Of a stretch of DNA of 64,000 nt, positions 1-64,000 are shown piece by piece; within the stretch, counting starts at the first letter, position 1; every line of letters begins with the position of its first letter. The position numbers were made by a program, and so were the translations under genes. The stretch covers positions 189,906,001 through 189,970,000 of the forward strand of contig JBITNC010000001.1 of assembly GCA_050084985.1 (NCBI GenBank). Reading direction: 5' to 3'. This stretch comes from Nageia nagi. Taxonomy: Eukaryota; Plantae; Pinophyta. A model generated the notes under the pieces. The model saw only the letters and a program-made list of their open reading frames with translations, searched no databases and had not been told where the DNA came from.

Positions 1-323
1 ACATGAATACACAAATGTAAGATAAAGGATATGGTTTCTCTAATAGCTCTAAAATAGCTTCTAATTCTCCCTAACACCTATAAGAATGATCAAAACATAT
101 CATGTGAAGTGTTATGGGTGACTAGGGCTTGGATCTTGGTCAAGGCTTTGGCTATGTGAGAGAGAAGGCTCCATAATGACCAAGAGGGGAGATATATTTT
201 AAAATACAAGAGATAGAAAATGGATTTTAAATTTGATTTTATATATCTGATATCAAATTATTATGTCGGTTGACCTAACTAGTTTGTTGGTTAGCTTGCC
301 AACCGATCATGTCAATTGATATG
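1..323 (-). repeat. 3' LTR (part 1, runs off the window) of the outer Tat/Ogre-like Gypsy element
   Basis: Aligns with ~42010-42316 (e.g. taagaatgatcaaaacatatcatgtgaagtgttatgggtg in both). The alignment resumes at 20279 after the Copia insertion. Confidence 0.85.
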
Positions 324-836
324 TGAAAGCTCCTACACCAAAGATCACCTTGGAGTATTCCTCTACTTATAAGAAATAACTCAAGAATGCTCTTAGTTAA
401 TCATACACACAAGTGACATGATCAAGTATATTGGTTTCTCTCTATCAAGAGAGTACTCCTCTTTAAGCTAAATTCTATTAGTTCTCAAGATACAAGACTC
501 TCTTACAATTCTACACTAGCATTCTCTCCTTCTATCCTTCTTCATACTAAAAGCATTACAATGCTTCAACTAGAGTGAAGAATGCATAAGGAGATGACTC
601 AATTTATATGAAAAAATCCCACTTTGGCCCACCATTTTACCCAAGGGGAATGCCATTATCCAAGAGATAAGAAGAGTCACATGTGGGATAAGTTTGAATA
701 TTTAATTCACTAATTTTAGGAATAATTTTAAGTATCTTATGGATTAAATAATCAATTACATAAAGAGTGAAGATATTATTCTTTATATACCTTACTAAAA
801 ATTAATATTTACAATAGTGCATTACTAGTTCTAACA
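324..836 (-). repeat. Copia 3' LTR
   Basis: TG...CA termini; direct repeat of 19742-20273; followed by ctccccctt (PPT aagggggag on minus). Confidence 0.92.
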
Positions 837-1639
837 CTCCCCCTTAATTCAATATTTGGGTAGAAAGAAGAGAAGATATAAATACATTGAAAGAGAGTTC
901 TCCACCTTAAGAAATACAATTGAATATGAGAACTTGACATCTTGAGAACTAATACAATCTAGACAAGGCTCATCTACATAACCATTTTAAAAACATGGTT
1001 TACAATACATCAATCATAAATGGTTTCAATATAAAAGTAGTAGTAATTCAATAATATATTGATATGATGAGCCTCCATGAGCATGCATACCTGAAGTAAG
1101 TAACCTGCAATCTCTAGAATAAACCTGCAAGTTACAAGTAGCTCATAAATAACATTAGTTAGATGCATTATATATACATTCATAATGACATAAGGTAAAT
1201 GAATAAAATAATGCCATCCATAAAATGATCAAATGGTGCACTATAATTCATCATAAACATTCAAAGAAAACTTATAATCACATTTTGTATAAAATATGTT
1301 TTGATCATCATCAAAGCATATGATATAAAAATATACACATACTAGTTCCTAATACATGGATAACTAAACAATGCTCATAATAATCCATCATATGCATACA
1401 ACGTATAAATAATTTCATCACACATGGAGAACTAAGCATAAAAATTTACACATCAATATGAATCAAAATGAAAAAATAAACTCCTCACACATAGAGGACT
1501 AAGCATAAAAAGTGCACACATAAGATTAACACTATGTAGCCAAAAATCCTATTGTGGGTAAAGGTGATATCATAAAAAATAATTTATCAAGAATTCAAAC
1601 TTGACTTCCCCTTCAGGGAAGCTTACCCAACCCAAGAGA

Positions 1640-4600
1640 CTCCTTAAGCTTGCAAAATTGAGCCTTTGAGAAATTTTTAGTAAATAAATTAGCAAAATTC
1701 AAATTTGATGGAAAATATTGAAGCTGTAGAGTCCCATCTAGAACTTTCTCCTTGATGAAATGTGCTTTTATTTCAACATGATTTATTCTCTAATGATAAA
1801 TAGGGTTTTTGGCTAAAGTAATGGCTAATTGATTATTTGAAGAAATTTGAGTAGGTATAGATTCTTCAAACCCACTTTCCTTCAAAATATTTCTCAATCA
1901 AATAGCATCTTGGGTTGCAACTATTATAGCTTTATTTTTTTATCTCTATGGTGGATAGAGTGACAATAGGTTGCTTCTTTGAAGACCAAGATATAGCACC
2001 TAAACCAATGCTAAACACATAAGCTAAATTGGTTTTCCTATCATCTCTATCACATCCATAGTTATAATTTGAGAATCTTGAAAGAACAAAGAAAGGTAAC
2101 TTGGTATATTTAAGAGCAATATCCTTAAATCTTGCAATAATTTTCAATATCTTCTTAGCCACGAAGAGATTCCCAACATAAGGTTTTTGCATAAACCTAT
2201 CCATCAAATTAATTTCATAATAAATATTTGTACAAGAAATAGTCAGATAAAGAAGAATGCCAATAAGTTGCATATATGTTGTAGCATCTGCCAACTGAAT
2301 GTTAGAGTCAATCTCTAACTTGATTCTAGGAGACATTGGGATATCCAAAGACTTGCATTATTCCATTAAAAATTGTGTATAATATTTTATATGTATTTAG
2401 ATTGACTAAGGTAATTACAATCCTTATATATTGATACACTTGCATACCATGGTAGTAATGTAAGAGACCAAGATCAGTCATCTCATACTCTAACTTAAGA
2501 TTGAATATGCACTCATTGATGATATCCATATTATTCCCTATAATTAAAAGGTCATTAACATAGATAAGGATCAATAACAAGTCTTTACCTTCATTGAGCA
2601 TATAGAGATTTGAATCTATGTAACATTTGGAGAACCTAATAGTCTCAAAGTATCCTGAAATCTACTTATACCAAGCTCTTGGTGCTTGCTTAAGTCCATA
2701 CAAGGACTTCTTTAGCTTGCACACATGTGATTCTTTTCCCAAAATAACAAATTCCTTAGGTTGACTCATGTAGATCTCAACATCCAAGTTACCATTAAGA
2801 AAAGTACTCGTAACATCAACTTGTAATAAGCCTAACTATAGATATCTTTGTAACTAGAGCAAAGGTTTCCTCATAATCAAATCCATATTTTTGAGAAAAC
2901 TCTCTAGCCACCAGCATTGCATTGTGTTTCTTAATCTCACCTTTTGAGTTGAACTTAACTTTGTAAACACATTTATTTTTAATCACAATCCTTATGGTTG
3001 TATATGGAAGCAAGTTACAAGTTCTAGTTTTCATAAGAGCTTCATATTCCATCTTCATAGCATCAATCCAACAAAAATGTTTAAAAGCCTCCTTAAAGTT
3101 GGAAGGTTCATTGTGACATTCAATCTTGGTAACAAGAGACTTATACAAATTCATACATCTAGGTATCCTTTGTGTTGGATAATTTTTCTCTTTTGATGAC
3201 TTATCTAAATTATGATCCAACCATTTAGGAAAGTTTGAAAGGTATTTAAGGACTTCACTTAAAGAAGAATCACTAAGATCTTCATTGAACTTCACATCCC
3301 TTGAAATAAATATTGCTTTTGCTAAAGGAGAGTAAATCCTATACCCTTTATGTTGACTATCATATCCCACAAATATGCATTTCTTATATTTATCATCTAA
3401 CTTCTTCCTCTTTTATGAAATTATGAAGGAAAAGGCTTCACAACTAAAAGTCCTTAGATTAGAGATGTTGGGTTTCTTTCAAGGTTATTTCTAAGGATTG
3501 ATCCTAAAAAAAACTTGGAGAAAGTAATACAAATCAATTTCAAAATTTGGGTGAAAATATAGCCTTTAAAATAAAATGTATATGTGGATACATACCATAT
3601 ACATACTATATGTTGATGTTTTGGTGATTAGATACATAAAATTAATATTTTCTTGTAATTTTAGGGTGAATGACCACCCTTTGAATGATCCAAATATAAG
3701 TCAATTTAAAAATCTTAAAATCCTAATTTTTGCTTGTAAGCAATGATTAGCCACTAAGAAAAACACTAGTTTCTTTCCTGTCCATGCCTCAAGGATTTTT
3801 TCCTTCAAATTATTTTGTGGGACACCTATTAAAGGTATAGATAGCTATGCTCATTGCTTCAACCCAAATAAACATAGGAAGATTCTCCAACATGCATCTA
3901 GCCATATCCATTATGGTGTTATGCTTCCTTTATGCAACACCATTTTTTTGTGGGGTATAAGGTATTGTGAATTGTATTTTGATTCTATGCCTTGAATAAA
4001 AATCATTATAATTCATTGCTAATGTAATCATCCCCATTATCTAATCTTAGCATCTTGATTCTTAGGTTAGTTTCATTTTCAACAAAGGCCTTGAACTCTT
4101 TGAACATATCAAAGGTTTAATATTTGTGCTCAAGTAGATAACCAAAGGTCATTCTACTAAATTCATCTATGAAGGTAAGAACATAGGATGCTCCTTCAAG
4201 AGGCTTAACTTGAAATGGATCCATCAAATCTAAATTAATTAGTTGAATTTGAGTTTCCCTTGTTTCCTTATCCTTCTCAAACTTTTTCCTTTTCATCTTC
4301 CCTAATATGCAACTCTCACAAAGGTAAATGGTAGGTGAGATTTAATACAATCCTTATAGAAGATTATAACTTTTTATGAGTTGAATGCTTTTGTGATTTA
4401 TATGGCCTGACATTTGATGTCAAATTTTTTCCCTAAAGAAAACATTTGTAGCTTGGTACATTTTTGTAGGCTCTTGATCAACTATGTAGAGATTATTTTT
4501 GAGATAACCTTTTATCAAAGTGGCCAAACCCTTATTTATACTCTAAGAGTTAGGCATAAACTCAAAGGAGTATCCTTTTCTTTCCACTTGAATGACTGAT

Positions 4601-5720
4601 ATTACATTCATTCTTAACTAAGGCAAATAAATTACATTCTCAATCACATTACCATGTATCAAGGTTCTCCCAATTTCATGCACTTCAATCACAAAGTTGT
4701 TACCAATCACAATCCCATCCTTTGTATTTGTGAAAATTTTGAAACTTATATTTTTCAAAACACATATGGTTAGTGCACCTTGTATCTACTATCCAATCAT
4801 TTGAAAAAGAGTGATACATGGAGTACTAAAGGTCACAAACATAAGAATATTTATTATTTTTCTTTTCTTTGTTTGATTTCACTTTTTATTTTCTATTTTC
4901 CTCTTTCTTTTTCTTGAAGCAATAAGACTCTTTATGGCCATAAATACCAGTTACAATTCCCATCAAAATTGTCCTTTCCATTGCAATTATTTGATTTTCT
5001 ATTTCCTTCATAATGTTTGTTTCCACATTTCCTACCATTTCTATAAACATGAGAGGACCTCTTATGATGCTTATTTTTGAAGTGTGGATGGTTTCTCCTA
5101 ATGAAATGTTATGATCCTTTAGACTAGACCCTAAAACTTTCTTGTTGATGATTTCTTCATGCTTTAAGAGGAGCCTATATATACTTTTCAAAGATAAGGT
5201 TTCCTCTTCATCATCTAGCCTAGTATCAATAATAATCACAAAGTGAATAAATTTGGATGAGAGGATTTGAAGGATGATGAATACCATGAATTCATCATTA
5301 ATCTAATTACAACCATAACCAAAAAGTTTGGTTCTAATATCAATGATATTGTTCAAAACTATTTCTATACTCTCATCCTTCCCTTGATAAGTTTGTAAAA
5401 GTTGTTTGAGGATGGTTAACCTTATAGAAAATTTTCATGCAAGGTAAATTTTCTTAATTCAATCCCAAGTCTCTTTTATAAATTTATATTTGAGATCATA
5501 CAAGAGACTTCATTTGATACTGCATAGAAAATGATTGACGTTACGAATTCATTTTTGTAGTTATAAGCCATTAGGGCTTTTCCTTCTTTCAAAGCCACTT
5601 GATCTTCACTAATAGTTTACTAAAGTTTGTGAGCCTAAAGCTTTTCTTTCATTCTTGGTTCCAAAATTCCAAAGTTGGAACCATCATGGATGTGTTTTGA
5701 CACAAACAAGTCATCCATTT
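1640..5720 (-). pseudogene. Copia gag-pol pseudogene (gag ~4700-5720, integrase ~3300-4400, RT ~2350-3100, RNase H ~1650-2080)
   Basis: ORF fragments MGYDSQHKGYRIY (INT C-terminus), LVAREFSQKYGFDYEETFA and IYVNDLLI..MTDLGLLHYYHGM (Copia RT), GAISWSSKKQPIVTLST (RNase H). Many stops and frameshifts. Confidence 0.93.
3480..3768. mobile_element. ~289-bp MITE-like insertion (hAT-type) in Copia integrase
   Basis: Interrupts the EAWTGKKPNISNLR integrase motif. Flanked by duplicated gtttcttt(c) at 3472-3480 and 3769-3777. Degenerate TIRs: caaggttatttc vs reverse complement tagtgtttttc. Confidence 0.7.
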
Positions 5721-6089
5721 TCTACAAAAGAAGATTAAGATCAAAAATTTTAATAAGGCATCAATATAAAACTTTGTAAAAAATTACAAGTTAACGAAGT
5801 AACCAATCAACCAAAGTAACATGTTAATTAAAATAACTTCTCAAAAGCACACTTTGTAAAAAATTGTAAGTTGACGAAGTTGTTAACTAAATCAAGTAAC
5901 TAATAAAATTATCCAATCAACATTATAGTATAAAACAAAGTAACTAAGAATGTTAAATCAAATCAACTTGTAAAAAATTAACCAAATTGTTCATCATTAT
6001 TATAATTATAAAATTTGTAAACTTTATGCAGTTAAAGTAAGTTGCAAATTGTAAGTTTTACTTTTAGTAGCATTGCAATTTATAGTTTG

Positions 6090-6770
6090 TGTAGACCCTA
6101 AATAATGTGATGGTGTAATTAATTAGAGGAATTAACACATGTACTATTTTTTCTATTAGTTAATTGACATAAAGCAAGAATATGAAAACAAATGATTAAG
6201 CATACAATTTTGTTTCATTAATATGCATATTGAATTGATCAAGGAAAGGTATACATCAAAAATAAGCAATATCATATACACTAGTATGAAATCAGCACCC
6301 TAGTAATAGTATGCCATCGATGTCATGTTAATGATCAAATTAAAGATGTGAAGAAAGATGAAATAATAAGTGAATGAATGATTTATCAATATAATGAAAG
6401 TATGATAATTCTTTAGATAAGAGATTCACTTCTTATAGATAATAAGACCTTGCAAAAGTTTGCTTTGCAAATGATGTTTGAGTCCTTGATTATCTATCTA
6501 ATCTTTAGTTGATAGAAGCCTTGGGTCGTCTATAATCTACCCCTTGTCTAGTCTCCTCCTGATGATAATCCCATCCCCCATCTTTGTATGTCTTTAATTC
6601 CTTTATATAGTGATGCTTCTATTATAGGATTTGACCCCTTGTATAATCCATAAGGGTTAAATATATGGCCTACACCTCTTTTACATTTTAAATCCCTTTT
6701 TAAATTATAAATTGTTAAGGGATTAAAATGATTTATTAAATACATAAAGGTTCATTTTTAGATGTCTACA
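6090..6770 (-). repeat. 3' LTR of the PMD element
   Basis: Direct repeat of 14140-14820, TG...CA termini. Confidence 0.92.
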
Positions 6771-7346
6771 TTTTTTCCTCTTTGGATGTGTGATTGAAGA
6801 AATGAAATTACATGTCCAAAGAAGAAGTGTATCCAAGATATAGAAGAAATTTTTTTGATCTTTTTATTGATGTTGTCTTTTACTAAAGATGAATGGTTGA
6901 TGTTGAGGGACCTTACATTGCCCACCTTTTGACTTGGATGCCCCAGGAAAGATCCTTGAGTGGAGTAGCAAAGGCAAAAGTTGTTGAAGAAGCTATCTTC
7001 AAGAATATTGTTTGGATGATTATAAAAATCCATATCCAAGGCTAGAGATGGAAGATATGATTTGCCTCCCTTATACTATTTCAATAATGAATCTAACCAT
7101 TTCATTATGTTTGATAATTAGGAACCATTCACACTTATTTCCATGCCTTGAAATATAGAGGTTATGCTTTGGATTGGTGGAAATGATAATGAAATATATG
7201 CCACCAATAGCCCAATAGACTGTGAGCATGGCGTTGGTGCCTTGGTTTTGACTATAATTTTCTTTTGTTTTGATGGATTTATGTACTAGAAATGAAATGT
7301 TAGTCATAAAGAAATTATGGATGCATTAAATTAAGTTATTTCATTC

Positions 7347-7858
7347 ATTAGAGATGATCCAATGTTAACATCTTGCTCACAGTTACATCGTCAATTTATT
7401 TTTTGAGTGAACTCTCACTAGTTGTATCGATGGCCATTGATGATCATACATTTGTAAGTCTATGATCCAAAGATAGTATGATTTTGATGGCATAAAATCA
7501 AAAACCATGTGGATACATAGTAAAATGAATCATCCATTAGATATGATCCAATTTTAACAAATTGCTCATGGTTGCATCGTCAGTTTACTTTTAAGTGAGT
7601 GAACTCTCACTAGTTGTATCATTAGTCATCAATGATCATGCATTTTTATGTCCATGATCTGAATATAGTATGATTTAGATGGGTTAAAATAAAAAACCAT
7701 TTGGATACATAAAAAAATATATCATCTATTGGAGATAATCCAATGTCAATAAATTGCTCATGGCTGCATCACCAATTTACTTTTAAGTGAGTGAATTCTC
7801 ACTAGCTATATCGATGGCCATCGATGATCATGTGTTTTGATGTCCATGATATGAATAT
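7347..7858. repeat. ~190-bp tandem repeat, ~2.7 copies, in the 3' UTR of the PMD element
   Basis: Recurrent gagtgaactctcactagttgtatc and gatgatccaat motifs at ~190-bp spacing. Confidence 0.85.
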
Positions 7859-9014
7859 ATTATCCATATGAATCAAGTATAAAATAAATATAATATATTA
7901 TAATATGATGAATTTAAATGATTAAATTTATCAATATTCAAACCTATAAAGGTTTGGGAGCTTGAGTTTAATTCTACACAAAGGATGTACATCGCTAACA
8001 TTGTAGAATTCCTTGAATTTGGCTAAAATAAAATTATCTTGACTAATATTAGACAAATTTTGTTGATTCACCATACTTATAGTTGAATATGATATTTCCC
8101 CTAGCTTATGCTAAAAAACAATGTAAGGAAATCCATCTTATCACATACGTGAACATACATCACATCATCATCTCGTGACTGAAGCATAATTTTAGTACTA
8201 ATACTCATGCTAGAAAGGTGCAATTAAAGATAAATATAGGAGGGTTTTTAATTATTTGAGTAACTAATATATTGGTATGCCAATTAAGTAGTGCCTTCAT
8301 ATGTCACCAAATCTTGCAAATATCATGGGCCTATAGCTGCCTAGGAACAACCTTCTTGAAGATACAATTTTACCTACAAAATTACTAAAATAAAGTATAC
8401 ATAATCTGATTTTAAGTATCCATTATCATATGAAAAACTAAAAATTTATGAAAATGAACTAGGTGCATTGGAAATTCATCTAAACAACAAATTAGCATAC
8501 TGTTGGTGCCCTAAACCTAATATAAAGTTTAATGAAAAATAAAAATAAAGTAACCTTTCCCTAAGACATGTGAGCATCATTCAAATAAATTTTAATCATA
8601 AATTAGATCAAAATTTCATCAATATAAAACACAACTCAAAGATATGGACATCATTTATGCCATGAAAATGGTAATTTTTAGTATTCAAAAAAGGATGGGA
8701 GGGATTTGAAATTTTTACAAGGCCAATAAGCCCTCCACATAAGGATTCAGGAATTATATGTCAAAAAAATAGTGATGCCCTAATTTAAAGCCTCAAATTC
8801 AACTTATAAAATCAAAATTTTTATAACAAATAGGTCATTTTGACCTTAATGCCCTTGCCATTTGGAGCTCTAACAAGTAGGCATTGACTTCCTTGTTGAA
8901 CCAGTTGAGTTTGCCACCTACTAGCAATATTGCACTGTTGGAACATATGTTCCATCCATATTTTTAGTGTATTGAGTAGGAAGACATCCATAGAGGATCT
9001 AATACTATGTAGTG

Positions 9015-11008
9015 ATGGCTATCATTGATTGGAGGAGTATCCAATAGCCAATTATGGGGAGGATAGGTCATTTAGTGGAGTATCTTCATAGTCTACCAAT
9101 TGAGCATGTGGTAAGTAGATTCAAACTTGAAACATTATATTTTTATTATCCATGAGTGGAGATTCTAGACTAATAAACCTATGCATTACCTTATAGGATC
9201 ATAATGGGTTGATCTAGGGTGATCCTATTAGGATTACAACTTTATATTTGGCTCAAGCCTTCCCATGAACTCAATAATCGAATGATATTTTAGACCAATA
9301 TGGATTATGGGAACTTGCATACATGAGGACAATATAGGTGGATACTCCTCTTCTCACTACATTAGTTGAGAGATGAGATCAATATTGCTACTCATTTCAC
9401 CTTCCCACTGGTGAAATGATAGTAACTCTAGAGGATGTGTATAAAATCTAGGGTAAACCCATCAAGGGGTGGCTTGGTATATCAACATGATATGGGGAAT
9501 GATAACACTTGTGGGGCTAATTATTTATGGTTGAATAGATCATATGACCATGATTGGGATCACTAATTGATGCAACTCACAAAGAGCTATAGGTATGTTG
9601 GAGTAGGGAGATACCAAATGTTGCATGTGGTAGCTATTATTACCAACTATCTATGTCTTGATAAAATCCATTCAGCTTTTCCTCTCAATATGACATGGAT
9701 AGTACAAGATATATGCACTCGAGTGAGATAGTTCTCATGGGAGCCAATAGTACTAGCATAAATTTATAATTATTTATATTCATTCATCAATATTGATAAG
9801 GTCAATGTGATAATTGCTCATGCTAGTCTCCTACAAGTTTGGGCCTATGAGCACATCTCAATTATCAGGCTAATTGCACTATAGAGGATGAGAGATGACC
9901 CAATAGATGTGGCCCTATCATGTTGGATTGGCCCATTGGGTGGATATAGGCCTCCTCGATCCATGGAAGCAAGGAGGAGGGAAATTGATGAACTATAGGA
10001 GGAAAACATCATATAGGTGTGTTATATTGATTATGTGTAGCATGAGGATGCTCATCATTTGGCATGGGTGAGGCAAACCCACTTCTTCCAAACCAAGTGG
10101 AAGATAGTAGAGCCATATCATCCAAAGTGGGTGTTGAGATAGTTTGGGATATAGCATTCAATCCCAACAATGTCCCTAATGTGCTAATGATACATAATGG
10201 AGAGATACATTCCTATTAATGCTCAGGATATATCAATGTGGATGGTAGGGTGGCTAGAGCCATCGATAGAAGATGTTATGGAGGTAGCCATGGCTCTTGG
10301 GATTTCCCTCAATTATGCAACATGGTGGAAAACTATGCATCCAAGCTCTTTAGACTTGGGTGAGTCAAATAGTGGGAGTGTTTATGCAATAAACCCACCA
10401 TTAGAGGAGGAGGATCAAATGAATGTAGATAATCCTATCCATGATGGGTCTCCATTAGTAGGGGGACTAGAGGTGCTAGCAGTAGTTTCCCATACTCTAG
10501 TTAAAAAATATTTTGTTGATAGTGCTTCATGATTTTCAAATTTTAAATGTAGCTAATGAGAGACTAACTATCATTATGTATGATATGATAGGGGTGTCAG
10601 ATGCATAGGTAATGGCCATAGAGGTTGAGCTAACTATACTAAGGTCGATGGAGGCTGAGTTGACATATCTTTGACCATTAGAGGTAGAGTTGGCTATAGT
10701 AAGGGCTACACTTATAATGCAAGATGTAGAGGTGGCTTCACTATCTCAAATAGTGAAGGGTATTCATAAGAAGGTCACCATGCCCCCACCAGATTAGCAA
10801 TGGGCATTCATGCAAAGTTAGCATGATCAAATTGTAGCTCAGGCTCTAGAGATATCCAAACTACAGGCCATGATACTTTTGGATACTCATGGACTCATAA
10901 TGAGTGATATCTTAGGTGGAGTCTCCATATCTGGATCTAGTGGTAGTGGTAGGAGAATATGCTCTAGGAGTGATACATCTAGTAGTGGTGCTAGTACCCA
11001 CCCATAGT
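9015..11008 (+). pseudogene. Plant Mobile Domain (aminotransferase-like, MAIN/MAIL family) gene, antisense to gag, with intron 9111-9196
   Basis: Manual translation gives LLTTLVER*DQYCYSFHLPTGEMIVTLEDVYKI, FSWEPIVLA*IY, LLQVWAYEHI and VEPYHPKWVLR*FG, all PMD hallmark motifs. The GTAAGT...CTAAT...TATAG intron is phase 0 and joins ATG 9015 in frame. The 3' end is approximate. Confidence 0.85.
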
Positions 11009-11069
11009 GGTGGATTTTGTAGGACTAAGGCCCATGTATACTTATTTTATACCAAATTTTAACTTTGAG

Positions 11070-11072
<3 letters not shown>

Positions 11073-11106
<34 letters not shown>
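11073..11106. repeat. (TA)n microsatellite
   Basis: Perfect TA run. Confidence 0.95.
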
Positions 11107-11108
<2 letters not shown>

Positions 11109-11799
11109 ACCCATTTGGTAAACTCAATACTCTATATTTTTTTATCTTTGTGTTATATTTAAATGGTTGACATTGGACATATACATAGGGATAATGAACT
11201 CTAAAAATTGACTCATTAATAGTAAAACATGCTAAACATGCACATATTATGCTATGTAAAACTGATAACGATCATAAGAAAACACACAAACTAAAATAAC
11301 ACACAACTTGAAGGAACCAAGATACCTTAGAGAAACTAGTAAAGGTCAGGAGGGTGTATGTGAGCATAGATATTATGGCACAACACCCTAGATCAACCTA
11401 GAGGCTAATGCACATTGTTTATAATGATAAAAAGTGGATTTTAAATATTCTATCCTAGGAAAACCACAATGTTAGGACCTTGATATAGATATAGCAAGGT
11501 GTTGGCACCATGCATAAAGAGGAGTTGGATCCCTAGATTATGGACACAGGAAGAAAAGATGGATTTAAAGAAGAAAAATCATTGGATTGGTGAACACATA
11601 GAATAGGAAAGCAAAAAGACATAAAAACACCCTAGCTACTAATATACACTTATTGTAATGTCAAAAAGAGCTCAAGGAATAACTTTATGTACCTAGAGAG
11701 TTTTTACCACCCAAATACACTTTAAAAAGATAGGTACAAAAATAGCCATTTCTGTACCAATCATCTCCATGTTGTTGGTGCTTTTAAAACAAGAATGCA

Positions 11800-13200
11800 T
11801 GTTGTTAGTGCCACACCTTTTGATTCTATTCCTATTCTTATTTTGAGGAGGATGCTTATATGCATGAGTGTTAGTAAAAAATAATATAAATTACAAGAAA
11901 TACTTACTGTAGCAATGCACCCTCAAGATTATGAAGATGGCAATGAATTATTGAAATCCCCTAGTTGTGCATTATCTGGATGTGCAAGTCCTATCTATGT
12001 AGCTGGTTTTTGATCCATCCTAATTACTCCATTATTAATGAAATCTTGTATAAGGTTATGAAGTGTCCTATAATCATGGGTTAGATGACCAAGTACCTTA
12101 TGATAATCGTAAAATTTCTCATAGTGAAAATTTTTAAGCACATCATTAGTAAACTTAGGTTCAACAATAGAAGGTAATTTGATCAATTCCTCATATAATA
12201 TTACATTTAGAATATTATCAACAATATCATTCAAAGTAGTATATTGGAAAGTATTCTTGGGTGGAGAAATACCTAATTTTTTGAGAGCAACATGATTTGC
12301 TTCAACCTTGGTTTGATTTTTAGTAATAAGTTTTGCAAGTGAAGTATGCTTAACATGTTTCATAGCAATCAACATTTTAATGCATGGTTCCTTTTTAGTA
12401 ACAATTTCAATCATATCTCTTAAATACATATCATGATTAGAGATGACAAATAACTTATATATAGGCAAGATACCATCCACAAAAATATGCTTGAGTTTAT
12501 ATTCATCCAAAGTGATTTTATTAGTAGTTTGTTTCCATATCTTTACAAAATCCTTCATTGATTGGTTAAGGAGCTATTTAATTTTACACAAGTCCTTAAA
12601 ATAAACCTTATTAGTAATGTTATAACCATAATCATGCAAAAATATATGAATCAATTTTTTGTACCTATCAATGCTACTTTTAGGAAAATAGAAGTACCAT
12701 TTTAGAGCCTCATCCTTCAAACTGTAAGAAAAAAACTTAGCCAATAAATCTTGATCATGCATATATTCAATAGCTTCTTTATGAAATTTATGAACATGCA
12801 TCCTATGATCCTGCATACCATCAAACTTAGTAAATTTGGCACTCTTTTTCCCAAGCATTATTTTGGTAAGAATTCTAGTAGTGAGGGGTCTTTTTAAACA
12901 TGAAAGGAAATCATCCTCATTACTTACCATGTTGTTAAACCCTACATTGGTCTTTGGGGATGGTGGTGGGGAAGGAGGAGGTTATTGTGCATTATTTGAT
13001 ATTTGAAGTGTAATATTTTTCAAAATATCAAACTCAATAGTATGATTAACCCTATCCTTCTCAAGTTCATGCAATACCCTTACCAAGATTTCCAATTGTT
13101 CATCTAGAGGTTGTTTATACCAATCAGTGTTTTCTTGGATATCCATAATTATACCTACCTTAATCTCATGCTCCTTAGGAGTCTAAGTTGATTGTAGCTT
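11800..13200 (-). pseudogene. Retrotransposon gag (Tat/Ogre-like) of the PMD element
   Basis: FTKFDGMQDHRMHV..AKFFSYSLKDEALKWY (Retrotrans_gag) and FYDYHKVLGHLTHDYRTLHNLIQDFI (degenerate gag zinc-knuckle region). Confidence 0.85.
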
Positions 13201-14139
13201 AAAGGATTTTCTAATAACTTTAGTAAGTTGCTACTTAATGAGAGTTTTAATTTCATCATCAAGTAAAAGAACTTAACCCTTACCTTTCATCTCTCAATCG
13301 AAGTAATGTGGATTAAGGTTCAAATTACTATAAGAATCTTCATCCTCATCTTCAAGTTCTAACTAGTCATCACTTTTAGAAATATCATCCTCATGTAGTG
13401 GTTGTTCCAACTCAGCATCAAGCTCTAGTTCAAACTCTACTTTGTTAGGATATATGTCACCCATGTCATGGTGATAGTCAATCATGCCACCTGCACCATG
13501 CATTTCATGCATAGGCTAGATATGTTTCAATTATTTCTCATAATGGAATAAGTAATCTTTATATTCTACAATTTCCAACTAGTTATCAAGCAAATTTGCA
13601 TCTATAAGAAGTTCCATAATAATAGAAGCACTATTATGAACAAAAATTATATCCTTTCTTTATGAGATAAAACCTATTGAATGGACTAAGCATTATAACG
13701 AGTCCTATCAAGATCATGGAGTTCATCATCATTAGAAGGTTTTGGATGAGGAGATAAATTATCCAAGTTGCTAGGATCAAAAATAGCATAGCGATTAGAA
13801 GTCTCTCCAATAATTAACATTCATTTAACAAAATCTAAAGATTCAAAATCCCATATGGTCCTAGGAGGAGGGATTTGAATAGATAATTCAAGATTAATTT
13901 GAAGACTTCTCCTTACCTTCAAAATTTGTACTTTGGATTTGGATACTATAGGGTTATCTAGATTAAGATCCATCTTTGGGATATAAGAAGAACAAGCCCT
14001 AATTTTATCTTCCTCTTTGGATACTATTTGGAGCTCTTCCTCTATGGAGAGGAAAGAATCAAAAATGAATTCATGACTTTACAAAAGGATTTTACCCTAT
14101 ACGAAGACCTAGGTGTGTAAGAATGTCAGGTTCACCAAA

Positions 14140-14820
14140 TGTAGACCCTAAATAATGTGATGGTGTAATTACTTAGGTGAATTAACACATGCACTATTTG
14201 GTCTATTAGTTAGTTGACATAAAGCAATAATATGATAATATATGATTAAGCATACAAGTTCATTTCATTAATATGCATATTCAATTGATAAAGGAAAGGC
14301 ATACATTAAGAACAAGCAATATCATATACACTATTACAGAATCAATTCCCTAGTAATAGTATTCCTTCAGCATCATGTTAATGATCAAATTAAAGATACA
14401 ATGAAATATGAAATAATAATCAAATGAATGATTTATCAATATAAAAAAAGTATGATAATTCTTGAGATAAGAGATTTGCTTATTACAGATAAGAAGACCT
14501 TGCAATGGTTTTCTTTTCAAATGATGTCAAGACCTTGATTCTCTATCTAATATTAAATTGATAGAAGCCTTAGGTATTTTGTAATCTACCCCTTGTCTAG
14601 TCTCCTCCTGATGATAATTCCATCCCCCATCTTTGTATGTATTTAATGCCTTTATATAGGGACACTACTATTATAGGATTTGACCTCTTGTATAATCCAT
14701 AAGGGTTGAATATATGGCCTACACTCTTTTATACATTTTAAATCCCTTTTTAAATAATACATTGTTAAAGGATTAAAATGATTTATTAAATACATAAAGG
14801 TTCATTTTTTAGGCATATAA
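14140..14820 (-). repeat. 5' LTR of the PMD element
   Basis: Direct repeat of 6090-6770, preceded by PBS atgtcaggttcacca. Confidence 0.92.
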
Positions 14821-15631
14821 GTTTGTGTTAGTAGTTTGTAGGTTAGTGACTTTGTAGTTTGCAAGTTAGTAACTTTATAATTTATAGGTTAGTAACTTTA
14901 TTTTTTTAGTTTGTTAGTATCTTATTAGTAACACAAGATCCATAAAATATCAATAAGTAATTAATACAAACTATCTTAAGAAAAATATAACTCTATAGGA
15001 TGAGCCATCTCTATGGCCATAAACTCATTTGGTTGAGTTGTATGATGATTCTGAAGAAGTCTCATAGTATGGTTTATTTTCTCTACAATTATTCAACATT
15101 TCTTTAACTTGAATTCTTCTCTCTTCTTTTCCATATTCCAAATTTGATATTACATTTTTTTAGATCACCTTCATTCTTGCAATAGGGTGCTTTATTTTCC
15201 AATGCTTAGAATACATTATTAGATGATCTTATTTGCAATCATGAAGACAAGGTTAGTAAAAAAGTATCAACATCTTTCTCAAAAATAATTAATACCTTAA
15301 GATAAAATTCCCCCTTAATTTTGAGTAAGAAAAAAATTAACCTCTCTTAAATCTCCATTTTAGAAAAAATACCTCTTAGAAAAATTTGCACCTTTAAAAA
15401 TTTAACTCCCCCCTTTTAAAAAACAAATTGCAAAGAAATTTTCCCCATTTTAAAAATAATTCACACAAAGAAAAAAATTAAACTCCCCCTTATTTTAAAA
15501 TTCCCCTTTTAAAAAAAAAGCTTAGAAATTTCCCTTTCAAAGAATCAACCCCTTTTTAGAAAAATAACTCCCCGAAAATTAGATTGTTCAAAAACATTTA
15601 ACCACTATATCCTCCTCCCCTTTGTTTATAT

Positions 15632-15635
<4 letters not shown>

Positions 15636-15666
<31 letters not shown>
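15636..15666. repeat. (TA)n microsatellite
   Basis: TA run in the Copia 5' leader. Confidence 0.95.
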
Positions 15667-15672
<6 letters not shown>

Positions 15673-16466
15673 AATCCTCATTTAATAAAAAAAATATCAT
15701 TATATACAAAATATTAAACAAATAATAAGCATGCTATTAAAAACTATTTATAATTTCTATCCACTAGACCACTTGTAGAACTGCATCTCTAATATTGCTC
15801 ACATGATGCATTTCTAATATTGCTCACATGAAAAGCTTTTTGATTTACTCATAATTCCCATCAAAATATAATGATAGCAACAGTGTCTTTAGATCAATTA
15901 ATAATCTTCAAACCATGTACCATAAGAAAAATTTACAATAGAGCTTTATATATACATCAAAAACCTTCATATTTGGAGAAGAACATGCTACATGAGGCCA
16001 CATAGAGGAGGACATGTAAAGGAGGATGCAAGGATAATGATAATGTGATGCATCAAGGAGATGTGTGGGTGACAGTGGTGGATGGTTATAGATAACAAAT
16101 ATTTATGAAGTTTTGCAATGAGTTATGAAACTAAAAAAATTGCAACTCTTTTTAACATTTCTTCACATAATACTAGCGTATAAAAAAATTGTAAAATTTT
16201 TAATAATTCAAAAAATTATAAATTTAAACTAGAACAAACTTCATGATAACACATTATTTCTATATCTTAATCAAGCTTATTAAAAAAAATTGTAAATAAC
16301 AAATAAAAAAAGGTGTTAGTATAAATTTACATAGCAATATATTGTTACATTTTAAGCTATTCTTATACAAAAAAGCTATTTTCTAACAAATAAAAGCTTA
16401 TTTATAAAAAAAATGCTAAAATTAAATTTACCATAAATAGATTATGTGTAAGAAAAAAATAGCTTA

Positions 16467-19400
16467 TAACTGATTAGGGAAAAATTATTCAAAATATACC
16501 AAATATTATAATTGATTAGCAAAATGAAGCACTGCAACAACAAACGACAAAAGAAGTTAAAAAGATGATTTTTCTCATAGAAGCAAATAAAACTCCTGGA
16601 TGGATTCTTGGATGGGTTCTTTTAGAAAAATTGGCTTTAAAAAAGAAAAATTACTAAAATAATGGAATAACACTTTCTTGACCTTAATCCCCAAGATTCA
16701 AGAGGCAAAGGAATTTAAATATTATAGACCTATTAGCCTATGCAATGTAATTTATAATATTAGTACAAAGATAATGGAAAAAAGGCTAAAACCATTAATG
16801 ACTTAGATCATATCTAGTGAGCAAGATGGATTTGTGAAAGGGAGACAAATTATTGATGGTATTATCTAGATCCATGAAGTTCTTCACTCAATACATAATA
16901 AGAAAACCCCAACCATGGTTGTGAAGTTGGACATGGAAAAAGCCTATGATAGAGTAAGTTGAATCTTTGTGGATATGGTGTTAGCTAAATTTGGTTTTGG
17001 ATAATTGTGGAGAAAATACATTAGGGAATTTATTTCCTCACATATTTTCTTAATTATTATTAATGGGGAAATGATAGGATACTTTAGCTCTCAAAGAGGT
17101 CTCAGGTAAGGAGACCCAATTTCACCCTACCTATTCATCATTATGGTTGAATATCTATGATGAATAATCAAACATTTTATGGACACTCAGGCCTTAAAAG
17201 GGGTTATTCGAACTCCAAACTATACTACCACAACACATCATCAATTTATTGATGATACTATTCTAAATGGAAAGGCAGAAAGAGGTGGAGCTATCCAATT
17301 TAATAAAGTTCTAAATATGTACAAAAAGGTCTCACATCAAAAAACAAACTTCCACAAAACTAAACTCTACCTCTTAAATTGCTTTAAAATTAGCAATAAA
17401 ATAATCATCAAATTGTGGGGATGTAAAATTGATGAATTATCAACTAGATATTTAGGTATGCCATTGTATGTTTGGAGGCTCAAATCTTAATATTGGGATA
17501 CCCTGGTCCAAAAAGTTCAAAATAAACTATCTAGGTGGAAGGAAAGACATTTTAAGTTATGTAGATAAAATTGTTCTTATTAAATCAATACTTCAAAGCA
17601 TTCCTATTTATAGCATGATGGAATTTAAACTACCTGTTACAATCAATGATAAGAATGATAAAATATGTAATAGATTTTTATAGTCAAGAGATTCAGAAAA
17701 GAGGAAAATAATTCTAGTTATTTGGAACTATGTTTGCTTGGAAAAGGAGCAGGGATGGCTGGGGCTAAGAAAAACATAGCATGTTGGAAAGCCCTTAGAG
17801 GTAATTTAGTTTGGTAGATAGCATAGAATGAGGAAAGGGAGTGGATTCACACATGTAAAGAAAAGTATATGATGGGTCAAAACTATATAATGAGAATTCA
17901 AAACCCACCTTATGGCTCCCTCTTTTGGAATGGTTTAATAGTGGCAAGATCCACCATCCAAGAGGAAACTAAATGGATCCCAGAAGATGGTAAATAGGTG
18001 TTCATGTGAGAATATGCTTGGTTGAAATATGAGCCACTCATTAATGTAAAAACTTATAAACATGGATCTTAATGGGCTTTGAAATGCTAAGGGAGCACAA
18101 TAGACAATTACTTTGAAGAAGACACTAATAGCTACAAGATTCTTAGACCATCTCAAGGAAGAGCAAACTAGCTTAAGCAACTTGAGAAGGAACTTAATGA
18201 AACTGACCTTAAGCTTAATAGAAATAAGGGAAAAGTGATGTGGAAGTTTAGGATAGATGGGAAATATAGGGTAAAAGAGGCAGTCAAAGCTTTGAGAAAT
18301 AATCCTAAAAATAGAAAGGGATTCAAAATCTAGAACAAAATCTAGAAAGCCAAAATAACACCCAGGATTACCTTTTTCTTATGGCTTATCACCAAAAAAG
18401 GATTGTTTATAGTTAATAACTTAAAAAGGAGAGGCTTCAGCATGGTCAATAGGTGTCCTTTATGCAAGAAAGAGGAAGAAAATATAGATCACATCTTCTT
18501 GCATTGTGAATACTCAAGGAATATTTGGAGCATGATGTGTAAAAAAATGAACATCCAATGGATATTACCAAAAGATGTAAAACATTGTATAGTGTAATAG
18601 TCAGCATGGGAGAAAGTGAAAGGCTATAAGAAGTATTGGACAATGTTGATTACTCATTTATGATTAAAATCTAGAAGCAGAGGAATAGGATTATTTTTGA
18701 AGGGAAAGAAAATAAAGCATGGGAAGTTTTCAAAATTATGACTCTTAGACTGTGTGAGAATTTTACAATGTACTTTGACATTAAAGAGGTGTCATAAATT
18801 TTTTAAAAAATCATTGACTAAATTGACTAAAACTTGTAAAATTAATATTGGTGCAGGAGTCAAGGCTCCAATAATTAAAAAGGCAATAAGATATGGTGAT
18901 GTGGATTTAAATCATGATAGAGGTGATGTCAATATGATGGATTGGAAAACCAATGGAAAATGTAGAATCATTAAAATAATAAGAGGGTGATCTTATGCGA
19001 CATTCCATAATGATGGCACAAGAATACTGGAATCACATCTTTCCAATGATCTAAACTCTATCAAGGTTGAATTTAACTTAGGATCTACTTCAAAGTGAAA
19101 CCAATACAAAAGGTGAAGCCATGTAATGGTAGCAACAATTAGGGTTAATTATTTTTCCTTTTTATGAATAGTTCTCAAATTCAAGGGCAACTCTTTTTAT
19201 GTTTACTTTTCAAAGATAGAAAAATTGATAACAACTTTTTTTCTATTGAAATTATCTACTATTGTATAGATAGGAAGATAAAAATTGTTCTTCCATAGTG
19301 CTTCATTTTACTTACTTATTAATATTGGACATATCAAGATTTATACTATTACTATATTATCTTCTTTATAAGGTGCTATGTAGACTCTTCTTATGGCTTT

Positions 19401-19560
19401 TATATGGAAGAGCTCCATTTTACTTTGTTTGTTTATGATAGAGGAAATTAGGTTTTGTTCCTTCTACTAATTGTAAAAGGTTTTTTGAGGCCCTTCCAAA
19501 ACTCAATTTTCTTTTTTTTTTATTAACATCAAATTTACCCCTTGGTTCTGATTAAAAAAA
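16467..19560 (+). mobile_element. 5'-truncated L1 LINE (RT, zf-RVT, 3' UTR, poly-A) in the Copia leader
   Basis: EVKKMIFLIEANKTPG, YRPISLCNVIY, KLDMEKAYDRV, GLR*GDPISPYLF, THHQFIDDTIL, RCPLCKKEEENIDHIFLHC. Poly-A at 19554-19565. Probable TSD aaaaaaa(t/a)agctta at 16453-16466 and ~19557-19570. Confidence 0.92.
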
Positions 19561-19741
19561 AAAAAGCTTAAAGGAGCTAATTTTAGCCAAAAAAAAAATT
19601 GCAAAATTAGCTAGAAATATGCAAAAATTAGTCTTCAAAATGAGAGGAAAAATGAAAAAATTATACCTCAATATGATTTTACCTCTCTCAAGTTTAAAAG
19701 AAGAGTAGAAAAAAGACTCTAGGGATAACTATGGTACCACT

Positions 19742-20273
19742 TGAAAGCTCCTACACCCAAGATCACCTTGGAGTGTTAGTCTACTTCTAAAAAAAACTTA
19801 GGAATGATCTTAATAAATCACACACATAAGTGACACAAGAAAGTATGGTAATTCCTCTCTAACAAGAGAGTACTTCACTTTAAGCTAAATTTTATTACTT
19901 TTCAAGATAAAAGACTCTAAAAGATTCTCTTACAATCCTACACTAGTATTCTCTCCTCCTATCCTTCTTCACATTAAAAGCATTACAATGATTCAAACTA
20001 GAGTTAAGAATGCATGAGTGGCAAACATTTATAGAAAAAAATCCTACATTGGCTCACCCTTTACCCAAGGGGAATGCCATTATCCAAGGGATAAGAATAG
20101 TCACATGTAGGACAAGTTTGATTATTTAATTCTCTAAATATTTAAAAAGTATGTAGGAATACTTTTAAGTATCTAGTTGATTAAATAATCAATTAAATAA
20201 AGAGTGAAGATATTATTCTTTATATACCTTCCTAAAAAATAATATTTACAATAGTTCATTACTAGTTCTAATA
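19742..20273 (-). repeat. Copia 5' LTR
   Basis: Direct repeat of 324-836, preceded by actatggtacca (degenerate reverse complement of TGGTATCAGAGC). Confidence 0.92.
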
Positions 20274-20278
20274 GTATG

Positions 20279-20387
20279 TCAATTAAATCCCAACATAGAA
20301 AGGTCAAAATAGCTATGATAGAGTGATTTGATCAAAAATGAGAAGATGCAAATGATAGGGAAAAAAGGTGATTTTGAGGTATCTACA
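20279..20387 (-). repeat. 3' LTR (part 2) of the outer Tat/Ogre-like element
   Basis: Matches 42317-42426, ends TCTACA, and is followed by aattccccctttt (PPT on minus). Confidence 0.85.
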
Positions 20388-20862
20388 AATTCCCCCTTTT
20401 GATACAAGTTTCATGAGATGCAAAACTCAACTCAAAAGTTAAATATTAATGACGATGATTATTGCTTTGATAAATGATGAATGATTGTGTTGATATTTTG
20501 ATGACAATAAATGAGGTTTTGATAATGATTGAATGATAATGATTAATTATAAATAAGATATTGATAATGATTATTAATTATTAATTATTAATTATTAATG
20601 ACTAATGATGTTTTATTAACATGAATGGTATGCATACATATGTAAACCTACCACACTCTATGGCAAAAATGGTAGGCGTTCTCAATGATATGGTCAATGC
20701 AAAGGTGACTAACTAATGGCTATACTAAATGCTTGGTACTCAAGGTGATTCATGCTCAATGATATGATCATACTACCAAAAGGAAACTTTATACCATGTG
20801 GATTGGAAGGAAAAAAAAAATAATGGTAGCAACAACCTTATTACAAGTGATAATGATGATGA

Positions 20863-21337
20863 CCTTTCCCTATATTGAATAGAAAGCAAGGTATACCAAG
20901 GATAACTTTTCCCCATGTTGAATGGAAAGAAAAGAAAAAAATAGGATTATGATGCTCAAAGTATCTTTTCCCATGCTAAATGGAAAGCAAATAAAACATA
21001 ATGATAAGAGATAAATTTGCCCCAAGTTGAATGAAAAGCAAAGGATCTTGCCCCATGCTGAATGGAAAGTAAGATGAAAAGTGATAACTTTTCCCCATGC
21101 TAAATGGAAGGGAGAGGAAAAATAATACTCAATATTTCCCCATGCTAAATGGAAATCAAGAATGATAATGGTAACTTCACCCCATGCTAAATGGAAATCA
21201 AAGAGAAAATAATAATAACTTTGCCCCATATTGAATGGAAAGCAAAAGAAAAACAATGATAAATGTTTCCTCATGTTGAATGGAAAGAAAGTAAAAAATT
21301 ACTTAAATGATAAATTTGCCTCATGTTGAATGGAAAG
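20863..21337. repeat. Tandem array of a conserved ~20-bp core (ccccatgYtRaatggaaag) with variable spacers, ~11 copies, continuing at 35637-35730
   Basis: Core copies at ~20868, 20911, 20970, 21020, 21051, 21093, 21138, 21180, 21224, 21269, 21319, then 35655 and 35704. Confidence 0.9.
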
Positions 21338-22145
21338 TGTTGATCAGTATAATGTAATCTCAAGGGTTTTTTCTAGTCATGTTCTCTATTGCTTGCAAAA
21401 GTAGGGTCCTTGAAAGAGTAGAATATGGTGGGGAATGTGCTCATGTTGGTTTTTTGCTCAATCTTTAGATTATAGGCCGGTTCTTATCTATGGTGAAGGT
21501 TAAAAGTAACTAGAAAGAGATAAAAAGGCTAAGAGTAATAGGAAAGAGATAAACACATTAAACTAACAAAGTAAATTAAGACTACATATCTTGAGAATTG
21601 CATCATAGGTAGCAATTCATAGCCAAGATTAAAAATAGTAAACTATCTTTCCCTTGGGGTCTTGCTATCACAATACATAGCCATAACTTAAGATAGCATT
21701 TCATACATAACATTCACAAAATGTAATAAACAACCACATATTGTAGAGGGAAAAGCATTATAAAATTGCATTACCACACATGAAAGCATCTTACATACTT
21801 GGAAAAAATTGCTAGAATGTTTGACCCTTTGGGAAAGATAGTTTACTATTCTTAATCTTGGCTATGGATTGCTACCTATGTTGTAATGATTGGGCTATGT
21901 ATTATTAATTTGCTTTGTTAATTTAATGTGTTTATCTCTTTCCTATTACTCTTAGCCTTTTTATCTCTTTCTAGTTACTTTTAACCTTCACTATAGATAG
22001 GAACTAACCCATTATCTAGAGATTGAGAAGAAAACCAACATAAGTGCATTCCCCACCACCTTATTCTCTTTTGAGGACCCTACTATTGTGGGAAATGGAT
22101 AACATGATTAGAAAAACCATTGAGGTTCAATTATACTGATCAATA
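21338..22145. repeat. Fold-back terminus: Y' (21338-21653), X' (21654-21830), Y (21831-22145)
   Basis: 21338-21653 is the reverse complement of 21831-22145. 21338-21830 is the reverse complement of 35146-35636. Confidence 0.92.
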
Positions 22146-22395
22146 ATAGAAAAGTCCATTTTTGGCATGCCCAATGGGACACAAGCTAAATTTCATATTT
22201 AGTGGGCATAAATAGGCAAGATAGTTGTGTCTAGTAAGCTATCACTTAGTGCTTTTAAATATCATAAGGTATTTTATTTACCTTATTAGTGACTCTACTA
22301 TCAAACAGATAGCACTTTGAACCCTAGCACCTCCAAAAAGTAGACTTACTAGAAGCAGTGCTAAAAATTCTCTTAAACAACCTATATTTCAATAT

Positions 22396-25300
22396 TTGTT
22401 AGTTCCTAATAGGAGGACTAGGAAAATGATTTCTTGGACTTTGTCTCCTCAAATCTCTTTGAAATTTGTCCCATTATCAACCATATTTAACTCTTTCTTG
22501 AAAAATCCTTCACCTGATACAACTAGTCCAAATATTGCTCAACTTACTCCTACTAATTTTCTTGCTTGGAATAATGGACATCCTTTGGTTGTCCCTACCA
22601 ATTCCTTAGCTATTCCCCAAGGAACTTTCAAAGTTTTGCATAAGTATGATGGGTCTAAAAAAATACCATATGAGCATTGTCAAAATGTTTCTCTTTTAGC
22701 TTCAAGTTTTCATATCACTAATGAAATAGTGATGACTATATTGTCATTGCATTCTTTTGAAGGCAAAGCAGCTGAATGGTTTAGAACTCTCACCCCTTAA
22801 TATATAAATAACTGGGGAGAGTTATGTAATTTTTTTATCAAAATATTTGTTGTATATGGTGATGATAGTACCTTTCTTGACCTTATAACATGTATAAAAA
22901 GACACCCTCATGAGTCTATTAATGATTTCAATATCATATTTAAGAAAATATGGAAATCTATTCTGGTTAAGATTAGACCAACAAATGCACAAGCTTTGGT
23001 ATATAATAGGAAAGCTTTTCTTCTTGATCTTAATATGCTTATTGTTATATCTGGAGATACTTTCTTAGATGTTTACCAAATGGTTAAAAACTTTGACAAT
23101 ACCTTGGTATCCTCTGGAAAGATACAACCAAAAACTATTATAGCCTTATTCCCCAATTTACCTCCTAAATAAGCTCCACAAATTGCTCATCCTAGAAAGT
23201 TAGCATTACCACCTCCTCCTCCCAAACCTATCATTCAAAATCAATTACCATCACTACCTACTCTTGTATCTACTATTAAAAGTGTTGATTCTAAGTCTTA
23301 AGAGAATAAAGGATAAATAAATTAGACTAACCATTAGAAATATTAACAATAACCTTGCTCTCCAAGAAATGTAGAATCAAGGTTTCAATTACCAAGATAT
23401 GATAATCAGTATCAACCTAGATTTTAGCCTAGGAATAAAAAACTAGAATAGCCAATTGTTCCTAAACCAATTGATAATGTGATTATGGCTAGTTCTATGG
23501 AGAGTGATATTTTAAGCATTACAGAATGGTGCCCTACATGTTCAACTCTTCACTTCCTGAACTCATGCATCATCTATCAATACCAATATTTAGGCTTGTA
23601 TTTAGATCAAATGGTGAAACTTGCATCAAATCCTACTGTTGATCTTACCATGGTTAATTTTTGTCTTCCAATTTATGCTAGAGAATAAGCCAATTGTATT
23701 TAAACTAGAGCTTCTCCTTCAATAGCCCTATAATAGCTCCAATTCACTTAGCTAAATCAATAAACCATTCTAGTGCAACCTAAACTAAAAAGAGCTAAGG
23801 CTCCTATGAGTCAACCATAGAATCAAGAAAATCAAATTCTTATACATCCAAGTCATATTTCTCAAGACCCAAGTAATATTGTCTCTATAGTAGTAAATCC
23901 TATTGCAACTAGAAAAGAAGTCCCAAAGAAAGAGAGGCCGCAACCATTGAGATATCTTTTTATCATCAATTACCATAAGGAAAACGCTACTTAGTAGTTC
24001 AGAACACATTAGCCTATAGAAGAAAGTAATTCTATCTCTTATGCTTTATATAACATTATGTAAGAACTAAATAAAACACCTTCTAAAATGATCATGTTTG
24101 ATGCATTAATGATTATGGGTCAGATGGACCATTTGCAAGAATATTTGAAAAAAATAGTAAAAAAAGGGTAAATGAGGGTAATGTTGTCTTTACAGTATCT
24201 TATGATGTCCCTTCAACTCTTATAGGTACTAAGAGACCCCCACCTTTTTATATGTCCCATAGACTAGAAGGTTGGGTAGTTAATAATTATATGATAGATA
24301 CTGGAGTTGTTATTACCATGATCCCCAAAGCTATTACAAATGAAATGAAGCTATATATTATGAGATGCATTGATGGAGTCATACAATTAGATTCTTCTTT
24401 GGTAGATTTTGTTGGTGTGTTAAAGGAGTTTCAATTACTATTAATGCATTCTTTAATATTTGTTTCATCTAATATTTTATTATTGTTGACCTTCCACCTC
24501 TATTTGGAATTTGTTTGTTTAGATAATTTACTGCCAAATTGGGAGGGTACCTAGCTTTAGATTATACACATCTTTTACTTACCTTACAAAATAAATAAGT
24601 GAATATTCTAAATGAGGGTACCAAAAGTTTTAATCTTAAGAAAATCATAGAGCAAAACTATATGAATGGTGTTGAACCTATACAATTGTTTGAAATGGAT
24701 ACACTCATAGAAACACTATTAAAAAATGAAATTCTTTCAACAAATGATATCAATTATCAAGTCATAGATATTGACATGGGAAACTATTATTTATATGAAA
24801 ATATACAACCAAATTCAATCACAGCTGAAAGAGAGCATGAGATATGGAAAATATATTTTCATGGGGCAAGATGTAAACATGGATGTGGAGTTGGTGTTGT
24901 GTTTAAATCACCAAAGGGACATATGAGAAGATTCTCATTCAAATTCATATGGATTTGTACAAATAATGCTATTAAGTATGTATCCCTCTATTTAGGGATA
25001 TCCAAAGCAATCAGTATGGATATCAGATGTCTAATTGTGCATGGTGATTCTAAACAAGTCATAAAGCAAGTTAGAAACTAGATTAGTACAAACTATCACT
25101 ATCTGAAAATGTATAGGAATAGGGTATGGTACTTACTAGAGTCATTCCTTACTATTAATTTTATCTTTATTCCTAGGAGGTACAATCAAGTTTTTGATGC
25201 ACTTGCTAGCAAAGGGGCAAGTTATAATCCTATTGATTACAAGAGAAAAAATTTTGGAGTCAAATTCCAATGTAGGCCATCAATTCTTGATGTTGTAAAC

Positions 25301-28271
25301 TTCTTACAGGTGTTTAAATCTGATGAGCATATTATGAATTTCCTATTAGATGAAGCAATGGCTCATACCTTTGGTATTGAAGAACTACCTGACTATTTCC
25401 AAGAGTTCGATGTAATTCAACTTAGCTAAAATGTCATACCAAAAAGATTACTCTCTTTTAAAAGATTGTTTGATTTAGAAGATGTTCAAAATGTCAAATC
25501 TTTGTCCATTCAAAAGAAGGGTAATATTGAGCTAGAAGTAGAGCCCATGAAATATATAAAGATTAGATTAGAATGCTTTGAAAAAGAAGAAAAAAATATT
25601 ATTTTTCATATTTATCATTAGTTTTTAGAAGCAATTGCCTAGAATTATGATGATTTGAAAACATATGACAAAAATGTGATCCAGCATACCATTGAACTTG
25701 AACTAGAAGCTAAAGCATATAGATAAAAATAGAAGTTAATTAACCCAAAATAGAAGAAGCCATGAAGCAAGAATTAATCAAACTACTAGATTCTAAAATT
25801 ATCTACCCTATCAAGCATTCTTCTTAGATTGCTAATTTTATCCCAACAAGGAAAAAGAGTAGAGAAATTAGGATATGTGTAGATTTTAGGAATCTAAATT
25901 AGGTGTCTCTCAAAGATAACTACCCTCTCCCTCCCATGGAGCAAATCTTTCATACAATAGTAGGAGCATGCTATTTTTTTATGATCAATGGCTACTCAAG
26001 ATTTAACTATATTTGGGTAAAGGATGAGAACCAGTTCAAAACTACATTCACAACTAAATGGGAGACATTTTCTTTTCAAAGGATGCCCTTTGGGCTTTCT
26101 AATGCTGGAGCTACATTCCAAAGAGCCATGGACCATACCTTTGGTGATCTGGTAAATAAGATGATCCTAGTCTACCTAGATGATATCATAGAGTTTTCAA
26201 GAAGTAGATAAGATCATATGCATCATCTTAGGCAAGTTTTTGAAAAATATATAGAGTTTGGGATCTCAATCAATCCCAAAAGACCATTTTTATGGTTAAC
26301 CAAGGAAAATTGCTTGGTCATATTGTCTCAAAAAAAGGGTTGGCAATTGACCCAAAAAAAGTAAAAGATATTGAAGTATTACACCTCCCCTCCAATAAGA
26401 AGGCTCTACTATATTTCCTTGGTCAAATCAATTTTGTAAGAAAATTTATTAATGATTTTTCAAAAATAGTCTCTCTAATTACTGTAATGTTAAGGAAAGA
26501 TGTGTTTTTCTTACCAGATGAAGCAAAGCAAGCTTTTTAGGATATCAAAAAAGCTATAATAGAATATTTTATTTTAATGAATCCAAATTTTTCAAAATAT
26601 TTCATTATGTATGCATATGGAGTAGAGAAAAATATTAATGCAAATCTAGCATAGAAAGATGACTAGAAAGAAGAACATTTGATTGCCTTTCATAACCAAA
26701 CATTGCACCAACACCAAAAAAGGTATTTATTAATTGAGAAGCAAGTGTTTTCCATAATGAAGGGACTTAAGAAGTTTAAACATTATGTGTCCCATAATAA
26801 GATCCTTATGTATACTATTCACCCTAATGTAAGAAATTATGTCATTCAAGGAGAATTGGGTGAAGGGAAACCTAGTTGAATCATAGAGATAATGGAATAC
26901 GATGTAGAAATTAAACCAACTAGGCTTATTAGGGGTATGGGTCTCTTTAAAAATGTAGCATAAACCTCACACATGATTTCTATCATAGAATATGAATAGC
27001 ATATCAATCTTGAAAGTGATTAGATAAAATAATTTATTTTTTATTTTCAAATTAGTAAATGTTCTAAATCCCAAGATAAATTTCAAAGGAGGAGATTCAA
27101 GCTACAAGATTTAAAGTTTGTGATGATAGATTACCATATTTATAGGAAAAAATTTGATCAAATCATATTAATATGTATGACTCATGATGAAGCCTAGAGA
27201 ATATTACATGAATTTTATTATGGATTATTTGGAGGACATTATAGTGGTCTAACTATAATAGCAAAAGTGTTACAAGTTAAGTACTATTGGTCTAACATAT
27301 TTTAAGATTCATTCAAGATAGCTTAGGAGTGTAAAAAATGTAGCAGATATGGAAGAAAAAGAAGACAAGTAGCAATGCCTCTCAAACCTATGGTTTTTAA
27401 GGAGCCTTTCCAACAATGAGGTCTTGACTTCATTAGTGTTATAAATCCTAATTCCTTAGCAATCCATAAGTTTATTTATACTGTAATAGATTATATTACA
27501 AGATGGTTAGAAACTATGCCATGTAAAAATGTAGATCAGGAGTAAGTGATAGAGATAATCAAGAGAATAAACACTTGCTTTGGTATCCCATATATTGTTG
27601 TATCAAACAATGATCATGCATTCATCGAAGCTAATTTGTCAAACTTTTTAGCTAGATACAAGATCTACTAGTTATTATCTTCAAACTATTACCCATAGGG
27701 GAATGGGTTAGCAGAATCGACCAATAAGAACCTAACCTAGATCATTAAAAGAATAATTGAAGGGAATTCTAGATAATGGTATACATAATCAAACTATGCA
27801 TTATGGGCATACAGAATTAGCATCAAATCAACTATCAAGACATCCCCTTATGCATTAGTATATGGTAAAATACTAGTACTACCAATTAATCTTGAGTTAC
27901 TCGCACTAAATATTTTGCAAGAGATAGAGGACTATGAATTTGAACCACTACAAGCTAGATTTAATCAGCTTCTAAAGTTGGAAGAAGATCAAAATAAAGC
28001 ATATGAGTCCTTCCAACATAGATAGCAGATAGTTAAGAAATGATTTGACAAGCAAAAGTCTTTTTGAGTAAAGTTTGAAATAGGATACATTGTCCTCAAA
28101 TGGGATGAGGAAAGAGCAAATCCCAAGAAATACCATAAGTTCGATTCCTTATGAAGTGGAACCTACATCATTACTCAAAATATGTAGAATAATGCATTTA
28201 GACTATAAGATATCACTAGGTCTCAGGAGCTACCTATCCTAATAAACAAAATCTATTTGAAATACTACTAG
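22396..28271 (+). pseudogene. TatII gag-pol pseudogene: gag ~22400-23300, protease ~24230-24600, archaeal-type RNase H ~24840-25250, RT ~25830-26400, RNase H ~26550-26950, integrase ~27150-28270
   Basis: SFEGKAAEWF (gag), MIDTG (protease), WKIYFHGARCKHGCGVGVV..TNN..HGDSKQVIKQV (aRH), RMPFGLSNAGATFQRAM..VYLDDII (RT), GHYSG..YYW and GLDFISVINP (integrase). Confidence 0.93.
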
Positions 28272-28834
28272 GTGATAAAGTGATTACACAACACCCGCTA
28301 AAAATTATACAGTGTATAAATTGTATTTAAAAAAAAATGGTTTATATATTCCCTCATAACTTATGCAATTTCTTGAGGAAGTAGGTAGCCATTAATGTGA
28401 TGAATTAACTAGGCATGGTGTGGAATTAGGCTTGTTTATCATTAATTGTTCAATCAAAATGACAACATTTAAGGAAGGAGATCTCATTGGAAAACCCACT
28501 AGTTATGCCCTATCTCTCTATTTAAATTTGGCACAGTTAAAATTAATGTATTCCTACCTGTAATTCATGACATCGTACTCCACACCAACCTTGACATTCT
28601 TTGGTTATTAAATGACATTAATAGATATCAACACAACCCTTAGGAAAATAAAACAAACTCCCTAAACCCTCCTATTCTTCACTTGGCAAATTTTAGAGCA
28701 CAAGTTTCTAAGAAAATCAGAGCTTAGAGGTTTTAGAGCAAGTTAAGTGAGGAATAAGAGAGTTGCAAAGCTTAATATTGCAAGTTTGATTATTTTTTAT
28801 GTTGACTCACTTTGCAAAGAAAATAGTATACACC

Positions 28835-31800
28835 ATGATGACAACCAAGGAACCAACTATGACTCAACATGAGGGGGTGAACGCTAATCTCATAACAATT
28901 CAAGAGGAATAATTGGAGAATGCTCCTAGCATAAATTGGACAGAGATGGGGGTCATTAATCATATGGACACTTGGCATGTTGATCCCATGAGGATCCTAT
29001 TATAGCACCTAAAGATCAAGGTTACAGGTAAAGGTAAATTACTAGTTGAATCCAATAGGAACATCATGATAGACCAAGGTCTTGCAATTATGTGCCTTAT
29101 GAATCTTTCACCTATCCTAATTTGATGTATGCTATCATGCTCAAGCATAGCCCATAAGGGTATGAAATTGGGGCTTTCAAGGAGTAACAACTAGAGGAGG
29201 TAGAATCTAGGTATAGGCATAAGATAATACTAGATTACTCCCTTGAAGCAATTTTGCATGCATTTGCAATCCTAGCTTATTGGACCTTCCACATCAAGAA
29301 GCAAATTGATCTAAAATGAGACAACATGGACTTTTATTGAAATGAATCTAAAATGTTGGATTGGATTTGTAATGTCCCCAAATTTGTAAAACGTCCACTT
29401 TCTCTCCTCTTGGAGTGTGACGTTCATGGCAAAGGAGGAGAAACCAAAAATAAATTAATTTAGGAGTATTTTATTAATATTTTGAATTTATTTCTATAAC
29501 CAAGGCTAAAGAGACCCTTGAGGCACTCACCCTTGGATTTTATTTAATTAATCTGGCTCAATTATTTGTAATTAATGCAATATTAGCCTCTCATAATGGG
29601 ACATTGCATTTATGATCCATTGATCTTGTAATTTGGCATCTCTAGGCAACCATTGTGGGATGTTGGGCTTCCTGGGTCCCTAGATGATTTAATTTGTCAT
29701 CCCAAGACACTAGAAGAGGGACGTTGCACTTTGGGTGATTCCAAGGTATGAGAGATCTTATTATAAGAGGAGATGGGATGCATCATTGGGGGCATGCTTG
29801 AAGATCATCAGAGTTTATCTCTTTTCGGGGGTTAGCAACTAGTGGAGTTGTAGCTTTCCAGCTAGCTTAGAGGGAGAGCTCGAGCTAGTATGGAGGAGTT
29901 CTTACCTAAGCTAGAATAGTAGCTCAAGCCAGTGAGGTGGAGTTGCTAGAGTAGCTTGAACTAGTGAGGTGGAGTTACTGGAATAGTTTGAGCCAGTGGG
30001 GTGGAAATATTCCATCCCTGATCCAGATCTAGCTAGTGGGGTAGATCTAGATCTAGCCAGTACGACCATATTCTAGATCCATATCTAACCTACCAAATTA
30101 GTGTGAGGAGGCATGTCCTAGATCCAAACCATCTGAATCAGTGTGAGGAGGCTCGTCCAACATTAGGGAGAAGAGGTTGAAGAACTTGCAAGGCCAAATC
30201 ATCCAAATCTACCTTGTGAGGGCAAACGTCCCCCTTCTTGAGCATTTCAGTATTTTTCCTTAAGTATTGTACTTGTCCATTTGGGAAATCCCAGCTCTTG
30301 AAGAATAAAATTCATTTTTGGCTCTATTTCGTATTTAATTTACAGATCTGATTTGAATTGAGCTAGTTAGAAAAATATAAAAATATATATAAATTCCTAA
30401 GTAGTAATATTTCAACTTGGAATATTACACTTTAACAAAAATTACATTTTGTGAGTTTTGGGGATATTATAGGATTGATGAAAGGTATGAGGGGAGATGT
30501 ACCAAACTCTTATAGAGCTATGACATCATCTCCTTTGAGAAGTCTTGGGATAGGAAGGTCCTGCAAGCATTGGCAATCATTCTTGGGAAGAAGACCCAAA
30601 TAGAAGCAGATGAAGCCATGATGAGGATAGCCTTTAATATAATAGAGGCTCACATCTGCTATGATTTTCTACTTTCATAACGAATGAGGTAAGAAAAAAT
30701 TTATTCAAAATAAAAAAATATGATTTTTAGCATTTTTCCTACTTGTGGTGGCTCATAGTACACCAAAAATTGGAGGTACTGGTGGAGATAAGACTTTAGG
30801 TTGAACCTGCAACCTTGACCATGGGGCCTATGCCAATTGACTTAAGAGTCCCCATATTAACCAAGTTGCATGGGTAATACTATGAATTCATGGAGAAATT
30901 TTATGCATTGATGATGTAAATTCTAATAGGGAATCCATCCCATGGGCTTTACCGATCAACCATGTGGGACCTACAAGGAGGAAACAAGATAGGTGACTAG
31001 TACTTCTTAAAGGACCAAACTATAATTATAAGGTATGGGTATTTTGAGAGTCCATTTTCCTACCTAAATTTTTGATTACCCAAATGTATTCTATAGAAAT
31101 GGATAGATAAATGTGTGCTATAGAAACCAAATATGGGGTTGGGGCTAATTTCAATCCCATTGTAAATATACCGATAACTACTAAAAATTTTACATTACTA
31201 GAAATAGAATGTAAGGATAGCATAGTTGATTTCATTGTACAAAATTTTGAATTAGACATGGCTGATTCCCCTTGGATGTATGAATCACTAAGGGAGATTA
31301 CAATAATTAAAAATTCAAATAAAAAGCACCAAGCCTTCACTCATGAGTATAGGTCCCATGTAGAGTATTTTTTAAATCAAACTAAGCAAGAAGTTGAGGC
31401 ATCCCTAGAGTGGGAATTTGTAACCTTAAATAAACCTTTGTTAACCCTAGAAGGTATTGAAAAATACAAAAATTGGAAGGTTAGGAGGTAAAAATTTTTC
31501 CTAAACCTGAAGGTTTTGGCCCAATTGAGAGATGAGTTAGATTGGGGCCCTAACAAGATCCATTATTTTACCAAGTTTAAATTTGAATACACCACCAAAA
31601 TCCATCATGTTGAAAAGTAATTATTTGATGAATTTAATTATGATAAATACTAGGAAGCCTAGTATACACAAAACCTACTATCAAAAGTGGAAGAACCTCT
31701 CCCACCTAGTTTTCAAGGAAAATTAGAAAGGGAGATAAACAAAAAAGAGTCTAGATAACTATCTAGTTCAACATAGCTAGTAAAAAGGAAGAAAGTAGAT

Positions 31801-33798
31801 CAGCCAAAAATAGCTACTTCTTGAGAATCCTCTCAAAATAAAAAATAAGAGGTCAAACTTTGGTGAAAGCACAAGTATAAAAAGCCTTGAAGGAGGATAA
31901 GAAACCCAAAAGAAAGCCCCAAACCATACAACCATGAGTACCCAAGATTACACAAAACTCCATCTCCTAAAGTTATTCAAGAGATGTCTAAAGCAATTAC
32001 CAAAGATATAGAGATGTTTGATGCTAAAGATACTAAAAAACCCTAAATCATAGACATCATCATTTACCAATATGCCTAGGAAGAAATAGGGGATGAGGTA
32101 TAGCAAGGAGGGGGCAATGTACTTGGCACAAGTGGTGCTACAGTAGCTAGAGGTGAAGTAGGCAGAGATGGAGGTGAAGATGAAGATGAAGATCCTAAGA
32201 AGAAGGAATCTGACCCAATGGATAAGACACCTAAGAAGGAGAAACCTATAGAAGAGAAAGAAGAGGAAGTTGAAATACTAGCTTCCACTCAAAACACAAC
32301 AAAGGAACCTCCATAGCAAACTCTAGTATCTACTTCAAGAGTAAGTATAGAACCACATTCTTTAATTCCTTTCTTTATAGCCTCACAAGAGGAAATTAAA
32401 AGTATTTTTTCAACTCAAATAGTTGATCCCATTAATTGGGAAACATTTGTAAATAAACCCTCTATGATCCTAGAGCAACAATCTAGGATTTTGAGTAAAG
32501 TAATAGAAATGGGAGATATCAAAATTGCCCAGATGCCTTTCAAATAAGGTTAGCTAGATATTACTCCCATGTATATAATAAATGTAAATATGTAGAGTGT
32601 CCTAGCTATTGATCAGTTACGATTGCTTGTAAATACTTCCATGGTGGGTGGCAAAAGTCTCCAATCTATGAAGAGTAAGATTGATAGATTAAATAAGAAG
32701 ATAGATCAGTATAAAAAAGAATGCTCCTTTAAATACAATTATTAGGTTGTAGAATCAGAATAAGGATTTATTAGGAAAGTTGGACAAGTAGAAGTTCGAA
32801 TTTCAGAAGAGACTAGATCAAGGTAAAGTTGAGCTGGAGAATGTAAGAAAACAAATAGAGAATCTGAAAGCTCAAGCCACTATGGTAGATAGATAGAAGG
32901 CTCAATAGACTAAATAAGAATTGAAAAACATGGTAGTAGCAAATAAAGTACTCAATGATGATAAGATAAAGTTTCTACAGATTATGAAGAACTTCAAAAA
33001 GCCCTTGGTTGAACAAATAGGAGAAAGGTTGGTGAGTTTATCATAGTTGCATTTATTGAAAAATCAAATAGAATAAGCTTTCCTATTAAATATTACCTAG
33101 GCTACTATGCATAAGTTAGCCCTAATTGTATCCAAGTTAATAATTGAAGGAATGCAGAGTTGTTTGAAAGCCCTAACTAAAAAGGATCTAGCTACCATCA
33201 CCACCAGGCGAAGGCAAACTATTTTGAGAATAACCCAAGATGTCTACAAGTTGTAGTACCTGATATTTATTATAGATATTTAGAAATAGAAATTGAAGAT
33301 AAAAATTGGTTTTATTAACAAATTCTTCCATTCTTTAATAGAATTAAAAGCCCCAAAATTATGGGGAAAGCAAGATGTATAGGGTAGTGCAAATCGATGG
33401 GTGGCCAATACTATTTAATTTTTGGAGTAGTCTTTCTCAGAGAAGCAAATCTCAAATCTATAGAAAATAAATGACATGGCTTAAGAGCCAATCATAAGGT
33501 TTTTATATGTTGGAAGATTGGAAAATATACTAATAAGTTTCAAAGCAAACACTATCAAATTACAAGCATGCCTTGTTTTATCCCAGACTGATTATCAAGA
33601 TTTAAAATATTTGTATACAAATTTCTATCCTTTGCTCCTAGTAGGGTTAATTCCACCACTCGAGACACCCATAAAAGCTTCATATAGGTAGGAAAGTGGG
33701 AGCAACAAGTAAAGGGTTCAATTATTTAGTAGGTTGAGACCTTGGGAACCACCAGAAGACTATTATTCTTTCAAAATCACACTCTAAAAATAGAGTAA
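28835..33798 (+). pseudogene. Long extra sense ORF downstream of pol in the TatII element (decayed, split by a solo LTR), function unknown
   Basis: Codon-like sequence continues either side of the solo LTR. Includes ORF 31111-31491, an acidic GGEDEDEDPKKKE linker and a K/E/Q-rich coiled-coil-like segment. Ends approximate. Confidence 0.6.
29368..30471. mobile_element. Solo LTR (1104 bp)
   Basis: TGTAATGTCCCC...GGGGATATTATA termini with perfect TSD GGATT (29363-29367, 30472-30476). Internal ~29-bp tandem repeats at ~29920-30004. Confidence 0.9.
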
Positions 33799-35145
33799 AA
33801 TTCTATTATTCTTTATTCTTACATTCATTTCAAATAAATCTATTCTTAACTCCTAGTTCTAATTCCCCTTTCATATTTTGTAAATGTTGGAAAGGTTTCT
33901 AGTCCTTATACTTAGTATTTTGATGAAGTTTTGTTGATTCAAAAGAGTTCTAGGTATTATCAATAGTTCGAGTATTATTCATGTATATAAGGCTTAACCA
34001 ATTTGTTTTAGAATTTAACTATTATCTAGCAAGTGCTGTAATAAATCTCAAAAATTAGTCATAGTCTAGTTTGATGTTTTTTGGTAATTGTACATAAGTT
34101 GAGATTCATGGTTCATGATTAATGTGTTAAAGTCATATTTGGGAAGTAATGTATCATGTCCAGGAAATATCATAGTATGTAAAGGAAGGAAATGTCTAAG
34201 TCAAATATGGGTATTGTAGGAAGTTAGGTCTTTTTGGGAATTATTGTAAATAATATTCTTTGTTGAGTTGAACTTACCAATAAGTGATGTTGTAAAGCCC
34301 TTGGATTTCTAGAGAAAATTTTTGTCATACACAGAAGATCTACAAGAGATATTTGGAGAAGCCATCTTCTAGAGTCCACTAATTTTGAGATGACATCATA
34401 CTTTTGGCCTAAAATTAGTAGCTCCTAAGATAATCAATAGTGAGAAGTATGACATTCAATGGGAGATATTTCAAAAATATAAATATATATAGCCTATTGA
34501 TTTTGATTGATGAAATCACACCTTTTACCTAAAATTTGTGAGTGTTAAGAAATCCCCTACCATCAGTAAAGCCCATCAAGAAGAAATAGAACCTACCAAA
34601 TAAGAGAAGGAATAATGAGTTGGGAAGAACACCCAGGTCCACTTGATCATAAGTGTTTGACCCCTAGGGCTCTATCAATGTGTAGACCATGACTCATTTC
34701 CACATGATTGTAGCAATTCTTCCTAGGATCTCAATGATACACTCTTCACTTCCCTCATTATTCCATGTAGCCCAAAACTATAGTGATCACCATTAATGGT
34801 TGTAGAGAATTACATGGCTACCGATAGAGCATAGGGTTAAACCATACCAATCAAGTCAGTATACAATACATTCATAATTAGTTATAGCATTGAGATGATT
34901 TAATCAAAGATAGATCAAAAGGATTACAGCTAGGAAGTACAACAGTTCAGAGATTTCAAATTTCCATATTTTGGTGTAGATTGTACTTATTCACTATGTA
35001 ATCTTATACAATTTTAACTTTAAATTGTACATTTGTAAATCATTCCTTATATTTTTTTAGTCAATAGGTTGGTTAAGTGAATTCATGATGAACAACCAAT
35101 TAATTGTAGATATAAATGTATGAATAGTGAACTATTATAGGTCAA

Positions 35146-35636
35146 AAAGGGTCAAAGATTCTAGCAAATTTGCCAAGTATGTAAGATGCTTTCATGTGTG
35201 ATAATTCAATTTGATAATGCTTTTCCCTCTATAATATGTGGATTTTTATTACATTTTATGAATTTTATGTATGAAATGTTGTCTTTAGTTGTGGATGTGT
35301 ATTGTGACTGTGACACCCCAAGGGAAAGATAGTTTACTATTCTTAATGTTGGCTATGGATTGATGCCTATGTTGTAATGCTTGGGCTATGTAGTGTTAAT
35401 TTGCTTTGTTAGTTTAATGTGTTTATCCCTTTCCTATTAATCTTAGCCTTTTTATCTATTTCCAGTTCCTTTAACCTTCACCATAGATAGGAACTAGCCT
35501 ATAATCTAAAGATTGAGTAGAAAACTAACACGAGTGCATTCCCCACCACCTTTTTCTCTTTCAAGGACCTTACTATTGTAGGCAATGGAGAACATGACCA
35601 AACTACACCCTTGAGGTTATATTATACTGATCAATA
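35146..35636 (+). repeat. Right terminal repeat (X 35146-35321, Y 35322-35636) of the TatII element
   Basis: Y is a direct repeat of 21831-22145, and XY is an inverted repeat of 21338-21830. Confidence 0.9.
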
Positions 35637-38132
35637 GAAAGCAAAGGATCTTGTCCCATGTTGAATAGAAAGAAAGACTAATAATGATCATATGATATCT
35701 TTGCCCCATGCTACATGGAAAGCAATGATGATAATGATCAAATTATGGTGCTAAAAGATATGATGTATGATATGTTGTAATGTTAATACGACATTGGATA
35801 TGACTTAAGATAGTTGATATCTCAAGCCTTAAACTATGGTAAATAAGGTGATGTCAACAAAACATCATGAAGTCATTGATAAGTGATTGTATTGATATTG
35901 ATATGCTCAAAGACTCATTATATGATATTGGTGCTTGATTTGAACATGGTTGAGATGCCAAAATATGCTTACTTGATATGATATATGGTCAAAGAATTGG
36001 TTTGATGAAGATATGATAATGATCAATGATAAATGCTTTGCTTGATTTTTATTTTATGAAATATTTTATTTGTTGTAAGATATGCTAAATGGTAGATTTC
36101 CTTTATATGATTTGAATTGGTGTTTGATCATGATGAAATGATATTTTCTCATTTATAACTAATGATTATGATGAAGTAAGTGAAGAGACTCATCCATATC
36201 AAAGCCATTATCACATGTTCCATAAGACTATATTCCCCTCATAAACCATGATAGTCAATAATCTATGATCACTCACAAGGGAATGATTTAAGGCAACCCA
36301 ATATAATGATTGTGAGCCAAAAGGCTATATCCTCATCAAGAATGACATTCATGCAGAGCGGTAATAACAAATAATCAAATGAACCTCAAATATATGCATC
36401 TATGATGATATGATTGTGATGTTAAGATGAGAGAAGCACTTGATGTAAGTATCCAAAGACAATGATCAGGTGATGATGATGATAGGGATAATGATAATAC
36501 TGATTATGATGGTTATGCTAATAATGATAATATGATAGAGTATTATATAATATGACATGATAATGTGATGAGAATGCATGCTACATGATGAAATGATAAT
36601 GCTACTAATATTGACAAATGATAACAAAGACACATCATGTTGATAATTGAATATGAAAAATTGTTGTCCTACCCCAAAGTTTCCACTACTGGATGACTAT
36701 AAAGAAGGAGTAGGCTCTAGTATCAAGTCCCAAGATGCCAATATTATGTTGCATTCTTGATTAATAATGTTTAAATGGTGATATTTAGATGACAAGATAT
36801 GATAGCACTTAAGATAATTGATGATGATGATAACAATTTAGAGATAGTGTTCATATTCAATGGCTCATCCAATGAGGTTGCTATAACAAGATGGGGGTCC
36901 AACCTCATAATAATATTTCTTATATGATATTGATTTTTCTCCTTGATCATGATTACGCAAATGGTTATTGAAAATATTCAATATTGATTAGGTGGTTTGA
37001 TTGGTTCTCATGTTGATACTTGACCATTATCAATAAGATCTTGGATCTCATGCTTCAATTGCATGCACCCATTGGTGTTGTATCCATATTGCCTATGGTA
37101 CTCCCAAAACTCATTTTTTTATGTTAACACCTAAAAGTGGTCCCCTTAATATGGTCCCACTTAGGTAAAAATTTACACATACAATTAATCATATTTAGTC
37201 ACATTTTAATCATATTTTACCTTAGTATCATATATTTCTCATGTTGTCTTCTTAAGTTTTATGTTAGGTACATTGGAATGAATTAAACCAATATTCAACT
37301 AGTCAAATAGTAAATCATGTCTAATATAAATGTAATTATCTCTAACCTGGGGAAAGCATGTCAATATTACATCTCGATAGTCAATACACTATACTTGGGT
37401 GTATCTAAACACCACCTGTTGAGATTGGAATCTTATTATCACTTGAGCAAATATTTGTTATCCACTTTTGTGATAATATGTTCAATTAAACTTTTCATCA
37501 TATTTGCTAGCATCAATACTTGTTGAAAAATCTCATTTCTTCAAGAATGTTTGCACCCGCATTGATGTTTAAACTCGTGCTAAGCTTTTAGAGACCAATG
37601 CTTGCACTATCATTTCTTCTATAACTGGCCTTAGGGTTCATACAATAAGGTAACCACTCTTCAACAAGTTCATCTATCATATCCTTGGCTTCTAAATAGG
37701 TAAGGATACATAGGTATTTATCTTTCATTCAATTCCTTTCTCTTTAGTGTGTGTAGTTTCATTTTATATATTGACATCAATTGTGCTTTCATTACTCTAT
37801 TACTTCACTACTAAATTCTATTATTCATGTATGTTTATCTAAGTTGTTTAGCTTAGGTTTACCATACAATAAATGATTATGTGCTTTTAGTTCATTTAAA
37901 TTGAAACCCTAGGTGATACCAAAACACATATCAACACTTTGTACCAAGGTCTTGTTGAAGCTCTTGGATTTTCCTTGATTAAGGGTAGTGTCAAAATATT
38001 TTCTTGTAATAACTTTGATAGGATATCTGATAAATGCTCCCCCAAAGGAGTGAAATCACTTATTTTCCTTTGATTATTGAATTTCTCCTACTCACATGTG
38101 ATTTGTTGATGTATTTATATGGTTGATTGAGG

Positions 38133-38421
38133 CATAGAATTAAAAAATGTCATTTAAAATGTAAAAAAATATCATTTTTGGTATTTTTTGAAAAAAAAAA
38201 CTATATTTTCCCTCAAAAAATGCCATTTTTTCTTAGCAAAAAATGGTCATTTAAATGGTAAGAAAATGTTAAAAATATGGTCGTATTTACCTAACTTAAC
38301 GTACTTGTCATATTTGGCATTTAAACAATTGAAAAATATTTTAAAAAAAATACATGCATAAAACCCTTACCGCACTTATCGTACCCATCGTATTTTCAAA
38401 AAACCATTTTTTTATTCTATA
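38133..38421. mobile_element. 289-bp hAT-type MITE
   Basis: TIRs catagaattaaaaaatg vs reverse complement tatagaataaaaaaatg. 8-bp TSD gattgagg / tattgaga (6/8 match). Confidence 0.75.
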
Positions 38422-38539
38422 TATTGAGAAGCCATATTTTCTTGGTTGACTTTAGATGATGGTTGCTTTTGATATGCTTGATAGTTTTCATTACGCTTTA
38501 GATTATGACCTTGATTTTTCTTAAGTAATTTGATGTCAC

Positions 38540-39628
38540 CTAATTGCATCTTGACTTCTTTAATGATCTTTGCTTGTGACAACACTTCCTCAAATGATTT
38601 TTGTGTTTTTGTATTTGCAAGATGGAGGATATTTTCTTATTAAAACTTGTGTTAAATATTTTGATAAGCTCTTCTTGTGGCAAGGAATACAATAAAATTG
38701 TTACAATCACTCTCCATCTCACCATATAATTATTGATAGAATCATTATCATATTGTGATATTCTTATTAAGTCCATGATATATGATCTTATTCTTATGTT
38801 GATGGAAAAATGGTCCAATAATAGATTGACTAGCTGAATGAAAGAATAGATGCTATGTTGGGGCAAGTTATTGTACCAATCCAAATCTTGTCCTACTAAT
38901 GTTATTAGAAATATCCTAATCATGAGGAAATCATCTCTTACAAGATAAAAAGAATACTTGAATTGCCTCAAGTGCTCTCTTGGATATTCCTTAACTTTAA
39001 ATGTTTCCATTTGAGAAAACTAAAATTTGAAGGGAAATCACTTGATTGGAACCATGCAGTTGATAATTTCATTGAAAATTGATCGATTAGATAAATTGCT
39101 TATTATTTTATTATTGATCCTTGATTCTATATCTTGCAATATCTTCAAGATATCATCATGAATTATTGGATTTTAGTGAGTTGCCATTATTTGCACTTGA
39201 TAGGTTGGTTGTTGATATGTTTGTTGATAGCCTTATTGCATGCTTTTCCCTAATGGTTGGTTCCATTTTAGATTGGAAAAAAATTGACTTTATGGTGCAT
39301 ATGCTTGATTTTATGGATGATACATTTGATTTATGTATCCTTGAATTTGATATGATGGTTCATGCACATGTTGAAAGGGTGGAGATTAAATCATATTTTG
39401 ATAAGATGATTTTATGATACCTTTATAATCCATTTGTTGAAAATTGTCTTGAATTTGGTTTATATTTGGTTGATTTTCTTTATCGGAAGCATTGATTTGA
39501 TCAACATTGGCTAATTGTGTAGATTGATTTTGATTTTGATGTGGGATTCTCAATGGAGGAATATTATAATGTAGCCCTAAACCATGTGATATGAATTTTC
39601 TTGGTGTGATCAAAGTGTTTGATTGCAT
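38540..39628 (-). pseudogene. gag remnant of the outer element
   Basis: METFKVKEYPREHLRQF..RIFLITLVGQDLDWYNNLPQHSIYSFIQLVNLLLDHF (Retrotrans_gag). Confidence 0.85.
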
Positions 39629-41647
39629 AACAAGATATTTTGATGGATTAATAGGTCTAAGTATTCAATATGATGATGAGATGTTGATGCATTATTAGGA
39701 TCAATGTATTATACACTTGATGCAAATGGAGGAGCACTTTATGGTGAGGATGTGGTTAGGGCTTCTTGTGAGACCATTTATTATGAAGTTTGAGATGTGA
39801 TTTGGGTTGTTGCAAAAATTATTGATGTATTAATGAAATAAGGTTGTGGATCATGATATGAAGGATCATAATGATAAATCACATTTTGAAGTTGGAAAGG
39901 TGGTGGCATGCTTTTCTTTTGATGATATTGAAGGTTAAGTTACTCAAAAAGAATAACCAAACTCTCTTAAATAATAGGATCATCCATGAATTGATCCTTG
40001 ATATCTTGAGGAATTTTTTGAAACATCATATGGGATTTGATTTCACTGTCCAATTAAGGACCAAGAGGCATAGTGTAATGATGAGAATGATGAGAGGGTG
40101 TTGATGAAGGATGAGATTATGGTGTGGCTAACCTAGATGGAAGGGGTTGATATTGTTATTTTTCTTGATCTTAGTCTTATTCTTGACCTAATTGATTAGA
40201 CATAGGAATGGATACCATTTTCACATAAGGATCCCTATCAAAATTTATAAGGAATCATTAATTTTTACAACCAAGGAATAAATAGAAAGAACAACAATAT
40301 TGCTAAATCTAAAATATGCCAATAGTGCCAAGAAAAGTAAGCAAATAAATACCAAGCCTAAAATATTTGTTATTATATTGATTTAGTGGATGCAAACTTA
40401 ATTCACAAACACCCTATATGATAAGATAGCAATATTATATGATTAATATTTGTTGATGCTTGAGATAGCAATAGTGATTATCTTGATCTAATTATTTCTT
40501 ATTCAAATTGGCTATTATATTGATTAATAATGATTGATTTTTATGGTGAATTGACCTCTTGATTAGTATGTGTAATGATTAATCTATTCAAGTGTTTTTG
40601 GGTGAAGGATCCATCTCTAGTGGTGTGAAACATTTAATGGCTCAAATCAAGTACCCCATCTTGGAAATGACCTCCAAGTGTGGGTGACATCATGGTGGTC
40701 AAATCCATGTGCCTAATAAAACCCTAGGCTTATGTGATTAAATATACAAAGTTAATTATCAAAATATTATGCAATTATATGTATGCAAAATACAATTACA
40801 CCCTTCATAAAATATGATAAGGCACTCCCACCCAAGGATAAAATTTTCCCTTTCACTAATGCAAAAGTGAAAATAAAGATCTAGGATGAAAACAACAAAT
40901 AAATATGATCTAAAGCATGATAAAAAATGGATACAATATTGAAGGGATATTTCTCCAAGCTTTTGACATGTACAAAACCTATTTTACAAGCTTTGATCCT
41001 AACTGGTAGATTACATATCGATTAGTAGTACTAATTGGTAGACTGATCAACTAGCTAGCCAGTTGGTTTATAGTGGTACCCAAAACATTTTAAAAAATAA
41101 AGTATGAAATGATAAAATAAGATAATATGATTATAATTTGTATTTATAAAATATTTATAGGGGAATATTTTCACCTAGTTACAGGGATAAAACTACTGAC
41201 CAAATGATAAAGAATAGCTAAAATACAAAAAACCTAAAATAGAGAAGACTGATGCATTAGAGGCTGACTAATAAAGGTCAATCAATATATATTAGATAAA
41301 CTAAAAAATTAATTATTTGATATTTTATTACCATTGCAAATTTTTATGGTAGGCACAATGTTGGCTAGGCCTAACTAGTTGCTTCAAGTCAGCTAGAAAG
41401 GGTGAACCAGTATGCTAACAATCGGCTAGCAATCTACGAATATTAGGGAGTCCCTATCTTAAAAATACAATTCTAAGCATGTCCAAGATAATTTTGTGAA
41501 ACATAAAATAATTTTTTGGCACCCATAATCACATAAAAAAGGGATAAAAAAGGGTCAAAATGAACATCAAAAGAAGAGTAAGCTTGAGAAAACTCCTCCA
41601 AGTTGAAGTTCTATGGACCAAGGGAAGTCCCACCGTGATCACCAATC

Positions 41648-42426
41648 TATGGAGCACTCATAAAATGACCCTCCAAATATAGAGGATCAAGGTTGCACCA
41701 TAATTTTATTGCTAAATTTAATCTTATGATAAAATGATGGATGGATGTGCTCTTGCTTGATACCTATACCTACAAAAAGTATATGTTAGAGGGAGTCTCA
41801 ACACTCTAGTCCCTTAATACCCTAGAGTGTGCTCAAAAAGAGGTGTTAAAATTCCTTTAAGGAATGTATACCACCTTCCCATAATCAAATGGGAATTAGA
41901 AATAAAAATAATGCCTACAATGTAGATATGATCATGCTATACAAAGATAATGATAAAATGATAAAACAAGACTAAATTACTATGAATCTAGCCTAAAATC
42001 ATGTTGCATGCATACAAAAATGCAAGAGAAATGATATGGATAATCCAATGGATATAAAATAGATCCTAATGCTCCCCAATACCTGTAAGAATGATCAAAA
42101 CATATCATGTGAAGTGTTATGGGTGGCTAGGGCTTAGGATCTTAGTCAATGCTTTAGTTCTGCAGGAGAGAAGGCACCACAATGATCAATAGGCAAGAGA
42201 GATTTGGAAATACAATAGAGGGAAAATGGATTTTAAATTTAATTTTATAGATATGATATCATACTGGCATGTCGGTTGGTCAGTTACCTTTCTAACTGCT
42301 TAGGTCAACTAGTATATCAATTAGGGCCTTACATAGAAAGGTAAAAATGGCTATGATGGAGTGATTTGGTCAAAAATTACAAGATACAAATGATCGAGGG
42401 AAAAAGGTGATTTTAAGGTGTATAAA
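41648..42426 (-). repeat. 5' LTR of the outer element
   Basis: Matches 1-323 plus 20279-20387, adjacent to the Arg PBS. Termini are decayed (TA...AA). Confidence 0.8.
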
Positions 42427-45400
42427 AATTACCTTCACCTTGGTTGGATCAAATTTCATCTCTTCTTTGCTAATAACATGACCAAGACACTCTAATGATG
42501 TCTTTTTAAATTCATACTTCTTAATGCTTAATTTCAATTTATCTTTATTCAACTATTCTAGAACAATCTATAAATGTTTCATGTGTTATTCCTAAGTTTT
42601 ATTGTATATTAGTATATTATCTAGAAACAATAACAAATAATCATCTAAAAATGACCCCAAATTTTCATTCATTAGTCTTATGAGTGTGGTCAGAGCATTA
42701 GTTAATATAAATGGCATCAACATCCATTCAAAAATAACATGCTTGGTCTTAGAGGTTTTATTTCATATGTCATCATCCTTCATCCAAAATTGGTGATATC
42801 CATATTTTAAATCCAACGTGATGAAATACATAAAATGCTTTATCTAGTCCAACAAATCATTAATTCATGGAAGTGGGTATCGGTTCTTGATGGTGATCTT
42901 ATTAAAATATTAGTAATCAATACACATCCTCCATTTTTTATCCATCTTATATATATATATAATACAAGAACTTATTGAGGATGCATTGGAACTTATGATA
43001 CCTTGATCCAAAACTTATTATACTTGCATCTTCATCTCATAAGATATCAATACTAATTTATGAATTAAGTAGTAACTCCATCTCATGCACCCTTCCTCCT
43101 TTGGTCATCATTGTGGTGACTACATGAATTTTCAAAAAACCTAAAGTAGCTCTTTCAATTACTTCTTCTTATTTAAAGTATAATTTGTTGCATCAACTTC
43201 CTCTCATATTTGTACTCCCTCTTGTGTGCCTCTTAACATCAAAATTATGAATTTCTTGCTACAATTCATCACTTTCTTCACTTTTTGGGTTGTGATAAAT
43301 TATAATTTCTTATTACCCTTGTAAGGAAGAATCCAATAGTTTTTACCATCCTTTACCAATCTATATTGGGTTCAACCTTTAGTAAAAAGTCACATCTTAT
43401 TCTTATAAAATATAGGTTTTCAAAAATGACTTGGAAAGTTTGTTACCTTTCTCATATAAATTTGGATATAAATTCAAAATAACTCTTTTTTCAATCTTCA
43501 TAAAATTCTTCCTTTGGGGCTTGAGTTGAAGTTTTACCTTTTTCGCTAAAATTTTGATTTGACTTCCTTAGCATTTTCTAAACTATATAAGCTAGTTTAT
43601 CATCAATTTTTATGGTTTCATCTATGTCTTCATTCTTCTTGCAAGCTCCAACTTCCTTCTTATTGACCTTGTTCAACCATTTGGACTTCTTCTCAAGATG
43701 CAACTTCCAAGCATTGCTCCTCGATATTTCCATCCACATCATATTAGTCACAATGTGTATCTCTCTTTTGCACAATAGTAGAAGTTTTATTGAATTGCTT
43801 GTGAATGAATACCTTAGCTTGGATCTTTCTTGTATTAATTTGGCTTTTGGCTTCTCATCTCTAAATACATGGATTTGATACAACCCTCATCAAATTTTGT
43901 GACATTGAAAGAAGTCAATTTTATTCTTAAATAATAATTCAAACCTCCGTTAAACATATTGAATAATTGGGGGTCACACAAATTAATAATTACAAGCTCT
44001 ACTTATTTTCAAATTCAATGGTGTAATTATGAATGTTATATCCTTACTTCTACCTAAACAATATCTCTTTCAACTTTTCTTTATACCCAAAATTGAGCTT
44101 TGAAAGTTGAAACAAACTCCTTTTAAGTTCAAATAGGTGGTTTCTTACTGAACACCAAACAAGTAACATATTCTCCCCACCATGTGAGAGCATGGTCTCC
44201 AAGATTTATTCTAGAAAAGTTTATTTTTTGATATTCCATATAGTTTCTTATGCTAAAATACATTTCCAATTACTTCACCCATTTGTCTAATTTCTCTATA
44301 TCAATATCTCCATTGAAATGAAATAAAATGTATTTTAACATCCTTTAAACCCAATGGTTTGTAGGATGTATCAAAAAAATTCCAAAGACAAATATATATC
44401 ATTTATGTATTTAAATTATTATTTCTAGAAAAACTAAGATTCATGATAAAATCACCAAATTTGTTTTAATTATTTTGGTTTAAGAGTTAATGGATCAAAT
44501 TGTAATTACAAATATCATTATAGGTTTTTCTAGTATTTTTTTAAATGGGCAAGGAGAAAATGAGTCTCATATTCTATGACATTTAGGTTATAAAATGTAT
44601 AAATTATTTTATCCTATGGTGTCTGAGGTAATCATTCATATACTTATTTCCTTATGCAATTCATGTGAATTATAGACCAATATGTCTACCTTAACCTCCA
44701 TCTTGAATGGATCTACTACAAAATGTTTGGGGTTGAAAAATGGCCTCTTTTCTAACTTTTTCTCTTCATTGCCATGTAGTTTATGTTATATCAACTCCAT
44801 TAGATTTTAAAATTATTTTCCATGGTACAAAATATTTGTTAAATTCCTTTTGATGGCATGGATGACTCTTCACCTTCTCTTATCATTGTTAATTTTCTTC
44901 TTTGATGAACAACTTCAAGATTGAATGGAAGTGATTCCCCATGCAATGACCTTCTACCTTGCATATAATTAAAGTCTTAGAGAACTAAGATCCAATACCA
45001 CTTAATTTGTAATTCAGCCTAAAACCTATGGACTTACTTCACTACATATTGATTAAAATATTTACAAAATTTATTAATTCTCAATAAATGTGTAGTGAAA
45101 CAAAATATCATCTAACTATTTAATCTAGACTTGAAATAAGAAGCAAAGATTCAAATTACAAGCATTCATAGAAAAGCAAATGAACATTAGAATTTATAGT
45201 AGAAAAGCCTATTAGGTAAAACACATTGTAAATGAACCATAAATAATATATTACGAACAAGGAAAAAGTTATAGAAACCTCACAAAGGTTTGGACAACCT
45301 AACAAAATGTCACAATTAGATATAATTAACTAAACATTATTATAATCCTCCTTTCATATTGCTCTCCCCTCTTACTTGGGTTCCCTCAAAACTCATACTT

Positions 45401-45993
45401 AGTACATTCCTTTTAGAATTTTAAAAGTCTAGCAATCAAAAAGGTCCTCTAATAAGCTTTGTTCCCTTTATAAGATGAGAATAATAGTTGGTTTTATCCC
45501 CAAGAGTTTACTGTTAAACCATTTTTTGGACTATGCACATAACATGCAACTTAATCATTCAACTTTCTTATCCTCCAACAGTGTTGCCAATGAATAATTC
45601 CTCTTGCCTAGGAGTTATTTGTGTCGATTTTACTTATCACCCAATATCTTAGAAAGTTGATGTCACATTATTTGTTTTAAAACTCTAGAAAGTCAAAAGG
45701 GAAAAAATTCTCAAGAAAGTTGGGATGCAAGAATTGTGAAAATTTATTAGAAAGCCAAAATGTAATTTTTTTATAAGACAAGAATGAAATAAAGTCAAAA
45801 CTAGTTAGTTGACGTCACCTCATAAAGAGTCCAAGTTTTTATATTTTCTTGGAATTTTAATCTTACGCATTTTCAAAAGACCTCAAAAAACTATTGAACT
45901 AAATTTCAAATCATTTAGAGTTCTACCTCTTTTATACCATTAGTTACAAATGTATCTATGACTACAAAAATGAAAATGATTATGGTTACATCA
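42427..45993 (-). mobile_element. 5' half of an old CRM-like chromoviral Gypsy element (LTR ~45003-45993, PBS ~44989-45000, gag, RT), cut by the outer element
   Basis: PFKMEVKVDI..FNGDIDIEKLDKWV (gag), YFITLDLKYGYHQ and LGHVISKEEMKFDPTKV (RT). Met-i-like PBS gatccaatacca. LTR end ...TTACATCA (CRM-like TGAT..ATCA). Confidence 0.75.
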
Positions 45994-48499
45994 ACAACTC
46001 TAAAAGAAAAGAAAGGAGAAGAACAAAATCATAGTACTACTCAAAACCATTGTAAAAGCATATGATGTTTCCATAGATATACAATGTGTGGAAGTGAAGA
46101 CTACATATGATTTGGAAAAGGTGGCAGTGTTGAGTTGCTTATATACAATGTAAGTCTAAAAAAGTGTAATTTGTTTCCACCATATACCTAGAATAACTTG
46201 CATGAATCTTGTCCGCATATGTACAACTATGCCTATGACTCAACATGTTTAATGCTTGTTGAGATTTTATTAATATGGTATAAAGACTTATCTACCTACC
46301 TACCCATCAATCTATTTATTCTAGCTATATCAAGGAAGATTAAATTGAGGCATGTGGTTATCTTCATAAAAATTTTGATGATCCTATATAGTAGGCCAAG
46401 AATCATAAGGCATGGGAAAGGAAGTAGGTAAGAGAATCATAGTAAGATACAAAAGTTGAAGTAGAAGCTAAGGCAAAAATTATATAATTTGTATGAATTA
46501 ATGTAGAAAAGGCCAAGGGGAAGAAGCTCATGTAAGATGTCCAAGAGATGTCGGAGAAATAGGGGGACCTTAGTACCACCAACATGAGACCTGAGAGTGG
46601 GTATTTATGTAGGAATCCTTATTTTTGGTTCCATAAGGAGATGCAACATGTTCAACTGGAAGTTAATGATGAGTTATTTTATCATTTAGTTTTAGTCATC
46701 ATTTTAATACCATTTTTTATTGTCTTGTCTAAATTTATAGTATGTTTATGCATGTGTATAAACATATAAATTTTGTTTTAATACCAAGTAATATGGAATA
46801 TATTTAATTAGTTGTTTGTTTTATTTTACTAAAGATAAGAGTATCTTTTACATGCTCAATTGATACTAGAAAGTGAAGATGTTTTGTTGGATAATTGCAT
46901 GGAATCAATTTGTTTAAATTTTTATTTCATATTAGCTATTGAATAAACAATGTATATTAATTTATGGTTTTGTTTGTTTTAGTGATGTTGGATTGTTGTG
47001 GAACTTCCCTTGCAACAACCCAATTACTATAATAGAGGTCAACAACAATCCATAAATAAAACTAGTGAGTTGTTTATATTTGCAATGGTCATGGGATTTA
47101 CTACAAAAAAATATTTATTAAAAATCCCACTAGTTACTACAAAGTAATGGTTGTGGGAGATCTCTACCTAAGGAACAAATTGTTCATAGATCTAGGAGTG
47201 TTAATTATATTTGATTTCAATCAAAGATCAAGGATCTTGTAAGATAGAATAATGTGTTACTTGAAATATTAAATTTTGTTAACACATCATATTAAAATTC
47301 TTAACCACTTAAATATTAAAAATGGAACAATGTCAAAGATAGTTTAAATGTAATGTACTCATAAATTAGATGTTTTTTACAACATAATAAAAAATTCATC
47401 ATAAGTTATGATTATATTATGAGCAAAGGCAATTTTGCCAATATTCAATCATGAATAAAATTATGTTTTTGTTATAAATAATATTTAGTATGTGTGTGTT
47501 ATTTACTATTTACTATTTTATTCTTTGTACAATAATGTAATAGAGTAATTATTAGCTACAAGAGAAGATGTGACTCTTTACTTAATAAGTAGAGCCCATG
47601 TTGTCTCAATGAAGAGCATTGGATTTCCATTATTAAAAAAAAAAAAAAAAAAGTAAAGTCAACATTAACATTATTTTAAACATGTTGGTTTCTAGGACCT
47701 ATCATCAATTTTTAAATACCACCAATGTAGGAGATGGAGTTGAACATGAAACCTTCAGTGTGAGTGCCTTCACACCCACTTGTCTCCTAATGTGAGAAAA
47801 TTTTAGGATGTAAAAGACCCAAGTTAGTTTAGAATAAGTTATAATTAATAATTTCTTTCTTCAGTATTTGTTCAATTATTTAGGCTTTAAATCTAGCTAT
47901 AGAAAAGAACCACTTGACTTGAACTCATCCTTTTTATCAACAAATATAAAGCAATACCTCTTTTAAATATCAAATCCAAGTTGACATATTAAAATGCATA
48001 TCAAACACTCAACACTTCTTAGCATTGTTTCCAAGGAAAAAGGTTCCATAATGTCAAGAAGTTTTTCAATTCAAAATTGAAGTGCTTAGAGGGGTTACTT
48101 GATTATTAAGAAAAGAAGCAACATAGAGTTCATGTTAAAAGTTTTGGAGTGGGGTAGATAGCTCTCAAGATAGGGAGACTCATTGAAAATCAAGCATTGT
48201 AGTATGTTTTATTGAAATGATTTTTCTTCACTTTGGGTTTCCATTAGTTTTGCAATAAAAATCATTCATGGTAGAATACAAATTCCTAGGATGAATGACT
48301 TGACCACAAGAAAATGGTGGTAAGTTTATTTATAAAACCCCCAAGGAAAGTAAAAAATCAACTAAAACCAAAGTTAGAAGCATGAATGCGATGTAATAGA
48401 AGTGGGAGTGCAAAGTAACAGAAGCCCATGTGAATTGTTTCAGAAGCATGACATGTTGTTATTAGGCAGATTACAACTTAGTGAAGCTATAATATTTCT

Positions 48500-49880
48500 G
48501 AAATGCAACCGAACGATATTTGAAATGTGATGAATAAATCAAGATTGATACTTGATCCAAAGCCTCCTAAGGAATGGAAAAGTGTGTTGATGTAGGAAAA
48601 ATATTCATAAAGGAGGCAATCAGGATGGTACTAGAGCTTGAATTCTCTAATGATGAGGTTAGTATATTGACTCCAAAAAGTATAACAAAGAAATAAAAGG
48701 ATGGGCTAAAATCATCCCTCGTTAGTCATTTTTTTGGGTTACGAACCCTTCTAAATATGATTTGAAGTTGGATGGAAGTAATATGGAATACAAAAGGGTG
48801 GGTATCCATAGTTGCTCTTCCAAGAGAATTTCTGTTATTCAAATTTCAGTTTGATGAAGACCTGCAAAAAGTGATAGAGATGGGTCCATGGTTCCTTGGG
48901 AAGAAAGGATTAGTCATCAAGAGATGGGAGAAAACTCCCTTGAAAGTGAAAATTTCAACCTCATTCCAACATGGGTCTCACTACCCGAAATTCATCCATC
49001 TTGTTGGCACCAATGTGTAATAGCTGGAATTACGAAAGCAATTGGTTTCCTTTTCACAATTGAGCAATTAAAAAGATTGAAACTTAAGTTTACAAATGCA
49101 AGATTTGTGGTCAATTTAGATATTACCAAACCTCTAATGAAGAAGATAAAATTAAAAATAGAATATGGGAGAGAATGGATGCAACCAATTGTATATGAAA
49201 ATCTACCAATACAATGTGGAATTTGAAAGAGATATGAGCATTATGCAAAGGATTTCCCAGAAAAGAAGAGGAGGGATGAAGAAAGGAGAGAGAAAGAAAA
49301 GAATGAAAAGGAATCTTAAGATAAATAGAAAGAACAAGGTGAAAATTAGTAAAGAAACAAAAATCAAGAAAAAATCAAAAGAATATAGCCAAAATAGAGA
49401 CAAAATGAACCGCATCAAAAACATAATCAACTTCAAAAGAAGTCCAATAGAAGAAATCAACCACAACAAATCCCTATGCAGTTCTGGAAATTTTAGGAGT
49501 ATATGGATAAGAAACAAATTACCATACAAATTTTTCAGAAGATGAGACAAAAAACATGGAAGTTGTGGAAGGGGAAGATGAAGAAAGATTAAGCAAGATG
49601 ATAAAAAAAATGAGGAATGCAAATATTCAAGCAACAAGAACAGAGCAAGAAGAAGGCCAAGATGGAATCCCATCAAGAAATATATTGAACTCTAGAAAAA
49701 TAGCAAATGTTGGACAAAGACATGTAGGGAGACAATCCCAAGGAGAGACTAGAGAGAAACTCACCAAATAGGATATAGCAAATGGAAAGCAATCAACTTT
49801 ACATCAGATCAACAAATCTCAATCCACCTTTAGGCTGAACAAAGGATTTCTTGAATAGAATATTCCAACAATAAAGAGGC
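48500..49880 (+). pseudogene. L1 LINE ORF1 fragment (DUF4283 plus zinc knuckle), truncated at the start of ORF2
   Basis: FLLFKFQFDEDLQKVIEMGPWFLGKKGLVIKRW, IPTWVSLPEI, ARFVVNLDITKPL, QPIVYENLPIQCGI. Confidence 0.85.
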
Positions 49881-50391
49881 AGTTGGGTTGTATATCAGTT
49901 GTGAATTAGATGTATTTTAACTATAGTTTGATGAATTTCTATTAATATAATTTGTAAATTAGGTGTCATTGGGGCTACCAATAGGTTATAGATGGGTAGC
50001 ATCTAAAATTATTTTCTTAATAGTTTTTTTTAAATTATATTAGCTACCACCAGGTACAGCTGGGTAGTGATTTCCTATATTGGAAACCATTTTGTGACCT
50101 ATTTTGTGGGGTCCAAACAAAACCCCTCACAACTTTTTGATAATATAATTTACCCTTATTATCAAAAAAATAAAAGCAAAGTTGTCAAGAATTTGAGGCA
50201 TCTAAAATTGCTTGTTTCAAGAATTTGTGATATGCATATGGTTCCAAAAAATAATGTATATGTTGGTTGATTACAAATATTACATATATTGATATATTAG
50301 TTGAAACATTTTTTCTACCATGCATAGTTTTTATATGTGTAAAGGACCATCTTCCAAATCTTGGCAATTAGTTTCTATATAGATAAATATT

Positions 50392-53300
50392 TGTTGAAAT
50401 TTAAGCTAAACTTAGTGTGAATATGTATAAGTCCTTGTGTTTATTAACACATTAGTATTTCTTAATACTTAGGATACTATTTCTTAACTTCGATGTATTT
50501 AATTAGTGAGAGCATGGTTTTATGAGATCCACCTTTAAAATTAAAACATATAATGTGTAATTAGTGATGGAGAATATCTCACATGGATTGGTAAAGTTTG
50601 GTATGCCTATTCATATGACATCCTACCTCATTTTTGTATGATGCTTTCAGATGTATGGCTTCACCATCCAACATATGGTGTCACATTTGTGTGCTAATAT
50701 TATTAATCATTATGGGGCTCAACCACCTATCATCTCTTGTGTTTTATTTTTTATGGATGCTTACTTGATTCAATTGCTTTGTATGGACATCTCAGGGTGA
50801 TTTGATCTTGTGGCACATTTACATAATTCTTCATGGTATCAAAGCTATTAGAGATTTCATCAAAGGTCAATTTGAGAAATTATGGCTCCTTCTCAAGATG
50901 TAGGAGATATTTTAAAATTTTACGAGTTTGGGATATCTTCTACAAAATTCATTTGGTGGGTTTGAAAAAAAATCACATTTTGAGCCTATGGTCCAAATTT
51001 CAACCATTTTCGATGGACGAAATTGAAGATATTGCAAACAGAAGATTTTTTAGAAATTACATTTTTTGGAAGATACATGAAAAATATTGAGAAACTATTT
51101 GCATTTCTAAATCCTTGTAAAAATTTATTTGAGGTTTATTTTTTGCATTTATTTTTTATTTTGTTTGAGCTTATTTGGACCTCTAAATCTATAAAGTTTC
51201 AAGAATTAGTTTAAATTTTGCATTTTTTTGTTATTTTAGGCAAAAACAAAATTGAAGGCCATAAATTTTATATGTGAGGAGTTTGGAGGTGATTTTGTTT
51301 TTTGGAGGGAGGTGTATTTTCCCTATATTTACATAATGGTGTTATTTGTTCCTCCAAATTCATGGGTTATTTTCATACATATAGAATATTTGTTGGAATG
51401 TGAAGAAGAGGTACTCTTTTGGAGCTAGAGTGGGAAGACATGTTGAGGGATTCTCTATTTGATGCCTTGTTAGCAAAAACTTAGATTGGTGAAGTAATTT
51501 TTCATTATGTATGGAATGTTTTCTCAATTGGTAAGGATAGATCCTAATGGGTGTGGATATATTTCTCTATTGGTAAGGATATGTCCCATTGTGTATAGAA
51601 TGATTTCTCAATTGATATGGGTAAAATAAGATTTCATGGTGTGTTGGAGCAATCCTTCCTGGATGAGAAAATATTCCATTATGTTTGGAAGGCTTACTTC
51701 ATGGTTGAGAAAAGATTCTATGGTTTATGGAAAGTTTCCTCTACTACAATGAAAGATGTAAGATGGATAAGCTTGAATTTATTAGATGGATCTCATGGTT
51801 TTCCCTCATAGTGTAGATCATGAAAGGCACGGTGGAGGTCATGGAAATCACCTTGATAGGAATATTCATCTTGATTTGGCTCATGGTGTTGGATTTCATG
51901 TTGGACATCATGAGAGCTATAATGATATTATTGATGGTGGGAAAGTTATTTCTCACATGGATGGTAGAGGAAGATTTGATCTTTATATTGATGCTTTTTT
52001 TCATTTGAGGATTATGCATGAGACTTCATGGGAAGTTGTCTTCAAGGAAGGGTGTAGAATTTATAACACCTTCACCTCTTCACAAGACATTGTTCATCCC
52101 CTAAGTTTGCCTTTAGGGAGGGGTTGGAAGTTAAGCTACACTTAATGTGACTATGTACAAGGCCTTATGTTTATTAAAACGTTAATATTTCTTAACACTT
52201 GGGCCACCTTTACTTAACTCCTATGTATTTAATTAATGAGCACATGGATTGATGAGATCCATCATTAAGATTAAAACATCTTATTGTATAATCAATAATG
52301 TAGAATATCTTACATGGATTGGTAGCATTTGATGTGCCTATTTATAGAACACCCCTAGTCCTTTTTTACATCAAGAGGTGTCCTACAATGGTAGCCTCAA
52401 GGGAGGGCAGGAACCCAAATGTTCATCCGTAAATATTTTTTAAAAATAATTAAAAAAATTGATAGACTTATAAATAATATATTTTAACAATAATTATATA
52501 AATACAAAAATCATACAAAGAATTGCAACTTGGAGATAAGAGATATCATTCATATGTAGAGAGAAAATTAGTGATGAACTAAAAGTTGCAAAGATAAAGA
52601 TATTATTTGCAACATATATTTTTGTTGCATTATTTTCAATAAATTATATCTTTATATTAGTTTACAAAAAAAAAATTAATTATTAGTTGTTAAAATTATG
52701 GTTTGTGCATGAGGAGGTTGATCGAAGAGGGAAGAAATGATATTAAATTCGATGATGTTTATTGTAAGAAAATTAGTCTATCAAATTTTGTTTGAATTAT
52801 TCTAAATATGCTTACATTTGCAGTTTAAAGATGAAAAGAAGAGTAATGACAAGTAGAATTTGTTTTGTCGGTAAAAGAGGTCATATTAATCTTGTTGAGG
52901 ATGTTAGATCGAAATCACACCTCAATATTTGGGAAGATCTTTGTTATGTTATTTGAAAAGATGGTTTCTAGGTTGATCATAAAGTAGGAGAGATGCCATG
53001 GAAACTTATTTTTCAATCATTGAATTGAGCTCATTTATCTATGGTTATCCTTTCAAAACTATTCATGTCCACTTAGTGACAAAGAATGTGAGGCATGATA
53101 CTTTTTGTAAGATTAAGAATGGATTGATGAAGCTAATTTTTGAAATCTGGGTGTATTACGATTCCTAAGTAGCTCTAATGATCATTTGTTCCATTGGAAG
53201 ATTACTAATATGACAATAATAAGCTAATTATTTGATTTTTGTTTTCTTAAATGATTTGCATTTTATTCGATAAGCATGATGGATTGGTAAATTTAAGATC

Positions 53301-54367
53301 AATTTGAAAATCATAAAATAGATAATATGTTGTGCGGCATATGGAAAAAGCATTTGAACTTTCTTCTATTTTAACTTCACATTATTATTATTATTTATCA
53401 TTTTTTATTATTGATAAAATTTTACATTTTGAATCTTATTTTTCTATATTTCTTTGCTATTATTAGAATAATGCTTTGTATTACTATTACTTGTCATTTT
53501 ACATTATGATTTTTAAAACTTAATTTATGTCCTATAATTATTTACACTATTATTATTTTGTATTTTATTTATATTACTATTATTTTGCATTTTGAATTTT
53601 GAAGAATTTTTATGAGGATATGTTAAGATAGATTGAAGAAATTTTGGTTTATTTTTTGCGCAAACAATATTATATAATTTTTATTTATTTAATTTTGGTT
53701 AAGATAATATACTTTCTATTACTTACATGTGTACTTTTTAAAAATTAAATAACAAAATATGAAATTTTATTTGATAATTTTTACAAATAACTTACATAAA
53801 TAAATTTGTTAAATAAAAAATTAAAATATTGAACATATGCATTTAAATAATATAGTCATAATAACAATACTTGTAAATGAATGATGATTTGTTTATCATC
53901 TTTTTACTTCTATTTTATGATGAAGTATGAAGCAAAATGATTGATAAATTTTGAAAGAATACAATTATTAAATTATTTCAATATTTATAGTATTAACTTA
54001 GATATCTTAAATATATATCTAAAAATGCAGAAAGGTATCAATCTCAAGACATCTATCTTGGATGCCACACTACAAAAAAATAAGATATGTTTTCAAGATC
54101 GATACCTCTTGACGATTTTAGATATATATTTAAGATATCAAAGCTATTGTGTGATGCTCTTAGATGTATTGTGACACATGATGTTGGGCTTAACCGCCCA
54201 AACACATGGTGTCACACTTGTGTGTTAATATTATTGATCATTATTGTGGGGCTTAACCACCCATTATATCTCATGCTTTGTTTTTTGTGGATGCTTGCTT
54301 GATTCAATTGCTTCAAGTGGACGTCTCATGGTGATTCGATCATGTTGCACACTTGCATAATTCTTCA
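50392..54367 (+). mobile_element. Small non-autonomous LTR element (TRIM/LARD-like) whose 3' LTR is interrupted
   Basis: 5' LTR 50392-50833, PBS tggtatcaaagc at 50834-50845, 1.3-kb interior with no TE protein domain, PPT agggagg at ~52115. 3' LTR 52122-52367 plus 54147-54367, ending ATTCTTCA. TSD weak (atatt/acttt). Confidence 0.82.
52368..54146 (+). mobile_element. 1.8-kb insertion with asymmetric short inverted repeats and a 3' hairpin (Helitron2/Helentron-like non-autonomous element, tentative)
   Basis: Inserted in a T-run with no clear TSD. IRs at 52369-52382 and 54101-54114 (12/14). Weak hairpin 54117-54142. A related 5' end occurs at 57913. Confidence 0.5.
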
Positions 54368-54649
54368 ACTTTGTCACCTCATACAACAAATGAGTTTTGA
54401 TCATAGGGGGAATGTTAACATATGACCTAAAGTTTTTAAAATTGAGATGTATTCGATGTTTTAAGAGTCAATCTAGGTAATGTTTATGCCTTATCATTTC
54501 CCTTATAAAGATGCAATGTTATTTGTAATTGATGTAGATCATACTCAAAGTTTGAGATTTTTTCAACCAACATTCTAGCTAAAATAATCTACCAAAATGT
54601 TTAAAAAACATAGTTCACATAAAGAATCAACATTTTCAATCTAAGCATA

Positions 54650-55140
54650 CCTAGTGGACCACTCACCATTCTTTATTCCATTAAAGCATTCATATATTTT
54701 GTCACTATATATTGTAAGCCATGGCACTTTTCTTCTGTTAAAAATGAAAGGTTGTAGATGGTTGGCTATATAAACAAGCATTTATTTGAATTCCATAATA
54801 TCATGTATAATATATTAGTTGAATCTCAAGTAAACCTCCTTTTGAATTATTGAAGGATTCATCAACCATTTTGGGAAAAATTTTCATTCTTTAGTTGATT
54901 TTTATTTCGCATGGATATTCAAGTGTTTGCCTAGTGAACCACTAGTCAACTTGTATTTCACTAAGGCATTCCTCGTGCCTACATTTTATATTGTATCATA
55001 TCACTGAAATACATAACAATCACAAAGGATGATATTGCAAAGTCGTAGATGGCCTAGCTATATAAACAGGCTCTTATTCCCATTTCATTTCATCAATGTA
55101 TCACCCAATAGTGCAATCTCAAGTTATCTTACTTTTTTTA
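54650..55140. repeat. Diverged ~280-bp direct duplication containing a TATA-like motif
   Basis: agtg(g/a)accact, gtagatgg..gctatataaaca and aatctcaagt each occur twice (~54650-54850 and ~54930-55140). Confidence 0.65.
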
Positions 55141-57862
55141 TTATGGGTAAATTGTATTAATAAAAAAAAAAAAGTGTGGATTTTTTTAGGATCTCCACGA
55201 ACCTTTACAGAAGGATAGAGTTAAGTTTTCAAACGTACAATAGGACTACAATTATTTTGTTGTTGTTATTACCCTAAATGCTTTCCATAAGTTCTTGCAT
55301 CAAAACATGACTTAGATAACATGTTGTCCTATCTTAGAAATGAAAGATTATACCATATCTACTTGGGAATAATTACAAAGACCCTACTTGATTAGTTTAA
55401 ATCTCATACTGCTATCCAAAAGATCTTTGCTCCACTAACCAGTTTGCTTCATTTTCCTCTCTTCAGGTTCTTCTACATTTGTTCTCCTTATCAACCATAT
55501 GTAGGAACATAGGACATGTTGTAGTTCCTCTTGAAATAGGTGTTGTACATACATTTCTTCATGATTTGGCTAAAGTTTAGTTGCTCCCCTATATCATCAA
55601 ACAATGGACTCAATTCACCTTGTCGTTCAATTGCTTCCTTCAACATCAGGTTGTATAGTTCCACATCTTTATTTGTCCTTAAAGGAATCCCTTTTAAGTC
55701 GTCTGCTACTCCCTTCCTCTAGTGGAATTAGGAATACTTGAACCTTGGTGTCTGGTGTCGTTGAGGCTACTACTACATTACTTTGAGATATGTCTTCCAT
55801 CCTTGCATTAATGTTTTCCTTTACTATAAACTCTCAGGTAATTCCTCTTCCTCAAACACTATAATTTGGATTTGAGGCATCTTTGTTCCTCTTTGTTTTG
55901 TCACCCTTGTTTTGCTTCTAGTTCTTTTTGCAATGGTGATTTTTGTATCTTTCCCTACCTTGTCCATGCTACAATTAGACTCTACCCCCTTTTCTTGCTC
56001 CTTCATTTTCATTCCTATGTTTAGAATGCCCTTCATTTGCTTATTCTCCTTTTTTTAACAAAATACGTTAGGGTTCTTCCCTTTAAAGTCCTCTCACTTT
56101 TTTCCCCTTCTTTTGTTGCCTTTTTACTTTGTCAATCTACATGTCGCCAATAGTCTCTGTATGGGGTTTTCCTTGTTTTGTACCTCTTGTGCCTCCTTTT
56201 GAATTTCTTCTAGAATTGTTTTCCATTCCTGGTCTTCCTCACGATCAACCGAGTTTCCTCTTCATACTTTTGGTTTACCTTTGGGGAATCTGATTTTCTA
56301 TCTACCTGCTCCTCTTTTTTGTCTCTACTCCTTTTATTTGCATTAGCTCCTAATCTAGAATGGTCCCCTTTTTCCACAAATTATTGGCTTCCAAAAGGGT
56401 TTCCACTACTAGTCTTTCTTTTGTCGTTCTCTGAGCCAATTCCTATATCTCTTTACTATGCTTACTATCTTCTTGCACTGGTGCTACATTCTCCTCCCCA
56501 TTATCTTCCTCCTACATGCTCTTTGTTTGCCCCTTATCCTCTTTCTGTCTTGTGGCCCTTGTTTGTGTGGGTTTGTTCTTTAGAGAGAAGTCCTTACTTG
56601 ACTCTCATTTCTCTTCCATGGACCACTCACCTCCTTGGTCTTCAATACCCTCACCAATGGTGTACTTTCCTCTTCCTCAGAGATTTCTACCCCCAACATT
56701 TTGTTCTCCCTTGTGTTGTAGACTTTACCCCCTCTAGAATTCTCACCCTCAACATCTTCCTAGGTCTACTTGCTAATTACTCTGCCATGAAGTGGGCATT
56801 GAGTTAAATTAGCTTTAAATTTTCTTATTGAAATGCTTAGAGAATTGTTAATGAAGAAGATAAAATTTACTCTATTTGTTTCTAGAAAAGCGAAGTGGTT
56901 TATCAGACTAAAGTGATAAGCAAAAAGGATTGTGTACCTTCCTTCCTAAGTGATATATCTCACAAGTGCACTGGCCACTTCCTTCCATGGCTTTGGAATA
57001 CAATTTCTAAAAATCCTGGTTTGATACTTATCCAAGCTAACCCCTTGCATGAAGGTTTGCACAAACTTATCTTTGGCTAAAAGCTTGTTAATTTTTCCCT
57101 CTCCTTCAATTCCTACATTTGGCAAATTGATGGTTTGGGCTATTGTCTTTGTTAAGAAAACAAGCTCCAATCTATTGATGCTACAAACACCCTCATTCCA
57201 TGAGTTTGCCACTTCTATTGAAAGTTGTTCATCTTGTCCCTTACATGCATTTATGAAACCTTTTAAGCCTCCCTCACAAAGAATATGTCATACTTCATTT
57301 CGCTGGTCTCCTCTGATGAGCTCGACTCTCTTCTTACCAAGTCTCCACCCAATTCTGAATTTGCAATTTGAGGATTGGGTTTCAAAATGATGAGACCATC
57401 TCTTCACATGCTTCTTCCAACTATAAGCCTTTCATCAAAACTTGATTCATGTACTTTCCATTATTACAATTGCAACATCACTTCAAATTTCACATTAAGG
57501 TCTTCAAATCCTTCCTTATTCAATTTCCAAAGCTCCATTTGGAGTCCAACTGACAATGCTTCTTGGCAAAATGTTTACTCCTCTAGAGTATCATATGATT
57601 TGGGTCTCAACCCTTTTGAGAGGCTAAATAAGGCAAAAGATCTAATTCAAATTCAATATTTTTCAAGCTTAAAGAGTCTTTAATGGACTAGTAGTTTCAA
57701 ACATCTCTTCATCATTGTTGCATTCTTCTCTTTAAATTTGGCTACAAGGTTGCTTCTTCATTTTCTTATCTTATTGCAATGTTGGATTCTTCTAAGGGTT
57801 ACATGACTTGTTTATTCTCATTCACGCGCAACCCTCCCTCCTTCACAAATTATCTTCTTTTG
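55133..57862 (-). mobile_element. Poly-A-tailed element with an L1-like 3' end carrying a decayed non-RT ORF (~55570-57350)
   Basis: The reverse complement of 55133-55210 resembles the L1 3' end at 19470-19565. Possible TSD gttatct.. at 55123 and 57863. ORF fragments GGDLVRRE and IPKPWKEVASALVRYIT, followed by K/E-rich sequence. Confidence 0.6.
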
Positions 57863-57912
57863 GTTATCTATTTCTTAATTTGGGTATGTTTTTATTTGTG
57901 AGTTTATCTTCA

Positions 57913-58085
57913 TACGTTGAGATGACTTCGACAATGGCAATCGAGAAAGGCAAGGACCCAAATGTTTGAAAATCAAATATTTTTTTATTAAATTATTAAA
58001 TAATTTAATTGACATTAAAAATTTGATTATTACTTTTGTAAAAATTAATATAACCAACATTTAAAAATTTTAATACTAAGTCGAC
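57913..58085 (+). mobile_element. Short relative of the 5' end of the 52368-54146 element
   Basis: acaatgg..gagaaaggcaaggacccaaatgtt..aaatattttt aligns with 52368-52470. Confidence 0.5.
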
Positions 58086-60219
58086 TATATTATTGTAAAT
58101 ATTTTGCATAAATTTAACAATTACATATCACAAAACAAATCAGAATCCATCGGCTTATCTTTGTACTCATTTGGGCATTTCGGTTTACTGTAATTTCCAT
58201 TTGCTTTTATCTTCCATATGTTTTGAATTCAACTTTTTTAAATAATATTGCGATCGTATATTTGCTGCGAATTTATCTGTAATCTGAATTCATTATTGTC
58301 CTTTCATATATGAATTCATTGTTATTCTTTAAATCCACTTCCGCCATGACAAAACCCAATTTGCATTTGGCTATGACTTAACAGATTTGCTAAATTATTT
58401 CTTCAACATTTTTCATTTTTTTCTCTAAAGCATTTGGCTATGACTTGACACATTTGCAGAGTATGGATACTTGTTTTAAATCATATCTTTTATTATTTAT
58501 CATATTTAAATAACTTCTTATTTTCAATGAAATTATGCAACTTTTATATCATATTTAAAAGATTCTAAGATTCCTTCATAATTTGCTAGTACTGTTTCCA
58601 ATTTAGGTTCCTGTGTTTGTGTTTTCCTCATGGCCTCTGTATAGTTTATATAGCTTTTTTGCTTTGCTTTTGTCAGTCCCTATGGGTTTTAACCCTAGTG
58701 CTTTCTATTCTCATCGACTTGTACTTTGAGCCCCATTGACCTATTCTTTTGATCACCTGTGGACAGTAATATATATTTCTATTTTTACTGCTGCCAAAGT
58801 TCTGACCGTCATATTTCTAAGTTTCTTCTAATTAAAGAGATTTACGAAGCTCATTTCAATACAATTCTGACCACGCTATTGCAAAGAAACATGAGTGCAA
58901 CCATGCTTCTTGATTCCTGTCTTAAATTCTTAATAGAGATAGTTCTACTTGTGCAATAAGACATTTTATGGGACAAAACAGTAATTGATAATTGAGATTT
59001 ATGCCGTAAACAAGGGTCTGCGTAAGATAATTATCATTGTTTGTAATAAGGTCCTTGATAGTTTTGGAGCACAAATTATTTCTGGTATTAATTTCTTCAA
59101 TTCTCTTGCTGTTTTAATAATTTACGTAATCTAAACTATGTTAATGAGATTGTTTCCTTCCATATAAGCTTGAGTTAAATTAAATTAAATGCTGATTTAG
59201 ATCAAATAATATTTCCATTCCTTGTATCTTCTCTCCGTCTTCTAAGCTCACCACAACACAGACGCACCTAATGGGTACAATGCCATTGTATACGTTTTAA
59301 GAGTTCACCACCAAAACTATTGAGTTTCCAATTGATTATGTCATTGAGCTACAACTGGCAGATCTGTTAATTGAGAATAATTTCATGGCAATCATAAGAT
59401 ATCTTTCAAAGGGGAACTTCCCTTGGCTGCAAGATTTGTTTCATTGAGTACGTGTTTCCAATATGTTACTGTTTGTGAATCTGAAATCTATTCAAGTTCA
59501 ATTATCAGGGGTTTGGATTGAAAATCGGTCACGAAAATGTTGCTTTAGTATACGAATAAGTGTCGGGCTGTTCAAGTGCAAAACCCTTCAATAAATGGCA
59601 CCAGCTTTCCTAGTTGAAAGGGACATCAAGATACGAATTTTTCTGAAAGGTTAGATCAGGGAACAGCTAGAAGCGCATGCAAAACTCACAAAGGTGCCAA
59701 CAGAATATATAGATACAATGTTAATAGGAGGTCACCTCCTTGTCCACTAGATGGAAACCTAACTTGAAATACAACTTTAATCAGAAAATTGAAGTCCCAA
59801 AAAGTCAAAAAAGTGCTTATGAAATTCTTTTGCTTCTCAAAAATTGTATGTACTCCTATTTCAATGGGCTACTACAGATGCAATCAAGTTTAGCCTCATA
59901 ACTTTAATAAAGCACTTGTCAATTACAATTACCCTAGATGTATCTACAGAAGGCATTAACATTGCATTAATTAAACTCAACTGGATCTCTCACATGGTAT
60001 TATAAAACACATAGTTTAAACACTATGTCATCACCCATCTTATAATATCTGCTAGAATAGAAGCCCAAATGTGATTTAGGAAATGATTCAAATGATATAA
60101 ATAATATCCCCTTAACACATTAAATGAAATGCTGGCTACCTTGCAACAAATAACAAAACTTCCTACAGTAACAAGTAGCTTTAGCTCTCCAACTTGTCAA
60201 GCATAAATTCATGAAGAGG

Positions 60220-60360
60220 TCAACCAAGATCAGAACCTTTAATTTGTTTTTCAGGAGACTTAACCTTAGTCTTTGGAGGCCGTGCAATTTGATCAATAAT
60301 CCCATACTCAATAGCTTGTTGAGCACTAAAACGCTTGGGAAATTCAAGATCCTCTTTAAT
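60220..60360 (-). CDS. CLPR2: Last coding exon of plastid Clp protease proteolytic-subunit-related protein (ClpR2-like); upstream exons not found in the window
   Basis: After acceptor ttgttatgtatacag it reads IKEDLEFPKRFSAQQAIEYGIIDQIARPPKTKVKSPEKQIKGSDLG*, matching the ClpP/R C-terminal motif and the ClpR2-type KRF..EAIEYG.ID.I.RPP...GLG ending. Intact frame in a CpG-retaining context. Not in the ORF track because it has no ATG. Confidence 0.8.
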   Translation of the reverse strand: MKEDLEFPKRFSAQQAIEYGIIDQIARPPKTKVKSPEKQIKGSDLG

Positions 60361-62569
60361 CTGTATACATAACAAATAAATAAATATAACTTATTTCATT
60401 AAGATTTTGTAAGCAACTACATGATCATTAACTGGAGGTAGTTCATAGGCAGGAAACATGATATACAGGTGAACGAGTTGGAGAACATGTACTAATTATA
60501 AGAATAAGAACTATGCTGTCAACATTCTGGGATTTGATGCAGCAACAAACAGAAGAGAAAACATATTATATCAAAATATTGAAGCAAACAATAAATTTTT
60601 AAATATAGGGCAGTATCAATGACAAGTGAAGACAGCTCTCCAAAACGTTCTGCACCTTCAGAGTCGTGACACTGTAGCCTGGCCCAAGAAAGTTTTTCAA
60701 TGATTTGCATTACATATCAATTCGAAAGGGAATAATTTTGCTCAGACTCCATCCCAAACTATAAAGCATTTGCTTTTTACTTAGCGTGAATAGAATTTAT
60801 GTTTCCCAGAAGGTTCTCTCTTTATTGTGTTATTGTAAATGCTTAAAATTGCAATTCAACTATCTTAAAAAAATGTTTATTTATGCAAAATGCCGATTTT
60901 GGACCCACTTTGGGTAAATCAATATTAACTTGGGTAGCATAATCATCTCTGCACAATATTTAAATGGATCGACCTAGGTGAAGTCAAAATCAAATTTGCA
61001 TAACCTTTATGAAGAATTCTCAAGTGATCATTTCAAATATTAACAAATTCAAGAATTTTAATCAACAACCATTGAGAAAAAAGAAAGAAAAAGTGCAATA
61101 TCATCTTCAATGATCATAGTTGAATCATCAAAAGCACCAAAAAGGACAAAAACTTGGGGAGTTCAGAACAGTAACCCATGCCAAAACACTCAATATTTTG
61201 GCACCAATGCCCAACACTCTGGCTTTGTAGGCCCATAACAATGGACAATCTAGTCTGATACCTTGAAAACCCCTTTGGTCCAATAATTTCCTGATTTTTT
61301 TTGTTTTTGAATTATTTAATCAACAATTTAAGGCCATGTGCATGTGATAATATCAATATGCCTTGTGGGAGTTAGACACAAATGATGCTCAGCAAACAAA
61401 AGTTCTTACTTGAGGCAAGAATAATCCAAGGATACATGTCGACATGTCCCCCATCCCATGGAGGCCATCCCCATCCCCCTGGCATCCTTGATCTAAGGGA
61501 GAAACAAGGGAGATTATTATCCTCAATTGGGCCCACCCAGGCTATGCTATCCCTCAAATGACCAAGCAAAAGCAGGTGCCATTCCCAATTCATCTCCCTA
61601 AAGGGGAATACCTAAGTTGTAATTGGGTGTACCGAGGATAGCTAGCAAATGCTCCCTTGATTGTATCCAAGGGAAATCTTTGAAAAAATTTAATATCCTA
61701 ATTGCAAGCCAAATAATTCCTTGGCATCAAAATCATGTGTAGCACAACTCAACTCCTTGTAAATAAATTTCCTTGGGTGAAACACCCAATTGAAATCCTG
61801 ATTAATTCCTTCGCTCAAATAAGAATTCGAATTCAATTGTGCATCATAACTAATCTATCGGAAAATAGGCTGCATAACATTCGTGCATGTTCTTTTGTCC
61901 ATCCTTGTCCTATGATAAAAAAGTGTTGCAATTATAATCCTCACTCCTAACACAAAAACACCCATCATTATCCCTAGTATCTCACACTTTTTCTTGTTGG
62001 ATAAATGAACAAAAAAAGCCCTAAACAACCTTGAATGGATAATATGATAGTCCATTATCATGGTGGCTATCGAATAGAGCACGCAAACTTCTTTAGGAAC
62101 ATATGTTGAAATATTTACCTTACATGAAAGAACCATGCTATTATTCATTAGATTTCCCATACTGAAATCGATGGTGTAAACATTGAATCATCTTGCTACC
62201 AGCCTATAGTCAAACACCAAATATGGTGATATTAGAAGTGTAGGCAAACCTAGTGTGTTAAGATCAACGTTGTCGTAGTTCTTTTTGAGGTCATAAAAAT
62301 TCTTAAAATAAATCAAATTCTATGACAATGAGCTGATTTTCCTCGATGGAATTGGTGAGGTTGTGAAATCCATCACTATTGTTTTAAGGAAATGACTTGT
62401 TCCCCTCTATCATCCCAATGATACTTCCTAAAATGGCCTATCATAACATCTCATCTATTCCCCTACCATCCTCATTTCCAAAGCATCTTCTAACCTTGGA
62501 ATAATCAAATATAGAAACCCTACTAGAGATTACAATAGCTATGATATAAAAAACAATGATAATAACATA

Positions 62570-62870
62570 GTGCATGTAGTTGAAGGTAATGATCAACCAA
62601 TTCAACTAACAAGGTCTCAAGCTCAAAGAGAGGATAAACCTTTTTTCCCTCTACCACCACAAATAAAACTTAAAGACCTATTGCAAAAATACTTGATCAC
62701 ATTACCTTCAAAAAGAGCTCAAGATGATAACAATACAACAAAACTAGTTTGGTATCAAAAAACATCATATTGTGGATACTATGACACTAAAGGTCATACC
62801 ACCAACTAATGTAGCAAACTTAGAAATGAAATTCAACGATTGATCAATGAAGGAATTCTAACATTCTACA
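62570..62870 (+). pseudogene. Tat/Ogre-type gag fragment within the putative CLPR2 intron
   Basis: LLQKYLITLP..YCGYYDTKGHTTN*CSKLRNEIQRLINEG, a gag zinc-knuckle-like region. Confidence 0.7.
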
Positions 62871-64000
62871 CTCAAAATGCCAACATTCTAGGACATCAAA
62901 TTCAAAATTCCGACGTTCTAGGAATTCAATCCTAGAATGTCGAGATCAAAGCCAAAATGCATAGACTCAAATTACAAATTACAATTTCAACATGTTTCAG
63001 ACCAACCAAAGAACAAGCTATGGAAGGTTTCAAAGCAGTATTTCTTAGAAAAACAGTTTAGCATGACAATGGCAAAAAATTTCAGTAAGTTAAATCAGCA
63101 AGCATCTACAAATGAGAACAAGCATGATGATAACAATGGCACTTTGAATCCATTCCGATGATTCTGATCCATACTTAAGTGATACTGCTCTAGTGACCTG
63201 TATAACCAATTTTCCCTCTTGTTCAATGATGAAAGTAAAATAAAATATTCTAGCTCCCTTGACTCATCCAAAATTTGAAATGTGTGAAAACTTATCATGA
63301 AACTTGCAATGCTACTAACAATTGTCTTCAGCAGAAAGTTTGTTTTAGGACAGGTTCTACTATTATGAGGTCATGTTTGCAAGACATGACATAGAAGCAG
63401 TCACTATGTTCATCTCTTCGAACAATGGTGCAATTCCTATGATATGCAAACCATATTCCATGAATGGTAAGTATTATACACTATTGCACCAAATAAGGTA
63501 TATTTCTTAAATGTTTCTTTGTCTTATTATTGTGATAATCAATTTTTGTCTTAGCTTTAACCAAATCCAATATAATCACCATGTAGCATAGCTTCCATTT
63601 GGATTATCATGGTTAGAACAAATGCAAATTTGCATTCATCAAACAGTTTAAACTACATTTCTAGCCTTCTATCTCAGGCATATCTTGTTCAACACTAAAT
63701 AGTTCTTTGATGATCCTAATAATTACTTGGTTTCTCCCTTATGTACACTCATCTTTTTCCGTTTTTGTACTTTGCCTTCAATTTCGGATTTTGTTTGCTT
63801 ATATGTGAAGCTCCTTATCTTCGTCTTTGACTTTCACTATTTGCTTCTACATTTTATCTGCCAACTATTTTCATGGCTGAACAAGAATTACTTCAAGTAA
63901 TACAAACTATTTAATGAAGAATCTCAATGAGTATGTAAATTTTGCAGAAAATGATGACACTCCAAATGCAACCATGGGGCAGAAGATAGATTAACACTCA

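Follow-up and report, generated by a model that had tools for sequence, protein, structure and literature searches.

In the textbook view, self-primed strong-stop DNA is a dead end. DIRS elements carry inverted terminal repeats around a reverse-transcriptase-coding element, use a tyrosine recombinase, are not known to make a target-site duplication (TSD) and contain an internal complementary region. The 5' inversion of L1 elements by twin priming also inverts a 5' part by a second priming event in cDNA synthesis, which occurs in target-primed reverse transcription at the chromosome and involves neither LTRs nor an integrase. In HIV-1, minus-strand strong-stop DNA has been described to prime itself in a TAR-dependent manner (Guo et al. 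1997; review in PMC6088434): RNase H strips the template, and the tRNA-primed R-U5 complement primes with its 3' end on minus-strand DNA and is extended, giving an inverted U5-proximal duplication. This reaction is a dead end in vitro, forms a small hairpin loop and is suppressed by nucleocapsid protein. Abnormal template switching has been proposed for complex plant LTR-retrotransposon insertions with TSDs (Sabot and Schulman 2007, PMC1950507), in which a single 5-bp TSD and terminal repeats of equal age were taken as evidence of rearrangement in the course of reverse transcription, before integration.

The locus described here lies in a window of 64,000 nt from Nageia nagi (GCA_050084985.1, contig JBITNC010000001.1, 189,906,001-189,970,000, forward strand; all positions below are window positions). 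It resembles the retroviral reaction in its inverted U5-proximal duplication, but the loop would be 177 nt, a plant genome apparently received the finished product by integration, and the match to R-U5 is a prediction from the position of a TATA box. Whereas the Sabot-Schulman complexes contain three direct LTRs and two internal domains, the window copy has one internal domain, and its extra LTR piece is inverted and terminal. It also differs from DIRS elements in its remains of gypsy-type reverse transcriptase, RNase H and integrase, its 5-bp TSD and its relatives with direct LTRs; no recombinase domain was detected in the pieces scanned. A literature search returned no described LTR retrotransposon of the integrase type with an inverted LTR end.

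Structure of the copy and its family LTR

Self-alignments of the window bore out the layout proposed in the first-pass annotation, in which a fold-back left end precedes an otherwise gypsy-like element with GAAAG on both sides (21333-21337 and 35637-35641). The order is GAAAG - Y'X'Y - PBS - gag-pol - U3-X-Y - GAAAG, where Y is the last 315 bp of the LTR, and Y' and X' are inverted copies on the minus strand; the other parts of the element are on the plus strand. The reverse complement of 35146-35636 is found at 21338-21830. Y' (21338-21653) begins at the outer end with TGTTGATCAG, the reverse complement of the CA end of the LTR, and X' (21654-21830) is the inverted copy of LTR positions 35146-35321 and terminates in GACCCTTT, the complement of AAAGGGTC. 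Aligned over 21340-21854 and the reverse complement of 35119-35634, the arms are 85.1% identical; the tail reaching 35119/21854 is a 14-nt stretch of the TATA region similar to the beginning of Y read as its reverse complement, so that the inverted match only seems longer there and no extra sequence was copied. The right Y (35322-35636) recurs as a direct copy with 88% identity at 21831-22145, and this left Y is the sole direct-orientation part of the 5' LTR. The junction of X' with left Y (21819-21841), read from the alignments as GTTTGACCCTTT followed by GGGAAAGATAG, is unique in the window. Both outer ends were confirmed to be the same U5-type ...CA terminus, TGTTGATCAG at 21338 and CTGATCAATA at 35627-35636.

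The LTR of the family was delimited by comparison with four independent relatives from metagenome contigs (L001, L003, L005 and L006). Homology between the window copy and their 5' LTRs starts at TGTATTCTTT, upstream of which the sequences are mutually unrelated. All four relatives have ordinary direct 5' LTRs of 1.6-2.0 kb (TGTATTC...CAACA), and the complete 3' LTR of the window copy spans 33762-35636 (1875 bp), with U3 from ~33762, X at 35146-35321 and Y at 35322-35636. XY is therefore just the final 491 bp of a family LTR of ~1.9 kb, and the ~490-bp terminal repeat first taken for the LTR is only a part of it. The first-pass annotation had also noted that no PPT followed by a TG-starting U3 was visible ahead of X; since the LTR begins at ~33762 and X lies inside it, this shows only that U3 does not start at X. 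Part of the region listed as an extra ORF is likewise the U3 of the 3' LTR.

With a family LTR of ~1.9 kb that is direct in the relatives, the window copy is seen to lack U3 at its left end. Ahead of left Y, U3 and X are absent (~1.56 kb of LTR); ~1.4 kb of this, the U3, is missing from the left end altogether, where inverted XY stands in its place, and no other U3-like sequence or family fragment was found anywhere in the window. The left end thus lacks exactly U3, the part that is supplied only by PPT-primed plus-strand strong-stop DNA; nothing is missing from the 3' LTR.

The family is very abundant in short sequencing-run contigs, and X is followed directly by Y in such contigs from four runs. 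Neither the flank-Y' nor the X'-Y junction was spanned among the matches listed, which are short contigs of the whole repeat family. The junction 22-mer had no match in a viral contig collection, but this collection contained no family copy at all, and the result is hence uninformative.

A 17-nt spacer and a PBS-like motif follow left Y (22146-22180). The motif, TGGCATGCCCAATGGGAC (22163-22180), a candidate tRNA-Arg site in the first-pass annotation, starts 17 nt past the LTR end and is kept in all four relatives; ARAGORN detected no tRNA gene in the window. A decayed, stop-broken gag (22426-23169) has 54-74% identity to gag proteins P0001-P0005, of which P0005 carries PF03732. A representative-sequence search returned only further short gag fragments. 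Downstream are a decayed reverse transcriptase (25903-26208; RVT_1, E 6.5e-11), a likewise decayed RNase H (26667-26876; RT_RNaseH, E 1.7e-11) and decayed integrase pieces (27198-28022) with zinc-finger and DDE-like motifs recognised by eye, giving the Ty3/gypsy order of reverse transcriptase, RNase H and then integrase. Pfam gave no match on the short integrase pieces of the window; the homologous piece of relative L006 matched Integrase_H2C2 just below threshold (E 3.4e-5; 24.3 bits, cut-off 25.5). Two pieces of RVT_3, the archaeal-type RNase H, at 24599-25426 (E 0.0035 and 0.0027, both weak and under the Pfam cut-off) lie upstream of the reverse transcriptase, a placement that fits a Tat-type element. 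Pfam detected nothing across the 5.6 kb from integrase to the 3' LTR. A 5-bp TSD is present, and in place of one of the two direct TG...CA LTRs expected of Ty3/gypsy elements the copy has Y'X'Y at its 5' end. It is an aberrant member of its family and not a different kind of element. The family is a high-copy conifer Ty3/gypsy (probably Tat-type) retrotransposon family, of which the window copy is a single, old and dead member.

Target site and ages of the repeats

The left flank is a minisatellite array (20860-21337) with a unit of ~44 bp (TRF period 44, 6.5 copies), the last 5 bp of which (21333-21337) form the left TSD. The right flank (35637-35735) opens with the right TSD at 35637-35641, after which the minisatellite resumes. 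The empty site rebuilt from the two flanks aligned ungapped with array segment 21011-21069 at ~90% identity. The array is ~570 bp long and contains GAAAG 11 times; the probability that two independent array sites share a 5-mer was ~0.006.

Y' differed from left Y by 14.6% (84.8% identity) and from right Y by 14.3%, while left and right Y differed by 11.5%. X' and X differed by 12.5%, a divergence like that of the Y copies, and K2P among the repeat copies was 0.125-0.165. Unique differences in the three Y copies numbered 25/17/15 (chi-square 2.95, p ~0.23); the Y' branch, with 25, is somewhat longer than the other two, but not significantly. Shared-derived sites were 4/1/3, and the pair of direct Y copies did not stand out among them. 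The three Y copies thus fit a star tree, as the impression from the raw sequence that they are about equally diverged had suggested.

A flanking TSD and equally old outer repeats, the features by which the Sabot-Schulman complexes were judged, are both found in this copy. The ungapped empty site, the ~0.006 chance of a matching 5-mer and the star tree of the Y copies suggest that the cDNA most likely already had the rearranged form when it integrated, and the proposal made to this effect from the sequence is supported.

Origin of the rearranged end

The inverted copy stops at C/AAAGGG. The family's conserved TATA box lies 25-27 nt upstream of this edge (TATAAAT in relatives and TATGAAT in the window, 35119-35125; box and arm edge together span 35119-35146). 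The edge is the predicted transcription start. With transcription starting there, XY would be R-U5, and the arm edge would be the expected end of strong-stop DNA. The 5-nt homology GACCC (GACCC/GGGTC) lies 3 nt ahead of the join of X' and Y, and the spacing at the join (GACCC-3 nt-GGG) is that of a normal Y. On the Y' template, the terminal TTT of X' would be mismatched, and pairing would be limited to GACCC, 3 nt further back. No favoured hairpin was predicted by DNA folding of the presumed strong-stop strand (z +0.9 and +1.0). A short inverted repeat around X, with a 13/14 match in the window copy, was considered as a fold-back signal and rejected: it coincides with the TATA-box region and is not part of the inverted copy, its complementarity falls to 7-11/14 in the relatives, and the join lacks it.

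The explanation we lean towards, with somewhat better than even confidence, is that self-primed minus-strand strong-stop DNA replaced plus-strand strong-stop DNA and that the product was integrated via two U5 ends. Fold-back of a tRNA-primed minus strand, the mechanism first proposed for this locus, is still the best one, given an arm edge 25-27 nt past the TATA box and a U3 absent only at the left. The tRNA-primed minus-strand strong-stop DNA (the R-U5 complement, Y'X', 491 nt plus the 17-nt spacer) would have reached the 5' end of the genomic RNA. The first strand transfer would then have been skipped, and the 3' end of the strong-stop DNA would have primed on minus-strand Y', which it could find by folding back on itself or on the other strong-stop DNA of the same particle. 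Extension through Y' and the spacer into the tRNA 3' end would yield Y'-X'-Y-spacer-PBS. Because the PBS is at its 3' end, this product could substitute for normal plus-strand strong-stop DNA, and a full-length minus strand, copied from the RNA packaged alongside, may have accepted it instead of the PPT-primed one. The completed duplex would be Y'X'Y-PBS-gag-pol-U3-X-Y with U5-type ...CA at both ends, and integrase would have put it into the minisatellite, making the 5-bp duplication.

An unlikely but not negligible alternative is that two cDNA pieces were joined, either when the U5 ends of two molecules were co-inserted at a single target and their inner ends trimmed and end-joined by the host, or when broken fragments were ligated head-to-head before integration. 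This would produce the same structure, with U5 termini on both sides, a single TSD and repeats of equal age, and the near-zero terminal homology at the join suits end-joining; two molecules and two breaks are required, however, and neither a break at TATA+25 nor the exact normal-Y spacing is explained.

It is improbable that two same-family elements were inserted in opposite orientation in the array and that most of the first, the intervening host DNA and the U3-X of the 5' LTR of the second were then lost by a deletion between the similar stretches around 35146 and 35322. Plant LTR retrotransposons commonly undergo illegitimate recombination (PMC1950507), and the slightly longer Y' branch and the 11 copies of GAAAG in the array are compatible with such a history. 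The flanks, however, rebuild an ungapped array segment against the low chance of a matching 5-mer, changes common to the direct Y copies are not in excess (4 vs 1 and 3), a second same-family insertion in so short an array is unlikely, and the window holds no remnant of a second element.

Quite improbable, too, is a normal insertion followed by a DNA-level rearrangement of the 5' LTR, through replication template switching or fold-back repair. Short inverted repeats do give inverted duplications, and the window copy has such a repeat around X (13/14 matching); this 14-nt repeat is not where the join lies, however, and the arm would have to end by chance exactly at the LTR terminus beside the TSD. 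Nor is Y' closer to either Y than one Y is to the other, which excludes a later copy.

The first-pass annotation had left open a one-off aberrant transcript or an undescribed inverted-LTR family replicating by a PPT-independent route. A replicating family with inverted terminal repeats is highly improbable, since all four independent relatives have direct, TG-starting 5' LTRs of ordinary length, the contigs of four runs show the normal order of X and then Y, and a left end with neither U3 nor TATA box could give no genomic RNA; this was also the result that the annotation itself had said would speak against such a family. The copy is promoter-less for want of a left U3, and its form cannot propagate; the one-off reading is the part that stands. 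Although long-read data do contain fold-back chimeras, a palindromic chimeric read is barely credible here, because artefactual palindromes have identical arms, whereas these differ by ~15% around a 177-nt loop.

Implications for conifer retrotransposons

Most likely, reverse transcription went wrong once and the product was nevertheless inserted cleanly, so that the copy does not represent a new kind of element. As a single dead copy it gives no sign of function or spread. For annotation, the lesson is that the real LTR is 1.9 kb and that LTR finders will miss or mis-split such copies. It is conceivable, though doubtful, that in conifers self-primed or otherwise folded-back strong-stop DNAs are rescued and integrated via two U5 ends with such frequency that hairpin-ended LTR-retrotransposon insertions make up a recurrent class; if so, these would be overlooked by LTR finders and may be sources of double-stranded RNA. 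A clean genomic fossil of self-primed strong-stop DNA would show that the product can be completed, that integrase accepts two U5 ends in vivo and that the structural variety of giant conifer genomes, long hairpins among it, is increased by aberrant reverse transcripts.

Structure of the fold-back copy

Repeat finder and BLAST searches of the window bore out the repeat layout described in the first-pass annotation for the gypsy-type copy at 21338-35636, namely Y'X'Y-PBS...X-Y, where Y is the last 315 bp of the LTR, X is LTR positions 35146-35321, and Y' and X' are their inverted copies. Positions 21340-21854 matched the reverse complement of 35119-35634 (85.1%), and 35322-35636 was copied directly at 21831-22145 (88%). 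Y' (21340-21661) and the left Y (21823-22143) formed an inverted pair (84.8%) with a spacer of ~170 nt; a palindromic assembly chimera was rejected because the arms differed by ~15%. The element ended at 21338 (TGTTGATCAG) and 35636 (CTGATCAATA), with GAAAG at both flanks (21333-21337 and 35637-35641). The order at the left end was the reverse complement of 35146-35636, then 35322-35636, a 17-nt spacer and TGGCATGCCCAATGGGAC; the last two are kept across the family. The PBS-like motif began 17 nt past the CA end of the LTR in every copy (22146-22180 and relatives, alignment A5), an unusually long gap, and the integrase would need to trim the spacer. The left end was missing the initial 1.38 kb of LTR sequence, comprising U3 with its TATA box, in either orientation, and the 3' LTR was complete. 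No further LTR or element pieces were found elsewhere in the window.

The internal region was strongly decayed, with a longest stop-free run of 160 codons. Pfam matches were RVT_1 (25903-26208), RT_RNaseH (26667-26876) and, upstream of the RT, two weak pieces of RVT_3 (24599-25426). Integrase motifs were discernible downstream of RT/RNase H, and a relative's homologous piece matched Integrase_H2C2 slightly below the cut-off. The domain content agrees with a Tat-type Ty3/gypsy element; support for the Tat-specific RNase H was weak. The ~5.6 kb from the integrase remains to the 3' LTR (28200-33760) gave no Pfam match and contained a 32-bp tandem repeat (29910-30005); the extra ORF proposed in the first-pass annotation lay partly within this interval and partly in U3.

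Relatives and the ordinary LTR

The gag N-terminus (22426-22797), used as query, yielded six metagenome loci (L001-L006). L001/L002 and L003/L004 shared the same match coordinates and each pair was counted once, giving four independent copies, ~75% identical to the window copy. In every relative, a homologue of 34373/34561-35634 in direct orientation immediately preceded the PBS-like motif and gag, and weaker LTR homology extended back to ~33762. All four started with TGTATTCTTT at the ~33762 homologue and were mutually unrelated upstream of it, showing that the family LTR is 1.6-2.0 kb long and that the 3' LTR in the window is 33762-35636 (1875 bp). The XY segment, earlier taken for the terminal repeat, makes up only the last 491 bp of this LTR. 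The inverted LTR piece was absent from all four independent copies. Tandem repeats of ~100 bp were observed in the family U3 (window 34370-34540, L005 3550-3810, L001 8276-8502), their number varying among copies, as seen from multiple offset BLAST matches. An RT fragment upstream of the L001 5' LTR (L001 6632-6754), ~71% identical to window 26000-26122, was probably derived from a neighbouring or nested related element.

Contigs from four public runs were placed on the left end of the element. The family was very abundant: the summed contig depth was in the hundreds to thousands across most of the element, against ~2-90 in the flank. On the left Y, many contigs departed just before 21835 into the normal X end, and the joints 21667/21831 on opposite strands agreed that X normally precedes Y, demonstrating that the ordinary family form is U3-X-Y. 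Direct LTRs in relatives and this ordinary form in the contigs are what the first-pass annotation had expected of a single aberrant event. Family depth in run X3, labelled an air metagenome, was similar to that in the other three runs; airborne pollen would be one explanation.

Age and target site

The three Y copies were compared with the relatives as outgroups. Unique differences numbered 25, 17 and 15 (chi-square 2.95, 2 d.f., p ~0.23), confirming the roughly equal divergence noted at first reading. Shared-derived sites by pair numbered 4, 1 and 3, with no grouping of the two direct copies, and the X'/X divergence of 12.5% matched that of Y/Y (11.5-14.6%). On these counts, the copies fit a star tree and would all be of one date. 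A 29-bp tandem duplication within Y was detected by TRF in both left-hand copies (21496-21553 and 21931-21988) and is therefore older than the insertion.

The insertion target was a small minisatellite array of ~570 bp (20860-21337 and 35642-35735) with a ~44-bp unit (CCCCATGCTAAATGGAAAG...) and higher-order periods of 87 and 131 bp; similar units were present at low depth in four of four runs. With the element and one GAAAG removed, the empty site aligned ungapped with 21011-21069 (~90%), and the probability of a shared 5-mer at two independent array positions was 0.006. A rearrangement after insertion would have had to stop by chance precisely where the LTR ends next to the TSD, and the rearranged form therefore most likely predates integration, as had been claimed; the star tree, the ungapped empty site and the 5-mer probability all argue for this order. 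K2P was 0.125-0.165, which at the conifer substitution rate of ~2.2e-9 per site per year would put the age of the copy in the tens of millions of years. It is promoter-less and dead.

Origin of the inverted end

The inverted copy stopped at C|AAAGGG (35146), and a conserved family TATA box was located 25-27 nt upstream, reading TATAAAT in L001, L003 and L006 and TATGAAT in the window (35119-35125), where a second TATAAAT was present 35 nt upstream. If transcription starts at 35146, XY would be R-U5, and Y'X' would be the exact tRNA-primed minus-strand strong-stop DNA. A short inverted repeat at the right end, corresponding to the TATA-box region and complementary to the Y start at 13/14 positions in the window and 7-11/14 in relatives, accounts for the extension of the inverted BLAST match to 35119/21854; it lay outside the inverted copy and was absent from the join, and was rejected as a priming signal on these grounds.

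Strong-stop DNA is known to self-prime as a side reaction of reverse transcription in retroviruses, one held to be a dead end (PMC6088434). In the proposed route, the strong-stop DNA would prime with its 3' end on a minus-strand Y' and would be extended by copying Y', then the spacer and tRNA end. The extended product would gain a 3' PBS, resembling plus-strand strong-stop DNA, and would anneal to a full-length minus strand made from co-packaged RNA. Extending both strands would produce precisely Y'X'Y-PBS...U3-X-Y, each end being a U5 ...CA terminus, and the integrase would insert this duplex with a 5-bp duplication. Such a route would account for the loss of U3 alone at the left, the intact 3' LTR and the position of the arm end. 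At the join, the terminal three bases (TTT) would mispair on the template, pairing being limited to GACCC, located 3 nt back; folding of the presumed strong-stop strand predicted no favoured hairpin, and the self-priming loop would be long. An identical product would arise if two cDNA pieces, each with a U5 end, were joined, and we consider this a less likely source.

The nearest plant precedent is a TSD-bounded complex element ascribed to abnormal template switching (PMC1950507), which, unlike the window copy, has three direct LTRs. DIRS elements carry inverted repeats but have a different enzyme and no TSD. In the literature covered, which was incomplete, no description was found of an LTR element of the integrase type that has an inverted U5-U5 end. 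Inversions have been reported among defective HIV proviruses. The inverted-LTR family suggested in the first-pass annotation was left without support, and a new family or replication route was rejected, as the relatives have direct LTRs with no inverted piece, the ordinary form is U3-X-Y and the copy lacks a promoter. The window copy is genuine, and its structure can be read clearly as the fossil of an aberrant reverse transcript.
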